From Bacteroidia bacterium (GTDB taxonomy: Bacteria > Bacteroidota > Bacteroidia > NS11-12g > UBA9320), in contig JABDQY010000007.1 in the NCBI GenBank assembly GCA_013042025.1, positions 1 through 45,918 of the forward strand: DNA of 45,918 nucleotides. The letters are read 5' to 3'. Within the stretch, counting starts at the first letter, position 1; each line of letters opens with the position of its first letter. The notes under the pieces are model-generated. The model was given only the letters and a program-made list of their open reading frames with translations. It ran no database searches and was not told where the DNA came from. A program made the position numbers and the translations under genes. This document shows, piece after piece, positions 1 through 45,918 of the stretch.

Positions 1-50
1 GCGGAATTACAAATCCAGGAAAAGGTAAATTAATCCAAAAACTCTATTTG

Positions 51-164
51 TTAAGATTTACGTTTTCTATATGAATCTAGCAGTGGTTGAAATAGGATTA
101 AGTACAAAGACACAACAACGAAAATCAAGAACAGAACACCGAAGATGGTATAAAATACATTCAT
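51..164 (-). CDS. possible 37-aa single-pass membrane peptide (small ORF not in supplied track)
   Basis: ATG at complement of 162-164 and TAA at complement of 51-53. Hand translation is MNVFYTIFGVLFLIFVVVSLYLILFQPLLDSYRKRKS, i.e. one hydrophobic helix plus a basic tail. No family recognised. Confidence 0.25.
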   Translation of the reverse strand: MNVFYTIFGVLFLIFVVVSLYLILFQPLLDSYRKRKS

Positions 165-248
165 TTATTCGCTTTAATTAAGTCGCTCAAAAGTTAATAC
201 AATTTAGCCTAGCTTCGCAGCGTTTAAATATAGTATTACAAACTGAAA

Positions 249-635
249 ATGATTAAAAACTTTGCTTTTGTTCTTGTTCTCTTTCTTGCATTGGTTTCAT
301 GTAGTAGAAAAACGATTGGAGTTCCTTTTGTAAAAGAGATAGATCGAAATGAACTTAAGTATACATTCATCTCTTCAAATATTATTGGTGATTCATTGGT
401 TGCAAAAGTGCAATATGGTGGAGGGTGTATTAAACCACATTTATTCGAACTGGTTCAAACTACGAAAGATGATGCAGGTACCGTTTATCTTTGGTTACTC
501 CATAAAACCAAAGATGATAAGTGCAGGGCACTAGTTCGTGTTTCAAGAGCCTATGATGTATCAACAATTCTAAAAGACCCATCGGTTACTTCCATTAAGC
601 TAAATGGCGACAAGGTATTATACGAAAAGGAATAA
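249..635 (+). CDS. hypothetical lipoprotein
   Basis: 128-aa ORF. N-terminal signal peptide with lipobox (FLALVSC). No recognisable catalytic motif. Confidence 0.6.
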   Translation: MIKNFAFVLVLFLALVSCSRKTIGVPFVKEIDRNELKYTFISSNIIGDSLVAKVQYGGGCIKPHLFELVQTTKDDAGTVYLWLLHKTKDDKCRALVRVSRAYDVSTILKDPSVTSIKLNGDKVLYEKE

Positions 636-710
636 TAATCGTTAGCTTTTTGTAAAACTTCTTATTACCAGTCTGTTCCAATACACTTATCTCGTTTTTT
701 TTCGTTAAAC

Positions 711-3113
711 TTGAAAGAGATGAGGAGAGTTGCAGGTATTCTATTTTTGATAATTGGAATTGGTTTAGTGTATTTTCTAAACAATTCATGGAACATAAAA
801 GACACTCCACTCCCTCCATTCGGCAAACTTCTTAATCCTTTTAGTGGGATATGGCAAAACTCGGAAAGTGCTACAGATTTTGAAAGTTACAATCTGAAAT
901 CAATACATGTTAAGGAGAATATAAAAGTGGTTTTTGATGATCGAATGGTACCACACATCTATGCTCAAAACCTCCAAGACGCTCTCTTTGCACAAGGTTA
1001 TGTTGAAGCATACCATCGTCTTTTTCAAATGGACATTTCAACGCGTTCACCAGACGGTAAACTATCCGAAATTTTTGGGGAAAACCTGCTCAACTATGAT
1101 AAAACGCAACGCCGACTTGGGCTTGGATATGCTGCAGATAATGCCATCAAGGGTTGGGCAAAACATCCTGAAGAATTTAAAAATATACAAAGCTATGTGC
1201 AAGGTGTAAACCATTACATTCACAACCTATCTCAAAAAGATTTTCCATTGGAATACAAACTATTGGATTTTGAACCTTCTGAATGGAGCGTAAGACATTC
1301 TGCTCTATTGCTTAAGGCAATGACTCAAACACTTGCAGGATATGAAGAAGATGTAGAAATGAGTAATGCTTTAAAACTACTAGGCCCAGAAGACTTTAAA
1401 GCCATTTATCCAGAGTACAATCCTAAAGACAATCCTGTAATTCAAGGCCCATATGCGGCTCTAAGTCAAGAAATGACAGGTAAGTCAAGCCTTGCCAAAC
1501 TCGAATATTTTCTAAACCCAACCAATCGCCCAAAATCCCCAGAAGGAATTGGAAGTAACAACTGGGCTGTATCTGGGAGTAAAACAAAAACAGGCAAACC
1601 GCTGCTTGCAAATGACCCTCATTTAGGGCTAAGTTTACCTTCCGTTTGGTACGAAATAGCAATTACTACTCCAGAGTTCTCTGCTCGAGGAGTAACCTTA
1701 TTAGGCATGCCAGGTATTATGATTGGTTTTAACCAGAACATTGCCTGGGGAGAAACGAATGTTGGTCATGATATGATGGACTACTATAAAATAAAATGGG
1801 CAAATAGTGAAAAAATGCAATACTATTTTGATGGCAAAACAAAGGATGTCGATTTACGGATTGAATCCATAAAAGTAAAGGGCCAAGGAACAGTAAAAGA
1901 TACTGTTAGGTATACCGCTTGGGGACCAATAGTCGATGACAAAAATAGTTTAGCACTTAGATGGATTGCCCACGACGAAGCTCCAGGCAAAGAATTTATG
2001 ACATTTGTAAGTGGTATGACTAGTAACAATTATGATGAATACCTGGCCAATACTTCAGAATTTTATGCCCCTGCACAGAACTTTGTATACGCTGATAATT
2101 CTGGCGAAATTGGGTTACGTGTAAATGGGAGTATCCCAATTAAAAATCAAGGACAAGGAAGGCTAACAAGCGATGGAGATTCGAGTATATTTGGTTGGAA
2201 AGGAATTGTACCGAGAGACCACAATCCTCAAGAACGAAACCCTACAAAAGGGTATGTTACAAGTGCAAATCAATGGAGTACTACACCAGAATATCCAAAC
2301 TATTACAATGGTAGCTTTGAACCGTTTAGAGGCAGAATGATTAATCGCATATTACGAGATGCAAAAGGATTAACAATTGAGGAAATGCAAGAGATGCAGC
2401 AAAGTACTTATAGTATCGAAGCTGAGGAATCTTTGCCACATATACTAGCTGCGTTAGATAGTTCTATGTTCAGTCTTCCAGAAATAGACTTACTTCAATC
2501 TTGGGATTATAACTACACCGCAGATAGCAAAGCAGCTTTATTATATAACGTATTGTTTAAAAACTTTCAAAAAGCACTGTGGGATGAAGTGTACAATCAC
2601 ATGGATTCTATCGCACTTCCATTACCTGATAGTTGGGTGACAATCTTATTGCTCGAAGAAAATAAAGAAAGTAATTATTTTGATATCCTATCGACACCAG
2701 AAAAGGAAACATTTAGTGACATTTGCAACTTGGCGATGTCTATGACGTTGAAAGATTCCACAATTCATCATACTTGGAGTGAATCAAAAAACGCTTCAAT
2801 TCCTCATCTAATTAGGTTACCTGCTTTTTCTCATACCTTTACTGAAAACGAACCTATTAGTGGTCATAAATACGTATTAAATGCGATGCAAAGTACCTTT
2901 GGACCTAGTTGGAGAATGGTAGTTTCATTAGAGGACAATCCCACAGCATATGGAATTTATCCAGGAGGTCAGAGTGGCAATCCCGCAAGTCCTTTCTACA
3001 AAAACATGATTGATAAATGGAGAACTGGAGCCTATGATAAATTAGAGCTTTCTCGCAGTGCAGAGGATATAAAAAACGTACTTTTTAAAATTGAAATCAA
3101 TCATGAAGATTAG
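711..3113 (+). CDS. penicillin acylase / acyl-homoserine-lactone acylase family Ntn hydrolase (peptidase S45)
   Basis: 800-aa ORF with N-terminal hydrophobic anchor. Contains the GSNNWAVSG...LANDPHL motif typical of the autoprocessed beta-chain N-terminal Ser nucleophile. The listed start is TTG; an in-frame ATG at 720 is an alternative. Confidence 0.85.
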   Translation: MKEMRRVAGILFLIIGIGLVYFLNNSWNIKDTPLPPFGKLLNPFSGIWQNSESATDFESYNLKSIHVKENIKVVFDDRMVPHIYAQNLQDALFAQGYVEAYHRLFQMDISTRSPDGKLSEIFGENLLNYDKTQRRLGLGYAADNAIKGWAKHPEEFKNIQSYVQGVNHYIHNLSQKDFPLEYKLLDFEPSEWSVRHSALLLKAMTQTLAGYEEDVEMSNALKLLGPEDFKAIYPEYNPKDNPVIQGPYAALSQEMTGKSSLAKLEYFLNPTNRPKSPEGIGSNNWAVSGSKTKTGKPLLANDPHLGLSLPSVWYEIAITTPEFSARGVTLLGMPGIMIGFNQNIAWGETNVGHDMMDYYKIKWANSEKMQYYFDGKTKDVDLRIESIKVKGQGTVKDTVRYTAWGPIVDDKNSLALRWIAHDEAPGKEFMTFVSGMTSNNYDEYLANTSEFYAPAQNFVYADNSGEIGLRVNGSIPIKNQGQGRLTSDGDSSIFGWKGIVPRDHNPQERNPTKGYVTSANQWSTTPEYPNYYNGSFEPFRGRMINRILRDAKGLTIEEMQEMQQSTYSIEAEESLPHILAALDSSMFSLPEIDLLQSWDYNYTADSKAALLYNVLFKNFQKALWDEVYNHMDSIALPLPDSWVTILLLEENKESNYFDILSTPEKETFSDICNLAMSMTLKDSTIHHTWSESKNASIPHLIRLPAFSHTFTENEPISGHKYVLNAMQSTFGPSWRMVVSLEDNPTAYGIYPGGQSGNPASPFYKNMIDKWRTGAYDKLELSRSAEDIKNVLFKIEINHED

Positions 3114-3444
3114 CATAGTTGCAATAGTGTTGTTATCGATATTGGCATCATTTTTCCTACCATGGTGGGTAATCGCTCCTATCTGTTTTGTTGTAACATA
3201 TTTAGCTAAATTAAAACCAATACAAGCATTCCTAATATCATTCATTAGTATTTTCATTGTTTGGATATGTGCTATCTATTACTTTGACTATGGCTCAGTT
3301 CAACCTTTAGTTGGGGAACTACTAGGGATTCCCTCTAAACTCACATCTATAGTTGCAGCGGTTATTGGAGGATTGATGGCGGGTGTTTTTGGATTGTCTG
3401 GATCACTTCTTGGGAAAAAACCAAAAAGGTTTGTGAATGGTTAA
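3091..3444 (+). CDS. small multi-pass membrane protein, hypothetical
   Basis: 117-aa ORF with 3-4 hydrophobic segments. Overlaps the acylase stop. Alternative ATG at 3103. Confidence 0.5.
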   Translation: MKSIMKISIVAIVLLSILASFFLPWWVIAPICFVVTYLAKLKPIQAFLISFISIFIVWICAIYYFDYGSVQPLVGELLGIPSKLTSIVAAVIGGLMAGVFGLSGSLLGKKPKRFVNG

Positions 3445-3824
3445 TTGTTTTCTTCAGCTTCCTCTTTCATCTCTTCTTCAATAAGATGTTCTAATTCTGC
3501 TGAACTATTTTTATGATCAAGAATTGATTGTAGGATTTCTTCTGTAACATCTCTCCCACCTCTAAGATTTCTATATAATGTCCCAATGGTGTAAATAGGA
3601 CCCCAAGGGATTCCCCACCATCCTAAGAATAGAGTAAGAATTGTTTGAGGTAATCCTTTAATAACTGCACTGTGCCCAGCTCGCACAAAATAAACATCAG
3701 TTGGACGTTTAAACGTCATTACAATTATGGAAACGGTGTATGTAAAAAAGACAAATTTGGCACCTTCACGTACTTCTTCAACAATTTGCTCTTCTGACAA
3801 GCCTTCAATTCCATTGATTTCCAT
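3441..3824 (-). CDS. hypothetical membrane protein with acidic termini
   Basis: 127-aa ORF with two hydrophobic segments (GWWGIPWGPIYTIG) flanked by acidic N- and C-termini. Its stop codon overlaps the convergent gene's stop. Confidence 0.55.
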   Translation of the reverse strand: MEINGIEGLSEEQIVEEVREGAKFVFFTYTVSIIVMTFKRPTDVYFVRAGHSAVIKGLPQTILTLFLGWWGIPWGPIYTIGTLYRNLRGGRDVTEEILQSILDHKNSSAELEHLIEEEMKEEAEENN

Positions 3825-3852
3825 TAACCAAAGATAGAATACTATTCAACAA

Positions 3853-4509
3853 CTAAAAGTTTTTCAAAGCTTCTTTGCGACTTAGTGGCTGAAGCTCGTG
3901 ATTATTTACAAAATCCAAAACCCAATCACGATTTGTTTTGAAATACTCCCGTAGTGCCCAACCAATAGCTTTTTTAATGAAGAATTCTTTTTGAGAAATA
4001 TGAGGCAGTATAACAGATGAAAGTAGTTCTTTATCGGTATCTTTCTTGTACTTCAATTGAAACAAAATACTACTTCTAACCATCCAGATATTATCGCTTT
4101 TATTCCATTTAGATGTTGTTTTCTTTATTTCTTCTGGCCACTTTCTGAAGTATTCACCGGCCAAATTCACCGCGATGTAATCGACAGTATCCCACCATGA
4201 ATTGGTGATTATAAACCACTCTATATCTTTTATCACAGCCTTGGCCCATTGCTTCTTGCACTTCAGCATCATTTCTTGTGCTACATAATGAAACTCACGC
4301 TGGGGTAATTCAAATAACTTTTTAGCAACGGCAATTGGATTTTCAGGCAACCCCAAATCTTTATATACCAGTTTTGTAATTTCTTTTCTGGGAGTTGCCA
4401 TAATGCCAAAGTACTCATATTGACCTCGCATATATGCTTTCATTTGTACCGCTCGATTCACATCCTCATTTTGTGTGAAGCGATAACGTATTGTTTCAAT
4501 CCAATTCAT
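3853..4509 (-). CDS. DNA alkylation repair protein (AlkD-like HEAT-repeat family)
   Basis: Family-typical WWDTVD motif and helical-repeat composition. I place the start at the internal ATG (MNWIETIRYRF, complement of 4507-4509), because the longer ORF to 4590 would overlap the upstream gene, which stops at 4518. Confidence 0.75.
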   Translation of the reverse strand: MNWIETIRYRFTQNEDVNRAVQMKAYMRGQYEYFGIMATPRKEITKLVYKDLGLPENPIAVAKKLFELPQREFHYVAQEMMLKCKKQWAKAVIKDIEWFIITNSWWDTVDYIAVNLAGEYFRKWPEEIKKTTSKWNKSDNIWMVRSSILFQLKYKKDTDKELLSSVILPHISQKEFFIKKAIGWALREYFKTNRDWVLDFVNNHELQPLSRKEALKNF

Positions 4510-4517
4510 AAAAAGTT

Positions 4518-5042
4518 TTAAGGAATAATCTTTACTCCACCTTTTGACATGGCAGTATACCCATCTACATACAATGTTAAGTCGCACCAATCAATTTCTA
4601 AGGTGCCATCTTGATATGGAATCAAATACATGCTACCCCAACCATTATAATCTCTCCAAGTCCCAAAATCCTTATAAGAAACTATAAACTCAACAAAAAA
4701 TGCAGTACCCAATTCAACTTTACGTCCACTTGTTAGTGCGTGCTTAAATCCACTTGCATGGTGATAACGAATAATTATTTTCTTGGAACTTCCCCATTCC
4801 AATTTTATATCTTCAAAATCGTTATACTTCTTCACCGTTTTTGTAAAAGTACCTGAGAAATTTAACTCACCCTTTACCTCTGCAAATTCTTCTAAATTGC
4901 AGGGTGAAGTGCTAATTGTATCTCCTTCAATAGGGTCGGATATTTGATAGAGTTCATTGGATAGCTCCTTTTCTTCGCATCCGCTAATTGCAAACACAAA
5001 CAAGAATATAATCCAACAGCTTTTTCTTAGAATGGATAGCAT
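4518..5042 (-). CDS. hypothetical lipoprotein
   Basis: 174-aa ORF with signal peptide and lipobox (FAISGC). Overlaps the upstream barrel gene by 16 nt, suggesting co-transcription. Confidence 0.55.
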   Translation of the reverse strand: MLSILRKSCWIIFLFVFAISGCEEKELSNELYQISDPIEGDTISTSPCNLEEFAEVKGELNFSGTFTKTVKKYNDFEDIKLEWGSSKKIIIRYHHASGFKHALTSGRKVELGTAFFVEFIVSYKDFGTWRDYNGWGSMYLIPYQDGTLEIDWCDLTLYVDGYTAMSKGGVKIIP

Positions 5043-5830
5043 AAACCAATGTGATAATTTAAAAGTTGCTTAAATCTGAGTCTAGAACCAATTTGATTTT
5101 TCATTGACCTATTGATGCTTTCTGTATTGGGTAAATAGTCATAGATAACATATCCTGCTTCAATTGAATAGTCAAGAAACAGCTTTTTCTTAATCGCGGA
5201 AGTTGCTCCTATTCCAAGATTGATTTCGGGCAAATTCATCTTTAAAATTGGGTCTTCCATTTTGTATTCGATGTTATAATATTTCCATCCATTACTTTGA
5301 CTGGTACTAAAAACTAAATTAGAGAAATCAGCAGAAACATGATGTAGTTTTCCTCCTACATAAAAATAAGGACCAAGAGGGGCAATTGCAGCTTTCTTAT
5401 TACGGTAAAACTTCATATTTAGCCCTATGAATAAGTCTTCAATTTTAGGAGTACCTGAACGCAACCTTAAGTAATATTTTGTATTGCCGTAATCAGGCGA
5501 ACTCGGATCTCCAAGAACATAACCATAACCAGATTGATTCATGGTACTAGAAGTACGCGAATACCCTGAAGTTAAGGCCCAAGTAAATCTGGGTGTTAAT
5601 CCCCTTTGTAATTCAAGTAACACCCCAGTATTTATTGAAAAACTGGGATATTCTGATACATCTCTCTCTGAAGCCTTTTGAAATTCTAAACTTGGACTGA
5701 AATATACTTTAGCTCCAATAGTAGATTTCATTCCTAAGTAACCAGAGGTTTTTTCTTTAACCTGCACCATTTGAGCTCGAGAAATCGAGCCTAGTAGAAA
5801 GAGGATAAAAAAGAATGAAATGTGTTTCAC
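5027..5830 (-). CDS. outer-membrane beta-barrel protein (porin-family-like)
   Basis: 267-aa ORF with signal peptide ending SRAQ. Shows an alternating amphipathic strand pattern and a C-terminal aromatic residue (...CYPF). Confidence 0.6.
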   Translation of the reverse strand: MKHISFFFILFLLGSISRAQMVQVKEKTSGYLGMKSTIGAKVYFSPSLEFQKASERDVSEYPSFSINTGVLLELQRGLTPRFTWALTSGYSRTSSTMNQSGYGYVLGDPSSPDYGNTKYYLRLRSGTPKIEDLFIGLNMKFYRNKKAAIAPLGPYFYVGGKLHHVSADFSNLVFSTSQSNGWKYYNIEYKMEDPILKMNLPEINLGIGATSAIKKKLFLDYSIEAGYVIYDYLPNTESINRSMKNQIGSRLRFKQLLNYHIGLCYPF

Positions 5831-5886
5831 GGAGTAATTCCAAAGCTAACAATTCAATTGAAATTTAAAAAGTAAATGGAATTTTT

Positions 5887-6981
5887 CTATTTCCCAATAG
5901 GATTAATGGCTGCTCTAATGCTAAATACATGTGAAAGAAGTGCTGCACTTTGATCGCCTATATCGCTTAAAGCGTAGTCAATTGTTATTTTCTCAAGATT
6001 TAAACCAACACCAACGTTTGGTTGGAATGTCCATTGTTGAACATAATCCAAATCTTTTTCTTGTTGAAAATTCCCAATTCCTGCTCGCAGTTTAATAATG
6101 TCTCTATAAGAAGCTTCGATACCTAGATGCGGATCTAAACTTACAAAATCACTTTGAACCAATGTATTTCGTCGTCCGTCAGTATTAATATCCGTATTTA
6201 GTTCTGCTAGTAGACTGAAGTCTTCAGTAAACTCAATTTTCTTAGCTACCCCGAGCAATAATTTAGGTAAAGTTAGCTCCAATGAATTAACTGGGATCTC
6301 ATTCCCGGTTTGTGTAAACACATCTTTTTCTGCATCAGAAAAATTAAAACTCCATGCGTTAAACGTAGTGGTTACATCTCGAATAACTGCCGCAAACATC
6401 CAATCTTTCTCGGTTTCATATCGAGCACTTGCATCAACACCAAAACCCCACGCTGTTGTAAACTCACCTGCCCTTCGATGTATAATTTTTGCACTTCCCC
6501 CAAAACTCAAGCCCTCAGTAAGAGCTTCTTGAGCATAACTAATAAAGAAGCCATAGTCTACTGCACTAAATTCAGTTACTCTATCGTAGTTTATTTGTCC
6601 ATTTCTAATTAAATCTAATGTATTTGGTATACCGTCTACTCCAAAACGAACCATTGAAAAACTTAAAGCTGCATTATCTTTAACTTTAGTACTTAGTCCT
6701 AGGTAATCATAATTGGATATCCCACCTAAATATGCAGAATGCATAAAGGCCAATTGCAACTTATCTTCTTGCTTCACTAAACCTGAAGGATTCCAATATC
6801 CTGCAGTTACATCATCTGTTGATGCTAAAACAGAATTAGACATTCCAAATGCTCTTGCTCCTACCCCAATGGATAAGAACTCATTACTGTACTTTGGAGT
6901 CGATTGTGCATGAGTATTTTTGCTTGCACAAATGATGAGTACTGAACAAGTAAGTAATTTAAAAAGATTGGAAATTCCCAT
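5887..6981 (-). CDS. PorV/PorQ-family outer-membrane protein (T9SS-associated, FadL-like barrel)
   Basis: 364-aa ORF with signal peptide ending HAQ. The N-terminal motif IGVGARAFGMSNSVLAS..D..AGYWNPSGL resembles the PorV/PorQ/UPF0164 signature. Confidence 0.55.
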   Translation of the reverse strand: MGISNLFKLLTCSVLIICASKNTHAQSTPKYSNEFLSIGVGARAFGMSNSVLASTDDVTAGYWNPSGLVKQEDKLQLAFMHSAYLGGISNYDYLGLSTKVKDNAALSFSMVRFGVDGIPNTLDLIRNGQINYDRVTEFSAVDYGFFISYAQEALTEGLSFGGSAKIIHRRAGEFTTAWGFGVDASARYETEKDWMFAAVIRDVTTTFNAWSFNFSDAEKDVFTQTGNEIPVNSLELTLPKLLLGVAKKIEFTEDFSLLAELNTDINTDGRRNTLVQSDFVSLDPHLGIEASYRDIIKLRAGIGNFQQEKDLDYVQQWTFQPNVGVGLNLEKITIDYALSDIGDQSAALLSHVFSIRAAINPIGK

Positions 6982-6985
6982 TCGG

Positions 6986-7642
6986 TTATAATAGCTGTAT
7001 TTCTAACGCACCAATAGAACGTTCTAAATCCGGTTCTATTGTTTCACAAATTTCAATTAGCAAGTTTCGTTGGTCATCGTTCAATTCTACCAAACCTGTT
7101 TTTAAAGCAACTTGTTCAACTGAGTAAACAACATTCTCAATGCTTGTATAGTTTTTTAAGAATGCAGCCTTCATAAATCTTCTATGTTGACCCTTCCACA
7201 ATTCATCATCTTGCAATCCTGCATAACGCATGTACTTTAGCATCCAGTCCATTTCTACACTATCAATCATAGCATAAAAGTCTTCAGCTAAGTTTGGATT
7301 TTTGTCTAGCAAGATTTTATCTAGCAGTACTTCAACCAAAATATGGGTAATGAAATAATCGCGATTTATATCCTTATCACCACTTTCACGAATCATATCA
7401 GTTGCCCTTCCTGTAAGTTCTACAAATGTCATCCAATTGTGAAATTTTCGATCACTAGCAAAATGCTTGTTACACCCTTTGTTAATTGAAGAAATTTCAC
7501 TGGTTGTAAACTCAATATTTTTATATGGATTTATCCGTAATTTGGAAATGTGACTTCGAGCAAGATCAGGTAAAACTAATCCAAGATTATAATATTTGTT
7601 GTCTTCTGAGCTATCGAAATAGTAATGACTTAAATAATTCAC
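6986..7642 (-). CDS. acyl carrier protein phosphodiesterase-like protein (AcpH/DUF479 family)
   Basis: Family members start MN-x-L-x-H. Here (V)NYLSHYYF follows a GTG at complement of 7640-7642, with later LPDLAR and H..D..FH-like motifs. The listed ORF extends to 7732 but would abut the divergent gene at 7733 with no promoter space. Confidence 0.45.
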   Translation of the reverse strand: MNYLSHYYFDSSEDNKYYNLGLVLPDLARSHISKLRINPYKNIEFTTSEISSINKGCNKHFASDRKFHNWMTFVELTGRATDMIRESGDKDINRDYFITHILVEVLLDKILLDKNPNLAEDFYAMIDSVEMDWMLKYMRYAGLQDDELWKGQHRRFMKAAFLKNYTSIENVVYSVEQVALKTGLVELNDDQRNLLIEICETIEPDLERSIGALEIQLL

Positions 7643-7732
7643 TAGTGCAAAGAAAATAAATTGTTGACAATAAAAATAATCAAGGTTTTCATCCGTTGTA
7701 AATTGCGAGTACTTAATTAGAATAATAAGCAA

Positions 7733-8269
7733 ATGAAAAATATATTTTTAGCTCTTTTTGTTGCATTATCACTTGTTTCTTTAGGACAAGAAAATATTAT
7801 TCCAGTAAATGAAAAAACTGGAAATGCAGAATATACGAATGTGATAGAGGTAGCAAATGCCACGCAAACGCAATTGTATAATAGAGCACTTATCTGGATT
7901 AATGAATTTTATGCTAATCCACAAGGAACAATTAAAACTCAAGATTCTGCTAATAGTATTGAAGGTAAAGCACGATTTCGAGTAAAACTAACCGACAAAA
8001 AAGGTAGAACTATTGGTCAGAGTAATGTTAATTACAATTTTAAAATTGAATTAAAAGATGGTAAATACCGTTATGTTGTTGATCGAATAAACTGGCAACA
8101 ACCTTCATATTATGATGTAAGCAGGTGGGAAAAGAAAGACGACCCTAGATATGAAGAAGAGAAATACCCCGCCTATGTAGAACAAACTGCTGCATACTTT
8201 GAGGATATGCTCAATAAACTGAATGTTGCTATGGAGAAAGAAGAAGAAGTTGAATCTTCGGATTGGTAA
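7733..8269 (+). CDS. DUF4468-like secreted protein
   Basis: 178-aa ORF with signal peptide. The pattern ...LYNRALIWINEFY...IEGKARFRV...YNFKIELKDGKYRY is typical of the DUF4468 (TBP-like fold) family. Confidence 0.55.
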   Translation: MKNIFLALFVALSLVSLGQENIIPVNEKTGNAEYTNVIEVANATQTQLYNRALIWINEFYANPQGTIKTQDSANSIEGKARFRVKLTDKKGRTIGQSNVNYNFKIELKDGKYRYVVDRINWQQPSYYDVSRWEKKDDPRYEEEKYPAYVEQTAAYFEDMLNKLNVAMEKEEEVESSDW

Positions 8270-8334
8270 CACACCATACGATTTACATATAGTTATATCA
8301 ACTTTTAAAATTGCATTCAGGTTTCATCTCTAAT

Positions 8335-8342
8335 TACCTTTG
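8335..8342 (+). promoter_or_regulatory. Bacteroidota -7 promoter box TACCTTTG (TAnnTTTG) for dps
   Basis: Exact TAnnTTTG match. A TTG at 8311-8313 lies 21 nt upstream (-33 element). The ATG at 8347 is only 4 nt downstream of the box. Confidence 0.4.
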
Positions 8343-8346
8343 AACT

Positions 8347-8811
8347 ATGAATTCAATAGGACTACCAACAACTCAAACAAAAGAAATAGTTAAAGGATTA
8401 AATAATCTTCTAGCGAGCTATTCAGTTTTATACATGAACACACGTGGATTTCACTGGAACATTAAAGGAAAAGAATTTTTTGAACTTCACTTAAAGTTTG
8501 AAGAAATATACAACACACTAGTGCTCCAGATTGATGAAATCGCTGAAAGAATTCTTACTTTAGAAGGAACGCCTTTACATTCATTTACCGACAACTTAAA
8601 GCATTCTGCTATCAAAGAAATGACACACATTACTGATGGAAAGATTGCACTTGAAAATATCTTAGAAAGTTATACCACAATTCTAAATCAAGAACGTAGT
8701 ATCCTAAAACTTGCTGGAGATATAGATGACGAAGGTACTGCTGCTCAAATGAGTGACTACATTAAGCTTCAAGAAAAAGAAGTTTGGATGTTCAGATCGT
8801 ACTTAGCTTAA
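8347..8811 (+). CDS. dps: Dps-family DNA starvation/stationary-phase protection protein (ferritin-like)
   Basis: 154 aa. Carries the HWNIKGKEFFELHLKFEE ferroxidase-centre motif typical of Dps. Confidence 0.85.
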   Translation: MNSIGLPTTQTKEIVKGLNNLLASYSVLYMNTRGFHWNIKGKEFFELHLKFEEIYNTLVLQIDEIAERILTLEGTPLHSFTDNLKHSAIKEMTHITDGKIALENILESYTTILNQERSILKLAGDIDDEGTAAQMSDYIKLQEKEVWMFRSYLA

Positions 8812-8855
8812 GCTTATTGTAATGGGCTACCGGTTTATTTTTTACTTTCGCACAG

Positions 8856-10268
8856 TTGAAAAAAACCTCAGATAAACTCGGAACTGAAAGTATTGGGAAA
8901 CTTCTACTTCAACAAAGTGTTCCGGCCGCTATGGGATTCTTGGTAATGTCGCTTTACCAAATGGTTGACACATTCTTTGTCAGTCGATTTATCGGGGAAA
9001 CCGCCATAGGTGCGATAACTGTTGTTTTACCTATAACTTTCTTGATTTCATCTTTTGGTATGGCAATTGGTGTTGGAGGGTCAAGCATAATTTCTCGTGC
9101 TCTAGGTAATAATGAAAAAGAAAAGGCTGAACTTACTTTTGGCAATCAGTTAAGGCTTACCCTTACATTGGTTATATCTTTTGTTTTGCTGGGTTATTTG
9201 TTTAATGAGCCAATTCTACGCTTGTTTGGTGCAAACCAATTAATCCTTCCAGAAGCAAAAACCTATTTCAATATTCTATTGATTGGAATTCCGTTTTTAG
9301 GATGGGCAATGATGAGCAATAACGTGATAAGAGCAGAAGGGAAACCTAAAGTGGCAATGCTCACACTTATCATTCCTGCTGTTGTAAATATTATTCTGGA
9401 CCCAATTCTTATATACTACTTCAAAATGGGTATTGCAGGTGCCGCTTGGGCAACTACATTGGGTTACATGTTTAGTGGGATATATACCGCATGGTTCTTT
9501 CTATCCGGGAAAAGCGAACTTGGAATTTCTCGCAAATTTTTCAAATTTAGTGGTCCAATAGTACGAGAAATGAGCAGTATTGGGTCGGTGACATTGGTTA
9601 GGCAGGGAAGTTTTAGCGTGCTTGCAATTGTGCTTAATAATGCTTTGAACAAATATGGTTTAATCGAGTTCTCTGATGGTATGAATAACGAAGGAGGAGC
9701 ACATGCTATTGCAATATATGGATTAATTCGAACCTTTACGTTGTTTGTTGCATTTCCTAACATCGGTGTAACGCAAGGATTGATGCCAATAGTTGGATAT
9801 AATTATGGCTCAAAGCAATTTGATCGTTTAAAAAATAGCATTTGGCTTGCATTAAAGTGGACTACGTTAGCATCCACTGTTATGTTTGTTTTGGTTTACC
9901 TTTTCTCTGAGCAACTAATAGGGTTTTTTACTGAAGATGCAGATCTACGTCTAAATACACCAAGAGCATTAAAAATTGTATTTCTTTCTCTACCTCTTAT
10001 GGGGATTGGTTTTATTGGAGCAGCATATTTCCAAGCCATTGGGAAAACCAAACCCGCAATGTTTTTAACCTTAGCACGTCAAGGTCTTTTTATGATTCCT
10101 CTTGTAATTATTCTACCTATGATTTTTCAACTGGACGGAATTTGGTTCTCAATACCAATTGGAGAGTTTCTTGCCTCCATAGTGAGTGCCGCAATGATTT
10201 ATTTGGCACTCTTTAGAAAAGATGCCTTAATAAAACCTATTCTCAGAAGTTCAAAAGAAGGGGCTTAG
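8856..10268 (+). CDS. MATE-family efflux transporter
   Basis: 470 aa with about 12 hydrophobic segments. Has the N-terminal LLLQQSVPAAMGFLVMSLYQMVDTFFV MATE signature. TTG start. Confidence 0.85.
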   Translation: MKKTSDKLGTESIGKLLLQQSVPAAMGFLVMSLYQMVDTFFVSRFIGETAIGAITVVLPITFLISSFGMAIGVGGSSIISRALGNNEKEKAELTFGNQLRLTLTLVISFVLLGYLFNEPILRLFGANQLILPEAKTYFNILLIGIPFLGWAMMSNNVIRAEGKPKVAMLTLIIPAVVNIILDPILIYYFKMGIAGAAWATTLGYMFSGIYTAWFFLSGKSELGISRKFFKFSGPIVREMSSIGSVTLVRQGSFSVLAIVLNNALNKYGLIEFSDGMNNEGGAHAIAIYGLIRTFTLFVAFPNIGVTQGLMPIVGYNYGSKQFDRLKNSIWLALKWTTLASTVMFVLVYLFSEQLIGFFTEDADLRLNTPRALKIVFLSLPLMGIGFIGAAYFQAIGKTKPAMFLTLARQGLFMIPLVIILPMIFQLDGIWFSIPIGEFLASIVSAAMIYLALFRKDALIKPILRSSKEGA

Positions 10269-10271
10269 TTC

Positions 10272-12989
10272 CTATTTAAATGCGGCATCAATAATAGCTT
10301 GTTGCTCTTTCTTATGAACTGCAGCATATCCAGTCGCAGGGCTTGCACTGCTTCTTCGTGTATTTTCAGTAAATTGTTTTGGCCAATCGTATCTTAAGAT
10401 ATGCATCCAAGCTCCCATATTTTTCGGTTCCTCTTGCACCCAACAAAAACTTGCTTTGTTGTACTTTTTAAAGATCTCCGCCATTTGCTTCTCAGGCATA
10501 GGATAAAGTTGTTCTAGACGAACAATGGCTACATCTTTCCTCTTATCATTTTGTTGTTTTTCTAACAACTCGTAATAGATTTTACCTGAACAAAAATTGA
10601 CCTTGGTCACTTTCTTTGGATCAACATAATTATCATCAATTACCTCTTGAAATGCTCCTTTAGTAAACTCTTCTGTTGTACTTACGCATTTTGGATGCCT
10701 TAACAAGCTCTTAGGACTCATAATCACTAACGGCTTTCTAAAATCTCGTTTAATCTGTCTTCTAAAAGCATGAAATAAATTAGCTGGAGTTGTGATATTC
10801 ATAACTTGCATATTTGCCATTGCACAGAGTTGTAGATATCGTTCTAAACGAGCACTGCTATGCTCCGGACCTTGACCTTCATATCCGTGAGGCAATAACA
10901 TTACTAATCCACTATATCTTCCCCACTTTGTTTCTCCACTAGCAACATATTGATCAATCATAACCTGAGCTCCATTTGCAAAGTCACCAAATTGTGCTTC
11001 CCAAATTGTAAGCCCATACGGATTACTCATTGAATATCCATATTCGAATCCGAGTACAGCAAATTCGGAAAGTAAAGAATTATAAATGTCAAATTTTGAC
11101 TGTGTATCAGATAGATGGTTTAGCGGAACATATTCATCATCTCCTTCTTCAGTTTTTAGCACTGCATGACGATGGGAAAAAGTACCACGTTCAACATCTT
11201 GACCGCTTAATCGAACCGGATGACCTTCCATCAATAAACTACCATAAGCCATTAATTCTCCCATAGCCCAGTCAAACACTCCATCTTTCACCATATTAGC
11301 CCTATCAGTATAGAGTTTTGTAATTTTCCGAATTGGCAAATGATTGTCCGGAATTGTTGTTATAGCTTTTGCAATTGTGTCGAAACTTTTCTTTGTAATG
11401 GCTGTTTTTGAGACTTTATCGAAATCTTCTTTCGTTCCGATTTTCAACTTGCCCCATGTATTCTTCGGCAAGTTATTATCCTTTGGAATTTTATTGCTTC
11501 GAACATCATCGAGATTTTTTTGAAGCATGGCTTTAAAATCTTTCTCCATTTGTTTAGCCAAATTCGCTTCTATACTACCTTGCTCTTGAAGCTTCCTTGA
11601 ATATATCTCTCTTGGATTAGGATGTTTCGCTATTGCTTTATAAAGAGTTGGTTGTGTAAATTTAGGCTCATCTCCTTCATTGTGCCCATATTTCCTATAT
11701 CCAAGAATATCGATAAATACGTCAGTATTGAAAGTATGTCGATAATCTAGAGCTAGTTTTATCGTATAAATTAGAGCTTCTACATCATCACCGTTGACAT
11801 GGAATACTGGACATTTGGTAGTTTTTGCAACGTCAGTACAATAAATGGAAGTTCTTCCATCTATATAATTAGTTGTAAAACCAATCTGGTTATTTGTAAT
11901 TAAGTGTAACGTTCCTCCAACATCGTAAGCTTCTAAGCCCGCCATTTGAATTACTTCATACACAATTCCTTGTCCAGCTATTGCTGCATCACCATGAATA
12001 AGTATTGGTGTTATTTTAGAAAACTCATTGTTGTATTGCTTATCTAATTTGGCTTTTGTAATCCCTTGAACAACAGGGTTTACAGATTCCAAATGACTAG
12101 GGTTTGGACATAGGTTTAATTTGACCTCTTTTCCCAAACTGGTATTGATTTTACTCGTATAACCTAAATGATACTTAACGTCTCCTTCAAAGATTGCGTC
12201 CTCATGAGCTTTACCCTCAAATTCACTAAAAATTTCGGCATAGCTCTTCTTCATAATATTTGCCAAAACATTCAATCTCCCTCGATGAGCCATTCCAATA
12301 ATAAACTCTTCAACTCCATGGCTCGCACCAAGTTCAATTACAGCATCTATAGCAGGAATGAGTGTTTCTAACCCTTCAAGAGAAAATCGTTTTTGACCTA
12401 CATATTTGGTATGAAGAAAGTTTTCAAATGCTACTGCCTCATTCAGTTTTTCAAGAGTAAGCTTTTTCTGTTCAATGGTAAAACTTGGAGTATTCTTTCG
12501 TTCCTCCATTCTTTTTTGTAACCACTCTTTCCGCTCAGGATGAGTGATATACATGTATTCAACCCCAATACTTTGACAATATGTTGCTTCGCAATGAGCT
12601 ATTATATCTTTCAATTTCGCTGGCCCTATTCCAAGATCAATTCCAGCATTAAATGTTTTGTCTAAATCTGCCTTTGATAGGCCATAGTTTTCAATAGCTA
12701 AATCCGGAGCATACTTTCTTCTTTCTCTAACCGGATTGGTCTTCGTAAATAAATGCCCTCTTGTTCTGTACCCATTATTTATAAGATTTAGCACGTTAAT
12801 CTCTTGAATCATGTTCTCTGAGATTGCAGCACCATTTTCTTTTAATCCCAAATCTCCATAGGCTAGATCAAAGCCTTCAAAGAATCGTTGCCAACTCTCG
12901 TCAACTGATGATTTATCGCTTTTATACTGCTCGTAGAGGTGCTCAATAGAATCTACATCGGCATTGCTTAAATAAGAGTGATTTAACAT
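10272..12989 (-). CDS. sucA: 2-oxoglutarate dehydrogenase E1 component
   Basis: 905 aa. Contains the YRTRGH motif, a ThDP-binding region (GDAAIAGQG...NN) and a transketolase-like C-terminal half. Confidence 0.95.
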   Translation of the reverse strand: MLNHSYLSNADVDSIEHLYEQYKSDKSSVDESWQRFFEGFDLAYGDLGLKENGAAISENMIQEINVLNLINNGYRTRGHLFTKTNPVRERRKYAPDLAIENYGLSKADLDKTFNAGIDLGIGPAKLKDIIAHCEATYCQSIGVEYMYITHPERKEWLQKRMEERKNTPSFTIEQKKLTLEKLNEAVAFENFLHTKYVGQKRFSLEGLETLIPAIDAVIELGASHGVEEFIIGMAHRGRLNVLANIMKKSYAEIFSEFEGKAHEDAIFEGDVKYHLGYTSKINTSLGKEVKLNLCPNPSHLESVNPVVQGITKAKLDKQYNNEFSKITPILIHGDAAIAGQGIVYEVIQMAGLEAYDVGGTLHLITNNQIGFTTNYIDGRTSIYCTDVAKTTKCPVFHVNGDDVEALIYTIKLALDYRHTFNTDVFIDILGYRKYGHNEGDEPKFTQPTLYKAIAKHPNPREIYSRKLQEQGSIEANLAKQMEKDFKAMLQKNLDDVRSNKIPKDNNLPKNTWGKLKIGTKEDFDKVSKTAITKKSFDTIAKAITTIPDNHLPIRKITKLYTDRANMVKDGVFDWAMGELMAYGSLLMEGHPVRLSGQDVERGTFSHRHAVLKTEEGDDEYVPLNHLSDTQSKFDIYNSLLSEFAVLGFEYGYSMSNPYGLTIWEAQFGDFANGAQVMIDQYVASGETKWGRYSGLVMLLPHGYEGQGPEHSSARLERYLQLCAMANMQVMNITTPANLFHAFRRQIKRDFRKPLVIMSPKSLLRHPKCVSTTEEFTKGAFQEVIDDNYVDPKKVTKVNFCSGKIYYELLEKQQNDKRKDVAIVRLEQLYPMPEKQMAEIFKKYNKASFCWVQEEPKNMGAWMHILRYDWPKQFTENTRRSSASPATGYAAVHKKEQQAIIDAAFK

Positions 12990-13006
12990 ATTTACAAAAT
13001 AGATGG

Positions 13007-13014
13007 CAAAGATA
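13007..13014 (-). promoter_or_regulatory. candidate -7 box TATCTTTG for sucA
   Basis: Reverse complement of 13007-13014 matches TAnnTTTG exactly, 17 nt upstream of the sucA ATG. Confidence 0.3.
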
Positions 13015-13117
13015 GAATTGTAGACTAATTTTTGCTGTTTAAATGCATCGGATTTATCGTGGATTATCCTTGAATAGATTTTTATATCTTTGGAAAAACC
13101 AATTTAAACAAATCAGT

Positions 13118-13627
13118 ATGGAAGAAACTATTAGCACAGGACCCACTAGACCCCAATTTTTAACCATTTTATGCATCCTCACTTTTATAGGAAGTGGATG
13201 GGGAATTGTAGATGCAATAACCGACTATTTCGGGGCTGAAATGGCAGGAGATGCGGTAGAGATGGTTGAAGAAGAAATGGATGAGGCTATGGACGAAATC
13301 GAAGAAAATGAAGACATGTCTGACAGTCAAAAAGAATTTTTAGAGAACATTTTTGGTGATATTACAGAGGCTATCACTCCAGAAAATATTCGAAAATCAT
13401 CATTAGTTAATATAATATCGTGTCTACTTACTTTGTTCGGAGCTATATTAATGTGGCAACTTAAAAGAGTTGGATACTTTGCATATATTGCTGGTATCTT
13501 GGTAATGGTAATCGGAATGGCCGTCGTCTTTGAAGGCGTTGTTGGACTTGCTGTTGCCGGAATGACTGGATTTATCGGAGTTGTATTTATAGTACTTTAT
13601 GGTGTTAACCTAAAGCATATGAAATAA
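13118..13627 (+). CDS. hypothetical membrane protein with acidic loop
   Basis: Start placed at the ATG of MEETISTGPT. About four hydrophobic helices and an E/D/M-rich loop. The longer ORF from 13043 is unlikely. Confidence 0.5.
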   Translation: MEETISTGPTRPQFLTILCILTFIGSGWGIVDAITDYFGAEMAGDAVEMVEEEMDEAMDEIEENEDMSDSQKEFLENIFGDITEAITPENIRKSSLVNIISCLLTLFGAILMWQLKRVGYFAYIAGILVMVIGMAVVFEGVVGLAVAGMTGFIGVVFIVLYGVNLKHMK

Positions 13628-13644
13628 AATTCAATCAAATTCAT

Positions 13645-13685
13645 AAAAAAAGGGGTGTGATCTTATATTCGCACCCCTTTTTTAT
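13645..13685 (+). terminator. intrinsic terminator
   Basis: 10-bp stem (13651-13660 pairs with 13669-13678, one G-U) and an 8-nt loop. Flanked by an A-run upstream and a T-run at 13679-13684. Confidence 0.7.
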
Positions 13686-13702
13686 TGCCTAAAAAGCAAT
13701 CT

Positions 13703-16700
13703 ATGAATAGTAGAGAATTTGTACAGCTTTTTAATGAATATCCATCCATACTTGAGATGGAGCGGGAGCTTATTGCCGGAAAAACTCGTTTTGGCATTCA
13801 AGGGACAATTGGATCATTCCGATCAATACTCTTTTCACATCTTTACAAACACCTCAATAGAAGCATCGTAATTTGTTGCAATGATTTTGAACAAGCGGAG
13901 TATACTTATGCTGATATTGAAGCCTTTACCGATCATAATTACGTCTTTCTGTGGAGAGATTCATTTCGTAAAAGTTTTGATTTATCAGTACCAGAAGCAA
14001 CTAAAATTCAATCGAATGCTAGTGTTCTAGATAGTATTTCTGATTTAGATGCACCCAAAATAATTGTCACATACCCTGAAGCTCTTTTGGAGAAAATTAT
14101 TAAGCAAGAAGACTTCGAAAAAAGCAAACTAATTTTTAAGATAGGTGAAGAAGTAGATTTGGACTTCTTAATAGAAGTGCTCAATGAATATGCTTTCTAT
14201 CGAGAAGATTTTGTTTACCAACCTGGGCAATTTTCAATCAGAGGAGGAATAATAGACTTATATTCATTCGCTAGTGATCTTCCATTCAGATTGGAATTAG
14301 ATGGGAGGAAAATAGAATCTATAAGAGAATTTGATCCAATATCTCAACTGTCTACAAAAAAACTAATTCGAGCTACAGTTGTCCCAAATGTACAGGAAAC
14401 TTCTCAGAGCGATTCAAGTTCAGATTTATATAGTTATTTAGGAAAGAAACCAATATTCTGTGCATATGATCTACCATCAGCTTTCAATCGAATACAAAAA
14501 GGGATAACGAAGGCAGAAGGTACAAGTACAAGTGAGCTTACTGTTGCAAAAGCATATTTTACAGAGGAAGAAGTTGCTAATCAAATTAACAGCAAGCAGG
14601 TCATTGAGTTTAGTAGTCAGACATTCTTTCGCCCTTCAGTAAAGCTCAACTTTAAACAAGCACCACAACCTACTGTAAACAAGAACTTTGACTTATTAAT
14701 CGACACTCTTAAATCTTTAAAAGAAAAGCAATATCAGACGCTAATATTTTCAGAAAGTGCAAAGCAAATTGAGCGTTTAGAAAGCATTTTCGATGACTTA
14801 AATTCTGGTTACACCATAACTCCATTATATAAAAGCTTAAGTGAAGGATTTATAGATCATGATTTAAAAATCGCAGCGTACACTGAGCACCAAATATTTA
14901 ATCGATTCTACCTTGCTAAAACTGGTAAACGGGTTTCAACAACAGGTGCAATAAGTTTAAAAGAGTTAAAAGATCTAAATCCGGGAGATTATGTGGTTCA
15001 TATTGATCATGGGATTGGCCAATTCAAAGGATTACAAAAAATGGAAATGGGCGGTAAGATGCAAGATGCCGTTCGTATCGAATATAAGAACGGAGATTTA
15101 CTATATGTAAATATTGGTTCCTTATACAAGATTTCCAAGTTTAAAGGAAAAGATGGAACCGAACCAAAAATCAATAAATTAGGTAGTGATGCTTGGGCAA
15201 ATCTTAAACGAAAAACAAAAAAGCAGGTAAAGGACATAGCGAGAGATCTCATTAAACTCTATGCTAAAAGGAAAGCAGAAAAAGGATTTCAATTTACGCC
15301 AGACACTTATTTGCAAACAGAGCTTGAAGCTAGTTTCATGTATGAGGACACTCCCGATCAAGCTAAAGCTACGGAGGATGTTAAGAGTGATATGGAAGGT
15401 CCAAATCCAATGGATCGATTGGTTTGTGGAGATGTAGGTTTTGGAAAAACAGAGGTAGCCATTAGGGCAGCATTTAAAGCAGTTTGCGATAGCAAACAAG
15501 TTGCTATTTTAGTTCCTACTACAATTCTTGCTCAACAACATTATCATACATTCCGAGATAGATTACTCAACTTTCCTTGTACGGTAGATTATATCAATCG
15601 ATTTAGAACTACCAAGCAGCAAAATGATACGTTAAAGAAACTGGAAGAAGGAACGGTTGATATTATTATTGGAACACATAAGCTGTTGAATAAAAAAACC
15701 AAGTTTCACGATTTGGGATTATTAATTATTGATGAAGAACAAAAGTTTGGAGTAAGTGCCAAAGAACGTTTAAAAGAATTTCGTGCAAATGTAGATAGCT
15801 TAACACTTACTGCTACACCAATTCCAAGAACCTTACATTTCTCCTTAATGGGTGCACGAGATTTGAGTATAATGCAAACACCTCCTGCAAATAGAAGGCC
15901 AGTACATACTGAAGTTCAAGTGTGGAATAATGACATCATTCAGGAAGCAGTTAGTAATGAGATTGCACGTGGAGGCCAAGTATTTGTGATTCACAATAGG
16001 GTAAGAGATATTAAAGAAGTTGCTCATCGTATAAATGAATTGGTCCCAAATGCCCGCGTAGCGGTGGGACATGGACAAATGAAAGGAGATGAATTAGAAC
16101 AAGTAATGGTTCAATTTATTGAAGGTGAATTTGATGTTTTGGTTGCTACTACTATTATAGAAAGCGGATTAGATATCCCTAACGCCAATACTATTATTAT
16201 AAATAATGCTCATATGTTTGGGTTAAGCGATTTGCATCAGATGCGAGGACGTGTTGGTCGAAGTAATATAAAAGCATATTGTTATCTTTTGGCTCCACCA
16301 GTATATACATTACCAGAAGATGGAAGACGAAGACTTCAAGCGATTGAAGAGTATTCGGACCTTGGTAGTGGATTTAATGTAGCTATGCGAGATCTCGACA
16401 TACGAGGAGCTGGGAATTTACTTGGTGCAGAACAAAGTGGGTTTATATCTGAAATAGGCTTTCAGATGTATCACAAAATATTGGATGAAGCAATTGCGGA
16501 ACTTAGAGAATCTGAGTTTAAGGATATTTTAGAGCAAGAACCTCAAGAAATAAAAATCGAATGTTCTGTAGAACCAGACTTTGAAGCACGTTTACCTGAT
16601 GATTATGTTAGCAATGTTGCCGAGCGTATTAATTTATATACCCGATTATCGAATATAAGCACATTGGAAGAATTGCACACTTTTGTAAAGCAGCTGGAAG

Positions 16701-17005
16701 ATCGATTTGGAGATATGCCTAAAATGGTACAAGACCTTGTTTTGAGCATTAAATTGCGATTATATGCTCAAACACTGCATGCAGAAAAAGTTAAAACGAA
16801 AGAGTCTCAGCTGTTTTTGTTTTTCAACAATGATTTGGGAGAAGATTTTTATCAAGCACCGATTTTCACAACGATACTAAACAAGGTGAACACAGAACCC
16901 AGCAATTATGGCTTTAAACAAGGTAAAAACCACCTAATCCTTGCTATCACTGGGGGTAACAGCTTATTGGACAACTTAGAATTATTGAAACAAATTAGAC
17001 ATTAA
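13703..17005 (+). CDS. mfd: transcription-repair coupling factor
   Basis: About 1100 aa. Contains a UvrB-homology N-terminus, an RNAP-interaction domain, helicase motifs GDVGFGKTEVA / DEEQKFGV / RGRVGRS and a TRG region. ATG at 13703 is preferred over the listed TTG at 13685, which lies inside the upstream terminator. Confidence 0.95.
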   Translation: MNSREFVQLFNEYPSILEMERELIAGKTRFGIQGTIGSFRSILFSHLYKHLNRSIVICCNDFEQAEYTYADIEAFTDHNYVFLWRDSFRKSFDLSVPEATKIQSNASVLDSISDLDAPKIIVTYPEALLEKIIKQEDFEKSKLIFKIGEEVDLDFLIEVLNEYAFYREDFVYQPGQFSIRGGIIDLYSFASDLPFRLELDGRKIESIREFDPISQLSTKKLIRATVVPNVQETSQSDSSSDLYSYLGKKPIFCAYDLPSAFNRIQKGITKAEGTSTSELTVAKAYFTEEEVANQINSKQVIEFSSQTFFRPSVKLNFKQAPQPTVNKNFDLLIDTLKSLKEKQYQTLIFSESAKQIERLESIFDDLNSGYTITPLYKSLSEGFIDHDLKIAAYTEHQIFNRFYLAKTGKRVSTTGAISLKELKDLNPGDYVVHIDHGIGQFKGLQKMEMGGKMQDAVRIEYKNGDLLYVNIGSLYKISKFKGKDGTEPKINKLGSDAWANLKRKTKKQVKDIARDLIKLYAKRKAEKGFQFTPDTYLQTELEASFMYEDTPDQAKATEDVKSDMEGPNPMDRLVCGDVGFGKTEVAIRAAFKAVCDSKQVAILVPTTILAQQHYHTFRDRLLNFPCTVDYINRFRTTKQQNDTLKKLEEGTVDIIIGTHKLLNKKTKFHDLGLLIIDEEQKFGVSAKERLKEFRANVDSLTLTATPIPRTLHFSLMGARDLSIMQTPPANRRPVHTEVQVWNNDIIQEAVSNEIARGGQVFVIHNRVRDIKEVAHRINELVPNARVAVGHGQMKGDELEQVMVQFIEGEFDVLVATTIIESGLDIPNANTIIINNAHMFGLSDLHQMRGRVGRSNIKAYCYLLAPPVYTLPEDGRRRLQAIEEYSDLGSGFNVAMRDLDIRGAGNLLGAEQSGFISEIGFQMYHKILDEAIAELRESEFKDILEQEPQEIKIECSVEPDFEARLPDDYVSNVAERINLYTRLSNISTLEELHTFVKQLEDRFGDMPKMVQDLVLSIKLRLYAQTLHAEKVKTKESQLFLFFNNDLGEDFYQAPIFTTILNKVNTEPSNYGFKQGKNHLILAITGGNSLLDNLELLKQIRH

Positions 17006-17035
17006 TCCCATTTTGGGATTATTTTGTGTCTTTTT
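17004..17035 (+). terminator. probable intrinsic terminator after mfd
   Basis: 7-bp stem aatccca/tgggatt (17004-17010 and 17014-17020) followed by the T-rich attttgtgtcttttt. Confidence 0.4.
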
Positions 17036-17146
17036 GAGACTTTTTACACATAAAGTTTGGAAATGTGGATAACTCATGCTTTACTTTGTACCTGATGAAA
17101 TAGTAAACTACTACTATATATAATAAACCATTAGACTACACTACTT

Positions 17147-17305
17147 ATGAACGCACTTAAAAAAATACTATTTATTCAATTGTTTTTATTGACAGTGCTC
17201 TTCACAGCCAACATTTTGATCTCCTTAGAGAAGAAATCAGATTCAAGGCTATTGGCTAATTCCGAATTATCGGAAGAAAACATTAGTAAAAACCCTAATC
17301 TTTAA
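17147..17305 (+). CDS. possible 52-aa small secreted/membrane protein (not in supplied track)
   Basis: ATG at 17147 to TAA at 17303-17305. Hand translation is MNALKKILFIQLFLLTVLFTANILISLEKKSDSRLLANSELSEENISKNPNL, i.e. a hydrophobic N-terminus with a charged tail. The stop codon sits in the loop of the terminator hairpin. Confidence 0.35.
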   Translation: MNALKKILFIQLFLLTVLFTANILISLEKKSDSRLLANSELSEENISKNPNL

Positions 17306-17320
17306 GATTGGGGTTTTTTT
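17288..17320. terminator. bidirectional intrinsic terminator
   Basis: aaaaaccctaatc / tttaa / gattggggttttt: GC-rich stem with one G-U, an A-run on the left and a T-run on the right. Usable by both the small plus-strand ORF and the convergent kynU, whose stop is at 17321. Confidence 0.6.
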
Positions 17321-18580
17321 CTAAAAGTTCTTCAGCAATTCACCAAACTCCCAGATATCCATAAAGCTATTGTACAAAGGCACTGGAGCCAATCGAATTA
17401 CATTAGGTTCTCTCCAATCTGCAATTACATCATGTTCTGTAAGATAATCGAACAAGGCCTTGCCGTTTTCATTGGTTAACATGCTTAATTGACATCCTCT
17501 TTCTTCAGGCGTTATAATCTCAAATTCCAATTTAGGATTTGCATTTTGAGCATCAATCACTACTTGCTCCAAAAAAGCATTCAATTTTGTGCCTTTTTCA
17601 ACCAAAACGTCCATTCCTACTTCATCAAACATATCTAATGATGCTTTATGAGCTGCCATGGTTAATACAGGGGCATTACTTAACTGCCAACCCGCTGCTC
17701 CGGGTTCAGGGATATAGCCTCGTTTCATTTGAAACCGCTCACTTTCCTTATGACCCCACCATCCTGCAAAACGAGGAGTATCTGGATTATTACCATGTTT
17801 TTCATGGACAAAAACACCACTAACACCACCTGGACCAGAATTCATATATTTATAGGTACACCACGCAGCAAAATCAACGTTCCAATCATGCAATTCCATT
17901 TTAATGTTCCCAGCTGCATGTGCACAATCAAAACCTGCTAATGCACCAACCTTGTGAGCTGCTGCTGTAAGCTCTTTAATATTAAACACTTGTCCAGTAT
18001 AATATTGTACGCCGCTGAAAAATAAAAGTGCCAACTCATCTCCAGTTTCGTTAATTTTTGCAATAATGTCTTCAGTCCTCAAAGCATGCTCTCCTTCTCG
18101 CGGTTTCATCTCAATTACAGCATCGTTGTAATCAAATCCGTGATGTTTAACCTGGCTTTCTATTACGTACATATCACTTGGGAAAGCACCAGCCTCCATT
18201 ATAATTTTGTATCTTGATTTACTCGGTCTATAAAAACTTACCAGAAGGAGATGCAAATTCACTGTAAGATTATTCATCACAACTACTTCATCTGTTTTAG
18301 CTCCTACTACTTTAGCTTCTTTCTCAAAAAAATGGTGATAACTAAACCAAGGGTTCTTCCCATGAAAATGCCCCTCTACTCCATATTTCTTCCAGTCTTC
18401 TAATTCTTGTTGCAAATAAGATTCAACCGTTTTAGGTTGTAGTCCTAAAGAATTCCCTGTGAAATACAATTGTTCTGCACGTGTTTTCCCAGGTGGCATA
18501 TAAAACTTACTTCGATATTCTTTCAAGGAATCTTCTCTGTCTAGTTTTTCAGCGAAATCTTTGGTGGTTGTCATTTGCAT
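17321..18580 (-). CDS. kynU: kynureninase
   Basis: 419 aa. PLP-lysine motif CTYKYMNSGPGG and overall aminotransferase class V-like kynureninase pattern. Confidence 0.9.
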   Translation of the reverse strand: MQMTTTKDFAEKLDREDSLKEYRSKFYMPPGKTRAEQLYFTGNSLGLQPKTVESYLQQELEDWKKYGVEGHFHGKNPWFSYHHFFEKEAKVVGAKTDEVVVMNNLTVNLHLLLVSFYRPSKSRYKIIMEAGAFPSDMYVIESQVKHHGFDYNDAVIEMKPREGEHALRTEDIIAKINETGDELALLFFSGVQYYTGQVFNIKELTAAAHKVGALAGFDCAHAAGNIKMELHDWNVDFAAWCTYKYMNSGPGGVSGVFVHEKHGNNPDTPRFAGWWGHKESERFQMKRGYIPEPGAAGWQLSNAPVLTMAAHKASLDMFDEVGMDVLVEKGTKLNAFLEQVVIDAQNANPKLEFEIITPEERGCQLSMLTNENGKALFDYLTEHDVIADWREPNVIRLAPVPLYNSFMDIWEFGELLKNF

Positions 18581-18659
18581 ACTGCAAATAAAGTGAGAAG
18601 ACTGATAAATTTGCTTCTACACTAGCAAAATTCTCAGGATATAAACTTGCCAATTGATT

Positions 18660-19280
18660 TCAACTACCTTCAAACAACACAAGGTATTTACCACTCTTGT
18701 ATCCAAGCCCATCCGACGAAATATATTGATAGTTACAATTGAATACTGTCTCATTACAATCATTGACTACACCATACAATTCATTTTTGCGGACAATGAT
18801 TCTTTCTAAAGTTAAGATTTGCGGAGGAAGGTCATAAATCACAGGTAATTTTTGATTCCCCATTGTATCATATGCTCCCCAAAGTCCTTCATGTGATTTT
18901 ACTAGAATTAATCCTTTGTCCGGCAACCTTACTTCATCAAAAATAAACGGCATCACCATATGCATGTTCTTGGTGATTACACTTCTATTGAAACTATCTC
19001 CTACTATGGCATAACCCTTATTAAAGTTGTTTGCCTCTGCAAAAACATAAGGAGATAGCTCATTCAGATTGGAATCTATATAGGCATATAAATCCCCTTT
19101 AGCAATATATGCTTTGCTTTCGGACCATTCACTCACTTCAGAGTACTCATAATCAGACAAGAAAGTGGAGTCATTAAGGGTTATTGCATATTTGCGATTA
19201 TTGGGATGCTTTTTTACACTCCTCTTTTGTGCCCATGAACTCAGCCCAACAAATAACAATATAATTAGTAACCACCTCAT
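18660..19280 (-). CDS. WG-repeat (KWG-like) secreted protein
   Basis: 206 aa with signal peptide. Repeated ...G(L)WGAYD / LYGVVN / GYAIVG units are typical of WG-containing beta-repeat proteins. Confidence 0.5.
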   Translation of the reverse strand: MRWLLIILLFVGLSSWAQKRSVKKHPNNRKYAITLNDSTFLSDYEYSEVSEWSESKAYIAKGDLYAYIDSNLNELSPYVFAEANNFNKGYAIVGDSFNRSVITKNMHMVMPFIFDEVRLPDKGLILVKSHEGLWGAYDTMGNQKLPVIYDLPPQILTLERIIVRKNELYGVVNDCNETVFNCNYQYISSDGLGYKSGKYLVLFEGS

Positions 19281-19807
19281 TCGATACGCTCAAATTCCAG
19301 TTCATCTCCAAGAAACCACATCCCATTTAGCTGAATTGCAACATATTTCAATTCGTATTCTTTCTTTCTTTTATTACACTGCACAGTAACATAACAATAC
19401 CTATTCCCATCCTCATCAGCTCCGTAATCAAAATCAGTTTTCTTATGATCTAAATGTCGCATTTTCAATTTATCTTTCTTCGCCTTTTTTAAAACTTTTA
19501 GGTACTGTCGTTGCAAACTTCTAAGCAACCTCTGCTGCCGAATAACCACTTTGTCCAAGGTATATTCTACAGACAAAGTATCAAAAGTTGTCTTTAAATA
19601 CCTCATCGTTGGAACAAAACTCTTAATCGTATTTACATCCTCCTTCTTTAATTGTGTGAAAAAAGAATCACACATTTCAGGTAATGAGTCAAACAACATT
19701 GGAGCAAATAAATTGCTATCAGGACGGTGATCCTTAAGTACATACAATTGTGAAAATGAAGAAAAGCTCACCCTAAACACAACCAATAAAACCAATGCAA
19801 CTCTCAT
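19277..19807 (-). CDS. hypothetical secreted protein
   Basis: 176 aa with signal peptide. ATGA stop/start overlap with the downstream WG-repeat gene at 19277-19280. Confidence 0.5.
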   Translation of the reverse strand: MRVALVLLVVFRVSFSSFSQLYVLKDHRPDSNLFAPMLFDSLPEMCDSFFTQLKKEDVNTIKSFVPTMRYLKTTFDTLSVEYTLDKVVIRQQRLLRSLQRQYLKVLKKAKKDKLKMRHLDHKKTDFDYGADEDGNRYCYVTVQCNKRKKEYELKYVAIQLNGMWFLGDELEFERIE

Positions 19808-19821
19808 TTCTATTTACACAG

Positions 19822-19829
19822 CAAATTTA
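19822..19829 (-). promoter_or_regulatory. candidate -7 box TAAATTTG
   Basis: Reverse complement matches TAnnTTTG exactly, 14 nt upstream of the ATG at 19807. Confidence 0.3.
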
Positions 19830-19940
19830 CGGCCAAAAAGTCTAGATAGTACTTGATTCTAAAAACATGACTTCTCTGTGCATCATTTTTTAAACCCCAA
19901 GTGTCTCTCCAAAGTACTGTTTAGTTTACCCAAGGATATA

Positions 19941-19975
19941 GGGTTGAAGGCAAACCTTCGACCCTTATCTTTTTC
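19941..19975 (+). terminator. orphan terminator-like hairpin (plus orientation)
   Basis: 10-bp stem gggttgaagg/ccttcgaccc (one G-U) with loop caaa, followed by ttatctttttc. No plus-strand gene ends upstream of it. Confidence 0.4.
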
Positions 19976-19997
19976 AAATTCGTTTCATTTTTCTAGT

Positions 19998-20005
19998 TAA
20001 GTTTG
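19998..20005 (+). promoter_or_regulatory. -7 promoter box TAAGTTTG for the metal-uptake operon
   Basis: Exact TAnnTTTG match, 4 nt upstream of the ATG at 20010. This is the same spacing as at dps. Confidence 0.35.
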
Positions 20006-20009
20006 CGGT

Positions 20010-20915
20010 ATGAGGAATATTCTTACCCTTATAACTGTAATTGCTATAGTTTTTTCAGGGTGCAAAACTGTTGAAGATGATGGCGTAACAACCATTGTAA
20101 CTACAACAGGAATTATAAAAGACTGCATAGAAAACATAGTAAGCGAAGACATAAAAGTGATCTCATTAATGGGAGCAGGTGTTGATCCACATTTGTACAA
20201 AGCCTCACAAGGAGATATCTCAAAACTTGCTAACGCCGACATTATAATTTACAATGGTCTCCATCTGGAAGGCAAAATGGCTCAGATGTTAGATAATTAT
20301 AGTAAATCAAAACCAGCATATGCTATTGGGAACTTTGTATCAAAAAATAGTCTCAAAAAAGTAGATGAAACCTCAGATTTAGTTGATCCGCATATTTGGT
20401 TTAATCCTGCAGTTTGGATGGAAGGATTAAACGGTGTAGCTGGAGAATTAAGCAAAATTGAGGGCTTAGAAACCACTGCTGCAAATTGCAGAAATTACAG
20501 TGAAGAAGTGGCTTCTATTTCGTCTGGTCTTACTCAATTGCTCGATTCCACATTGGACAACGAGAACAGAGTTTTAATTACAAGCCACGATGCATTTGAA
20601 TACTTTGGTGATGCATATAACTTTAGAGTTCGTGGATTACAAGGAATTTCAACAGCTGCGGAGTATGGTGCTAAAGATGTTAAAGACCTTATCGATTTTA
20701 TAATAGACAATAATATTAAGTCTGTGTTTGTTGAAACGAGTGTATCTGATAAAAATTTAAGGGCAGTTATTGAAGGAGCACAAGCACGAGATTATGAATT
20801 AAAAATTGGAGGAACCTTATACAGCGACGCTTTAGGAGCTGAGAAGACTCCTGCTGCTACATACATAGGAATGCTTCAGGCTAATGTTCATACGATAATT
20901 GAAGGATTGAAATAA
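20010..20915 (+). CDS. metal ABC transporter substrate-binding lipoprotein (TroA/ZnuA/MntC cluster-9 family)
   Basis: 301 aa with lipobox FSGC. Metal-ligand motifs DPHLY, DPHIWFNP, SHDAFEYF and ETSVSD give a His/His/His/Asp TroA-like set. No His-rich loop. Confidence 0.85.
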   Translation: MRNILTLITVIAIVFSGCKTVEDDGVTTIVTTTGIIKDCIENIVSEDIKVISLMGAGVDPHLYKASQGDISKLANADIIIYNGLHLEGKMAQMLDNYSKSKPAYAIGNFVSKNSLKKVDETSDLVDPHIWFNPAVWMEGLNGVAGELSKIEGLETTAANCRNYSEEVASISSGLTQLLDSTLDNENRVLITSHDAFEYFGDAYNFRVRGLQGISTAAEYGAKDVKDLIDFIIDNNIKSVFVETSVSDKNLRAVIEGAQARDYELKIGGTLYSDALGAEKTPAATYIGMLQANVHTIIEGLK

Positions 20916-21694
20916 TGATAGAGAATCCGATTATTGAAGCTCATAATTTAACAGTATTGTATGGTAGGAAACCAGCACTTTGGAACGTAGATTTTTCTCT
21001 TCCAAGAGGAAAAGTAATTGGAATTATGGGCCCAAACGGAAGTGGTAAAAGCACGCTGTTGAAAGCCATAATGGGCGTTGCAACTCCTACATCAGGTTAC
21101 ACAAAAGTATATGACAGAGAGCTTGATGAAGTTCGTGAAAAAATAAGTTATGTACCACAACGTCAAGACATTGATTGGGATTTCCCCGCAAGTGTTTGGG
21201 ACGTTGTTTCAATGGGTAGATTTCAAAAAAGAGGTCTTTTTAAAAAATTGACCTCAGAAGATAAGGATATTATTGCTGAGAGTCTTGAAAAGGTAAACAT
21301 GTTAGGATATTCGAAAAGGCAAATAAGTCAGCTGTCTGGGGGACAACAACAACGTGTTTTCTTAGCAAGAGCATTAGCCCAACAAGGAGATCTATTTCTT
21401 ATGGATGAACCTTTTGCAGGTGTTGACATTTCAACAGAAGAGATGATTATCTCGCTTTTAAAAGAGATGAAAGATGCAGGTAAAACATTGGTAATTGTAC
21501 ATCATGATTTACATACTGCCCAATCGTATTTTGATTGGTTGGTTTTACTTAATACGCGATTGGTTGCGGCAGGACCAGTTTCTGAGGTATTTAACGACCA
21601 GGTACTCACCGATACGTATGGTGGTAAACTAACAACCATATCAAAAATAAGTCAAGAACTAGAAAATAAAGAATTCCCAATACGTCACAAATAA
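20915..21694 (+). CDS. metal ABC transporter ATP-binding protein
   Basis: Walker A GPNGSGKST, signature LSGGQQQRV, Walker B LFLMDEPF. 1-nt start/stop overlaps on both sides. Confidence 0.9.
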   Translation: MIENPIIEAHNLTVLYGRKPALWNVDFSLPRGKVIGIMGPNGSGKSTLLKAIMGVATPTSGYTKVYDRELDEVREKISYVPQRQDIDWDFPASVWDVVSMGRFQKRGLFKKLTSEDKDIIAESLEKVNMLGYSKRQISQLSGGQQQRVFLARALAQQGDLFLMDEPFAGVDISTEEMIISLLKEMKDAGKTLVIVHHDLHTAQSYFDWLVLLNTRLVAAGPVSEVFNDQVLTDTYGGKLTTISKISQELENKEFPIRHK

Positions 21695-22983
21695 TGAATC
21701 TTTGGGAACATATCACCACATTTTTTTCTGTAGAAAACTACAACTTATTTGTTATCAGTATTGGTTCAGGTATTTTGTGTTTTGCAGCTGGTGTTGTGGG
21801 TACATTCACTTATTTGAGAAAACGAGCTTTAATTGGTGATGTTATATCTCATTCAGTGCTTCCAGGAGTTGCAATTGCTTTTATGTTAGCTGGAGTTAAA
21901 AATCCAGTTTACTTTTTAATTGGAGCTATTTTATCTGGGCTATTATCTATATGGATAGTTGATTTTGTACAAGCAAAATCAAAATTAAAACCAGATACAA
22001 TTTTAGCATTAACATTAAGTGTGTTTTTTGGTGTTGGAATTGTTTTGCTAACCAAAATACAACACAGCGGAAATGCGGCCCAAAGTGGTCTTGACAGTTT
22101 CCTGTTCGGGAAGGCTGCATCTATGAGTCTTGGAGATGTTAAACTTTTTTCAATCATAGCAATCGTCAATATCATATTCATTACTATATTCTTAAGAGGT
22201 TTTAGTATGATAAGTTTTGATGAAAATTATGCTAAAGGAATTGGGTTTAATACTACATTTATAAAGTCATTTCTTGCACTACTTACTGTAGTAACCGTTG
22301 CTATTGGAGTGCAAGCAGTTGGAGTAGTTCTAATGGCAGCATTACTAATAACTCCTGCGGCAGGTGCACGTTTCTTAACAAACTCGATAGGAAGAATGCT
22401 TTTAATTTCAGGGGTATTTGGATTTGTTAGTGGATGGATTGGAGTATTTATTAGTTATAGCGGGAACGGCATGCCTACTGGACCTTGGATTGTTGTTGCA
22501 CTATCGCTATTTACATTAATAGCCATTCTTTTTGGACGAGACAGAGGAGTAATTGCACGTTGGAAACTTCGAAAGTCGAATAACATAAAAATCAACAATG
22601 AAAATGTATTAAAAGATATTTATAAGTTGGCAGATAAAGGAAGGAATACGCTCTCAATTGCACAAATTATTGAAAAGGAGAAGTATCGAGCACCGGTTCT
22701 AATTTCAATTTTAAACAGACTAGAAAAAAACGACTTTATTGATCAAATTCGTGGGCTTGTTATTCTTAATGAAAAAGGTAAGATAGCGGCCAGAGAAGTA
22801 ATACGAAAGCACCGTCTATGGGAACTTTATCTTTCTAAATACTTTCAACTCGAAGCAGATCATTTGCATGATGATGCAGAAGGTATTGAGCACGTTATCA
22901 CACCGGAAATTGAAAAACATTTATTAAAACTGTTGCAGTATCCGGAGAAAGATCCTCATCAAAGTGAAATTCCATATGAATGA
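21694..22983 (+). CDS. metal ABC transporter permease (ABC-3/TroC-like) fused to a C-terminal DtxR/MntR-type metalloregulator domain
   Basis: 429 aa. The first ~290 aa are a multi-helix ABC-3 permease. Residues ~300-429 carry a winged-helix segment plus RKHRLWELYLSKYF...HLHDDAEGIEHVITPEI...PEKDPHQSEIP, which is the DtxR/MntR dimerisation/metal-site signature. Confidence 0.85.
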   Translation: MNLWEHITTFFSVENYNLFVISIGSGILCFAAGVVGTFTYLRKRALIGDVISHSVLPGVAIAFMLAGVKNPVYFLIGAILSGLLSIWIVDFVQAKSKLKPDTILALTLSVFFGVGIVLLTKIQHSGNAAQSGLDSFLFGKAASMSLGDVKLFSIIAIVNIIFITIFLRGFSMISFDENYAKGIGFNTTFIKSFLALLTVVTVAIGVQAVGVVLMAALLITPAAGARFLTNSIGRMLLISGVFGFVSGWIGVFISYSGNGMPTGPWIVVALSLFTLIAILFGRDRGVIARWKLRKSNNIKINNENVLKDIYKLADKGRNTLSIAQIIEKEKYRAPVLISILNRLEKNDFIDQIRGLVILNEKGKIAAREVIRKHRLWELYLSKYFQLEADHLHDDAEGIEHVITPEIEKHLLKLLQYPEKDPHQSEIPYE

Positions 22984-23836
22984 CTTTTATATCATATTTA
23001 CTGCAAGCTTGGTAGCGATAAACTGTGCATTAATGGGCAGTTTCTTAGTCATGCGAAAAATGGTTATGCTTGGAGATGCAATATCCCATGCTGTTCTTCC
23101 GGGAATATTTATTGCCTACTTTTTGTCTGGATCTACAGGAAGTCTTCCCATACTTATTGGAGCTGCATTTAGTGGAATAATCGCCACCTTGATAATTGAA
23201 TGGTTTACAAAACGGGCACGCTTACAAAGTGATGCGGCAATTGGTGTATCGTATACATTGTTGTTTGCAATCGGTATTATACTAATTTCTAAGTTTGGAC
23301 AAAATGCTGATTTAGATCAACAATGTGTACTGTACGGAGAAATTGAATATATCTCATTGTGGCTGAAGCCGGTTTTTGGATTATTCGAACTACCAAAACA
23401 AACTATAATCCTTCTGTCTGTTTGCATTATTTTAATTGCGGCAGTTGTATGGGGCTATAAAGGATTATTCATTACAACCTTCGATCCTAATTTTGCTTTG
23501 TCTACTGGAATAGCTGTAGGATTTTGGCACTATTTTTTAATGAGCGGAGTATCACTAACAACAGTAGTTTCATTTGAATCTGTTGGTGCAATTTTAGTAA
23601 TCGCATTTTTATCTGGACCTCCGGCAATTGCATATTTATTGGTAGAAGATTTTAAGAAAATGTTGATTCTTGCATGTGCTATAGGTATTTTATGTTCAGC
23701 ACTTGGCTATTATGCCGCTAAATGGTTAGACGTATCGGTTGCAGGATCAATATCAACAGTAATTGGATTGGTCTTTGTTTTCGTATTTGTTGCCGTTAAT
23801 TTACTTAAAAGTAAAAGGGACGTAATATCTGCCTAA
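22964..23836 (+). CDS. metal ABC transporter permease (ABC-3/TroD-like)
   Basis: 290 aa with about 8-9 hydrophobic helices; paralogous to the N-terminal part of the preceding gene. Alternative ATG at 22976 gives an ATGAATGA overlap. Confidence 0.85.
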   Translation: MKFHMNDFYIIFTASLVAINCALMGSFLVMRKMVMLGDAISHAVLPGIFIAYFLSGSTGSLPILIGAAFSGIIATLIIEWFTKRARLQSDAAIGVSYTLLFAIGIILISKFGQNADLDQQCVLYGEIEYISLWLKPVFGLFELPKQTIILLSVCIILIAAVVWGYKGLFITTFDPNFALSTGIAVGFWHYFLMSGVSLTTVVSFESVGAILVIAFLSGPPAIAYLLVEDFKKMLILACAIGILCSALGYYAAKWLDVSVAGSISTVIGLVFVFVFVAVNLLKSKRDVISA

Positions 23837-23869
23837 AATTATTGTCAATAAGCCTTTTATGTTCATACA

Positions 23870-23893
23870 AATAATAGACTTAGTCCTATTATT
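23870..23893. promoter_or_regulatory. AT-rich inverted repeat, possible operator
   Basis: aataatag-N8-ctattatt; the inner gac/gtc extends the pairing with one bulge. Lies in the 84-bp gap between the second permease gene and the receptor-like gene. Confidence 0.3.
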
Positions 23894-23920
23894 GTATGTA
23901 AACAGATTAGGTTAAGATTA

Positions 23921-25792
23921 GTGAGAATTTTCCGAAACATACTACTTTCAGTTTTCGTTATGTTTTGCTTTAAAAGTGAGGCAAATGATTCTACTTCTTT
24001 TTTTAGTTTTAACCGAGAGCAAATACAAGCTTTAAATAGTCAAAATCTTTTTGATCTTATGCAACACACTCCATTTATTCATCGTTTTGTTAGCGAAAAT
24101 GAATCTTTTGTGAATGGAGGAATCTTAAGCGATCAGCAAATAGCTATTTATAAAAACGGGTTTCCTCTATTAATGGATCAAAACGTCACTTACTCTCTGC
24201 AGAATATTCCATTATGGGACATTGATGAAGTAACCATATCCATTTCTGAGTTTAATACAATAAACAAAAACAACGGAGGATTAACAATCCATATGTATTC
24301 TTCCGACACTTTTATAGCACCTTATTCTATTAAAACATCTGTTACTTCTGGGAGTTTGAACGACATTCACAGCAGTATCACGGCTGACTTAAGTAATGTC
24401 AAACACAATTTATCAATAGGTGGAAATAGAAGTTTCGAATCGAGTTATACCAATGACACTTCAAAACGACATTCTCCATGGGCTGCTTCTGAACGATATG
24501 ATTTAGATCTTCGTTATCAATATCATATACTATCAAGTGTCCAACTCAACCTATATTCTGACAACAGTTGGATAGAAAAACAGATTAAAGGAGATGTAAT
24601 TGCGGGTACCTCTAGAGCAAAGGACCAGGTTAAAAAGTATCAAAAGAATAGCCATTATGGAATACTTAAATCCGCTCTTTCTAAAAATCATTCTCTTAGC
24701 CTCTTAGGCCAATTTACATCCCTCTCTCATAAAGATTTAATTTATAATAAAGACCTTTCAAATCTTAATGAAATGGTTAGTGATGAAAATGAAAATCTTG
24801 ATACATTAAGTTACAACAACACCTTTATGCAGCTTAATTTAAACGGAAACTATAGGCACTATGGATTTGATGTTGGAATAGAATTATCAAACACCAATGA
24901 TAAAGTTTATTCAAGCATCAATGGAATTAAAACTGCTTATTCGGATTATTCGGCGTATGGTTTATTTCATTATCAGTACAAGAATGGATTTAAAGTTGAA
25001 GCAGGGTCAAAATTTTTAACAAATAGTTTATCTGGAAGTTACTTACTTCCACAAGCAAGAATAATTCTTGCTCCCTCAAAAATTCTTCAGCTAAATGTTT
25101 CCTATAATAGATCTATATCTTATCCTAATTTTCAAAATATTTTCTACCCAGATAGAATTACTGAAGTTACAAATAATATCCTACTTGAACCAACAATACT
25201 TAGCTCGTATAATTTTCATTTAGATATAAAGAAAAACCATTACTCATTTAAAAGTGGCCTTCTCTATACACAGCAAGCCGGAATACCTGTGGTGAGCGAA
25301 GGAGCTTACATAAATTCTAGAGTTAGTGGAGGTTCCGCAACATACTTTAGTTTTACCTACAAGAAGAACGAAAATCTTATCCGACCCAGTTTTATACTCC
25401 ATGGCTTAAACTTTTCAAAAGACAGCATAAATCAAAACTTCTTTTATCCAGAGCTCAATTTTTATAGCCAAACAACAATACCAAAGTTAGATATTAAAGT
25501 TTTCTTAACCGCTCGATTCTTAGGTAAATACTCTGACATGCGATTTGAAGAAGGGAAAGTTGTAATTCAAGAAATACAGAACACACCTCAACTTCATATT
25601 GCCATTCGTAAAGATTTAATGAAAGATAGATTTGCGGTTCTTTTTGGAGTAAACAATATCCTAGATAACTCTTCTCTAGAAGCAAACACTTTTGAACTCA
25701 CTGAATTTAGTAAGATCTTGCTTTCAAATTCTAATGTATTGAGCTCAAGGAAACGAAACATATTTTTAACCTTAAAAATTAATTTGTTGTGA
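23921..25792 (+). CDS. divergent TonB-dependent-receptor-like outer-membrane barrel
   Basis: 623 aa with GTG start and a signal peptide. The N-terminal ~110 aa resemble a degenerate plug (..NLFDLMQHTPFIHRF...IAIYKNGFPL...WDIDEVTISI...GGLTIHMYS). The remainder is rich in Y/S/N beta-strand pattern. No clear TonB box, and the C-terminus ends in L rather than F. Confidence 0.45.
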   Translation: MRIFRNILLSVFVMFCFKSEANDSTSFFSFNREQIQALNSQNLFDLMQHTPFIHRFVSENESFVNGGILSDQQIAIYKNGFPLLMDQNVTYSLQNIPLWDIDEVTISISEFNTINKNNGGLTIHMYSSDTFIAPYSIKTSVTSGSLNDIHSSITADLSNVKHNLSIGGNRSFESSYTNDTSKRHSPWAASERYDLDLRYQYHILSSVQLNLYSDNSWIEKQIKGDVIAGTSRAKDQVKKYQKNSHYGILKSALSKNHSLSLLGQFTSLSHKDLIYNKDLSNLNEMVSDENENLDTLSYNNTFMQLNLNGNYRHYGFDVGIELSNTNDKVYSSINGIKTAYSDYSAYGLFHYQYKNGFKVEAGSKFLTNSLSGSYLLPQARIILAPSKILQLNVSYNRSISYPNFQNIFYPDRITEVTNNILLEPTILSSYNFHLDIKKNHYSFKSGLLYTQQAGIPVVSEGAYINSRVSGGSATYFSFTYKKNENLIRPSFILHGLNFSKDSINQNFFYPELNFYSQTTIPKLDIKVFLTARFLGKYSDMRFEEGKVVIQEIQNTPQLHIAIRKDLMKDRFAVLFGVNNILDNSSLEANTFELTEFSKILLSNSNVLSSRKRNIFLTLKINLL

Positions 25793-26790
25793 GATCTCTT
25801 AAATTTTTTCTAATTGTTCTCGTGTTTTCTGGGTGCTTTGAACCAGATCGTCAGATAGCTGCTCCATTAGCCAACGAGGTACTACTCACATCAGATGTTA
25901 CTAGCAACCAAGCTGTTTATCTAAACCTGAGTCATCAGAACATAGAACTAGACCCATTTGATAAAAAATGGCATCTTAAATTTCAAAATGCAAAAAACGG
26001 CTGGTCTATTTACATGAATCCGTTGGAAAATGTAGCAATCCATCAAACTACAATTACTAATTTTGACGCAGTAGATTCAACTTTCAATCTTGTTGGCTTA
26101 AAATGGCTTATTGATGCACCTACTTCAAAAGGAGCTTACCCTGCTTTTGCGGGCTGGGGTGACTTTAATTTTAGCACACCTAAATCATTTAAAAATGTAT
26201 ACATCCTACGTCTAAAAAATGACATTACTGCAATTTTCTATAAAGTTCAAGTGTTGGATGCCAGCGACGATGCCTATCGTATTCGATACGCATCCTTAAA
26301 TGGGGATATTGACCATACCGTAACAGTAAACAAAGATGAATTGTATACTCATTCGTTTCTCCGACTTGCATCCGAACCTGTACAACCTAAAGTTGAACCA
26401 AAGAAAAATGATTGGGACTTATGTCTTACATTTATAGCAGACTCTATCACCAAACAGGGTAATTTACCGTTTCTTCCTACCATAAACGATTATTATGGTG
26501 TGTACCAAGCGTTGCTAATTAACAATGATTACAACAAAATTGCCATTGATAGTATCCATTCCTTCGACGAGATTGATTTTTTTAAGACTCAATCACTAAT
26601 TTTTAATTCCAGAGACCAACTACACAGTGTACTAATTGATTGGGACGAAGTCAATTTACAAGCAACAATATCAACAGACAATTTTCTGATTGTACAAAAA
26701 AACGATAGTTATTACGCCATTAAATCACAGCGAATAACCGGTAATTATCCTATCGACTTTGACTTAGAATTGATTATTAAAACCCTCTAG
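25789..26790 (+). CDS. HmuY-like lipoprotein (tentative)
   Basis: 333 aa with lipobox FSGC. W-x-L-K-F (KKWHLKFQN) and DWDLCLTF motifs recall the WD(L/I)xF repeats of HmuY-family proteins. GTGA start/stop overlap with the receptor-like gene. Confidence 0.4.
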   Translation: MRSLKFFLIVLVFSGCFEPDRQIAAPLANEVLLTSDVTSNQAVYLNLSHQNIELDPFDKKWHLKFQNAKNGWSIYMNPLENVAIHQTTITNFDAVDSTFNLVGLKWLIDAPTSKGAYPAFAGWGDFNFSTPKSFKNVYILRLKNDITAIFYKVQVLDASDDAYRIRYASLNGDIDHTVTVNKDELYTHSFLRLASEPVQPKVEPKKNDWDLCLTFIADSITKQGNLPFLPTINDYYGVYQALLINNDYNKIAIDSIHSFDEIDFFKTQSLIFNSRDQLHSVLIDWDEVNLQATISTDNFLIVQKNDSYYAIKSQRITGNYPIDFDLELIIKTL

Positions 26791-28109
26791 GTAAAATCAA
26801 ATTGTGCGTCTTCAAATTTTCCAGAACTCATTAATAAAATATTATCTCCTTTCTTGAAAGAAGAATTAACTTTTAACTCCAGTTCTTTAACATCCGTAAT
26901 GACTTCTACATTTCCAAAACATCGTTGAACAAATTCTTTTTCAAAAGGTTCCATTTTACGGTGCATAAAAACAGCTTTATTGTAGAATACAGTAGCACTA
27001 TCTGCAGAATCCATTGTAGCCTTATAAAGGGGTAAAAAATCTTTGTTTAGACTACTAAAAGTATGGAGCTCAAAAACAGCAGTTAGTGGTGTATCAAATG
27101 CTTTTTTAACCGCCCTAGTAGTTGCTTCAAGCTTACTTGGAGAGTGAGCAAAATCACGATAAACAACTTGGTTTGGTGAATCATATACTTTCTCCATTCG
27201 TTTTCCAGCTCCTGTGAATGATGATACTGTTTTGAAAAACACATCTCTTTCTACACCCAATTGTTCACAAACCAACGATGCCGCTTCTATGTTCTCTAGA
27301 TTATGTTCTCCAATCATTTCAATAGGATACTCAACATCATCATGAATTAGGGTTGTTACACCATTAATAACGGTGTTATAAGGTGTTGTATATGCTTGGT
27401 TTTTCACGGCAGATTTTAACGCTAGTCTTTCTAGTATTTCATCCTTTTTAAACCAAAAATATATTCCATTATCAGTATGAGTTTCAATATAATCCTCAAA
27501 TGTTTTTACATACAATTCAAAAGTTGGGAACACATTGATATGGTCATATGCAATCCCTGTTATTATTGAAATATGTGGATTATACCAAACAAATTTAGAC
27601 CTCATATCAATTGGTGAAGATAGATACTCATCACCTTCAATAATAATTAACGGTGCATCTGTAAGTTTAACAGACAAGTCAAATCCCTCAACTGAACTTC
27701 CTACTAAATAGTCAAAATCAATATTGAGTTTGGCAAGCACAAACATAATTATTGATGTAGTAGTTGTTTTTCCATGGCTGCCTGCTATAACTACTCTCTT
27801 TTTATCATCACATTCGGAGGCAACAAATTCTGGAAAGGACATAATTTTTAATCCCAATTTCTCCGCTTCTGCCAATTCTACATTGTCTTTTCTGGCATGC
27901 ATTCCTAAAATAATCACATCGATATCCAATGTAATATTAGCCTTATTCCATCCTACTTTAGGAAGCAATCCAGCTTCGTCAAGATTGCTTTTTGCAGGAT
28001 CATAAATGGCATCATCACTTCCCGTTACATGATACCCCTTTCTGGAAAGCGAAATCGCCAGATTGTGCATTATTGCACCTCCAATTGCAATTAAATGTAT
28101 ACGTTTCAA
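26787..28109 (-). CDS. mpl: Mur ligase family: UDP-N-acetylmuramate:L-alanyl-gamma-D-glutamyl-meso-DAP ligase-like (Mpl)
   Basis: 440 aa with TTG start. N-terminal Rossmann IHLIAIGGAIMHNLA, P-loop GSHGKTTTTS and a Mur ligase middle/C-terminal pattern. Confidence 0.65.
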   Translation of the reverse strand: MKRIHLIAIGGAIMHNLAISLSRKGYHVTGSDDAIYDPAKSNLDEAGLLPKVGWNKANITLDIDVIILGMHARKDNVELAEAEKLGLKIMSFPEFVASECDDKKRVVIAGSHGKTTTTSIIMFVLAKLNIDFDYLVGSSVEGFDLSVKLTDAPLIIIEGDEYLSSPIDMRSKFVWYNPHISIITGIAYDHINVFPTFELYVKTFEDYIETHTDNGIYFWFKKDEILERLALKSAVKNQAYTTPYNTVINGVTTLIHDDVEYPIEMIGEHNLENIEAASLVCEQLGVERDVFFKTVSSFTGAGKRMEKVYDSPNQVVYRDFAHSPSKLEATTRAVKKAFDTPLTAVFELHTFSSLNKDFLPLYKATMDSADSATVFYNKAVFMHRKMEPFEKEFVQRCFGNVEVITDVKELELKVNSSFKKGDNILLMSSGKFEDAQFDFT

Positions 28110-28156
28110 TACTTAAACTTTTGATTATTCGTTATACGAAAATAGAATCAAACCTT

Positions 28157-28387
28157 ATGCAAAAAATAGTATTTGTGGGCATCATCCTAGTCATTGGCTT
28201 ATTTAGTTTACAATTTTCATTAGCACCTTACTACACAAAATCTTTTAAAGCCCAAGAAATTGCTGCAAGTCCAAAATCGGAGGTGATATCACCGGTTAAC
28301 TATATTGAAAGAAATTGTCGGATTATTTATGTGCATCCTCAGGACACCATTATTGAAGTGCAATTGCAGCCTGCATTCAATCTCTAA
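28157..28387 (+). CDS. hypothetical small membrane-anchored protein
   Basis: 76 aa from the internal ATG (MQKIVFVGIILVIGLFSLQ). The upstream part of the listed ORF (27992-28156) overlaps mpl antisense and is rejected. Confidence 0.4.
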   Translation: MQKIVFVGIILVIGLFSLQFSLAPYYTKSFKAQEIAASPKSEVISPVNYIERNCRIIYVHPQDTIIEVQLQPAFNL

Positions 28388-28476
28388 GTGCACTTAGGCT
28401 AACTATTACCAGTCTTATTATTCCTTTAAAAAACGAACTGTCTTTCCACTTTTTTTATACTTTCTTTGCAGGATAA

Positions 28477-29400
28477 ATGGTTTCGATTGTTCTCCCTATA
28501 TATAATGAAGAAAAAGGACTAGAAGATTTTATTCTATCTCTGAAATCTGAATTAACGAAATTATCGCAAGATTTTGAGGTGATTTTTGTTAATGACGGAA
28601 GCAAAGACAATTCGCTTTCCATTATAAAGAAACTTTGTACAGATCACAAAAATTTTGGGTACATAAATTTAAGTAGAAATTTTGGCCATCAAATTGCAAT
28701 TTCAGCCGGAATAGATTACGCCAAAGGAGATACCGTTGTTCTTATGGATAGCGATGGTCAAGACCCGCCATTTGTTATTGGTGAAATGTTAGATAAAATG
28801 AATGAAGGTTACGATGTTGTTTATGCTAGCAGAACCAAACGTGAAAATGAATCTGTTCTTAAGAAATTAACAGCAAGTATTTTTTATAAAACGCTGAATA
28901 GGATAACTTCAATTGAAATTCCTTTGAACACTGGAGACTTTCGAGTAATCAATAGAAAAGTTGTAGAAGCATTAAAGCAAATGCCTGAAAAACAACGCTA
29001 TCTGAGAGGTCAAATTGCTTGGCTTGGATTTAACCAAACAAGTGTTAGCTACGAGCGAAAAGGTCGTAGTGCTGGAGAAACTGGATATACCTATCGAAAA
29101 ATGATACGACTAGCTTTGGACGCTATTACATCGTTTTCGAATTGGCCTTTACGATTAGCTACTATATCCGGTTTTGTGTGTGCATTTTTAGGTTTCATCT
29201 TAATCTTATATACATTGTATGGAAGATTTGTTCTGAAACAATACGAACCGGGTTGGCCTTCTTTAATGATTACTATTGTTTTTCTTGGAGGAATTCAATT
29301 GCTTGGAATCGGAATGATAGGAGAATACATTAGTCGTATAAATGATAATGTTAAAAACCGACCGTTGTATTTAATAGAGGAAACTAATCTTGAGAAATAA
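28477..29400 (+). CDS. GT2-family polyprenyl-phosphate glycosyltransferase (DPM1/GtrB/ArnC-like)
   Basis: VSIVLPIYNEE, DGSKD and DSDGQD motifs, plus two C-terminal transmembrane helices. Confidence 0.85.
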   Translation: MVSIVLPIYNEEKGLEDFILSLKSELTKLSQDFEVIFVNDGSKDNSLSIIKKLCTDHKNFGYINLSRNFGHQIAISAGIDYAKGDTVVLMDSDGQDPPFVIGEMLDKMNEGYDVVYASRTKRENESVLKKLTASIFYKTLNRITSIEIPLNTGDFRVINRKVVEALKQMPEKQRYLRGQIAWLGFNQTSVSYERKGRSAGETGYTYRKMIRLALDAITSFSNWPLRLATISGFVCAFLGFILILYTLYGRFVLKQYEPGWPSLMITIVFLGGIQLLGIGMIGEYISRINDNVKNRPLYLIEETNLEK

Positions 29401-29936
29401 TGCATCACATTGAGCCTTTCTACCTCTGGCGAGACTTCTACAATTCTGAGCATGATGAGAATGCCCTAAACTATGGGGTAGAATATTCCGAGTTTCATTT
29501 TACAAATAGAATTTACAACTACCTTATTCATCCTCAATGGGATAGCTTTGGAAGTGAAACGCTATTCTACAAGCAGCTTTATGTTGATTATGAGGCTTCA
29601 TTTTGCATATTAGAGTTTATTGGAGAATGGAATGATTGCATCAATAATGACATCATGATGCTCAAAACTGAATTGATCGATCACTTAATGGATTGTGGCA
29701 TTTCTAATTTTATCTTAATTCTCGAAAACGTGTTGAATTTTCATGGTGAAGCTGAGGACTATTATGAAGAATGGGCAAGTGAGATAAATGGAGACATTTA
29801 TTTTGTGAATGCATTACCTCATGTTCTCGACGAAATGAAAAATCACAGTATTCATCACTCAGTAAACATGGGTGATCAACTTCAAGATGTGAACTGGCGT
29901 TTAATGAAACCTGAACAAGTACTTACCTTACTTTAA
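29400..29936 (+). CDS. hypothetical acidic cytoplasmic protein
   Basis: 178 aa with no signal peptide. TAATG overlap with the GT2 gene. No family recognised; the central EFIGEWND...ISNFILILENVLNF segment is vaguely STAS-like. Confidence 0.5.
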   Translation: MHHIEPFYLWRDFYNSEHDENALNYGVEYSEFHFTNRIYNYLIHPQWDSFGSETLFYKQLYVDYEASFCILEFIGEWNDCINNDIMMLKTELIDHLMDCGISNFILILENVLNFHGEAEDYYEEWASEINGDIYFVNALPHVLDEMKNHSIHHSVNMGDQLQDVNWRLMKPEQVLTLL

Positions 29937-29997
29937 AAAAAATATTTGCAAGATTATTGATCAAATAGTTACGCATCCCGCTTAATCTATACGTATA

Positions 29998-32874
29998 TTG
30001 CCTGCCTTTTTTAGGAAAGATTGCAATTTGAAAGTAGATAACAACTCTGACTATACTCTAATTTTTAGTATCTCAAATCACCCCTTTTTAGGAGTGTTGA
30101 TTGAGCCCTATGTTGTTGCCTATACTCCTTCAAAAACACTTTCTTTAACGTATCAAAAAGTTTTTTCAGGCAACTCTTCTTATTATTCAAAATTGACATC
30201 GCATGAGCATGAATTAATTGCTAAGTTAGATGGTATTATGGCTGAAAACATAGTTAAAAAATTCTCTCCTATAAAGAAAATAAGACCAAAAGAGTACTTC
30301 CATAAACACTTCCAAAAATCACTGCATAAAAGCTCAATCAGGCCTTACATTGAAAGGCATTTAACACAATTGTTAAGTTCCATTAAACCTGGAGAAATCA
30401 ACTTGTATCTAGCCGACGACATAAATCCAGCTTCACAAAAAATTACGATATGCGAAGACTTTACAAAAGTTCTCTTTCATTTTAGAAAAAACGAAAATGG
30501 AACTTCATATTTTGTTACACTTAAACATAAAAACGAAAAAGTTATGTTTATGAAACAAAATGGACTCCTTGTCAGCAATAAGCCTGCCTACATAGCTGTA
30601 AACAAACATTTATACAAGTTCTATGATTTTGTGGATGGATCTAAGTTAGGTGTATTTCTCAATAAGAAGTATATTCATATTCGACCTGAAAGTGAAAAAC
30701 ACTATTACGAAACTTATATCTCAAGTCTATTGGAAACCGCTCCAGTATATGCAGAAGGTTTTGAAATTATAACAAAGAAAGAAAATGCCATCCCCTGTCT
30801 ATCATTTGTACAACATGGAGAGCACTTTGGATTTAAGTTAGCTATTGAATATGAAGATTATTCTTTCGACTACAAAGTCAATAAGCAGTTTCATGTTCAG
30901 TTAAATTGGAATAACAACAATCCCATTTTTACGAAGTATAAATGTTCCAAAATTTGGGAATCAAATAAAATAGCAGCATTAAATGCATTAGACCTCCATC
31001 TATCTGCTGATGAAGTTTTAGTTTATAAAGACGGCAGCTTAACAAATGCAATTGATTGGTTAAGAAACAATGCAGACTTAATTCAATCTTCAGGATTTAA
31101 ACTTATAAACAATCTAGACGTCACCTATTCATATGCCAGCCCGAAGATCCAATACAATATAACCGACAATATTGATTGGTTCGACATAGACATCGATGTT
31201 GAAATTGGTGAATTTTTAATTCCATTCAAGAAAATAGTAGCAGAAATAAAACGAGGAAACAAACAGATTACTTTACCTAACAATGAAATTTTCATATTCC
31301 CTGAAGAATGGTTTCATTTAAGTGAGGCATTAGAGAATGCCAAAAAATCAGGGAGTAGATTTCTTGTAAAAAAATATCAACTTGATGTTCTTAACCTCAT
31401 AAAATCTAAGAAGATAAAGGATCACTTAAGTAGCCTTGTTCATATTAAAGAAGAAACTCCATCTCGGCTGTTAAATGGCAAACTTAGAAAGTACCAATTA
31501 GATGGTTTAAGTTGGTTAATGTTTTTAAAAAACAACCATTTTGGAGGCATTTTAGCAGATGATATGGGTTTAGGAAAGACGATTCAAACTCTTGCATTTC
31601 TACAACTAGCAAAAACCCAAAAACAAGCCAACAAACCTCCCTTTTTGTTGATAGGCCCAACTTCACTTCTTTTCAATTGGAAGCAAGAAATCGAGAAGTT
31701 TACACCCAATTTGACATACAAAGTTCACGCTGGTGCACGACGAGAAAAAGACCCAACCAAATTTTCTAAGTTTGACTTGGTAATAACAACATACGGATTG
31801 ATTAGAAATGATTTTGAACTCTTTAGCGAGATGGAGTTTGATATTATTATTCTTGATGAAAGTCAAAATATAAAAAACTATAGATCAAAAACTGCACAAC
31901 AAATAAATAAACTAAAAGCCTCATGCAGAATAGCACTAACAGGCACTCCAATCGAAAACAGTATAAAGGATCTTTGGAGTCAAATGAACTTTTTAAATCC
32001 TGGCTTGCTAGGGTCACTCAGACAGTTTGAAGAGATGTTTGTTAAACCAATTGAAAAAATTCAAGAAAAAGAGAAAGCAATTGAACTTCAAAGGATAACC
32101 AAACCATTTATTCTAAGACGGACAAAAGATGAGGTGGCCAAAGAACTTCCTCCAATTACAGAAAAAGTAATTTTCTGCGAGATGAGTGAAGAACAATCCA
32201 AAATTTATGAAGAAGTGAAATCTGAGTATAGAAATTCAATCTTGGATGTAGTTGATAAACAAGGTTTAAACAAATCCAAACTTTCCATACTACAGGGCCT
32301 CACCAAACTACGTCAAATTGCAAACCACCCTAGACTCACTAATTCTGAATACAATGGAACAAGTGGAAAACACGATGTACTGTTGGAACACATTTCTACA
32401 GCCTTAGAAGAGAACCATAAAGTATTGGTGTTTTCGCAATATGTGTCTTACCTCAAAATCTTAGAACAAGAATTAGTTGCAAAAAATGTGTCTTTTCTAA
32501 AGCTTACAGGTTCTACAAGAAAAACTGCAAGAGCTCAATTTGTAAATCAATTTCAATCGGATGTAAACATTTCTGTTTTTCTAATTTCACTTAAAGCAGG
32601 TGGCACAGGATTAAATTTAACATCAGCGGATTATGTTTTTCTAGTTGATCCTTGGTGGAACCCAGCGGCAGAAGCACAAGCTCGTGACAGAACACATCGA
32701 ATTGGTCAATCAAATAATGTATTTAGCTATAAGTTTATTTCTAAAGATACAGTAGAAGAAAAAATTGTTCAACTTCAGAAGCGGAAGGAGTCATATTCAA
32801 AAGACATCATCACTACCGAGAACAACATTTTGAAAAATCTAGATATAAATGACATTAACATTCTGCTGAGTTAA
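29998..32874 (+). CDS. SNF2-family helicase with bacterial SNF2-associated N-terminal region
   Basis: 958 aa. Motifs DDMGLGKTIQT (I), LDESQNIKN (II), LTGTPIENS (III) and QARDRTHRIGQ (VI). The N-terminal ~480 aa carry a DWFDIDIDVEIG... segment typical of SNF2_assoc. TTG start. Confidence 0.9.
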   Translation: MPAFFRKDCNLKVDNNSDYTLIFSISNHPFLGVLIEPYVVAYTPSKTLSLTYQKVFSGNSSYYSKLTSHEHELIAKLDGIMAENIVKKFSPIKKIRPKEYFHKHFQKSLHKSSIRPYIERHLTQLLSSIKPGEINLYLADDINPASQKITICEDFTKVLFHFRKNENGTSYFVTLKHKNEKVMFMKQNGLLVSNKPAYIAVNKHLYKFYDFVDGSKLGVFLNKKYIHIRPESEKHYYETYISSLLETAPVYAEGFEIITKKENAIPCLSFVQHGEHFGFKLAIEYEDYSFDYKVNKQFHVQLNWNNNNPIFTKYKCSKIWESNKIAALNALDLHLSADEVLVYKDGSLTNAIDWLRNNADLIQSSGFKLINNLDVTYSYASPKIQYNITDNIDWFDIDIDVEIGEFLIPFKKIVAEIKRGNKQITLPNNEIFIFPEEWFHLSEALENAKKSGSRFLVKKYQLDVLNLIKSKKIKDHLSSLVHIKEETPSRLLNGKLRKYQLDGLSWLMFLKNNHFGGILADDMGLGKTIQTLAFLQLAKTQKQANKPPFLLIGPTSLLFNWKQEIEKFTPNLTYKVHAGARREKDPTKFSKFDLVITTYGLIRNDFELFSEMEFDIIILDESQNIKNYRSKTAQQINKLKASCRIALTGTPIENSIKDLWSQMNFLNPGLLGSLRQFEEMFVKPIEKIQEKEKAIELQRITKPFILRRTKDEVAKELPPITEKVIFCEMSEEQSKIYEEVKSEYRNSILDVVDKQGLNKSKLSILQGLTKLRQIANHPRLTNSEYNGTSGKHDVLLEHISTALEENHKVLVFSQYVSYLKILEQELVAKNVSFLKLTGSTRKTARAQFVNQFQSDVNISVFLISLKAGGTGLNLTSADYVFLVDPWWNPAAEAQARDRTHRIGQSNNVFSYKFISKDTVEEKIVQLQKRKESYSKDIITTENNILKNLDINDINILLS

Positions 32875-32886
32875 CCAAAATTGTAA

Positions 32887-32894
32887 TATTTTTG
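32887..32894 (+). promoter_or_regulatory. candidate -7 box TATTTTTG
   Basis: Exact TAnnTTTG match, 20 nt upstream of the ATG at 32915. Confidence 0.3.
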
Positions 32895-32914
32895 GTGCTA
32901 TTAAAAAAAACAAC

Positions 32915-33685
32915 ATGAAAAAAACACTTACTCTTCTCTTTCTTATTGTGTCGTCTGCTTCATTATTTGCACAAAAAACAATTGATGTTTCATTAGACGC
33001 TATCGTTTCTCCCACGGAACTACTTTCAGATGCATCCACAGGTACAGCTATTCCTATAAAATTTGCATGCAAAAACAATGGTACAGACATCATAGAAATT
33101 GGCGACACTTTATTTTGGAGTGCATTAGTGCTAGATATTGCTACGAGCAATTTAATATTAGAAATTCCACAATCTGCAAGTTCTGGAAACGGATATTTAA
33201 CAGTTGCTTCAAAACAAGTTGCAGTTGGTGATACAATTCATGTAGGAAATAATTTTAACACAGGCTCTATTGTAACGCAATCAAGAGCTATACGTTTCGG
33301 TGGGATATGCAGTGCATGGAATAGAACTGATGGAGTTACTGATCCAGATACCGATAATAATTCAAATTTCGCTGATATTACGTGGTACAATCAATATCAA
33401 AATGGGGTTTCGGTTGCAGATGTAGAATACGATAACAACATTGCAGTTTATCCTAATCCAGCATCAGAAGAATTAAATATCAAATTACTGTTAACTCAAT
33501 TTGCTGATGTTCAAATAGAAATATTGGATTTAGCAGGTAAAATTATTTTATCTGAAAATGTAAGTTCTTCTATCACTAATAATAACTATGTAATTGACGT
33601 AAATTCAGTTCCTAATGGAATGTATATCGTTAAAGTTACAAATGGAGAAAATGTAAGTACTTCAAAAATTAGCATCGCTCATTAA
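32915..33685 (+). CDS. secreted protein with T9SS type-A C-terminal sorting domain
   Basis: 256 aa with signal peptide ending FAQ. The C-terminus VYPNPASEELNIKL...PNGMYIVKVTNGENVSTSKISIAH matches the Por secretion-tail pattern. Confidence 0.7.
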   Translation: MKKTLTLLFLIVSSASLFAQKTIDVSLDAIVSPTELLSDASTGTAIPIKFACKNNGTDIIEIGDTLFWSALVLDIATSNLILEIPQSASSGNGYLTVASKQVAVGDTIHVGNNFNTGSIVTQSRAIRFGGICSAWNRTDGVTDPDTDNNSNFADITWYNQYQNGVSVADVEYDNNIAVYPNPASEELNIKLLLTQFADVQIEILDLAGKIILSENVSSSITNNNYVIDVNSVPNGMYIVKVTNGENVSTSKISIAH

Positions 33686-33704
33686 TTATATAATTAAATA
33701 AATC

Positions 33705-33735
33705 AAAAGCCGACTGCAATGCAGTCGGCTTTTTT
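33705..33735 (+). terminator. intrinsic terminator
   Basis: Perfect 9-bp GC-rich stem gccgactgc/gcagtcggc with loop aat. A-run upstream and T6 downstream. Confidence 0.8.
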
Positions 33736-33777
33736 ATTGCATTTCACTTAAATTGCGGGACTAAAAGATTATTCGAA

Positions 33778-34533
33778 ATGGCAGGACATAGTAAATGGGC
33801 TAATATCAAACACAGGAAAGCTGCTCAAGATAAAAAACGTGCAAAAGTTTGGACACGAATAATTAAAGAAATTACAATAGCAGCTAGAGATGGGGGTCCA
33901 GATCCAGATAGTAATCCAGCATTACGATTAGCCATTCAAAATGCCAAAGGTGCCAATATGAATAAAGACACCATGGAGCGAGCAATTAAGAAAGGCTCAG
34001 GGTCTGAAGCAGCCAATTTACAAACACTCACATATGAAGGTTATGCTCCGCATGGGATAGCTATATTTATTGAAGCAACAACAGATAATTTGAATCGAAC
34101 CGTTGCTAGCGTTCGTTCCATTTTTACTAAAAATGGCGGTACTTTAGGAACAAATGGGTCATTAAGTTTCATTTTCGACACCAAGGGCGTTTTTACCATT
34201 AACAATTCAGCTCTTGAAGGAAAAGATGAGGAAGAATTGGAACTTGAGTTCATTGATGGAGGAGCCGAAGATATCGAACGTGATGAAGAAATCACAAGCA
34301 TTTATACGTCATTTGACGATTACGGTAATATGCAAAAAAAATTAGCTGAATTAAACATCGAAGCTCAGTCAACTGAAATACAACAAATACCTAAAACAAC
34401 AACTAAACTCGAAGCTGAAGAAGCAAAAGATGTTTTGAGTATAATCGACAAATTTGAGGAAGACGATGATGTTCAAGCAGTTTATCACAACCTAGAATTT
34501 ACAGAAGAACTATCAAAATTAATTGAAGAATAA
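33778..34533 (+). CDS. YebC/PmpR-family transcriptional regulator
   Basis: 251 aa with the diagnostic N-terminus [18 protein letters not shown]. Confidence 0.9.
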
Positions 34534-34538
34534 AAGAG

Positions 34539-36077
34539 ATGAATAAAAGAGAAATCTTAACAACCAAAATTAAAGAGTCAAAACTTGGTGGTGGTGAGAA
34601 ACGAATCGAATCTCAGCATGCAAAAGGAAAACTAACCGCTCGAGAACGAATTGATTTGCTATTAGATCAAAATTCATTTGAAGAAATTGGTGCACTTGTC
34701 AAACATAGAAGTACTGATTTTGGGATGGACAAACTACACTTTCCTGGAGATGGTGTTGTAACTGGATATGGAACAATTAATGGAAGATTGGTCTATGTTT
34801 TTTCACAAGATTTTACTGTTTTTGGTGGTTCTCTTTCAGAAACTCATGCCGAAAAAATTTGTAAAATCATGGATATGGCAATGAAGAATGGGGCTCCTTT
34901 AATTGGATTAAATGATAGTGGAGGTGCTCGTATTCAGGAAGGTGTTGTTTCATTAGGTGGTTATGCAGATATTTTTTATAAAAACACGCTCGCAAGTGGA
35001 GTGATTCCTCAAATATCCGCAATAATGGGGCCTTGTGCAGGTGGGGCAGTTTATTCGCCAGCAATTACTGATTTTATTTTAATGGTAGAAAATACAAGTT
35101 ACATGTTTGTAACCGGACCAAATGTTGTAAAAACGGTAACCAATGAAGAAGTAAGTTCTGAAGATCTTGGAGGAGCATCTGTACATTCAGAGAAATCAGG
35201 TGTAGCTCATATAACTGCTGCTAATGATGTAGAATGTATTGAAAATATCAAAAAATTACTTTCTTATATGCCGCAAAACTGTGAGGAACAACCTCCAAAG
35301 CTTGACTACACGTTTGATGATGAATTGCGTTTTGAGCTAAAAAACATTGTACCCGAAAACGCTCATCAACCTTACGACATAAGAGAAGTTATAGCTGGTG
35401 TAATTGATGATGATAGTTTTCATGAAATACATGAAAATTTCGCACCGAATATTGTAGTTGGCTTTGCACGATTAGGTGGGAGAAGCATTGGCATTGTTGC
35501 TAATCAACCTTCATATTTAGCTGGTGTTTTAGACGTTAACTCATCTCAAAAAGGTGCTCGGTTTGTTCGATTTTGTGACTGCTTTAATATTCCACTTCTT
35601 GTATTTGAAGATGTTCCAGGGTTTTTACCAGGAACAGATCAAGAGTGGAATGCAATTATCACCAATGGAGCAAAATTGCTTTATGCATTTAGTGAAGCTA
35701 CCGTACCCAGAATCACTGTAATTACTAGAAAGGCTTACGGAGGGGCATATGATGTAATGAATAGTAAGCACATTGGTGCAGATTTAAACTTTGCTTGGCC
35801 TACAGCAGAAATTGCTGTAATGGGAGCAAAAGGTGCTGCAGAAATTATTTTCAAGCGAGAAATTGCTTCTGCAGATAACCCTCAAGAGGCACTAATTGAA
35901 AAAGAACAGGAGTATGCTGGAATATTTGCAAACCCTTACCGAGCTGCAGAGCGTGGTTTTGTTGATGCAGTAATTCTTCCAGAAAATACGAGAGCTAGAT
36001 TAATAAAGGCATTTGCGATGTTAGAAAACAAGGTAGATAAGCTACCTAAAAAGAAGCATGGAAACATCCCATTGTAA
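34539..36077 (+). CDS. acyl-CoA carboxylase carboxyltransferase subunit (propionyl-CoA carboxylase beta / methylmalonyl-CoA decarboxylase alpha family)
   Basis: 512 aa. Motifs [23 protein letters not shown] and [11 protein letters not shown]. Confidence 0.9.
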
Positions 36078-36189
36078 TAAACCTTAACTAAGCTAATTGT
36101 CATAATTCTTTATAACCTTGTTTTCATTCAAACAAACCAATATTTTCGAGAGATAATATTTAGCAGATATTGGATAAAATAACCAATTT

Positions 36190-36594
36190 TTGAACTTAAA
36201 AATAAGTGAATCGCAGCTGGTGAAACCTCAACTAATTGGAAAAAACTTAATAATCGTGGTACTTTTTAGTATTGTAGGTATACAAAGTTGTAAGTATGAC
36301 GTTGAAGAGGAACTATATCCTTCTACTCCATGCGAAACAAATGCTATGTCTTATCAAACCGATATTGTCCCCATTCTTACCAACAATGGGTGTATTTCTT
36401 GCCATGGAGATTTGGCTACTTTAGATTTAAATGGATACAGTGACTTAAAAATATATGTGGATAATGAGGCTCTTCTTGGCAGTATTAAACATAGAGATGG
36501 ATTTAGAAAAATGCCAGATAATCAACCAAAATTAGATCAATGTACCATCGACAAAATTGAATCTTGGATATATGATGGAGCACTTAATAATTAA
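36190..36594 (+). CDS. small c-type haem-binding lipoprotein (PSCyt-like CxxCH domain)
   Basis: CISCH haem-attachment motif followed by ...LDLNGY...RKMP...IESWIYDGA, as in planctomycete-type cytochrome c domains. Lipobox VGIQSC. The listed start is TTG; a GTG at 36220 gives a cleaner signal peptide. Confidence 0.5.
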   Translation: MNLKISESQLVKPQLIGKNLIIVVLFSIVGIQSCKYDVEEELYPSTPCETNAMSYQTDIVPILTNNGCISCHGDLATLDLNGYSDLKIYVDNEALLGSIKHRDGFRKMPDNQPKLDQCTIDKIESWIYDGALNN

Positions 36595-36600
36595 CAAATC

Positions 36601-37047
36601 ATGAAAAAACCAATTGTATTATTCGCTTTACTTGTTGTTTTAGGTGTAGCATTCTATGCTTATAAAACGTACAATAAAGAGCACACAAATGTTGCTAAAA
36701 CAGAAGCTGAAGTAAAGCTAACTGCTTCGGATTTATTTAACGCATTCGACAACGACGAAACATCAGCAATGACGAAGTATGCAGACAAAGTAATTCAAGT
36801 TTCTGGATATATTTATAGTAAAGATTTAGGCAATGAGCTTGAACCTCAACTTGTGCTAGAAGGTAATGGTGACAACGGTTTCATTCGCTGTGGATTTAAG
36901 CCAACGGAACTTGAGAAATTAGCCATATTAAGTGATTCACTATCAGTTAATATAAAAGGGGAATGCAAAGGGCTAAATGCAGCAGATGAACTTGATTTAC
37001 TGGCTGACAAAGATGTTGTCCTTTCAAATTGCATAATTATTGAATAA
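36601..37047 (+). CDS. membrane-anchored OB-fold protein (tRNA_anti-like family)
   Basis: 148 aa with an N-terminal anchor. The pattern YNKEH..VAK.EAEVKLTASDLFNAFDNDE..A..KY..KVIQVSG is typical of the tRNA_anti-like family. Confidence 0.5.
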   Translation: MKKPIVLFALLVVLGVAFYAYKTYNKEHTNVAKTEAEVKLTASDLFNAFDNDETSAMTKYADKVIQVSGYIYSKDLGNELEPQLVLEGNGDNGFIRCGFKPTELEKLAILSDSLSVNIKGECKGLNAADELDLLADKDVVLSNCIIIE

Positions 37048-37057
37048 AACATAAACG

Positions 37058-37615
37058 ATGAAATATACATACATAATTTTCGCTCTTACACTTTTAGGAA
37101 TTTTTGGATTTAAAAATCACGGAAGTATTTACAAATCAAATACAGGGAATATTAATTTTTTTAGTCATACTGCTGTTGAAGATATTTCAGCTGATAATCA
37201 TAAGGTTAAAACTGCGTTTGATGCAAATTCGGGTAAAATTCAGTTTAGTGCATTAATTAAAGATTTTCAATTTAAGAAAGCTTTAATGCAAGAGCACTTC
37301 AATGAAAACTATATGGAAAGTACAAAATTCCCTAAATCAACTTTTAGTGGAACAATTGTAAATATTGATGCTTTCAATATTGAAAAGAATGGAACTTATA
37401 CTTCACCTGTTTCAGGAAAACTAACTATAAAAGATGTTACCAAAACAGTTGAAGCTCTTGGAACCTTTATAGTAAAAGATGGAGTAATTAATGCGAAGGC
37501 ATCATTTAATGTCAATCCAGAAGACTATAACATTTCAATACCTAAGATGGTTTCTGAAAAAATTTCGAGAGACTTAAAGATTTCAGTTGACGTAGATTAC
37601 TCACATCAACATTAA
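37058..37615 (+). CDS. YceI-family (polyisoprenoid-binding lipocalin-like) protein
   Basis: 185 aa with signal peptide. Family pattern ...FFSHTAVEDISA...F...I..F.F.K.LM.EHFNENYMES.KFPK.TF.G.I. Confidence 0.75.
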   Translation: MKYTYIIFALTLLGIFGFKNHGSIYKSNTGNINFFSHTAVEDISADNHKVKTAFDANSGKIQFSALIKDFQFKKALMQEHFNENYMESTKFPKSTFSGTIVNIDAFNIEKNGTYTSPVSGKLTIKDVTKTVEALGTFIVKDGVINAKASFNVNPEDYNISIPKMVSEKISRDLKISVDVDYSHQH

Positions 37616-37671
37616 ACAAAAAAGGAATTGAGTCGTTAAATGAATAACTACTCAAACATGATATACCTTAC

Positions 37672-38532
37672 ATGAAATACATCTTACTCCTAGCTATTAT
37701 TTTTTTTTCTAGTGTAACGTATGCTCAAGATTTAGATTTATTAGAGGAGGAGGACGAGGAGACTATAGAGTATACCTCAGCAACATTTAAAACTAATCGC
37801 GTAATAAATGGCCATAGTATTGAAACAGTTGCCAAACGTGAATTTGACTTAAAAATTTCTCATCGCTTTGGCTTCCTAAGTACGGGTGCCTACGATTTTT
37901 TTGGCCTTGATCAGGCAACTTTGCGAATTGGTGGCGACTACGGGATTACTGATAACATTAATATTGGTGTTGGAAGAAGCAACGTTGCAAAAACATATGA
38001 TGGTTTTGTTAAATACAAGTTGTTACGTCAAAGTTCTGGTTTAAAGAAAATGCCAATAACAGCAACATGGATAAGCCATATGGGTGTTACTACTTTAAAA
38101 TGGACCAAACCAGATAGAGAGAACAAACCTAGCAGTAGACTTCATTATACACATCAATTGCTATTAGCTAGGAAATTTACCGAAGGTTTGAGCATTCAAC
38201 TAAGTCCAACGGTGGTGCATAAAAACCTGGTTGATTCTAGCTCTTTTAAAAATGACATCCTTTCTGTTGGTATTGGTTTGAGACAAAAATTAACCACCAG
38301 AACTACACTAAATTTAGAGTATTTCTATGTTCTCCCAAACCAAATTTCAAATGAGAATACCAACGCACTTTCAGTTGGCTTTGACATTGAAACTGGCGGT
38401 CATATATTTCAGTTATTCTTTACCAATTCTGCAGCTCCCTTTGAAAAAGGTTTTATTACAGATACTAAAGCCAAATGGACTGAAGGAGATGTTCGGTTTG
38501 GATTTAACATAGCCAGAATCTTTAATTTTTAA
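37672..38532 (+). CDS. DUF5777-like outer-membrane beta-barrel protein
   Basis: 286 aa with signal peptide ending YAQ and an acidic stretch. Motifs ISHRFG...FFGLD, GGHIFQLFFTNS and a C-terminal ...IFNF. Confidence 0.55.
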   Translation: MKYILLLAIIFFSSVTYAQDLDLLEEEDEETIEYTSATFKTNRVINGHSIETVAKREFDLKISHRFGFLSTGAYDFFGLDQATLRIGGDYGITDNINIGVGRSNVAKTYDGFVKYKLLRQSSGLKKMPITATWISHMGVTTLKWTKPDRENKPSSRLHYTHQLLLARKFTEGLSIQLSPTVVHKNLVDSSSFKNDILSVGIGLRQKLTTRTTLNLEYFYVLPNQISNENTNALSVGFDIETGGHIFQLFFTNSAAPFEKGFITDTKAKWTEGDVRFGFNIARIFNF

Positions 38533-38587
38533 GTAACTTTGATAGCACGCCTCACATATTTCACTCATTAAACAGTTAAAATACATA

Positions 38588-41056
38588 TTGGTACTTCTTT
38601 TTGTGTCTCTTTTTTGGAGTGCAAAAGCAACCCACGTTGTAGGAGGAGAAATTATGTACAAGGCAATTAATCCAAGTACAAATCTGTATGAGGTTACACT
38701 AAAACTTTACATTGATTGTGAAAATGGGACTTTTGGAGCGATTCAACTCGATACTACTGCCTTTATTGGAATTTACGATGGAGGCAATTACAGTTTAATA
38801 TCTGACTATGAAATTAAGCGAACAGGCCCAGTTAGGCTTAATAAGGTTAACTACAAATGCGTTAAACCTCCAACTGGAATTTGTGTAGATGAATATATCT
38901 ATTCGTTTAGAACTATAATAGATCCAGGAACAAGTGGTAAAATTATTTCATACCAACGCTGTTGTAGAAATAAAACGATTAATAATTTACTAAATGTTGA
39001 ATCTAGCGGTATTACCATTTGGACATCTATACCGCCTACAGGTACAACAAACAACAGTGCTGTTTTTGAGAATCTCCCTCCAAATTACGTGTGTCTTAAT
39101 GCACCATTTAGTATGGATCATTCTGCTACTGATATTGACGGAGACTCACTAGTTTACTCACTAACTGCACCATATTTGGGTGGTATCCCTTCAGATGCAA
39201 AACCAGAACCATCATTCGCTACACAACCTCCATATAACAATGTAGCATGGCGTTCACCTTATTCCGCAAACTATCAAATGGGTGGGGCACCAGGACTTTA
39301 CATTAATCCAAGCAGTGGAGAAGTTAGCATTACCCCAAATACTGAAGGTCAATTTGTTGTGGGTATAACAGTAAAAGAATATCGGAACGGTCAATTAGTT
39401 GGTGAAACACGACGAGATTATCAAATTAATGTAATTGAATGTGTCTTTGATATAGTTGCTGACTATACCATTGATGGGGGAACTGCGGTAGCAGGTAGAT
39501 ATACTTTCGAATGTAGAGACACTGTTTTCTTTAAAAACAGAAGTTATAGTAAAGAACCAGCCACCTATTTTTGGGATTTTGGAGATCCAACAACTACCGA
39601 TGATACTTCTTCGTTAGAAAATCCTTTTTGGGTATATCCAGGCAATGGAGACTATGATGTTACACTCACGGTTAAATCTTCTATTTGTGAAGATGACTAT
39701 CAATATGGTGTTAGAATTCGTTCCAGTAAGCCTTTTGAGTTGGGCCCTGATCTAGTTTTTTGTGATGAATTCACACAACGCCTGAGTACAGAAGCACCAG
39801 ATGCTATAACAACTCTATGGAATACTGGAGAGACTAGTTTTACTATAAATGCCAAAGACACCGGAACTTATTCCGTTACCATATCTTATGGTAATTGTTC
39901 CTATGCAGACACGGTGCATCTAGCGTACAACTTTTTACCTCCATTCGAAATACCAAAAGACAGCCTTTTCTGTGAAGTAGTAGATATGATTATAGATGTT
40001 GGTGTTTCAGGACTTAATTATCAATGGAGTACATCCTTAGCAGATACCAACCAAAGTGTAAGAGTAACTGAAGCAGGCACTTACACCGTTTATGTAGATA
40101 ATGGTGATTGTTATGAGCAACAAAGTATTCGACTTTGGCAAGCATCATCACCATTAGTTGAAGACACATTTTATTGTGGTGAATTTGATCATCCAGTTAG
40201 TGTTGGTTCTTTTGAGGAAGGGGAATATTTATGGTCTAACAATTCAACAAACCAAGCCACTTCATATACAACGGGAGGTAATCATTGGGTTCAGGTTAAA
40301 CAAAGGCATTGTATAAGCATAGATTCATTCTTTATTCTGAATCCTGTTATTAATCTAGAACTAGGCCCTGACGAGCATTTCTGTGACTTTGTAAACAAGG
40401 AGTTAGATGCAGGTGAAGATGGGGTTACTTTTGATTGGAGTTCTGATCAGTCTGATAGGGTTATTACTGCCATTGCTCCGGGAATCTATTCTGTAGTTGT
40501 AACAGACCAATACGGCTGCACAGCTGAAGATACCATAACCCTTACAATGAGTAATTCTCCAACTTTTGAATTGGGGGATGATACAACAATATGTCTACGA
40601 TCTCCAACTACTTTAGAAGCACCTGAAGGCTACACTGCTTACGAATGGAATACTGGACAATTAGAAAGAGCAATTATAGTAGAACAACAAGGGGAATACA
40701 TAGCAACCATTACTGACGGATTCGGCTGCACTGGCACGGACACGTTGTTTGTAACAGTGGATCCCGATGCCTTACCAAATGATCTATATATCGCAAATGC
40801 ATTTTCACCAAATGCAGATAACTTGAATGACTTATTTCCTTTTCAAGAAGTCATTACACAACCAGGATACTATGTAGCTATATTTTCTAGATGGGGTGAA
40901 AAGGTATTTGACTCCAGAACATCTGATTCTCAAAATTGGGATGGTTTTTATAAAGGTGAAAAAGTTCCTAATCAAACCTTTATATATTACATCTATTTTA
41001 GAGGGTGTGATGGAAACGCACGAACTAAAAAGGGTACAGTTAACCCATTGTATTAA
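38588..41056 (+). CDS. large surface protein with PKD domain, five Cys-pair repeats and T9SS type-B (gliding-motility) C-terminal domain
   Basis: 822 aa with TTG start and a short signal peptide ending AKA. Contains N-terminal THVVGGEIMYK, a PKD-like FWDFGD...GDYDVTLTV segment, tandem repeats, and the C-terminus NAFSPNADNLNDLFPF...WDGFYKGEKVP...FIYYIYF...GTVNPLY. Confidence 0.75.
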   Translation: MVLLFVSLFWSAKATHVVGGEIMYKAINPSTNLYEVTLKLYIDCENGTFGAIQLDTTAFIGIYDGGNYSLISDYEIKRTGPVRLNKVNYKCVKPPTGICVDEYIYSFRTIIDPGTSGKIISYQRCCRNKTINNLLNVESSGITIWTSIPPTGTTNNSAVFENLPPNYVCLNAPFSMDHSATDIDGDSLVYSLTAPYLGGIPSDAKPEPSFATQPPYNNVAWRSPYSANYQMGGAPGLYINPSSGEVSITPNTEGQFVVGITVKEYRNGQLVGETRRDYQINVIECVFDIVADYTIDGGTAVAGRYTFECRDTVFFKNRSYSKEPATYFWDFGDPTTTDDTSSLENPFWVYPGNGDYDVTLTVKSSICEDDYQYGVRIRSSKPFELGPDLVFCDEFTQRLSTEAPDAITTLWNTGETSFTINAKDTGTYSVTISYGNCSYADTVHLAYNFLPPFEIPKDSLFCEVVDMIIDVGVSGLNYQWSTSLADTNQSVRVTEAGTYTVYVDNGDCYEQQSIRLWQASSPLVEDTFYCGEFDHPVSVGSFEEGEYLWSNNSTNQATSYTTGGNHWVQVKQRHCISIDSFFILNPVINLELGPDEHFCDFVNKELDAGEDGVTFDWSSDQSDRVITAIAPGIYSVVVTDQYGCTAEDTITLTMSNSPTFELGDDTTICLRSPTTLEAPEGYTAYEWNTGQLERAIIVEQQGEYIATITDGFGCTGTDTLFVTVDPDALPNDLYIANAFSPNADNLNDLFPFQEVITQPGYYVAIFSRWGEKVFDSRTSDSQNWDGFYKGEKVPNQTFIYYIYFRGCDGNARTKKGTVNPLY
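39734..40759 (+). repeat. five tandem ~68-aa protein-level repeats inside the 822-aa gene
   Basis: Each unit reads F/L-E-L-G-(P)D...(F)C......(Y/L)(Q/E/L)W(N/S)(T/S)...G.Y.V.(V/I)....(G)C...D(T/S)(I/L). Examples are FELGPDLVFCDEF..LWNTGE..GTYSVTISYGNCSYADTV and LELGPDEHFCDFV..FDWSSDQ..GIYSVVVTDQYGCTAEDTI. Confidence 0.6.
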
Positions 41057-41480
41057 GAAGCTTTTTCAAAGCCATCTTATCCATGTCAAATGTAAATTGA
41101 TCAATTACCAAAGAATCTAACACCTTCCAGCTAAACTGATGCTTATTGTTATTGCCCATTTTTGTTGAATGCACTGATTTATAATTTTCAATTGCATCGT
41201 TGCTTGCAACTTTATAATGCATTGCAACAACTTGTTCATTTTTACGAAATGTGCTTTGGATAAACTGATCTGTAGTATGGATCAATTCTAATACTTCAAT
41301 TTCAACATCTAGTTCCTCTTTAAATTCTCTTTTCAAGCAATCTCTTGAACCTTCACCAAACTCCAATCCGCCTCCAGGAAGCTTCGTCATTTGAAATCCA
41401 TCTATATTTTCATTACTAATTAAGATTTTATTGTTTTTAATCCAAATACCATACACTCTAATGTTAAATTTGTCAATCAT
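41040..41480 (-). CDS. NUDIX hydrolase
   Basis: 146 aa. Nudix box GGGLEFGEGSRDCLKREFKEELD. The 3' end overlaps the convergent 822-aa gene by 17 nt. Confidence 0.8.
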   Translation of the reverse strand: MIDKFNIRVYGIWIKNNKILISNENIDGFQMTKLPGGGLEFGEGSRDCLKREFKEELDVEIEVLELIHTTDQFIQSTFRKNEQVVAMHYKVASNDAIENYKSVHSTKMGNNNKHQFSWKVLDSLVIDQFTFDMDKMALKKLLNTMG

Positions 41481-41489
41481 TTATCACCT

Positions 41490-42830
41490 ATGGCTTCAAT
41501 TTTAATCAAAAACGGACTTTTAATAAACGAAAACGAACAATTTCATGCAGATATTTTTGTTCAAGATGGACATATTGCAGAAATCTCAAAGCAAGGAATA
41601 ACCCGAGATGCGGATCAAGTAATCGACGCATCTGGCAAATGGATAATGCCTGGTGTAATTGATGATCAAGTGCATTTTCGTGAACCAGGTTTAACGCATA
41701 AAGCGGAGATTTATACAGAAGCAAAAGCAGCAGTTGCCGGCGGAACCACAACTTACATGGAAATGCCTAATACAATTCCTCAAAGCACAACTCAAGAAGA
41801 ATTAGCTAAAAAATATACCAGAGCAAATAAAGTTTCACTAGCAAACTATTCATTCTTTATGGGAGGGACGAATGAAAATATTGAAGAAGTGCTAAAAACA
41901 AATTCAAGAGATGTATGTGGAATAAAGCTGTTTATGGGAAGTAGCACAGGTGATATGTTAGTTGATAACGAGCAGACATTAAGAGGTATATTTTCTCAAA
42001 CTCCTATGTTAATAGCTACGCATTGTGAAGATGAAGAAACTATCCGAGCAAATACAAAGAAATTCATCGATAAATATGGAGAGGATATTCCTTTTTCAGC
42101 TCACCCCATTATTCGTGATACAGAAGCATGTTATAAATCGAGTAAGCTTGCGACAGATTTAGCTAAAGAATACAATTCTAGATTGCATATCCTACACATT
42201 TCAACTGCAAAAGAAGTTGAACTTTTTGATAATAAAACATCGTTAAAAGACAAACGGATTACTGCAGAAGTTTGTGTACACCATTTGAGTTTAAACGACA
42301 CTTTTTATGATAAAAAAGGGAGTCTTATTAAATGTAATCCTGCAATCAAATCAGAGGTAGATCAAAAAGCCTTGTGGTACGCTTTAAACAATGATTACTT
42401 TGATATTATAGCTACAGACCATGCCCCTCATACTTGGGAGGAGAAGCAAAATAAATACCTTAAAGCACCAAGCGGATTACCCTTAGTACAACACAGTCTT
42501 CAACTCATGATTGAGCATAGCAAAATGGGGAAAATTACGATGAACAAGGTTGTAGAAAAAATGTGTCATGCTCCTGCAATTTGCTTCAATATTGAAAAAA
42601 GAGGATATTTAAGAGAAGGATACTGGGCCGATATTGTTGTTGTAAATCCAGAAAATGAGGAAGAAGTTTCCAAGTCAAACATCCTTTACAAATGTGGATG
42701 GAGTCCATTAGAAGGAGAAATTTTTACATCTACTATTGAACAAACTATTGTTTCTGGACACATTGCATACAGCAAAGGCCAATTCAATGAAGAGAAAAAA
42801 GGAGAACGTATTTTATTTAACATTGGATAA
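41490..42830 (+). CDS. pyrC: dihydroorotase (amidohydrolase superfamily, long allantoinase-like type)
   Basis: 446 aa. Motifs VIDDQVHFREPG, GIKLFMGSSTG, ATHCEDE, LHILHIST and IIATDHAPH. Confidence 0.85.
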   Translation: MASILIKNGLLINENEQFHADIFVQDGHIAEISKQGITRDADQVIDASGKWIMPGVIDDQVHFREPGLTHKAEIYTEAKAAVAGGTTTYMEMPNTIPQSTTQEELAKKYTRANKVSLANYSFFMGGTNENIEEVLKTNSRDVCGIKLFMGSSTGDMLVDNEQTLRGIFSQTPMLIATHCEDEETIRANTKKFIDKYGEDIPFSAHPIIRDTEACYKSSKLATDLAKEYNSRLHILHISTAKEVELFDNKTSLKDKRITAEVCVHHLSLNDTFYDKKGSLIKCNPAIKSEVDQKALWYALNNDYFDIIATDHAPHTWEEKQNKYLKAPSGLPLVQHSLQLMIEHSKMGKITMNKVVEKMCHAPAICFNIEKRGYLREGYWADIVVVNPENEEEVSKSNILYKCGWSPLEGEIFTSTIEQTIVSGHIAYSKGQFNEEKKGERILFNIG

Positions 42831-42893
42831 TTTTTTCGCTCCAAATTTTGACTTAATCCTCTCGCTTTTAATACAAAAAACTACATTCGCCGC

Positions 42894-43355
42894 ATGCAAC
42901 TAGCTGAAGCTATATCCTTATTTGAATTAACGGTGTCAAAACACCTTCAATTAAAACCGGAACAAACGCGTTGTGAAAATGAAGGAGAATACATAATTAA
43001 TAGAGATAAAACTGAACTTTATGTAGATTTATGGCAACCGAAAGAACCAACTCAGTGGCAATATTTTGACCGTGAGAAAGTAGCTGGAGTATTTCAGATT
43101 GTTGCTCCAGTCTGTTTCTATCCACAGCCAGAACATCTACCTATGTTTTTAGAAGAACTTGCTCACTTAAACTTCCATTTGTTTTTTGGTAGTTTCATAG
43201 CAAATTCTCAAGAGAAAGTAATAAGCATTCAATACAAAAGGGTGCTAGATGGATTAAACGATACTGAGATTATTGAGCCATTAGAAGCTATCGGATATTA
43301 TGCGGAGAATCTCAAAGAATACCTTGCTGAAAAGTACCACGTAAAAAAAATCTAA
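42894..43355 (+). CDS. hypothetical cytoplasmic protein (possibly YbjN/T3SS-chaperone-like fold)
   Basis: 153 aa with no signal peptide. The assignment rests only on size and an ...ELAHLNFHLFFGSF... pattern reminiscent of YbjN-domain proteins. Confidence 0.3.
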   Translation: MQLAEAISLFELTVSKHLQLKPEQTRCENEGEYIINRDKTELYVDLWQPKEPTQWQYFDREKVAGVFQIVAPVCFYPQPEHLPMFLEELAHLNFHLFFGSFIANSQEKVISIQYKRVLDGLNDTEIIEPLEAIGYYAENLKEYLAEKYHVKKI

Positions 43356-43406
43356 GATTTAGGCAACTATTCCTGAATTAATAACATCTACCTAATAACT
43401 CTCGCA

Positions 43407-43949
43407 ATGAGCACTAGTGAAAATAAAGATGAAATATCATTAATTGAAGCTTGCCAAAAGGGAGATAATAAAGCATTAAAGAAGTTATACGATATACATT
43501 CAGGAACTATGTACGCCATTTGTTTACGATATATGAATAATGAAGACGAAGCCAAAGATGCATTGCAAGAAGGCTTTATCAAGGTATTCAAGAATATTGA
43601 TAAATTTAGGTTTTCTGGAAGTTTTGAAGGTTGGCTAAAACGCATATTTGTTAATTCGAGCATAGAATTGATCCGCAAAAGAAAAATGCATTTAGATGTT
43701 AATGAAATGAGGGGTGATATGCAATTAACCGATTCTATTGAAGTTGGTTCTATTGATGCAGAAAAAATGATGCAATTGGTTCAAAAATTACCTGAAGGAT
43801 ATCGAACAGTTTTTAACATGTTTGTAATAGATGGATTTAGCCATAAAGAAATAAGTACTGAATTAGAAATATCTGAAAGCACTTCAAAATCACAATTGTT
43901 CAAAGCAAGAAAACAATTGCAGGTTTGGTTAAAAGGATGGTTTGAGTAA
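43407..43949 (+). CDS. ECF-type RNA polymerase sigma-70 factor
   Basis: 180 aa. Region 2 is ...YAICLRYMNNEDEAKDALQEGFIKVFKNIDKF. Region 4 is LPEGYRTVFNMFVIDGFSHKEISTELEISESTSKSQLFKARKQL. Confidence 0.85.
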   Translation: MSTSENKDEISLIEACQKGDNKALKKLYDIHSGTMYAICLRYMNNEDEAKDALQEGFIKVFKNIDKFRFSGSFEGWLKRIFVNSSIELIRKRKMHLDVNEMRGDMQLTDSIEVGSIDAEKMMQLVQKLPEGYRTVFNMFVIDGFSHKEISTELEISESTSKSQLFKARKQLQVWLKGWFE

Positions 43950-45211
43950 TGAAAAAATTTAAAGACATCGAAGAATTTGAAAATTTGTTGAAAGACAATT
44001 TAGGGAAACATAGCGTTCCTGCTCCACCAGATGTTTGGTCTGGAGTGTCTTCTTCATTTGCTGGAAATTCCGGCAGTCTCTTTTCTCAACTCACTTCATA
44101 TTTTTCTTCAGTATCTAACATTGTGAAGGTTGCATTTTTTGTTGGAGGTATTTCAGCTGCAGGAATTGTTTTGTATAACGAAAACACGAAAGATCTTTCA
44201 AACAATTCGAATGCAGATTTAAATACTGAAGCAGTTGATGCAACAAATAATACTTCTTCTAGTAAAGACATTAAAACAACAAATGGAACGCAATCAGAAA
44301 ACAAATCTGATTTAAATGAAAATGTACCTAGCACTGATAACTCTTCAGTCAATACCAATAATAATCCATCTGGCAATCAAAGTAATACTAACCTAGATAA
44401 TAATTACATTACTGTTGTTGACGAACAATCAAACGGTGACGAGACCCCTGCATCTGAGTCCAATCAAAACCATAATGTCTTTGAAAAGTCTCAAATTGTT
44501 CTTTCTAACAACAAACCATGTATTGGTGAAAAAATAACACTAAGCAATACGCTTAATCAATTAGGTGATTGGTACATAAATGGTAAAAAAGTTAGTTCAA
44601 ACAAAAAGTTCATTAGTTATGTTTGGTCAGAAGAGAGAGATGCACTAATTGAATTAAAATACGATAGTATAACAATTAACAAAACTGTTGCCACAGTTTC
44701 TACCCATACTAGAATTGTTTCTAACAATCCAACTTCAGATAGCTATCAATTTACGCTAGATAATAGTGACGTTATTGCCAACTGGTATGTTGATGGTAAA
44801 CTGGTTACAACAAATGCAAAACAATTAAGCTATCAATTTAAGCAAGTTGGCATGCACCACGTAAAAGCAGTGCCTATAAACCATTCATGTACTTCACCTG
44901 CGGAAACTCATGTTACTATTCAACCAAAAGGCGAACTAAAAACATATACCATTTTCACCCCAAATGGTGATGGGAAAAACGATACTTATATCGTTGAAAT
45001 TAGCAATTACGAAACGTATTCTATTCAAATATTTAATAGCGAAAATGTTAAAGTTTTTGCATCAAATAATCCAAAAATAAGTTGGAACGGAACAGAATTC
45101 AATACTGGCAGAGAATGTAGTAATGGCGAGTATGTAGCTAAAATAGCATACAAGCTTATAGGGGAAGAGTCCACTATAAAAAACATTAAATTAACCTTAA
45201 TCCGAAATTAG
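43949..45211 (+). CDS. sigma-coupled single-pass membrane protein (putative anti-sigma) with T9SS type-B C-terminal domain
   Basis: 420 aa with a TAATG overlap with the sigma gene. It has 58 hydrophilic N-terminal residues and one TM helix (nt 44123-44176). An N/S/T-rich linker and two internal repeats follow. The C-terminus reads YTIFTPNGDGKNDTYIVE...WNGTEFNTGRECSNGEYVAKIAY...IKLTLIRN. Confidence 0.6.
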   Translation: MKKFKDIEEFENLLKDNLGKHSVPAPPDVWSGVSSSFAGNSGSLFSQLTSYFSSVSNIVKVAFFVGGISAAGIVLYNENTKDLSNNSNADLNTEAVDATNNTSSSKDIKTTNGTQSENKSDLNENVPSTDNSSVNTNNNPSGNQSNTNLDNNYITVVDEQSNGDETPASESNQNHNVFEKSQIVLSNNKPCIGEKITLSNTLNQLGDWYINGKKVSSNKKFISYVWSEERDALIELKYDSITINKTVATVSTHTRIVSNNPTSDSYQFTLDNSDVIANWYVDGKLVTTNAKQLSYQFKQVGMHHVKAVPINHSCTSPAETHVTIQPKGELKTYTIFTPNGDGKNDTYIVEISNYETYSIQIFNSENVKVFASNNPKISWNGTEFNTGRECSNGEYVAKIAYKLIGEESTIKNIKLTLIRN

Positions 45212-45282
45212 ACTTGAATTATACAATGAACCCGAGTAAATTTACAAACTTTTATATTTTGAAAAAAAACAGCAACATACAT

Positions 45283-45918
45283 ATGAAAAAATCAATTATT
45301 AGAGGATTGTTTTCCTTTGCTACACTATTGATGTTAATTGTCAGTAGTTATCAAGCAAACGCACAAGCAGTCTGTAACCCTATCGTGATTGACAAATCAG
45401 GAAATGAAGTTACAACGGCTACTTTCTGTGAAGACGAGCAAATTCAATTTAAGGCAAATTCGCCTGGTTACACAAGTACTTCAGTACTTTGGGACTTTGG
45501 CTTTATGGGTCAAACAAGTGACAAGGCTGATGTTCAGAGAGCCTACTCTCAAGCAGGTGTTTATACTGTGACTTTTACAGGTGTAGGTCCTGCAGGTAAT
45601 TGTAACAAAACGCTTACAATAACCATTGAAGAAAGCCCAGATATTGATATTGAACTTATAGATCCTGATTTTCAGTGTTTTGAAGGCAACAATTTTTGTT
45701 TTGTAGATAAAAGTACAGCTACAACAGGAAGTACCATTGTTGGTCGTACTCGTATTTTTAGTGATGGTTTCAAAGACACTACAGGTACAGATACATTCTG
45801 TCACTCAACACAAGATCCGTCTGGTGGATTTTTTGATTTATTTATTCAATTGGAAGATGCAAATGGTTGTGTATCGGAAACAACAATCTCAGACTATTTC
45901 TATGTAACTCCTAAGCTG
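45283..45918 (+). CDS. secreted PKD-domain surface protein, 5' part (runs off the window)
   Basis: Frame 1 is open from the ATG at 45283 to the window end (212 codons, hand-translated) and is not in the supplied track. Signal peptide MKKSIIRGLFSFATLLMLIVSSYQANAQ. PKD-like VLWDFGFMGQTSD...AGVYTVTFTG. Confidence 0.65.
   Translation, partial: MKKSIIRGLFSFATLLMLIVSSYQANAQAVCNPIVIDKSGNEVTTATFCEDEQIQFKANSPGYTSTSVLWDFGFMGQTSDKADVQRAYSQAGVYTVTFTGVGPAGNCNKTLTITIEESPDIDIELIDPDFQCFEGNNFCFVDKSTATTGSTIVGRTRIFSDGFKDTTGTDTFCHSTQDPSGGFFDLFIQLEDANGCVSETTISDYFYVTPKL

Follow-up and report, generated by a model that had tools for sequence, protein, structure and literature searches.

A metal-uptake operon in the 45,918-nucleotide stretch of DNA analysed here (the window) contains a gene that reads as a membrane permease at one end and as a DNA-binding-type metal sensor at the other, raising the questions of whether such a gene is real and of what its attached sensor does. 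The gene (21694–22983, + strand) was confirmed to be a single uninterrupted 429-codon open reading frame. Pfam placed an ABC-3 domain at residues 22–280 (E 2.4e-59) and the Fe_dep_repr_C domain (PF02742) at residues 360–427 (E 3.3e-23, above the gathering cut-off), and the NCBIfam DtxR and MntR profiles matched residues 302–427 with scores under their equivalog cut-offs. PF01325 gave no scoring match, but the corresponding region still aligns to DtxR/SloR residues 4–65, and a phmmer search against the PDB aligned residues 301–427 almost without gaps to SloR 4–130 and DtxR 7–133. An AlphaFold2 model of the whole protein (pLDDT 83.7) matched PsaC (7kyp) over its permease part, with a TM-score on the target of 0.86–0.88, and DR2539, SloR, and IdeR over its sensor part, with a TM-score of about 0.8 and an rmsd of 1.6–2.4 Å. 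Both halves of the original domain assignment, a TroC-type permease followed by a DtxR/MntR-type regulator, were thus recovered by profile and by fold.

The protein could be divided into four parts. The ABC-3/TroC/YtgC-like permease part (residues 1–281; 21694–22536) has about eight transmembrane helices by homology to PsaC, the last of which, TM8 in numbering by analogy with PsaC, spans residues 262–280. It is followed by a connector (residues 282–302; 22537–22599), a basic helix of fixed length that runs into DtxR helix 1, and by a winged helix-turn-helix of DtxR/MntR type (residues 303–359; 22600–22770), assigned from the alignment to solved structures and from the model, where the helix-turn-helix and wing are folded with a pLDDT of 85–91. 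Within it, helix 1 carries E303, N304, and K307, the recognition helix lies at about residues 333–345, and the wing occupies residues 349–358. The metal-binding and dimerization domain (residues 360–429, with the stop codon; 22771–22983) completes the sensor, which has no third (SH3/FeoA) domain. The motifs by which the sensor had been recognized lie at residues 371–380 (RKHRLWELYL), 390–400 (HLHDDAEGIEH, with the E-x-x-E-H ligands), and 420–427 (DPHQSEIP). Through the alignment to DtxR and SloR, nine metal ligands were mapped, comprising N304, E396, E399, and H400; H373, E377, and H392; and D420 and H422. Among 63 diverse fused representatives, H373, E377, H392, E399, H400, and H422 were present in all 63, and N304, E396, and D420 in 57–62, and both metal sites are intact by sequence. 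Degeneration of key residues, which had been named as a possible objection, therefore does not apply to the metal ligands; the DNA-contact positions are not conserved, the recognition helix being poorly conserved among fused proteins. Basic residues on that helix, the positive charge, and the hydrophobic core are nevertheless kept across phyla, and the net charge of the winged helix is +2 in this protein, compared with a family mean of +3.3.

Since the gene comes from a fragmented metagenome bin (324 contigs), we considered whether troC and a distinct troR-like gene had been run together by a missed stop codon or a frameshift. In the source study's Logan contigs, 22300–22626 and 22694–23100 are covered with zero differences, including the fusion junction (22540–22626); these contigs leave a gap at 22627–22693 and are not independent raw reads. 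The comparison with other genomes was decisive. Among the best 120 of 4530 homologues, both domains were found and nearly all proteins (>100) were full length, with 49–95% identity, alongside a few shorter fragments, one of which lacked PF02742. The fusion is present at 80 genome loci from Bacteroidota, and within the window's genus a frame of 415–455 amino acids holding the sensor domain was found in 25 of 27 genomes. The single frame was seen in many independent assemblies, including complete chromosomes and the cultured Roseivirga pacifica and Thermoflexibacter ruber. Because the fusion is conserved across homologues, loci, and genus genomes, an assembly or frameshift artefact can be dismissed with near certainty, and the gene truly joins a Tro-type permease subunit to a complete DtxR/MntR-type metal sensor.

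The gene order agrees with the Tro-like operon proposed earlier, and the order binding protein, ATPase, fusion, second permease, with starts at 20010, 20915, 21694, and 22976, is kept at nearly all of the 80 loci. The first gene (20010–20915, +) encodes a TroA-like substrate-binding lipoprotein (Pfam ZnuA, E 5.1e-64), which among proteins of solved structure is most closely related to TroA of Treponema pallidum (E 5.5e-63); the DPH, DPH, HDAF, and SDA ligand motifs of the two align. The second (20915–21694, +) encodes a TroB/YtgB-like ABC ATPase of 259 amino acids, conserved in the 80 loci, in which ABC_tran (residues 24–168) stands alone, without an extra C-terminal regulatory domain. The TroD/YtgD-like second permease (22976–23836, +) has no sensor tail; the start in the ORF listing is GTG 22964, but its relatives align from residue 5 on, beginning directly past the fusion stop, and its likely start is therefore ATG 22976, which overlaps the end of the fusion gene by 8 nt (ATGAATGA). 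As the transporter is a heterodimer of the two permeases, each complex carries one sensor domain. Downstream lie a TonB-dependent-receptor-like gene (23921–25792, +; Pfam Plug, E 6.5e-6) and a lipoprotein gene (25789–26790, +), both syntenic with the operon in closer relatives; the pair follows the operon in most of the loci L003–L018 and also in L021, L022, L024–L026, L078, and L079.

The fusion itself is not new, having been known in Chlamydia since 2011–2012, and it is widespread. The same fusion, with its neighbours in the same order, is found in Chlamydia trachomatis as YtgC-YtgR (CT069), and permease-repressor fusions have been noted in 11 phyla (PMC5599777, PMC7755916); the earlier expectation that either proposed mode of action would be mechanistically unusual for this family overlooks this published precedent. 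Like our protein, YtgC-YtgR (CT069/CTL0325, in ytgABCD) combines an ABC-3 permease, a DtxR-like winged helix, and a metal domain in one ORF, lies in the order ytgA-ytgB-ytgC(R)-ytgD with a plain second permease, and conserves the DtxR metal ligands. The likeness by sequence was established with environmental Chlamydiota proteins standing in for CT069: residues 22–427 of the fusion are collinear with a protein from Protochlamydia sp. W-9 that has the same architecture (33% identity, E 4e-80), and the organism-named relatives in the Protochlamydia query group belong to Chlamydiota or Verrucomicrobia (Chlamydiales, Parachlamydiaceae, Verrucomicrobia). We therefore class the gene, on its sequence, as a permease-metalloregulator of the YtgC-YtgR type, an architecture known from Chlamydia and common in Bacteroidota. 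The differences are that the chlamydial proteins exceed ours in length by about 20 residues and have insertions in the permease; that cleavage, DNA binding, and an operator have been shown for Chlamydia only; that other Bacteroidota relatives often add a free DtxR regulator in the same operon; and that Chlamydia is obligate intracellular, whereas the host here, a member of the Bacteroidia, is free-living and comes from beach sand.

Comparison with other systems placed the sensor more closely. The troABCD-troR operons of T. pallidum and T. denticola share with this one the TroA-type binding protein and its ligand motifs, a pair of ABC-3 permeases, and a DtxR-type regulator of two domains that lacks an SH3 tail, but TroR is separate, soluble, and encoded after troD, whereas here the module is fused to the first permease, before troD. 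SloR (5cvi), DR2539 (8pvt), IdeR, DtxR, and Bacillus subtilis MntR share its fold over an ungapped alignment of about 127 residues, with ligands of both the primary and the ancillary site present. The position of DtxR Cys102 is Glu, as in Mn-type members, and the D-P-H motif matches SloR C123 and H125, while the position of DtxR Met10 and SloR Asp7 is Asn. Unlike these repressors, which are free homodimers, the fused module is anchored to the membrane via its N-terminus, lacks a third domain, and occurs once per transporter, the partner permease having none.

Two features of the fused proteins bear on how the module works. In 288 of 295 fused proteins, drawn from Bacteroidota, Chlamydiota/Verrucomicrobiota, and diverse clusters, the PTGP motif and the E-N ligand motif lie exactly 42 residues apart, while the length of the winged helix varies among the same proteins by up to 26 residues. 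The connector has no gaps in alignment A1 and shows no hint of a cleavage site, and in the AlphaFold2 model a continuous helix (residues 286–312) joins the turn after TM8 to the helix bearing the ligand N304. An internal translation start that would yield the free domain was considered and rejected, there being no Met or in-frame start near the junction; relatives do show a Met at residue 290, but it is not conserved. The other feature emerged from loci that also have a free regulator. At 24 of 81 loci, a separate DtxR regulator of 217–226 amino acids heads the same operon, and these loci still keep the fused domain with intact ligands. The operator of the free regulator (TTTAGA-N4-TCTAAA) reached 12 of 14 matches in 19 of these 24 loci, against 0.2 expected, and it tracks the free DtxR gene, not the fusion. 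In the 24 genomes having both proteins, conservation of the metal domain was similar (0.69 fused, 0.74 free), whereas that of the recognition helix was 0.39 in fused and 0.68 in free proteins; constraint on this helix is relaxed in the fused protein relative to the free paralogue of the same genomes. The difference appeared only in this paired comparison: in a cruder one, of 63 fused with 19 short free representatives, some of which may be fragments, the winged-helix ratios were similar (0.49 fused, 0.55 free).

The operon is preceded by a -7 promoter box, TAAGTTTG (TAnnTTTG; 19998–20005, +), which we take to be of the Bacteroidota type from established knowledge of Bacteroidetes promoters. 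It ends 4 nt before the ATG, so the mRNA would be leaderless or nearly so, and its position is conserved in all 11 aligned upstream regions of the clade. The upstream region as a whole was matched in 1 of 27 genus genomes and is thus not conserved even within the genus. Inverted repeats examined in 19780–20040 and 23800–23960 revealed no operator for the window's clade, and a palindrome scan of 66 upstream regions yielded no conserved palindrome for it. When the 11 close upstream regions were aligned and the permease-receptor intergenic regions compared, only Bacteroidota -7 boxes were conserved, including a TAnnATTG box between permease and receptor genes. The TTTAGA-N4-TCTAAA operator, conserved in other clades, is absent from the window's operon; its 8 matches in the window at up to 2 mismatches were rejected against 8.65 expected, as were its only two perfect copies in the genome, both inside long ORFs. 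No operator was found in the clades that have the fusion only.

Our best guess, by analogy and with a probability of roughly 0.5, is that the fused domain is a YtgR-like repressor. On this proposal, rising cytoplasmic Mn, Fe, or Zn would be bound by the fused domain, with the metal held between helix 1 (E303, N304) and the second domain (E396, E399, H400; also H373, E377, H392, D420, H422), and the metal-bound domain would exert negative feedback on the importer. By the most likely route, it would pair with a second copy, bind DNA, and repress the operon and perhaps other genes, either after proteolytic release or possibly while still tethered, the latter being one of the two alternatives of the sequence-only reading. 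Release is a third alternative, absent from that reading, and follows from the finding that the C-terminal domain of C. trachomatis YtgC-YtgR is released by cleavage and represses in an Fe-dependent manner (PMC5599777, PMC7755916); with metal-dependent binding to the ytg promoter, repression of a reporter, and cleavage from YtgC both in vivo and in E. coli (PMC5599777, PMC7755916, PMC6504234), it is the best documented of the three. The retained winged-helix fold, core, and basic residues are consistent with a repressor, as is the source genome (90.8% complete), which has no other PF02742 domain and one Fur-family gene, leaving the fused domain as the only DtxR-family protein for the repressor job. 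The fused module also has close two-domain relatives that are soluble, so it can function without a membrane anchor. Against a YtgR-like repressor stand the lack of a conserved palindrome at the operon or receptor promoter in the window's clade, an operator in other clades that follows the free DtxR instead, the weakly conserved recognition helix, the single sensor domain per heterodimeric transporter, the lack of an internal start, and a fixed-length, apparently helical connector unlike the usual protease-accessible tether. A local autoregulator with one target can, on the other hand, let its recognition helix and operator change in step, which would account for a missing conserved operator and weakens the case for the main competitor.

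That competitor, which we regard as possible but distinctly less probable, is that the domain stays on the permease without acting on DNA, and that metal shuts the importer when the cytoplasm is replete, either by shifting the rigid connector and so TM8 or by parking the domain against the ATPases. The fixed 42-residue spacing beside a variable winged helix, the modelled continuous helix, the relaxed recognition helix, the failure to find an operator in fusion-only clades, and the retention of a ligand-bearing fused domain beside a free regulator with its own operator all point this way. The counterarguments are that DNA binding and repression have been shown by experiment for the homologous chlamydial domain, that the entire winged helix with its basic residues is kept over very long evolutionary distances, and that the cruder comparison showed no special winged-helix loss in fused proteins. 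The effect would be trans-inhibition, as the sequence-only reading had suggested, and the connector and recognition helix lend that part some comparative support. Its model, MetNI/ModBC, is alike in concept, in that the substrate, once imported, is bound by a cytoplasmic domain through which the importer could be shut down, but those systems have paired regulatory domains on two ATPases; because the domain here, of a DNA-binding-type fold, belongs to a single permease of a heterodimer rather than to paired ATPases, the parts differ and a MetNI/ModBC-like working is impossible. A regulator may also dock at the membrane, for which Mlc-PtsG is the model: the tethered domain would heterodimerize with the soluble DtxR paralogue and so link the state of the transporter to the amount of free repressor. 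Coexistence of fusion and free regulator in many genomes, often within one operon, would suit such docking, as would the soluble relative P0123, in which the recognition helix is of the free type (ASSVTDMYKKL) and the second domain is near-identical to the fused type of the window's genus; yet no free DtxR-family gene was found in the window's genome or in 19 of 25 fusion-carrying genus genomes, and we consider docking improbable here. For free-living Bacteroidota in general, it is conceivable, though we tend to doubt it, that the fused module is a rigidly coupled sensor that gates the importer directly or docks the free paralogue, and is not primarily a released repressor.

A released YtgR-like repressor and a built-in gate could be told apart by means of the 42-residue connector, the relaxed recognition helix, and the co-resident free regulator with its operator. 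The family is abundant among cultivable free-living Bacteroidota; carriers such as R. pacifica and T. ruber suit ordinary genetics and biochemistry, and could be used to address questions that come from obligate intracellular Chlamydia, namely by what means, if at all, the repressor is set free and whether the fusion has a further role at the membrane. If gating or docking were true, the system would represent post-translational feedback on an ABC importer via its transmembrane subunit, by means of a recycled transcription-factor fold.

Upstream of the operon, a search for a riboswitch or leader gave no Rfam match in the window or in locus L022. A terminator-like hairpin, AGGGTTGAAGG-CAAA-CCTTCGACCCT followed by a T-run (19940–19975, +; fold z-score -3.7), lies just upstream of the operon promoter, with no + strand gene upstream of it. 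Hairpins occur at the equivalent position in L002, L005, and L006, where the stem sequences differ.

The junction between an ABC-3 metal permease and a DtxR/MntR-type domain, read from the sequence alone as a single in-frame fusion, was borne out by domain and fold analyses. One ORF on the forward strand (21694–22983) runs for 429 codons without interruption, and an HMM scan with Pfam detected both an ABC-3 domain (residues 22–280, E 2.4e-59) and an iron-dependent-repressor metal-binding and dimerisation domain (residues 360–427, E 3.3e-23). The NCBIfam DtxR and MntR profiles aligned residues 302–427, with scores under their equivalog cut-offs. In a phmmer search of residues 296–429 against the PDB, residues 301–427 aligned almost without gaps to SloR 4–130 and DtxR 7–133, and likewise to IdeR, DR2539, ScaR, and MntR, indicating that the C-terminal module (the tail) is a complete two-domain DtxR/MntR core and not the C-terminal half alone. 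An AlphaFold2 model built with 19 homologues as input (pLDDT 83.7) placed the final transmembrane helix at residues 262–280, a continuous helix including DtxR helix 1 after a short turn (286–312), and the recognition helix at 333–345, together with helix 2, a wing of two strands, and the second domain's long helices. Using Foldseek, the front part of the model matched PsaC, an Mn permease (TM-score on target 0.86–0.88), and the tail matched DR2539, SloR, IdeR, and DtxR (TM-score about 0.8, rmsd 1.6–2.4 Å).

The metal ligands of the tail were intact on alignment. By phmmer, fusion N304, E396, E399, and H400 correspond to DtxR M10, C102, E105, and H106 and to SloR D7, E99, E102, and H103; H373, E377, and H392 correspond to DtxR H79, E83, and H98, and D420 and H422 to SloR C123 and H125. 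Among 63 diverse fused proteins (50%-identity cluster representatives), H373, E377, H392, E399, H400, and H422 were invariant (63/63), and N304, E396, and D420 were retained in 57–62. The ligands would all be oxygen or nitrogen donors, with Glu replacing Cys102, suggesting a likeness to Mn-type members; published work on the metal selectivity of DtxR and MntR lies behind reading Glu at this position as Mn-type.

The fusion is the third gene of a four-gene operon, preceded by a TroA-like binding lipoprotein (20010–20915; closest solved structure Treponema pallidum TroA, E 5.5e-63, with ligand motifs aligned) and an ATPase (20915–21694), and followed by a second, tail-less ABC-3 permease, whose likely ATG at 22976 gives an 8-nt overlap with the fusion's end. 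A TAnnTTTG promoter box lies 4–5 nt upstream of the binding-protein ATG in 11/11 aligned relatives (window 19998–20012), a proximity that implies a leaderless operon mRNA. Downstream are a TonB-dependent-receptor-like gene and then a lipoprotein gene, both syntenic in closer relatives. The AT-rich intergenic region upstream of the receptor-like gene (23837–23920) contains TTATTGTCAATAA as well as an inverted repeat, AATAATAG-N8-CTATTATT; the only parts conserved among its counterparts in relatives are a box, TA(T/A)NATTG(T/C)A, and a TGTCA block, so these elements look like a promoter, not an operator.

The fusion is neither an artefact nor rare. Source-study contigs in Logan span the junction with zero differences, and the Logan contigs holding the window's sequence originate from beach-sand metagenomes. 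Both domains were present in the best 120 of 4530 homologues (49–95% identity, nearly all full length, with a few shorter fragments), except for one fragment without PF02742. Species-representative genomes contained at least 503 motif-bearing stretches, of which the best 80 were all from Bacteroidota (among them Roseivirga pacifica, Roseivirga sp. E12, Thermoflexibacter ruber, and Xanthovirga aplysinae). Each of the 80 has the fusion, and the four-gene order is kept at nearly every locus with sufficient flank. Orthologues of related genomes also keep the single frame, in 25/27 other genomes of the window's genus and 8/9 from the family's other genera; it was found in 0/24 genomes of the sister family, which have only free DtxR proteins of 215–267 aa. 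One genome of the family (G036:C18:25023–25187) has an in-frame TGA inside the fused frame, and in one of the genus (G003) the domain is divided between contigs C42 and C97; these cases may be pseudogenes or an effect of contig ends.

The architecture is already known, and the expectation that it would be unusual for this family did not hold. In Chlamydia trachomatis YtgC-YtgR, an ABC-3 permease carries a DtxR-like domain at its C-terminus. Binding of this domain to the ytg promoter depends on metal; the domain represses reporters, and it is separated from the permease by cleavage, both during infection and in E. coli. Fusions of this kind have been reported from 11 phyla (PMC5599777, PMC7755916, PMC6504234). 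When the tail was searched against the whole library, it mostly matched the C-termini of 410–470 aa proteins, one group of which includes proteins named Chlamydiia, Parachlamydiaceae, Protochlamydia, and Verrucomicrobia. The Protochlamydia protein is collinear with the fusion over residues 22–427 (33% identity, E 4e-80), and the operon has the gene order of ytgABCD. The window's fusion thus belongs to the YtgC-YtgR type.

The sequence-only reading proposed two roles, a tethered metalloregulator and a gate that trans-inhibits the importer. We give a YtgR-like repressor, released or tethered, a probability of roughly one half. The repressor role would agree with the experimentally shown activity of the chlamydial homologue and with the winged-helix fold and core residues, which fused domains retain across phyla, as they do a net positive charge (mean +3.3) and basic residues in the recognition helix. 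The window's genome (90.8% complete) encodes no further DtxR-family domain and one Fur-family gene. That the tail is instead a direct sensor or gate on the importer is possible but rather unlikely; four patterns leave room for it. In 24/81 loci (Cytophagales-type, among L031–L077; for example, 1512–2171 in the R. pacifica locus L046), an extra free DtxR gene (217–226 aa) lies directly upstream of the binding-protein gene, heading the operon that also encodes the fusion. A palindromic TTTTAGA-N4-TCTAAA(A/T) box (≥12/14 matches, mostly 25–73 nt upstream of the free DtxR start) was found in 19 of these 24 loci (0.2 expected from shuffles), and upstream of the binding-protein gene in 9 further loci (0.5 expected), where 8/9 genomes have a free DtxR gene; it is absent from the operon of the window and its clade. 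The operator tracks the free regulator.

The second pattern is in the helices. The free recognition helix, AS(V/I)(S/T)DM.KKL, is well conserved, and in the 24 genomes with both forms mean pairwise identity was 0.68 for free versus 0.39 for fused recognition helices and 0.89 versus 0.65 for helix 1, with the metal-binding domain about equally conserved (0.74 versus 0.69); the fused winged helix appears to be under less constraint. Moreover, the distance from the PTGP motif (TM8 start) to the E-N ligand motif (helix 1) was exactly 42 residues in 288/295 fused proteins drawn from all groups sampled; winged-helix length, by contrast, ranged from 52 to 78 residues. Finally, the transporter pairs two unlike permeases as a heterodimer, giving a single sensor domain per complex. 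These patterns are compatible with a stiff mechanical coupling of the sensor to the pore, and also with a local autoregulator in which the helix drifts in step with its sole operator. Docking of the free regulator, or some other role, is in each case highly improbable. Carriers of the fusion include cultivable Bacteroidota.

A soluble two-domain DtxR relative in the representative library (P0123, 134 aa) combines a free-type recognition helix (ASSVTDMYKKL) with a second domain that hardly differs from the fused type found in the window's genus (RKHRLWEIYLSKYFQLDADHLHDDAEGIEH), a mix that hints at possible exchange between fused and free copies or a common dimer interface.

Upstream of the operon, a region of about 100 nt in the window (19846–19980) lies between the divergent promoter and the -7 box of the operon itself; it ends in an 11–18 bp hairpin and a T-run (fold z-score -3.7) and is conserved, within the genus, in a single further genome (G008, 83%). 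At the equivalent position, three fusion loci (L002, L005, L006) carry hairpins whose stems differ. The window's region is analogous in place, and unrelated in sequence, to an element of about 75 nt conserved in one Bacteroidia clade, where it always lies directly upstream of the Tro-like operon (L020, L022 [2125–2222], L024, L025, L026, L078, L079, and L098–L104). An Rfam search gave no match to this element, which may be either a small RNA or a leader that regulates in cis. It occurs once per genome and consists of GTTTTCTTACGAC-N10-TTAATTGGTTTTACGAC, the hairpin CAGCCGAC-GNRA-GTCGGCTG, and a U-run, with compensatory stem changes in L079/L103, L102, and L104.

Follow-up and report, generated by a model that had tools for sequence, protein, structure and literature searches.

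Near the 3' end of a 45,918-nucleotide stretch of DNA from a Bacteroidia bacterium (contig JABDQY010000007.1, analysed over its whole length and called the window below) lies a two-gene module, in which the gene for a sigma factor is followed directly by that for a 420-aa membrane protein, here called the partner (43949-45211). The partner is made up of a hydrophilic N-terminus, a transmembrane (TM) helix, a linker, two Ig-like repeats and a C-terminal domain (CTD) of the CHU_C/type-B kind. The features of the module and of its 3' flank are as follows.

43362..43390, + strand: ECF-type promoter-like motif GGCAAC-N16-CATCTA, conserved blocks 5' of the sigma gene
43407..43949, + strand: ECF (group 4) sigma-70 family sigma factor, 180 aa (Pfam, TIGR02937)
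43949..44122, + strand: partner aa 1-58, conserved hydrophilic N-motif, putative cytoplasmic sigma-binding region
44123..44182, + strand: partner aa 59-78, single transmembrane helix (predicted signal anchor, N-in by charge bias)
44183..44485, + strand: partner aa 79-179, N/S/T-rich disordered linker (pLDDT, alignment)
44486..44938, + strand: partner aa 180-330, two tandem Ig-like beta-sandwich domains (internal repeat)
44939..45208, + strand: partner aa 331-420, type-B-class T9SS CTD, a variant without the NRWG loop
45212..45282, + strand: intergenic region between partner and adhesin genes, with blocks ACTTGAA...TAAATTTACAAACTTTT conserved in L002-L012
45283..45918, + strand: 5' end of the gene for a giant PKD-repeat surface protein with a type-B CTD, cut by the window end

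The product of 43407-43949 is an ECF (group 4) sigma factor, as originally predicted. It comprises regions 2 and 4 only (Pfam Sigma70_r2, 55.7 bits; Sigma70_r4_2, 62.1 bits) and scores 94.8 bits against TIGR02937, whose cut-off is 42.9. Every specific model for a named sigma subfamily (SigW, RpoE, Sig70_bacteroi1, the PG0214/GFO_1088 family) scored below its cut-off, with 92.2 against 126.4 for TIGR02985, 81.7 against 130 for NF058625 and 100.3 against 209 for SigW. The closest solved relatives are SigW, SigH and RpoE/SigE; SigW and RpoE are controlled via membrane anti-sigma factors. Orthologues of 60-88% identity are present in loci L001-L012. In L008, which comes from the complete genome CP121331, the sigma gene seems to carry a frameshift.

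The sigma stop codon (TAA, 43947-43949) and the partner start codon (ATG, 43949-43951) overlap by 1 nt in the TAATG that had been read from the sequence at the outset, and the partner ATG sits on the sigma stop codon in most orthologues. Synteny, which had been left as a check on the original prediction, holds far beyond these: an ECF sigma gene lies directly 5' of the partner gene in 28/28 CTD-bearing relatives with upstream DNA, and the two genes, in these as in the window, overlap or are no more than 10 nt apart. The 28 relatives span at least six divergent subfamilies, with identities down to 42% for the sigma factor and ~24% for the partner. With the whole architecture kept in ~40 full-length homologues and a sigma gene adjacent in every one of these 28, the pairing is more than chance.

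The motif GGCAAC-N16-CATCTA has a layout that fits the -35 and -10 elements of an ECF promoter, and it precedes the sigma gene in almost every subfamily examined. Both blocks are kept in the otherwise divergent intergenic DNA before the sigma gene in L002-L012 and recur in distant modules (L017, L019, L020, L022, L023, L024, L029 and L074), and the short-family loci L086, L090 and L091 carry GCAAC...GTCT variants. GGCAAC-N16-CATCT(A) is thus a putative ECF-type autoregulatory promoter of the sigma operon. The copy upstream of the sigma gene is the sole match in the 46-kb window, to which the search for a regulon by copies of the motif was limited; the same scan found no ECF-type motif upstream of the genes at 38588 and 45283.

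The layout proposed earlier for the partner, in which some 58 hydrophilic residues take the place of an N-terminal signal peptide and are followed by one hydrophobic helix, a low-complexity linker and two internal repeats, stands in each of its parts. The first 30 aa contain no hydrophobic stretch, and neither hydropathy nor the alignment points to a cleavable Sec signal peptide at the N-terminus. Residues 1-58, whose conservation had been another point to check, are conserved in homologues, and the N-motif has the consensus MKKFKxISEFExLLKDxLxxHSxPAPPDVWSxV over 23 aligned sequences. A profile of N-motif plus TM helix retrieved 1739 representatives (50% identity) at E<=1e-3, a count that comes from an exhaustive representative search; another N-motif profile, run against an index of 5.8 billion proteins, gave a single match. 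The best match of the representative search, P0087, is a repetitive protein and was rejected as a false positive.

The suggested search with anti-sigma models drew a blank on this N-terminus: residues 1-80 match no Pfam or NCBIfam model at E<=1, the N-motif profile has no sequence relative in the PDB, and the N-terminal region, which has no Cys, lacks an H-x3-C-x2-C motif. AlphaFold2 (AF2) places short helices, with low confidence, at residues 7-19 and 30-35. In some proteins the N-motif is duplicated or repeated 4-8 times, and in the sigma-adjacent protein P0091 it is joined to another C-terminal module, as one would expect if it were a modular domain that faces the sigma factor.

Residues 59-78 (nt 44123-44182) form the sole hydrophobic segment of the partner, with a mean Kyte-Doolittle hydropathy of 1.99. 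Exactly one such segment is found in 109 of 117 family members, starting at a median of residue 53, and over the 117 its N-terminal flank has a net charge of +0.84 and its C-terminal flank one of -0.98, a bias that suggests an N-in single-pass membrane protein. By eye, the alignment has no small-x-small cleavage motif right after the helix; past a conserved Y-x-EN the sequence becomes hypervariable throughout the linker, and the AF2 pLDDT is below 50 for residues 26-176. The two repeats (33% identity over 45 aa, E=5e-8) fall within two beta-sandwich domains modelled at pLDDT ~90. Foldseek searches with the partner model returned only generic tandem Ig/FN3 matches, one of them to the base of GhpA, the grappling hook of Aureispira; for both AF2 models compared with the PDB the matches were generic Ig/FN3/PKD folds only, PorZ and GhpA among them, with no solved type-B CTD at hand as reference.

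The assignment of the C-terminus to the type-B class is clear with one model and marginal with the other, since residues 331-402 score 50.6 bits against Pfam CHU_C (PF13585, cut-off 27) but the domain reaches only 33.7 against TIGR04131, just below the cut-off of 35. Four of the five type-B blocks are present, namely PNGDGKND, a beta-strand, W-N-G and G-x-Y (here GEY), and the loop reads FNSENVKVF in the partner where cargo has FNRWGEKVF. This difference is general: [RK][WYF]G occurs in 2 of 96 sigma-linked CTDs as against 51 of 60 cargo CTDs, and the sigma-linked CTDs are a distinct subclass without the NRWG loop. For the CTD of SprB all five conserved type-B motifs, A-E, are needed for secretion (Paillat et al., PMC12618676); by our inference the NRWG loop corresponds to motif C of that paper, whose text leaves the motifs unspelled. 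Because the loop is missing, the sigma-linked CTDs may dock without being exported, and they may possibly be no T9SS substrates at all.

The likeness first noticed between the partner C-terminus and that of the 822-aa protein at 38588-41056 (PKD and CHU_C, 54.1 bits; TIGR04131, 47.5) proves to be a common family pattern, at 22% identity only. The partner CTD is 35-44% identical to CTDs of the downstream adhesin family, as represented by four orthologues (the CTD of the window's own adhesin lies beyond the window end), and 22-26% identical to the second family of type-B cargo CTDs; the corresponding figures are 33% versus 21% within L081 and 38% versus 20% within L082. Among the 133 best N-motif representatives, CHU_C is found on 104 and a type-A CTD on none, and no other Ig-type domain dominates.

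The open reading frame at 45283 starts with a signal-peptide-like N-terminus and a PKD domain, and its orthologues are adhesins of 1981-2024 aa that end in CHU_C. Several subfamilies, that of the window among them, have a giant type-B adhesin gene after the pair: it is syntenic 3' of the partner in the divergent modules L015, L017, L019, L020, L022 and L088, and in some divergent modules it overlaps or abuts the partner gene. There is no terminator-like hairpin in 45212..45282, so that read-through from the sigma operon is possible. The conserved blocks of the same region resemble the TTG / TAnnTTTG type of promoter used by the primary sigma factor in Bacteroidota (compare PMC9723704). The suggestion that the flanking surface-protein genes are targets of the sigma factor is therefore kept for one of the two: the 45283 gene is, by its synteny, probably co-regulated cargo and a plausible sigma target, and the 38588 gene is an unlikely one, given the housekeeping genes that lie between and the lack of an ECF-type motif upstream.

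Within 10 kb on either side, at the orthologous loci, there is no PorP/SprF-like shuttle gene; orphan type-B substrates are known (PMC12618676). A DUF5777 barrel at 37672-38532, considered as a possible PorP/SprF shuttle, had no NCBIfam match and was dismissed. The window contains no T9SS core genes, and type-A and type-B cargo alone point to a T9SS in the host.

The pair of sigma factor and partner is widespread in uncultured aquatic Bacteroidota. Cluster names and the homologue search yielded no cultured host, all members being from MAGs or metagenomes. A minimal subfamily of ~285 aa, which forms 434 clusters at 90% identity, has only the N-motif, the TM helix, a disordered linker and the CTD; as it lacks other domains, the CTD is there the sole folded periplasmic part. 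Its spacer measures 116-168 aa (n=73), about 130 aa as a rule, and is constrained in length and not in sequence; this subfamily has no adjacent cargo gene. In a sister class an outer-membrane beta-barrel stands in place of the CTD. Partner-like proteins are currently labelled 'gliding motility-associated' or hypothetical only, and full-text searches of the literature gave neither an anti-sigma factor with a T9SS CTD nor a description of the pair, in line with the original note, which was aware of no such circuit.

We propose, with a probability of roughly 0.45, that the module is an autoregulated pair of ECF sigma factor and membrane anti-sigma factor, of an undescribed type, whose CTD docks on the T9SS. 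In the scheme that we infer for sigma binding, topology, T9SS docking, proteolysis and regulon, the short N-motif would keep the sigma factor on the cytoplasmic side of the inner membrane, in which the single TM helix would anchor the partner, and the ~100-aa disordered linker would span the periplasm. The type-B-class CTD, behind two Ig-like domains, would dock on the outer-membrane type-B branch of the T9SS, with a PorP/SprF-like shuttle, the SprA translocon or both as the docking site. Once the CTD is captured, pulled or displaced by genuine cargo, the tether could change its state and the sigma factor be set free by proteolysis, much as in the SigW/RsiW and RpoE/RseA systems. The free sigma factor would then drive transcription of the operon that encodes it and, through read-through or co-transcription, of the neighbouring gene for the giant type-B adhesin. 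Release upon engagement of the CTD would, on this proposal, tie expression to the availability of the export route.

This proposal as a whole is supported by the coupling of the genes, the modular N-motif, the one-TM positive-inside topology, the specificity for CHU_C, the promoter motif and the cargo linkage, and further by the minimal subfamily, the precedent of PorA and the kinship of the sigma factor to SigW and RpoE. Against it, the N-motif is very short, fits no known model and occurs in up to eight repeats, unlike classical anti-sigma domains. The coupling to the T9SS is weakened by the loss of the NRWG loop, the TIGR04131 score and the absence of a shuttle gene within 10 kb and of T9SS core genes in the window, and co-regulation of the adhesin by the lack of an ECF motif before its gene and the primary-sigma-like promoter element of its own. 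Of the original overall reading, the part on a conserved single-pass partner with a type-B-class CTD, coupled to an ECF sigma factor, is supported; binding of the sigma factor, and a T9SS that engages, pulls or clips the partner, stay proposals, and the 38588 gene is an unlikely target.

The likeliest of the alternatives accepts a real sigma/anti-sigma pair but sees in the CTD-like domain a generic periplasmic beta-sandwich sensor or outer-membrane anchor with no link to the T9SS; the partner could then be an envelope-spanning tether that reports the width of the periplasm, the integrity of the outer membrane or some ligand. The absent NRWG loop, the TIGR04131 score below cut-off and the generic Ig/FN3/PKD folds returned by Foldseek all agree with it, as do a spacer that keeps its length and not its sequence and a 285-aa subfamily that has no neighbouring cargo gene, and the beta-barrel of the sister class suggests that anchoring, not secretion, could be the common denominator. 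A generic sensor would, however, account poorly for a domain at the extreme C-terminus that retains four of the five type-B blocks, PNGDGxND included, for the specific association of the N-motif with CHU_C (104/133), for type-B cargo genes that repeatedly share its operon, and for a CTD closer to those of the downstream adhesin family than to the other cargo family; we regard this explanation as unlikely, if deserving of attention.

A good deal less probable is that the partner is no anti-sigma factor but the first gene of the regulon, for an envelope or surface protein, signal-anchored or cleaved at a later stage, which the T9SS might export once it has left its anchor; something else would then control the sigma factor. 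An N-terminus that matches no anti-sigma model, an N-motif that can occur many times over and a periplasmic part that resembles a small adhesin (Ig-like domains plus CTD), annotated as gliding-motility-associated only, would suit such a protein. Pure cargo, however, would have no use for a conserved cytoplasmic motif, nor would it need to follow the sigma gene immediately, by overlap or within 10 nt, in 28/28 cases; the minimal subfamily, linker and CTD without a passenger, has nothing to display, and an engineered inner-membrane-tethered PorA signals yet stays unexported (PMC12152298). That the start has been mis-called is scarcely credible. An in-frame GTG at 44123 does precede the hydrophobic segment and would yield an ordinary signal peptide on an ordinary T9SS cargo, but the 58 codons upstream of it are conserved as protein in ~40 homologues, and the motif is recognisable in many hundreds more; most orthologues share the overlap of the ATG with the sigma stop, and no conserved signal-peptidase-type site was seen by eye past the helix. 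We have rejected the GTG on the conservation of this N-terminus.

Returning to the docking anti-sigma factor that we favour, a more specific form of it, which we advance with considerable doubt, makes the partner a trans-envelope pseudo-substrate of the T9SS, a counterpart of FlgM whose cytoplasmic motif sequesters the sigma factor until cleavage of the tether frees it. The tether, of conserved length, would let the NRWG-less CTD reach the outer-membrane translocon or shuttle, and a working T9SS would productively engage the CTD or pull it by its motor, leading to cleavage of the tether and to free sigma factor. Giant type-B adhesins would then be made only when, and as far as, their export route is free. 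The barrel-ended sister class might act likewise for outer-membrane insertion.

How the synthesis of giant T9SS adhesins and enzymes is matched to secretion capacity in Bacteroidota is largely unexplained beyond PorXY-SigP-PorA, in one pathogen. If the proposal is right, a widespread sensor (434 clusters of the minimal form; 1739 N-motif representatives) is wired straight to the T9SS, and a secretion signal has been turned to use in signalling. The short cytoplasmic motif associated with the sigma factor would then be a new one, and type-B T9SS activity could be read out simply from the GGCAAC-N16-CATCTA promoter. Should the link to the T9SS fail, what has been delineated is still a large family, unannotated so far, of ECF sigma partners that span the envelope.

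Among known systems, RseA/RpoE and RsiW/SigW involve single-pass membrane anti-sigma factors subject to regulated proteolysis. The module resembles them in the order of sigma gene and partner, in translational coupling and, as we read it, in an N-in single-pass topology and an autoregulated operon; it differs in an N-terminus with no recognisable class I/ZAS domain and no Cys/His motif, and in a periplasmic part made of a disordered tether and a secretion-type CTD. FecR/FecI with TonB-dependent transducers and RsgI/SigI of clostridia signal across the envelope through an anti-sigma factor. The likeness would lie in an extracytoplasmic end that touches a component of the outer membrane or cell surface and passes the state of that component on to a sigma factor of the ECF type; the partner, however, has no FecR/DUF4974 domain or carbohydrate-binding sensor, and the contact proposed for it is a type-B shuttle or translocon of the T9SS.

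FlgM/sigma-28 (flagellar export) and BtrA/BtrS of Bordetella (T3SS) are secretion-coupled systems, in which sigma activity is set by the secretion machine accepting the anti-sigma factor and late genes need working export. FlgM and BtrA, both soluble proteins of the cytoplasm, are exported intact by a one-step system. The T9SS works from the periplasm alone, for which reason a membrane-spanning design would be needed here; the likeness is one of concept only, with no sequence relationship to the partner. Type-B cargo of the SprB/SprF kind (PMC12618676, PMC9143113) has a CTD of the same Pfam family, likewise at the very end of the protein, with the PNGDGxND, WxG and GxY blocks in common with the partner. 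Every T9SS effector, however, is stated to have a Sec signal peptide (PMC12618676), and unlike SprB-type cargo the partner has no cleavable signal peptide, no NRWG loop and no adjacent shuttle gene that we could find.

The nearest concepts are thus the secreted anti-sigma factor FlgM and the PorA-PorXY-SigP pathway of P. gingivalis, in which the CTD of PorA is a periplasmic regulatory ligand upstream of the ECF sigma factor SigP (PMC7712824, PMC12152298). A T9SS CTD as a periplasmic signal that ends in an ECF sigma factor is what the proposed circuit would have in common with it. PorA differs in being ordinary cargo that has a type-A CTD and a cleavable signal peptide, and in working via the two-component proteins PorY and PorX and not as an anti-sigma factor, whereas the CTD described here is of the type-B class, appears to be natively held at the inner membrane and shares one polypeptide with a cytoplasmic motif encoded next to the sigma gene.

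An ECF sigma factor and the protein encoded directly behind it, referred to here as the partner, most probably form a sigma/anti-sigma pair, to which we assign a probability of roughly 0.8. The original prediction had described this gene pair from sequence alone, and the ORF map and the raw sequence bear that description out:

43407-43949, + strand: ECF sigma factor, 180 aa, with a TAA stop at 43947-43949
43949-45211, + strand: partner, 420 aa, whose ATG at 43949-43951 overlaps the sigma stop

The 180-aa protein is recognised as an ECF sigma factor by the Pfam profiles Sigma70_r2 (55.7 bits) and Sigma70_r4_2 (62.1 bits) and by TIGR02937 (94.8 bits, cut-off 42.9), and all specific equivalog models remain below their own cut-offs on it. 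The partner has no hydrophobic stretch in residues 1-30 and a single hydrophobic segment at residues 59-78. In its AlphaFold2 model the polar residues 26-176 are disordered (pLDDT <50) and residues 180-420 form three confident beta-sandwich domains (pLDDT ~90), the first two of which are the internal repeats that had been predicted (33% identity over 45 aa, E=5e-8). [quoted passage not shown]

The partner was also predicted to have no N-terminal signal peptide, with the caveat that translation might instead begin at a GTG at 44123 and so yield an ordinary one. Some 40 full-length relatives, 405-422 aa long and 32-63% identical, came out of a homologue search, every one with CHU_C. In their alignment residues 1-58 rank among the best-conserved regions (consensus MKKFKxISEFExLLKDxLxxHSxPAPPDVWSxV), the transmembrane helix is kept (KVALFAGGIxAxGxVxY), the linker is hypervariable and the C-terminal 240 aa are conserved. 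Since the first 58 residues are conserved, the GTG start is rejected and the absence of a signal peptide holds. Among 117 family members, 109 have exactly one hydrophobic segment (median start, residue 53) and none has a signal-peptide-like stretch within the first 30 residues; the net charge of the 15-residue segments flanking the helix, +0.84 N-terminally and -0.98 C-terminally, is consistent with the N-terminus lying inside and the C-terminus outside. In the minimal form, a subfamily of about 285 aa, the spacer between helix and CTD measures 116-168 aa (median 133, n=73) and consists to 75% of polar or small residues in unconserved sequence, and such keeping of length without sequence is as would be expected of a tether spanning the periplasm.

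A scan of reference genomes gave 80 loci. In 12 of 12 orthologous loci (L001-L012, all of those having upstream DNA) a sigma orthologue of 60-88% identity has its stop a few bases at most from where the partner begins, and these loci are counted as one lineage because their synteny with the window covers housekeeping genes (dihydroorotase and a 153-aa ORF). More telling for the coupling are ten further loci (L015, L017, L019, L020, L022, L023, L024, L029, L074, L076), which have different neighbouring genes and sigma factors of just 42-53% identity. Each has a sigma gene followed directly by a 346-416-aa partner of the same architecture, namely a related N-terminal motif (...[DE]xLF[KR]xxLxxxxxxPxxxxWxxI..., duplicated in some), one transmembrane helix, a variable middle and a CHU_C end. 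Six minimal-form proteins from different branches (P0049, P0078, P0060, P0106, P0126, P0176) also lie directly after an ECF sigma gene. The synteny on which the original prediction had staked itself is thus kept in all 28 CTD-bearing members having upstream sequence, a count that includes related genomes and whose independent units are at least six subfamilies.

Two observations on these loci may be added. The sigma orthologue is broken across two reading frames in L008 (5454-5994; source, the complete MAG chromosome CP121331) and in L015 (5468-5972), owing to an assembly error or to a true frameshift that would make it a pseudogene. The 153-aa ORF (42894-43355), just upstream of the sigma promoter, has no Pfam or NCBIfam match, is 69-82% identical in the orthologous loci and 35% identical, at the same position, in the distant L015, and may belong to the sigma/partner module.

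The DNA upstream of the sigma gene, otherwise divergent, retains GGCAAC(C/T) and, 15-16 nt on, (C/A)ATCT(A/T):

43362-43390: two-block promoter-like motif upstream of the sigma gene

Both blocks are found in the window, in L002-L012 and in the distant modules L017, L019, L020, L022, L023, L024, L029 and L074, and the short-family loci L086, L090 and L091 have the variant form GCAAC...GTCT; the 46-kb window holds one copy. We read the blocks, which have an ECF-like -35/-10 layout, as a putative autoregulated promoter. Downstream of the partner, the gene from 45283 encodes a PKD protein of ~2000 aa with a CHU_C end (an adhesin), the end of the window copy lying outside the window. In other subfamilies, too, the partner gene is succeeded by a homologous giant gene or by other genes for type-B cargo, that is, ordinary T9SS-exported proteins: L015, L017 and L020 have a following ORF that overlaps that of the partner, L076 and L088 leave gaps of 3 and 24 nt, and the same downstream gene is present in L019 and L022. 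No adjacent cargo gene was found in the 285-aa subfamily. The stretch that separates the partner from the gene at 45283 shows no terminator-like hairpin and contains a conserved element similar to Bacteroidota promoters of the primary-sigma type (PMC9723704). Sigma factor, partner and type-B cargo accordingly make up a single apparent operon in several subfamilies.

Two further genes of the window encode proteins with T9SS sorting domains:

38588-41056: 822-aa PKD protein with a CHU_C end (Pfam)
32915-33685: 256-aa type-A T9SS sorting-domain protein (Por_Secre_tail 63 bits; TIGR04183 52.8 bits)

As this type-A protein is encoded along with type-B ones, the organism is predicted to make both classes of T9SS cargo. 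The 822-aa gene is immediately preceded (region 37672-41056) by a DUF5777 membrane beta-barrel gene (312 bits), syntenic with it in L007, L009-L012 and L081-L083; the two could be cargo and outer-membrane partner, by analogy with type-B cargo and its shuttle, but NCBIfam does not recognise the barrel as PorP/SprF. Elsewhere in the window, a 429-aa ORF (21694-22983) is an unusual fusion in which a metal-transporter permease of the ABC-3 type (201 bits) is combined with the C-terminal metal-binding/dimerisation domain of iron-dependent repressors (82 bits).

Aligned with cargo CTDs of the same loci, the partner CTDs retain the PNGDGxND, W(N/D)G and GxY blocks but have unrelated residues (FNSENVKVF for the window partner) in place of the cargo loop (F/Y)NRWGE. 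At the loop position [RK][WYF]G occurs in 2/96 sigma-linked CTDs of the N-motif representatives and in 0/22 sigma-linked partners of the fetched loci, against 51/60 cargo CTDs of the fetched loci (the remaining nine have NWG or RNG) and 9/12 cargo-type matches of the first search. By these residues the sigma-linked CTDs are a distinct type-B subclass. Paillat et al. (2025) describe five conserved type-B CTD motifs, two in loops (A, C) and three in strands (B, D, E), each needed for secretion of an SprB-CTD fusion (PMC12618676); from its place the NRWG loop would be motif C, the text of that paper giving the motifs without sequences. The window partner CTD is 35-44% identical to four adhesin orthologue CTDs and 22-26% to the 822-aa cargo family, and within genomes the partner CTD compares with adhesin and other cargo at 33% and 21% in L081 and at 38% and 20% in L082. 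By these figures the partner CTD is nearer to the CTDs of the downstream adhesins than to those of the other type-B cargo.

The weaker matches of the first search were minimal-form proteins of 274-315 aa comprising only N-motif, one transmembrane helix, polar spacer and CTD. In an AF2 model of one of them (19 aligned relatives) the last ~90 residues fold (pLDDT >90), two short helices lie at the N-terminus and residues 31-194 are disordered. An exhaustive search of 1.84 billion representative proteins with an N-motif and helix profile gave 1739 matches at E<=1e-3, of which 156 reached E<=1e-10. Among the best 133 new matches, 104 have CHU_C, 5 an outer-membrane beta-barrel and none a type-A CTD, the remainder being mostly fragments; the minimal form alone comprises 434 clusters (90% identity) at E<=1e-10. 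Listed members all come from MAGs or metagenomes, mainly labelled Bacteroidia or Flavobacteriales, and are currently annotated only as 'gliding motility-associated' or hypothetical. Pfam FlgD_ig also matches 32 of the 133 proteins (set A5, short subfamily); if, as the architecture of 279-285 aa suggests, it is the CTD that is matched, the short-subfamily CTD is intermediate between CHU_C and FlgD-Ig-like profiles. L020, L023, L041 and L071, from MAGs entered under the names Rhizobium sp., Saccharospirillaceae and Bordetella parapertussis, hold Bacteroidota-type CHU_C genes, with the complete sigma/partner/adhesin module in L020 and L023, and these bins are probably mislabelled or contaminated. 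A sister class (P0091, P0093, P0110, P0156; locus L092, 2432-4882) has 4-8 tandem N-motif copies, one transmembrane helix, a long polar linker and, replacing the CTD, a C-terminal outer-membrane beta-barrel (OMP_b-brl_2). P0091 lies directly downstream of an ECF sigma gene, and the class suggests a broader set of sigma-linked proteins bridging inner to outer membrane.

The best-supported reading is an ECF sigma/membrane anti-sigma module with a specialised type-B CTD as its periplasmic tip and a genetic link to type-B cargo. A mis-called start codon having been rejected, two other explanations remain to be weighed. The partner might be a generic envelope tether, its CTD-like fold serving just for anchoring or sensing and playing no part in the T9SS; the barrel-ended sister class would make outer-membrane anchoring a common theme, but the specificity of the association with CHU_C and the linkage to cargo genes speak against it. 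That the partner is instead the first member of the regulon and not an anti-sigma factor is hard to reconcile with the conservation of the cytoplasmic motif and with a minimal form devoid of any passenger domain.

Under the anti-sigma reading, the CTD would dock on the shuttle and/or translocon of the type-B T9SS branch and the state of that contact would control sigma release, probably by proteolysis, since SigW and RpoE, the nearest characterised relatives of the sigma factor, are released in this way. Functional coupling to the T9SS is tentative, at odds a little short of even. The original prediction was that the secretion machine could engage, pull or clip the partner by way of an export tag; the CTD may instead bind simply as a decoy, and we lean towards docking without export, because the NRWG loop is missing and because tethered PorA still signals and is not exported (PMC12152298).

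A full-text literature search turned up no anti-sigma factor with a T9SS CTD, and the passages searched in the ECF re-classification paper make no mention of such a partner. Among the nearest known systems, PorA-PorXY-SigP differs in that a type-A CTD is the periplasmic ligand and acts through a two-component system. The pair fits the general kind of an ECF sigma factor with a membrane anti-sigma factor, but the partner falls outside the known anti-sigma domains and outside canonical T9SS cargo (no signal peptide, no NRWG loop, TIGR04131 sub-threshold), and it is therefore set apart as a variant. The other nearest known systems are FlgM and BtrA, which are secreted anti-sigma factors, membrane anti-sigma factors of the RseA/RsiW type and trans-envelope signalling of the FecR type.
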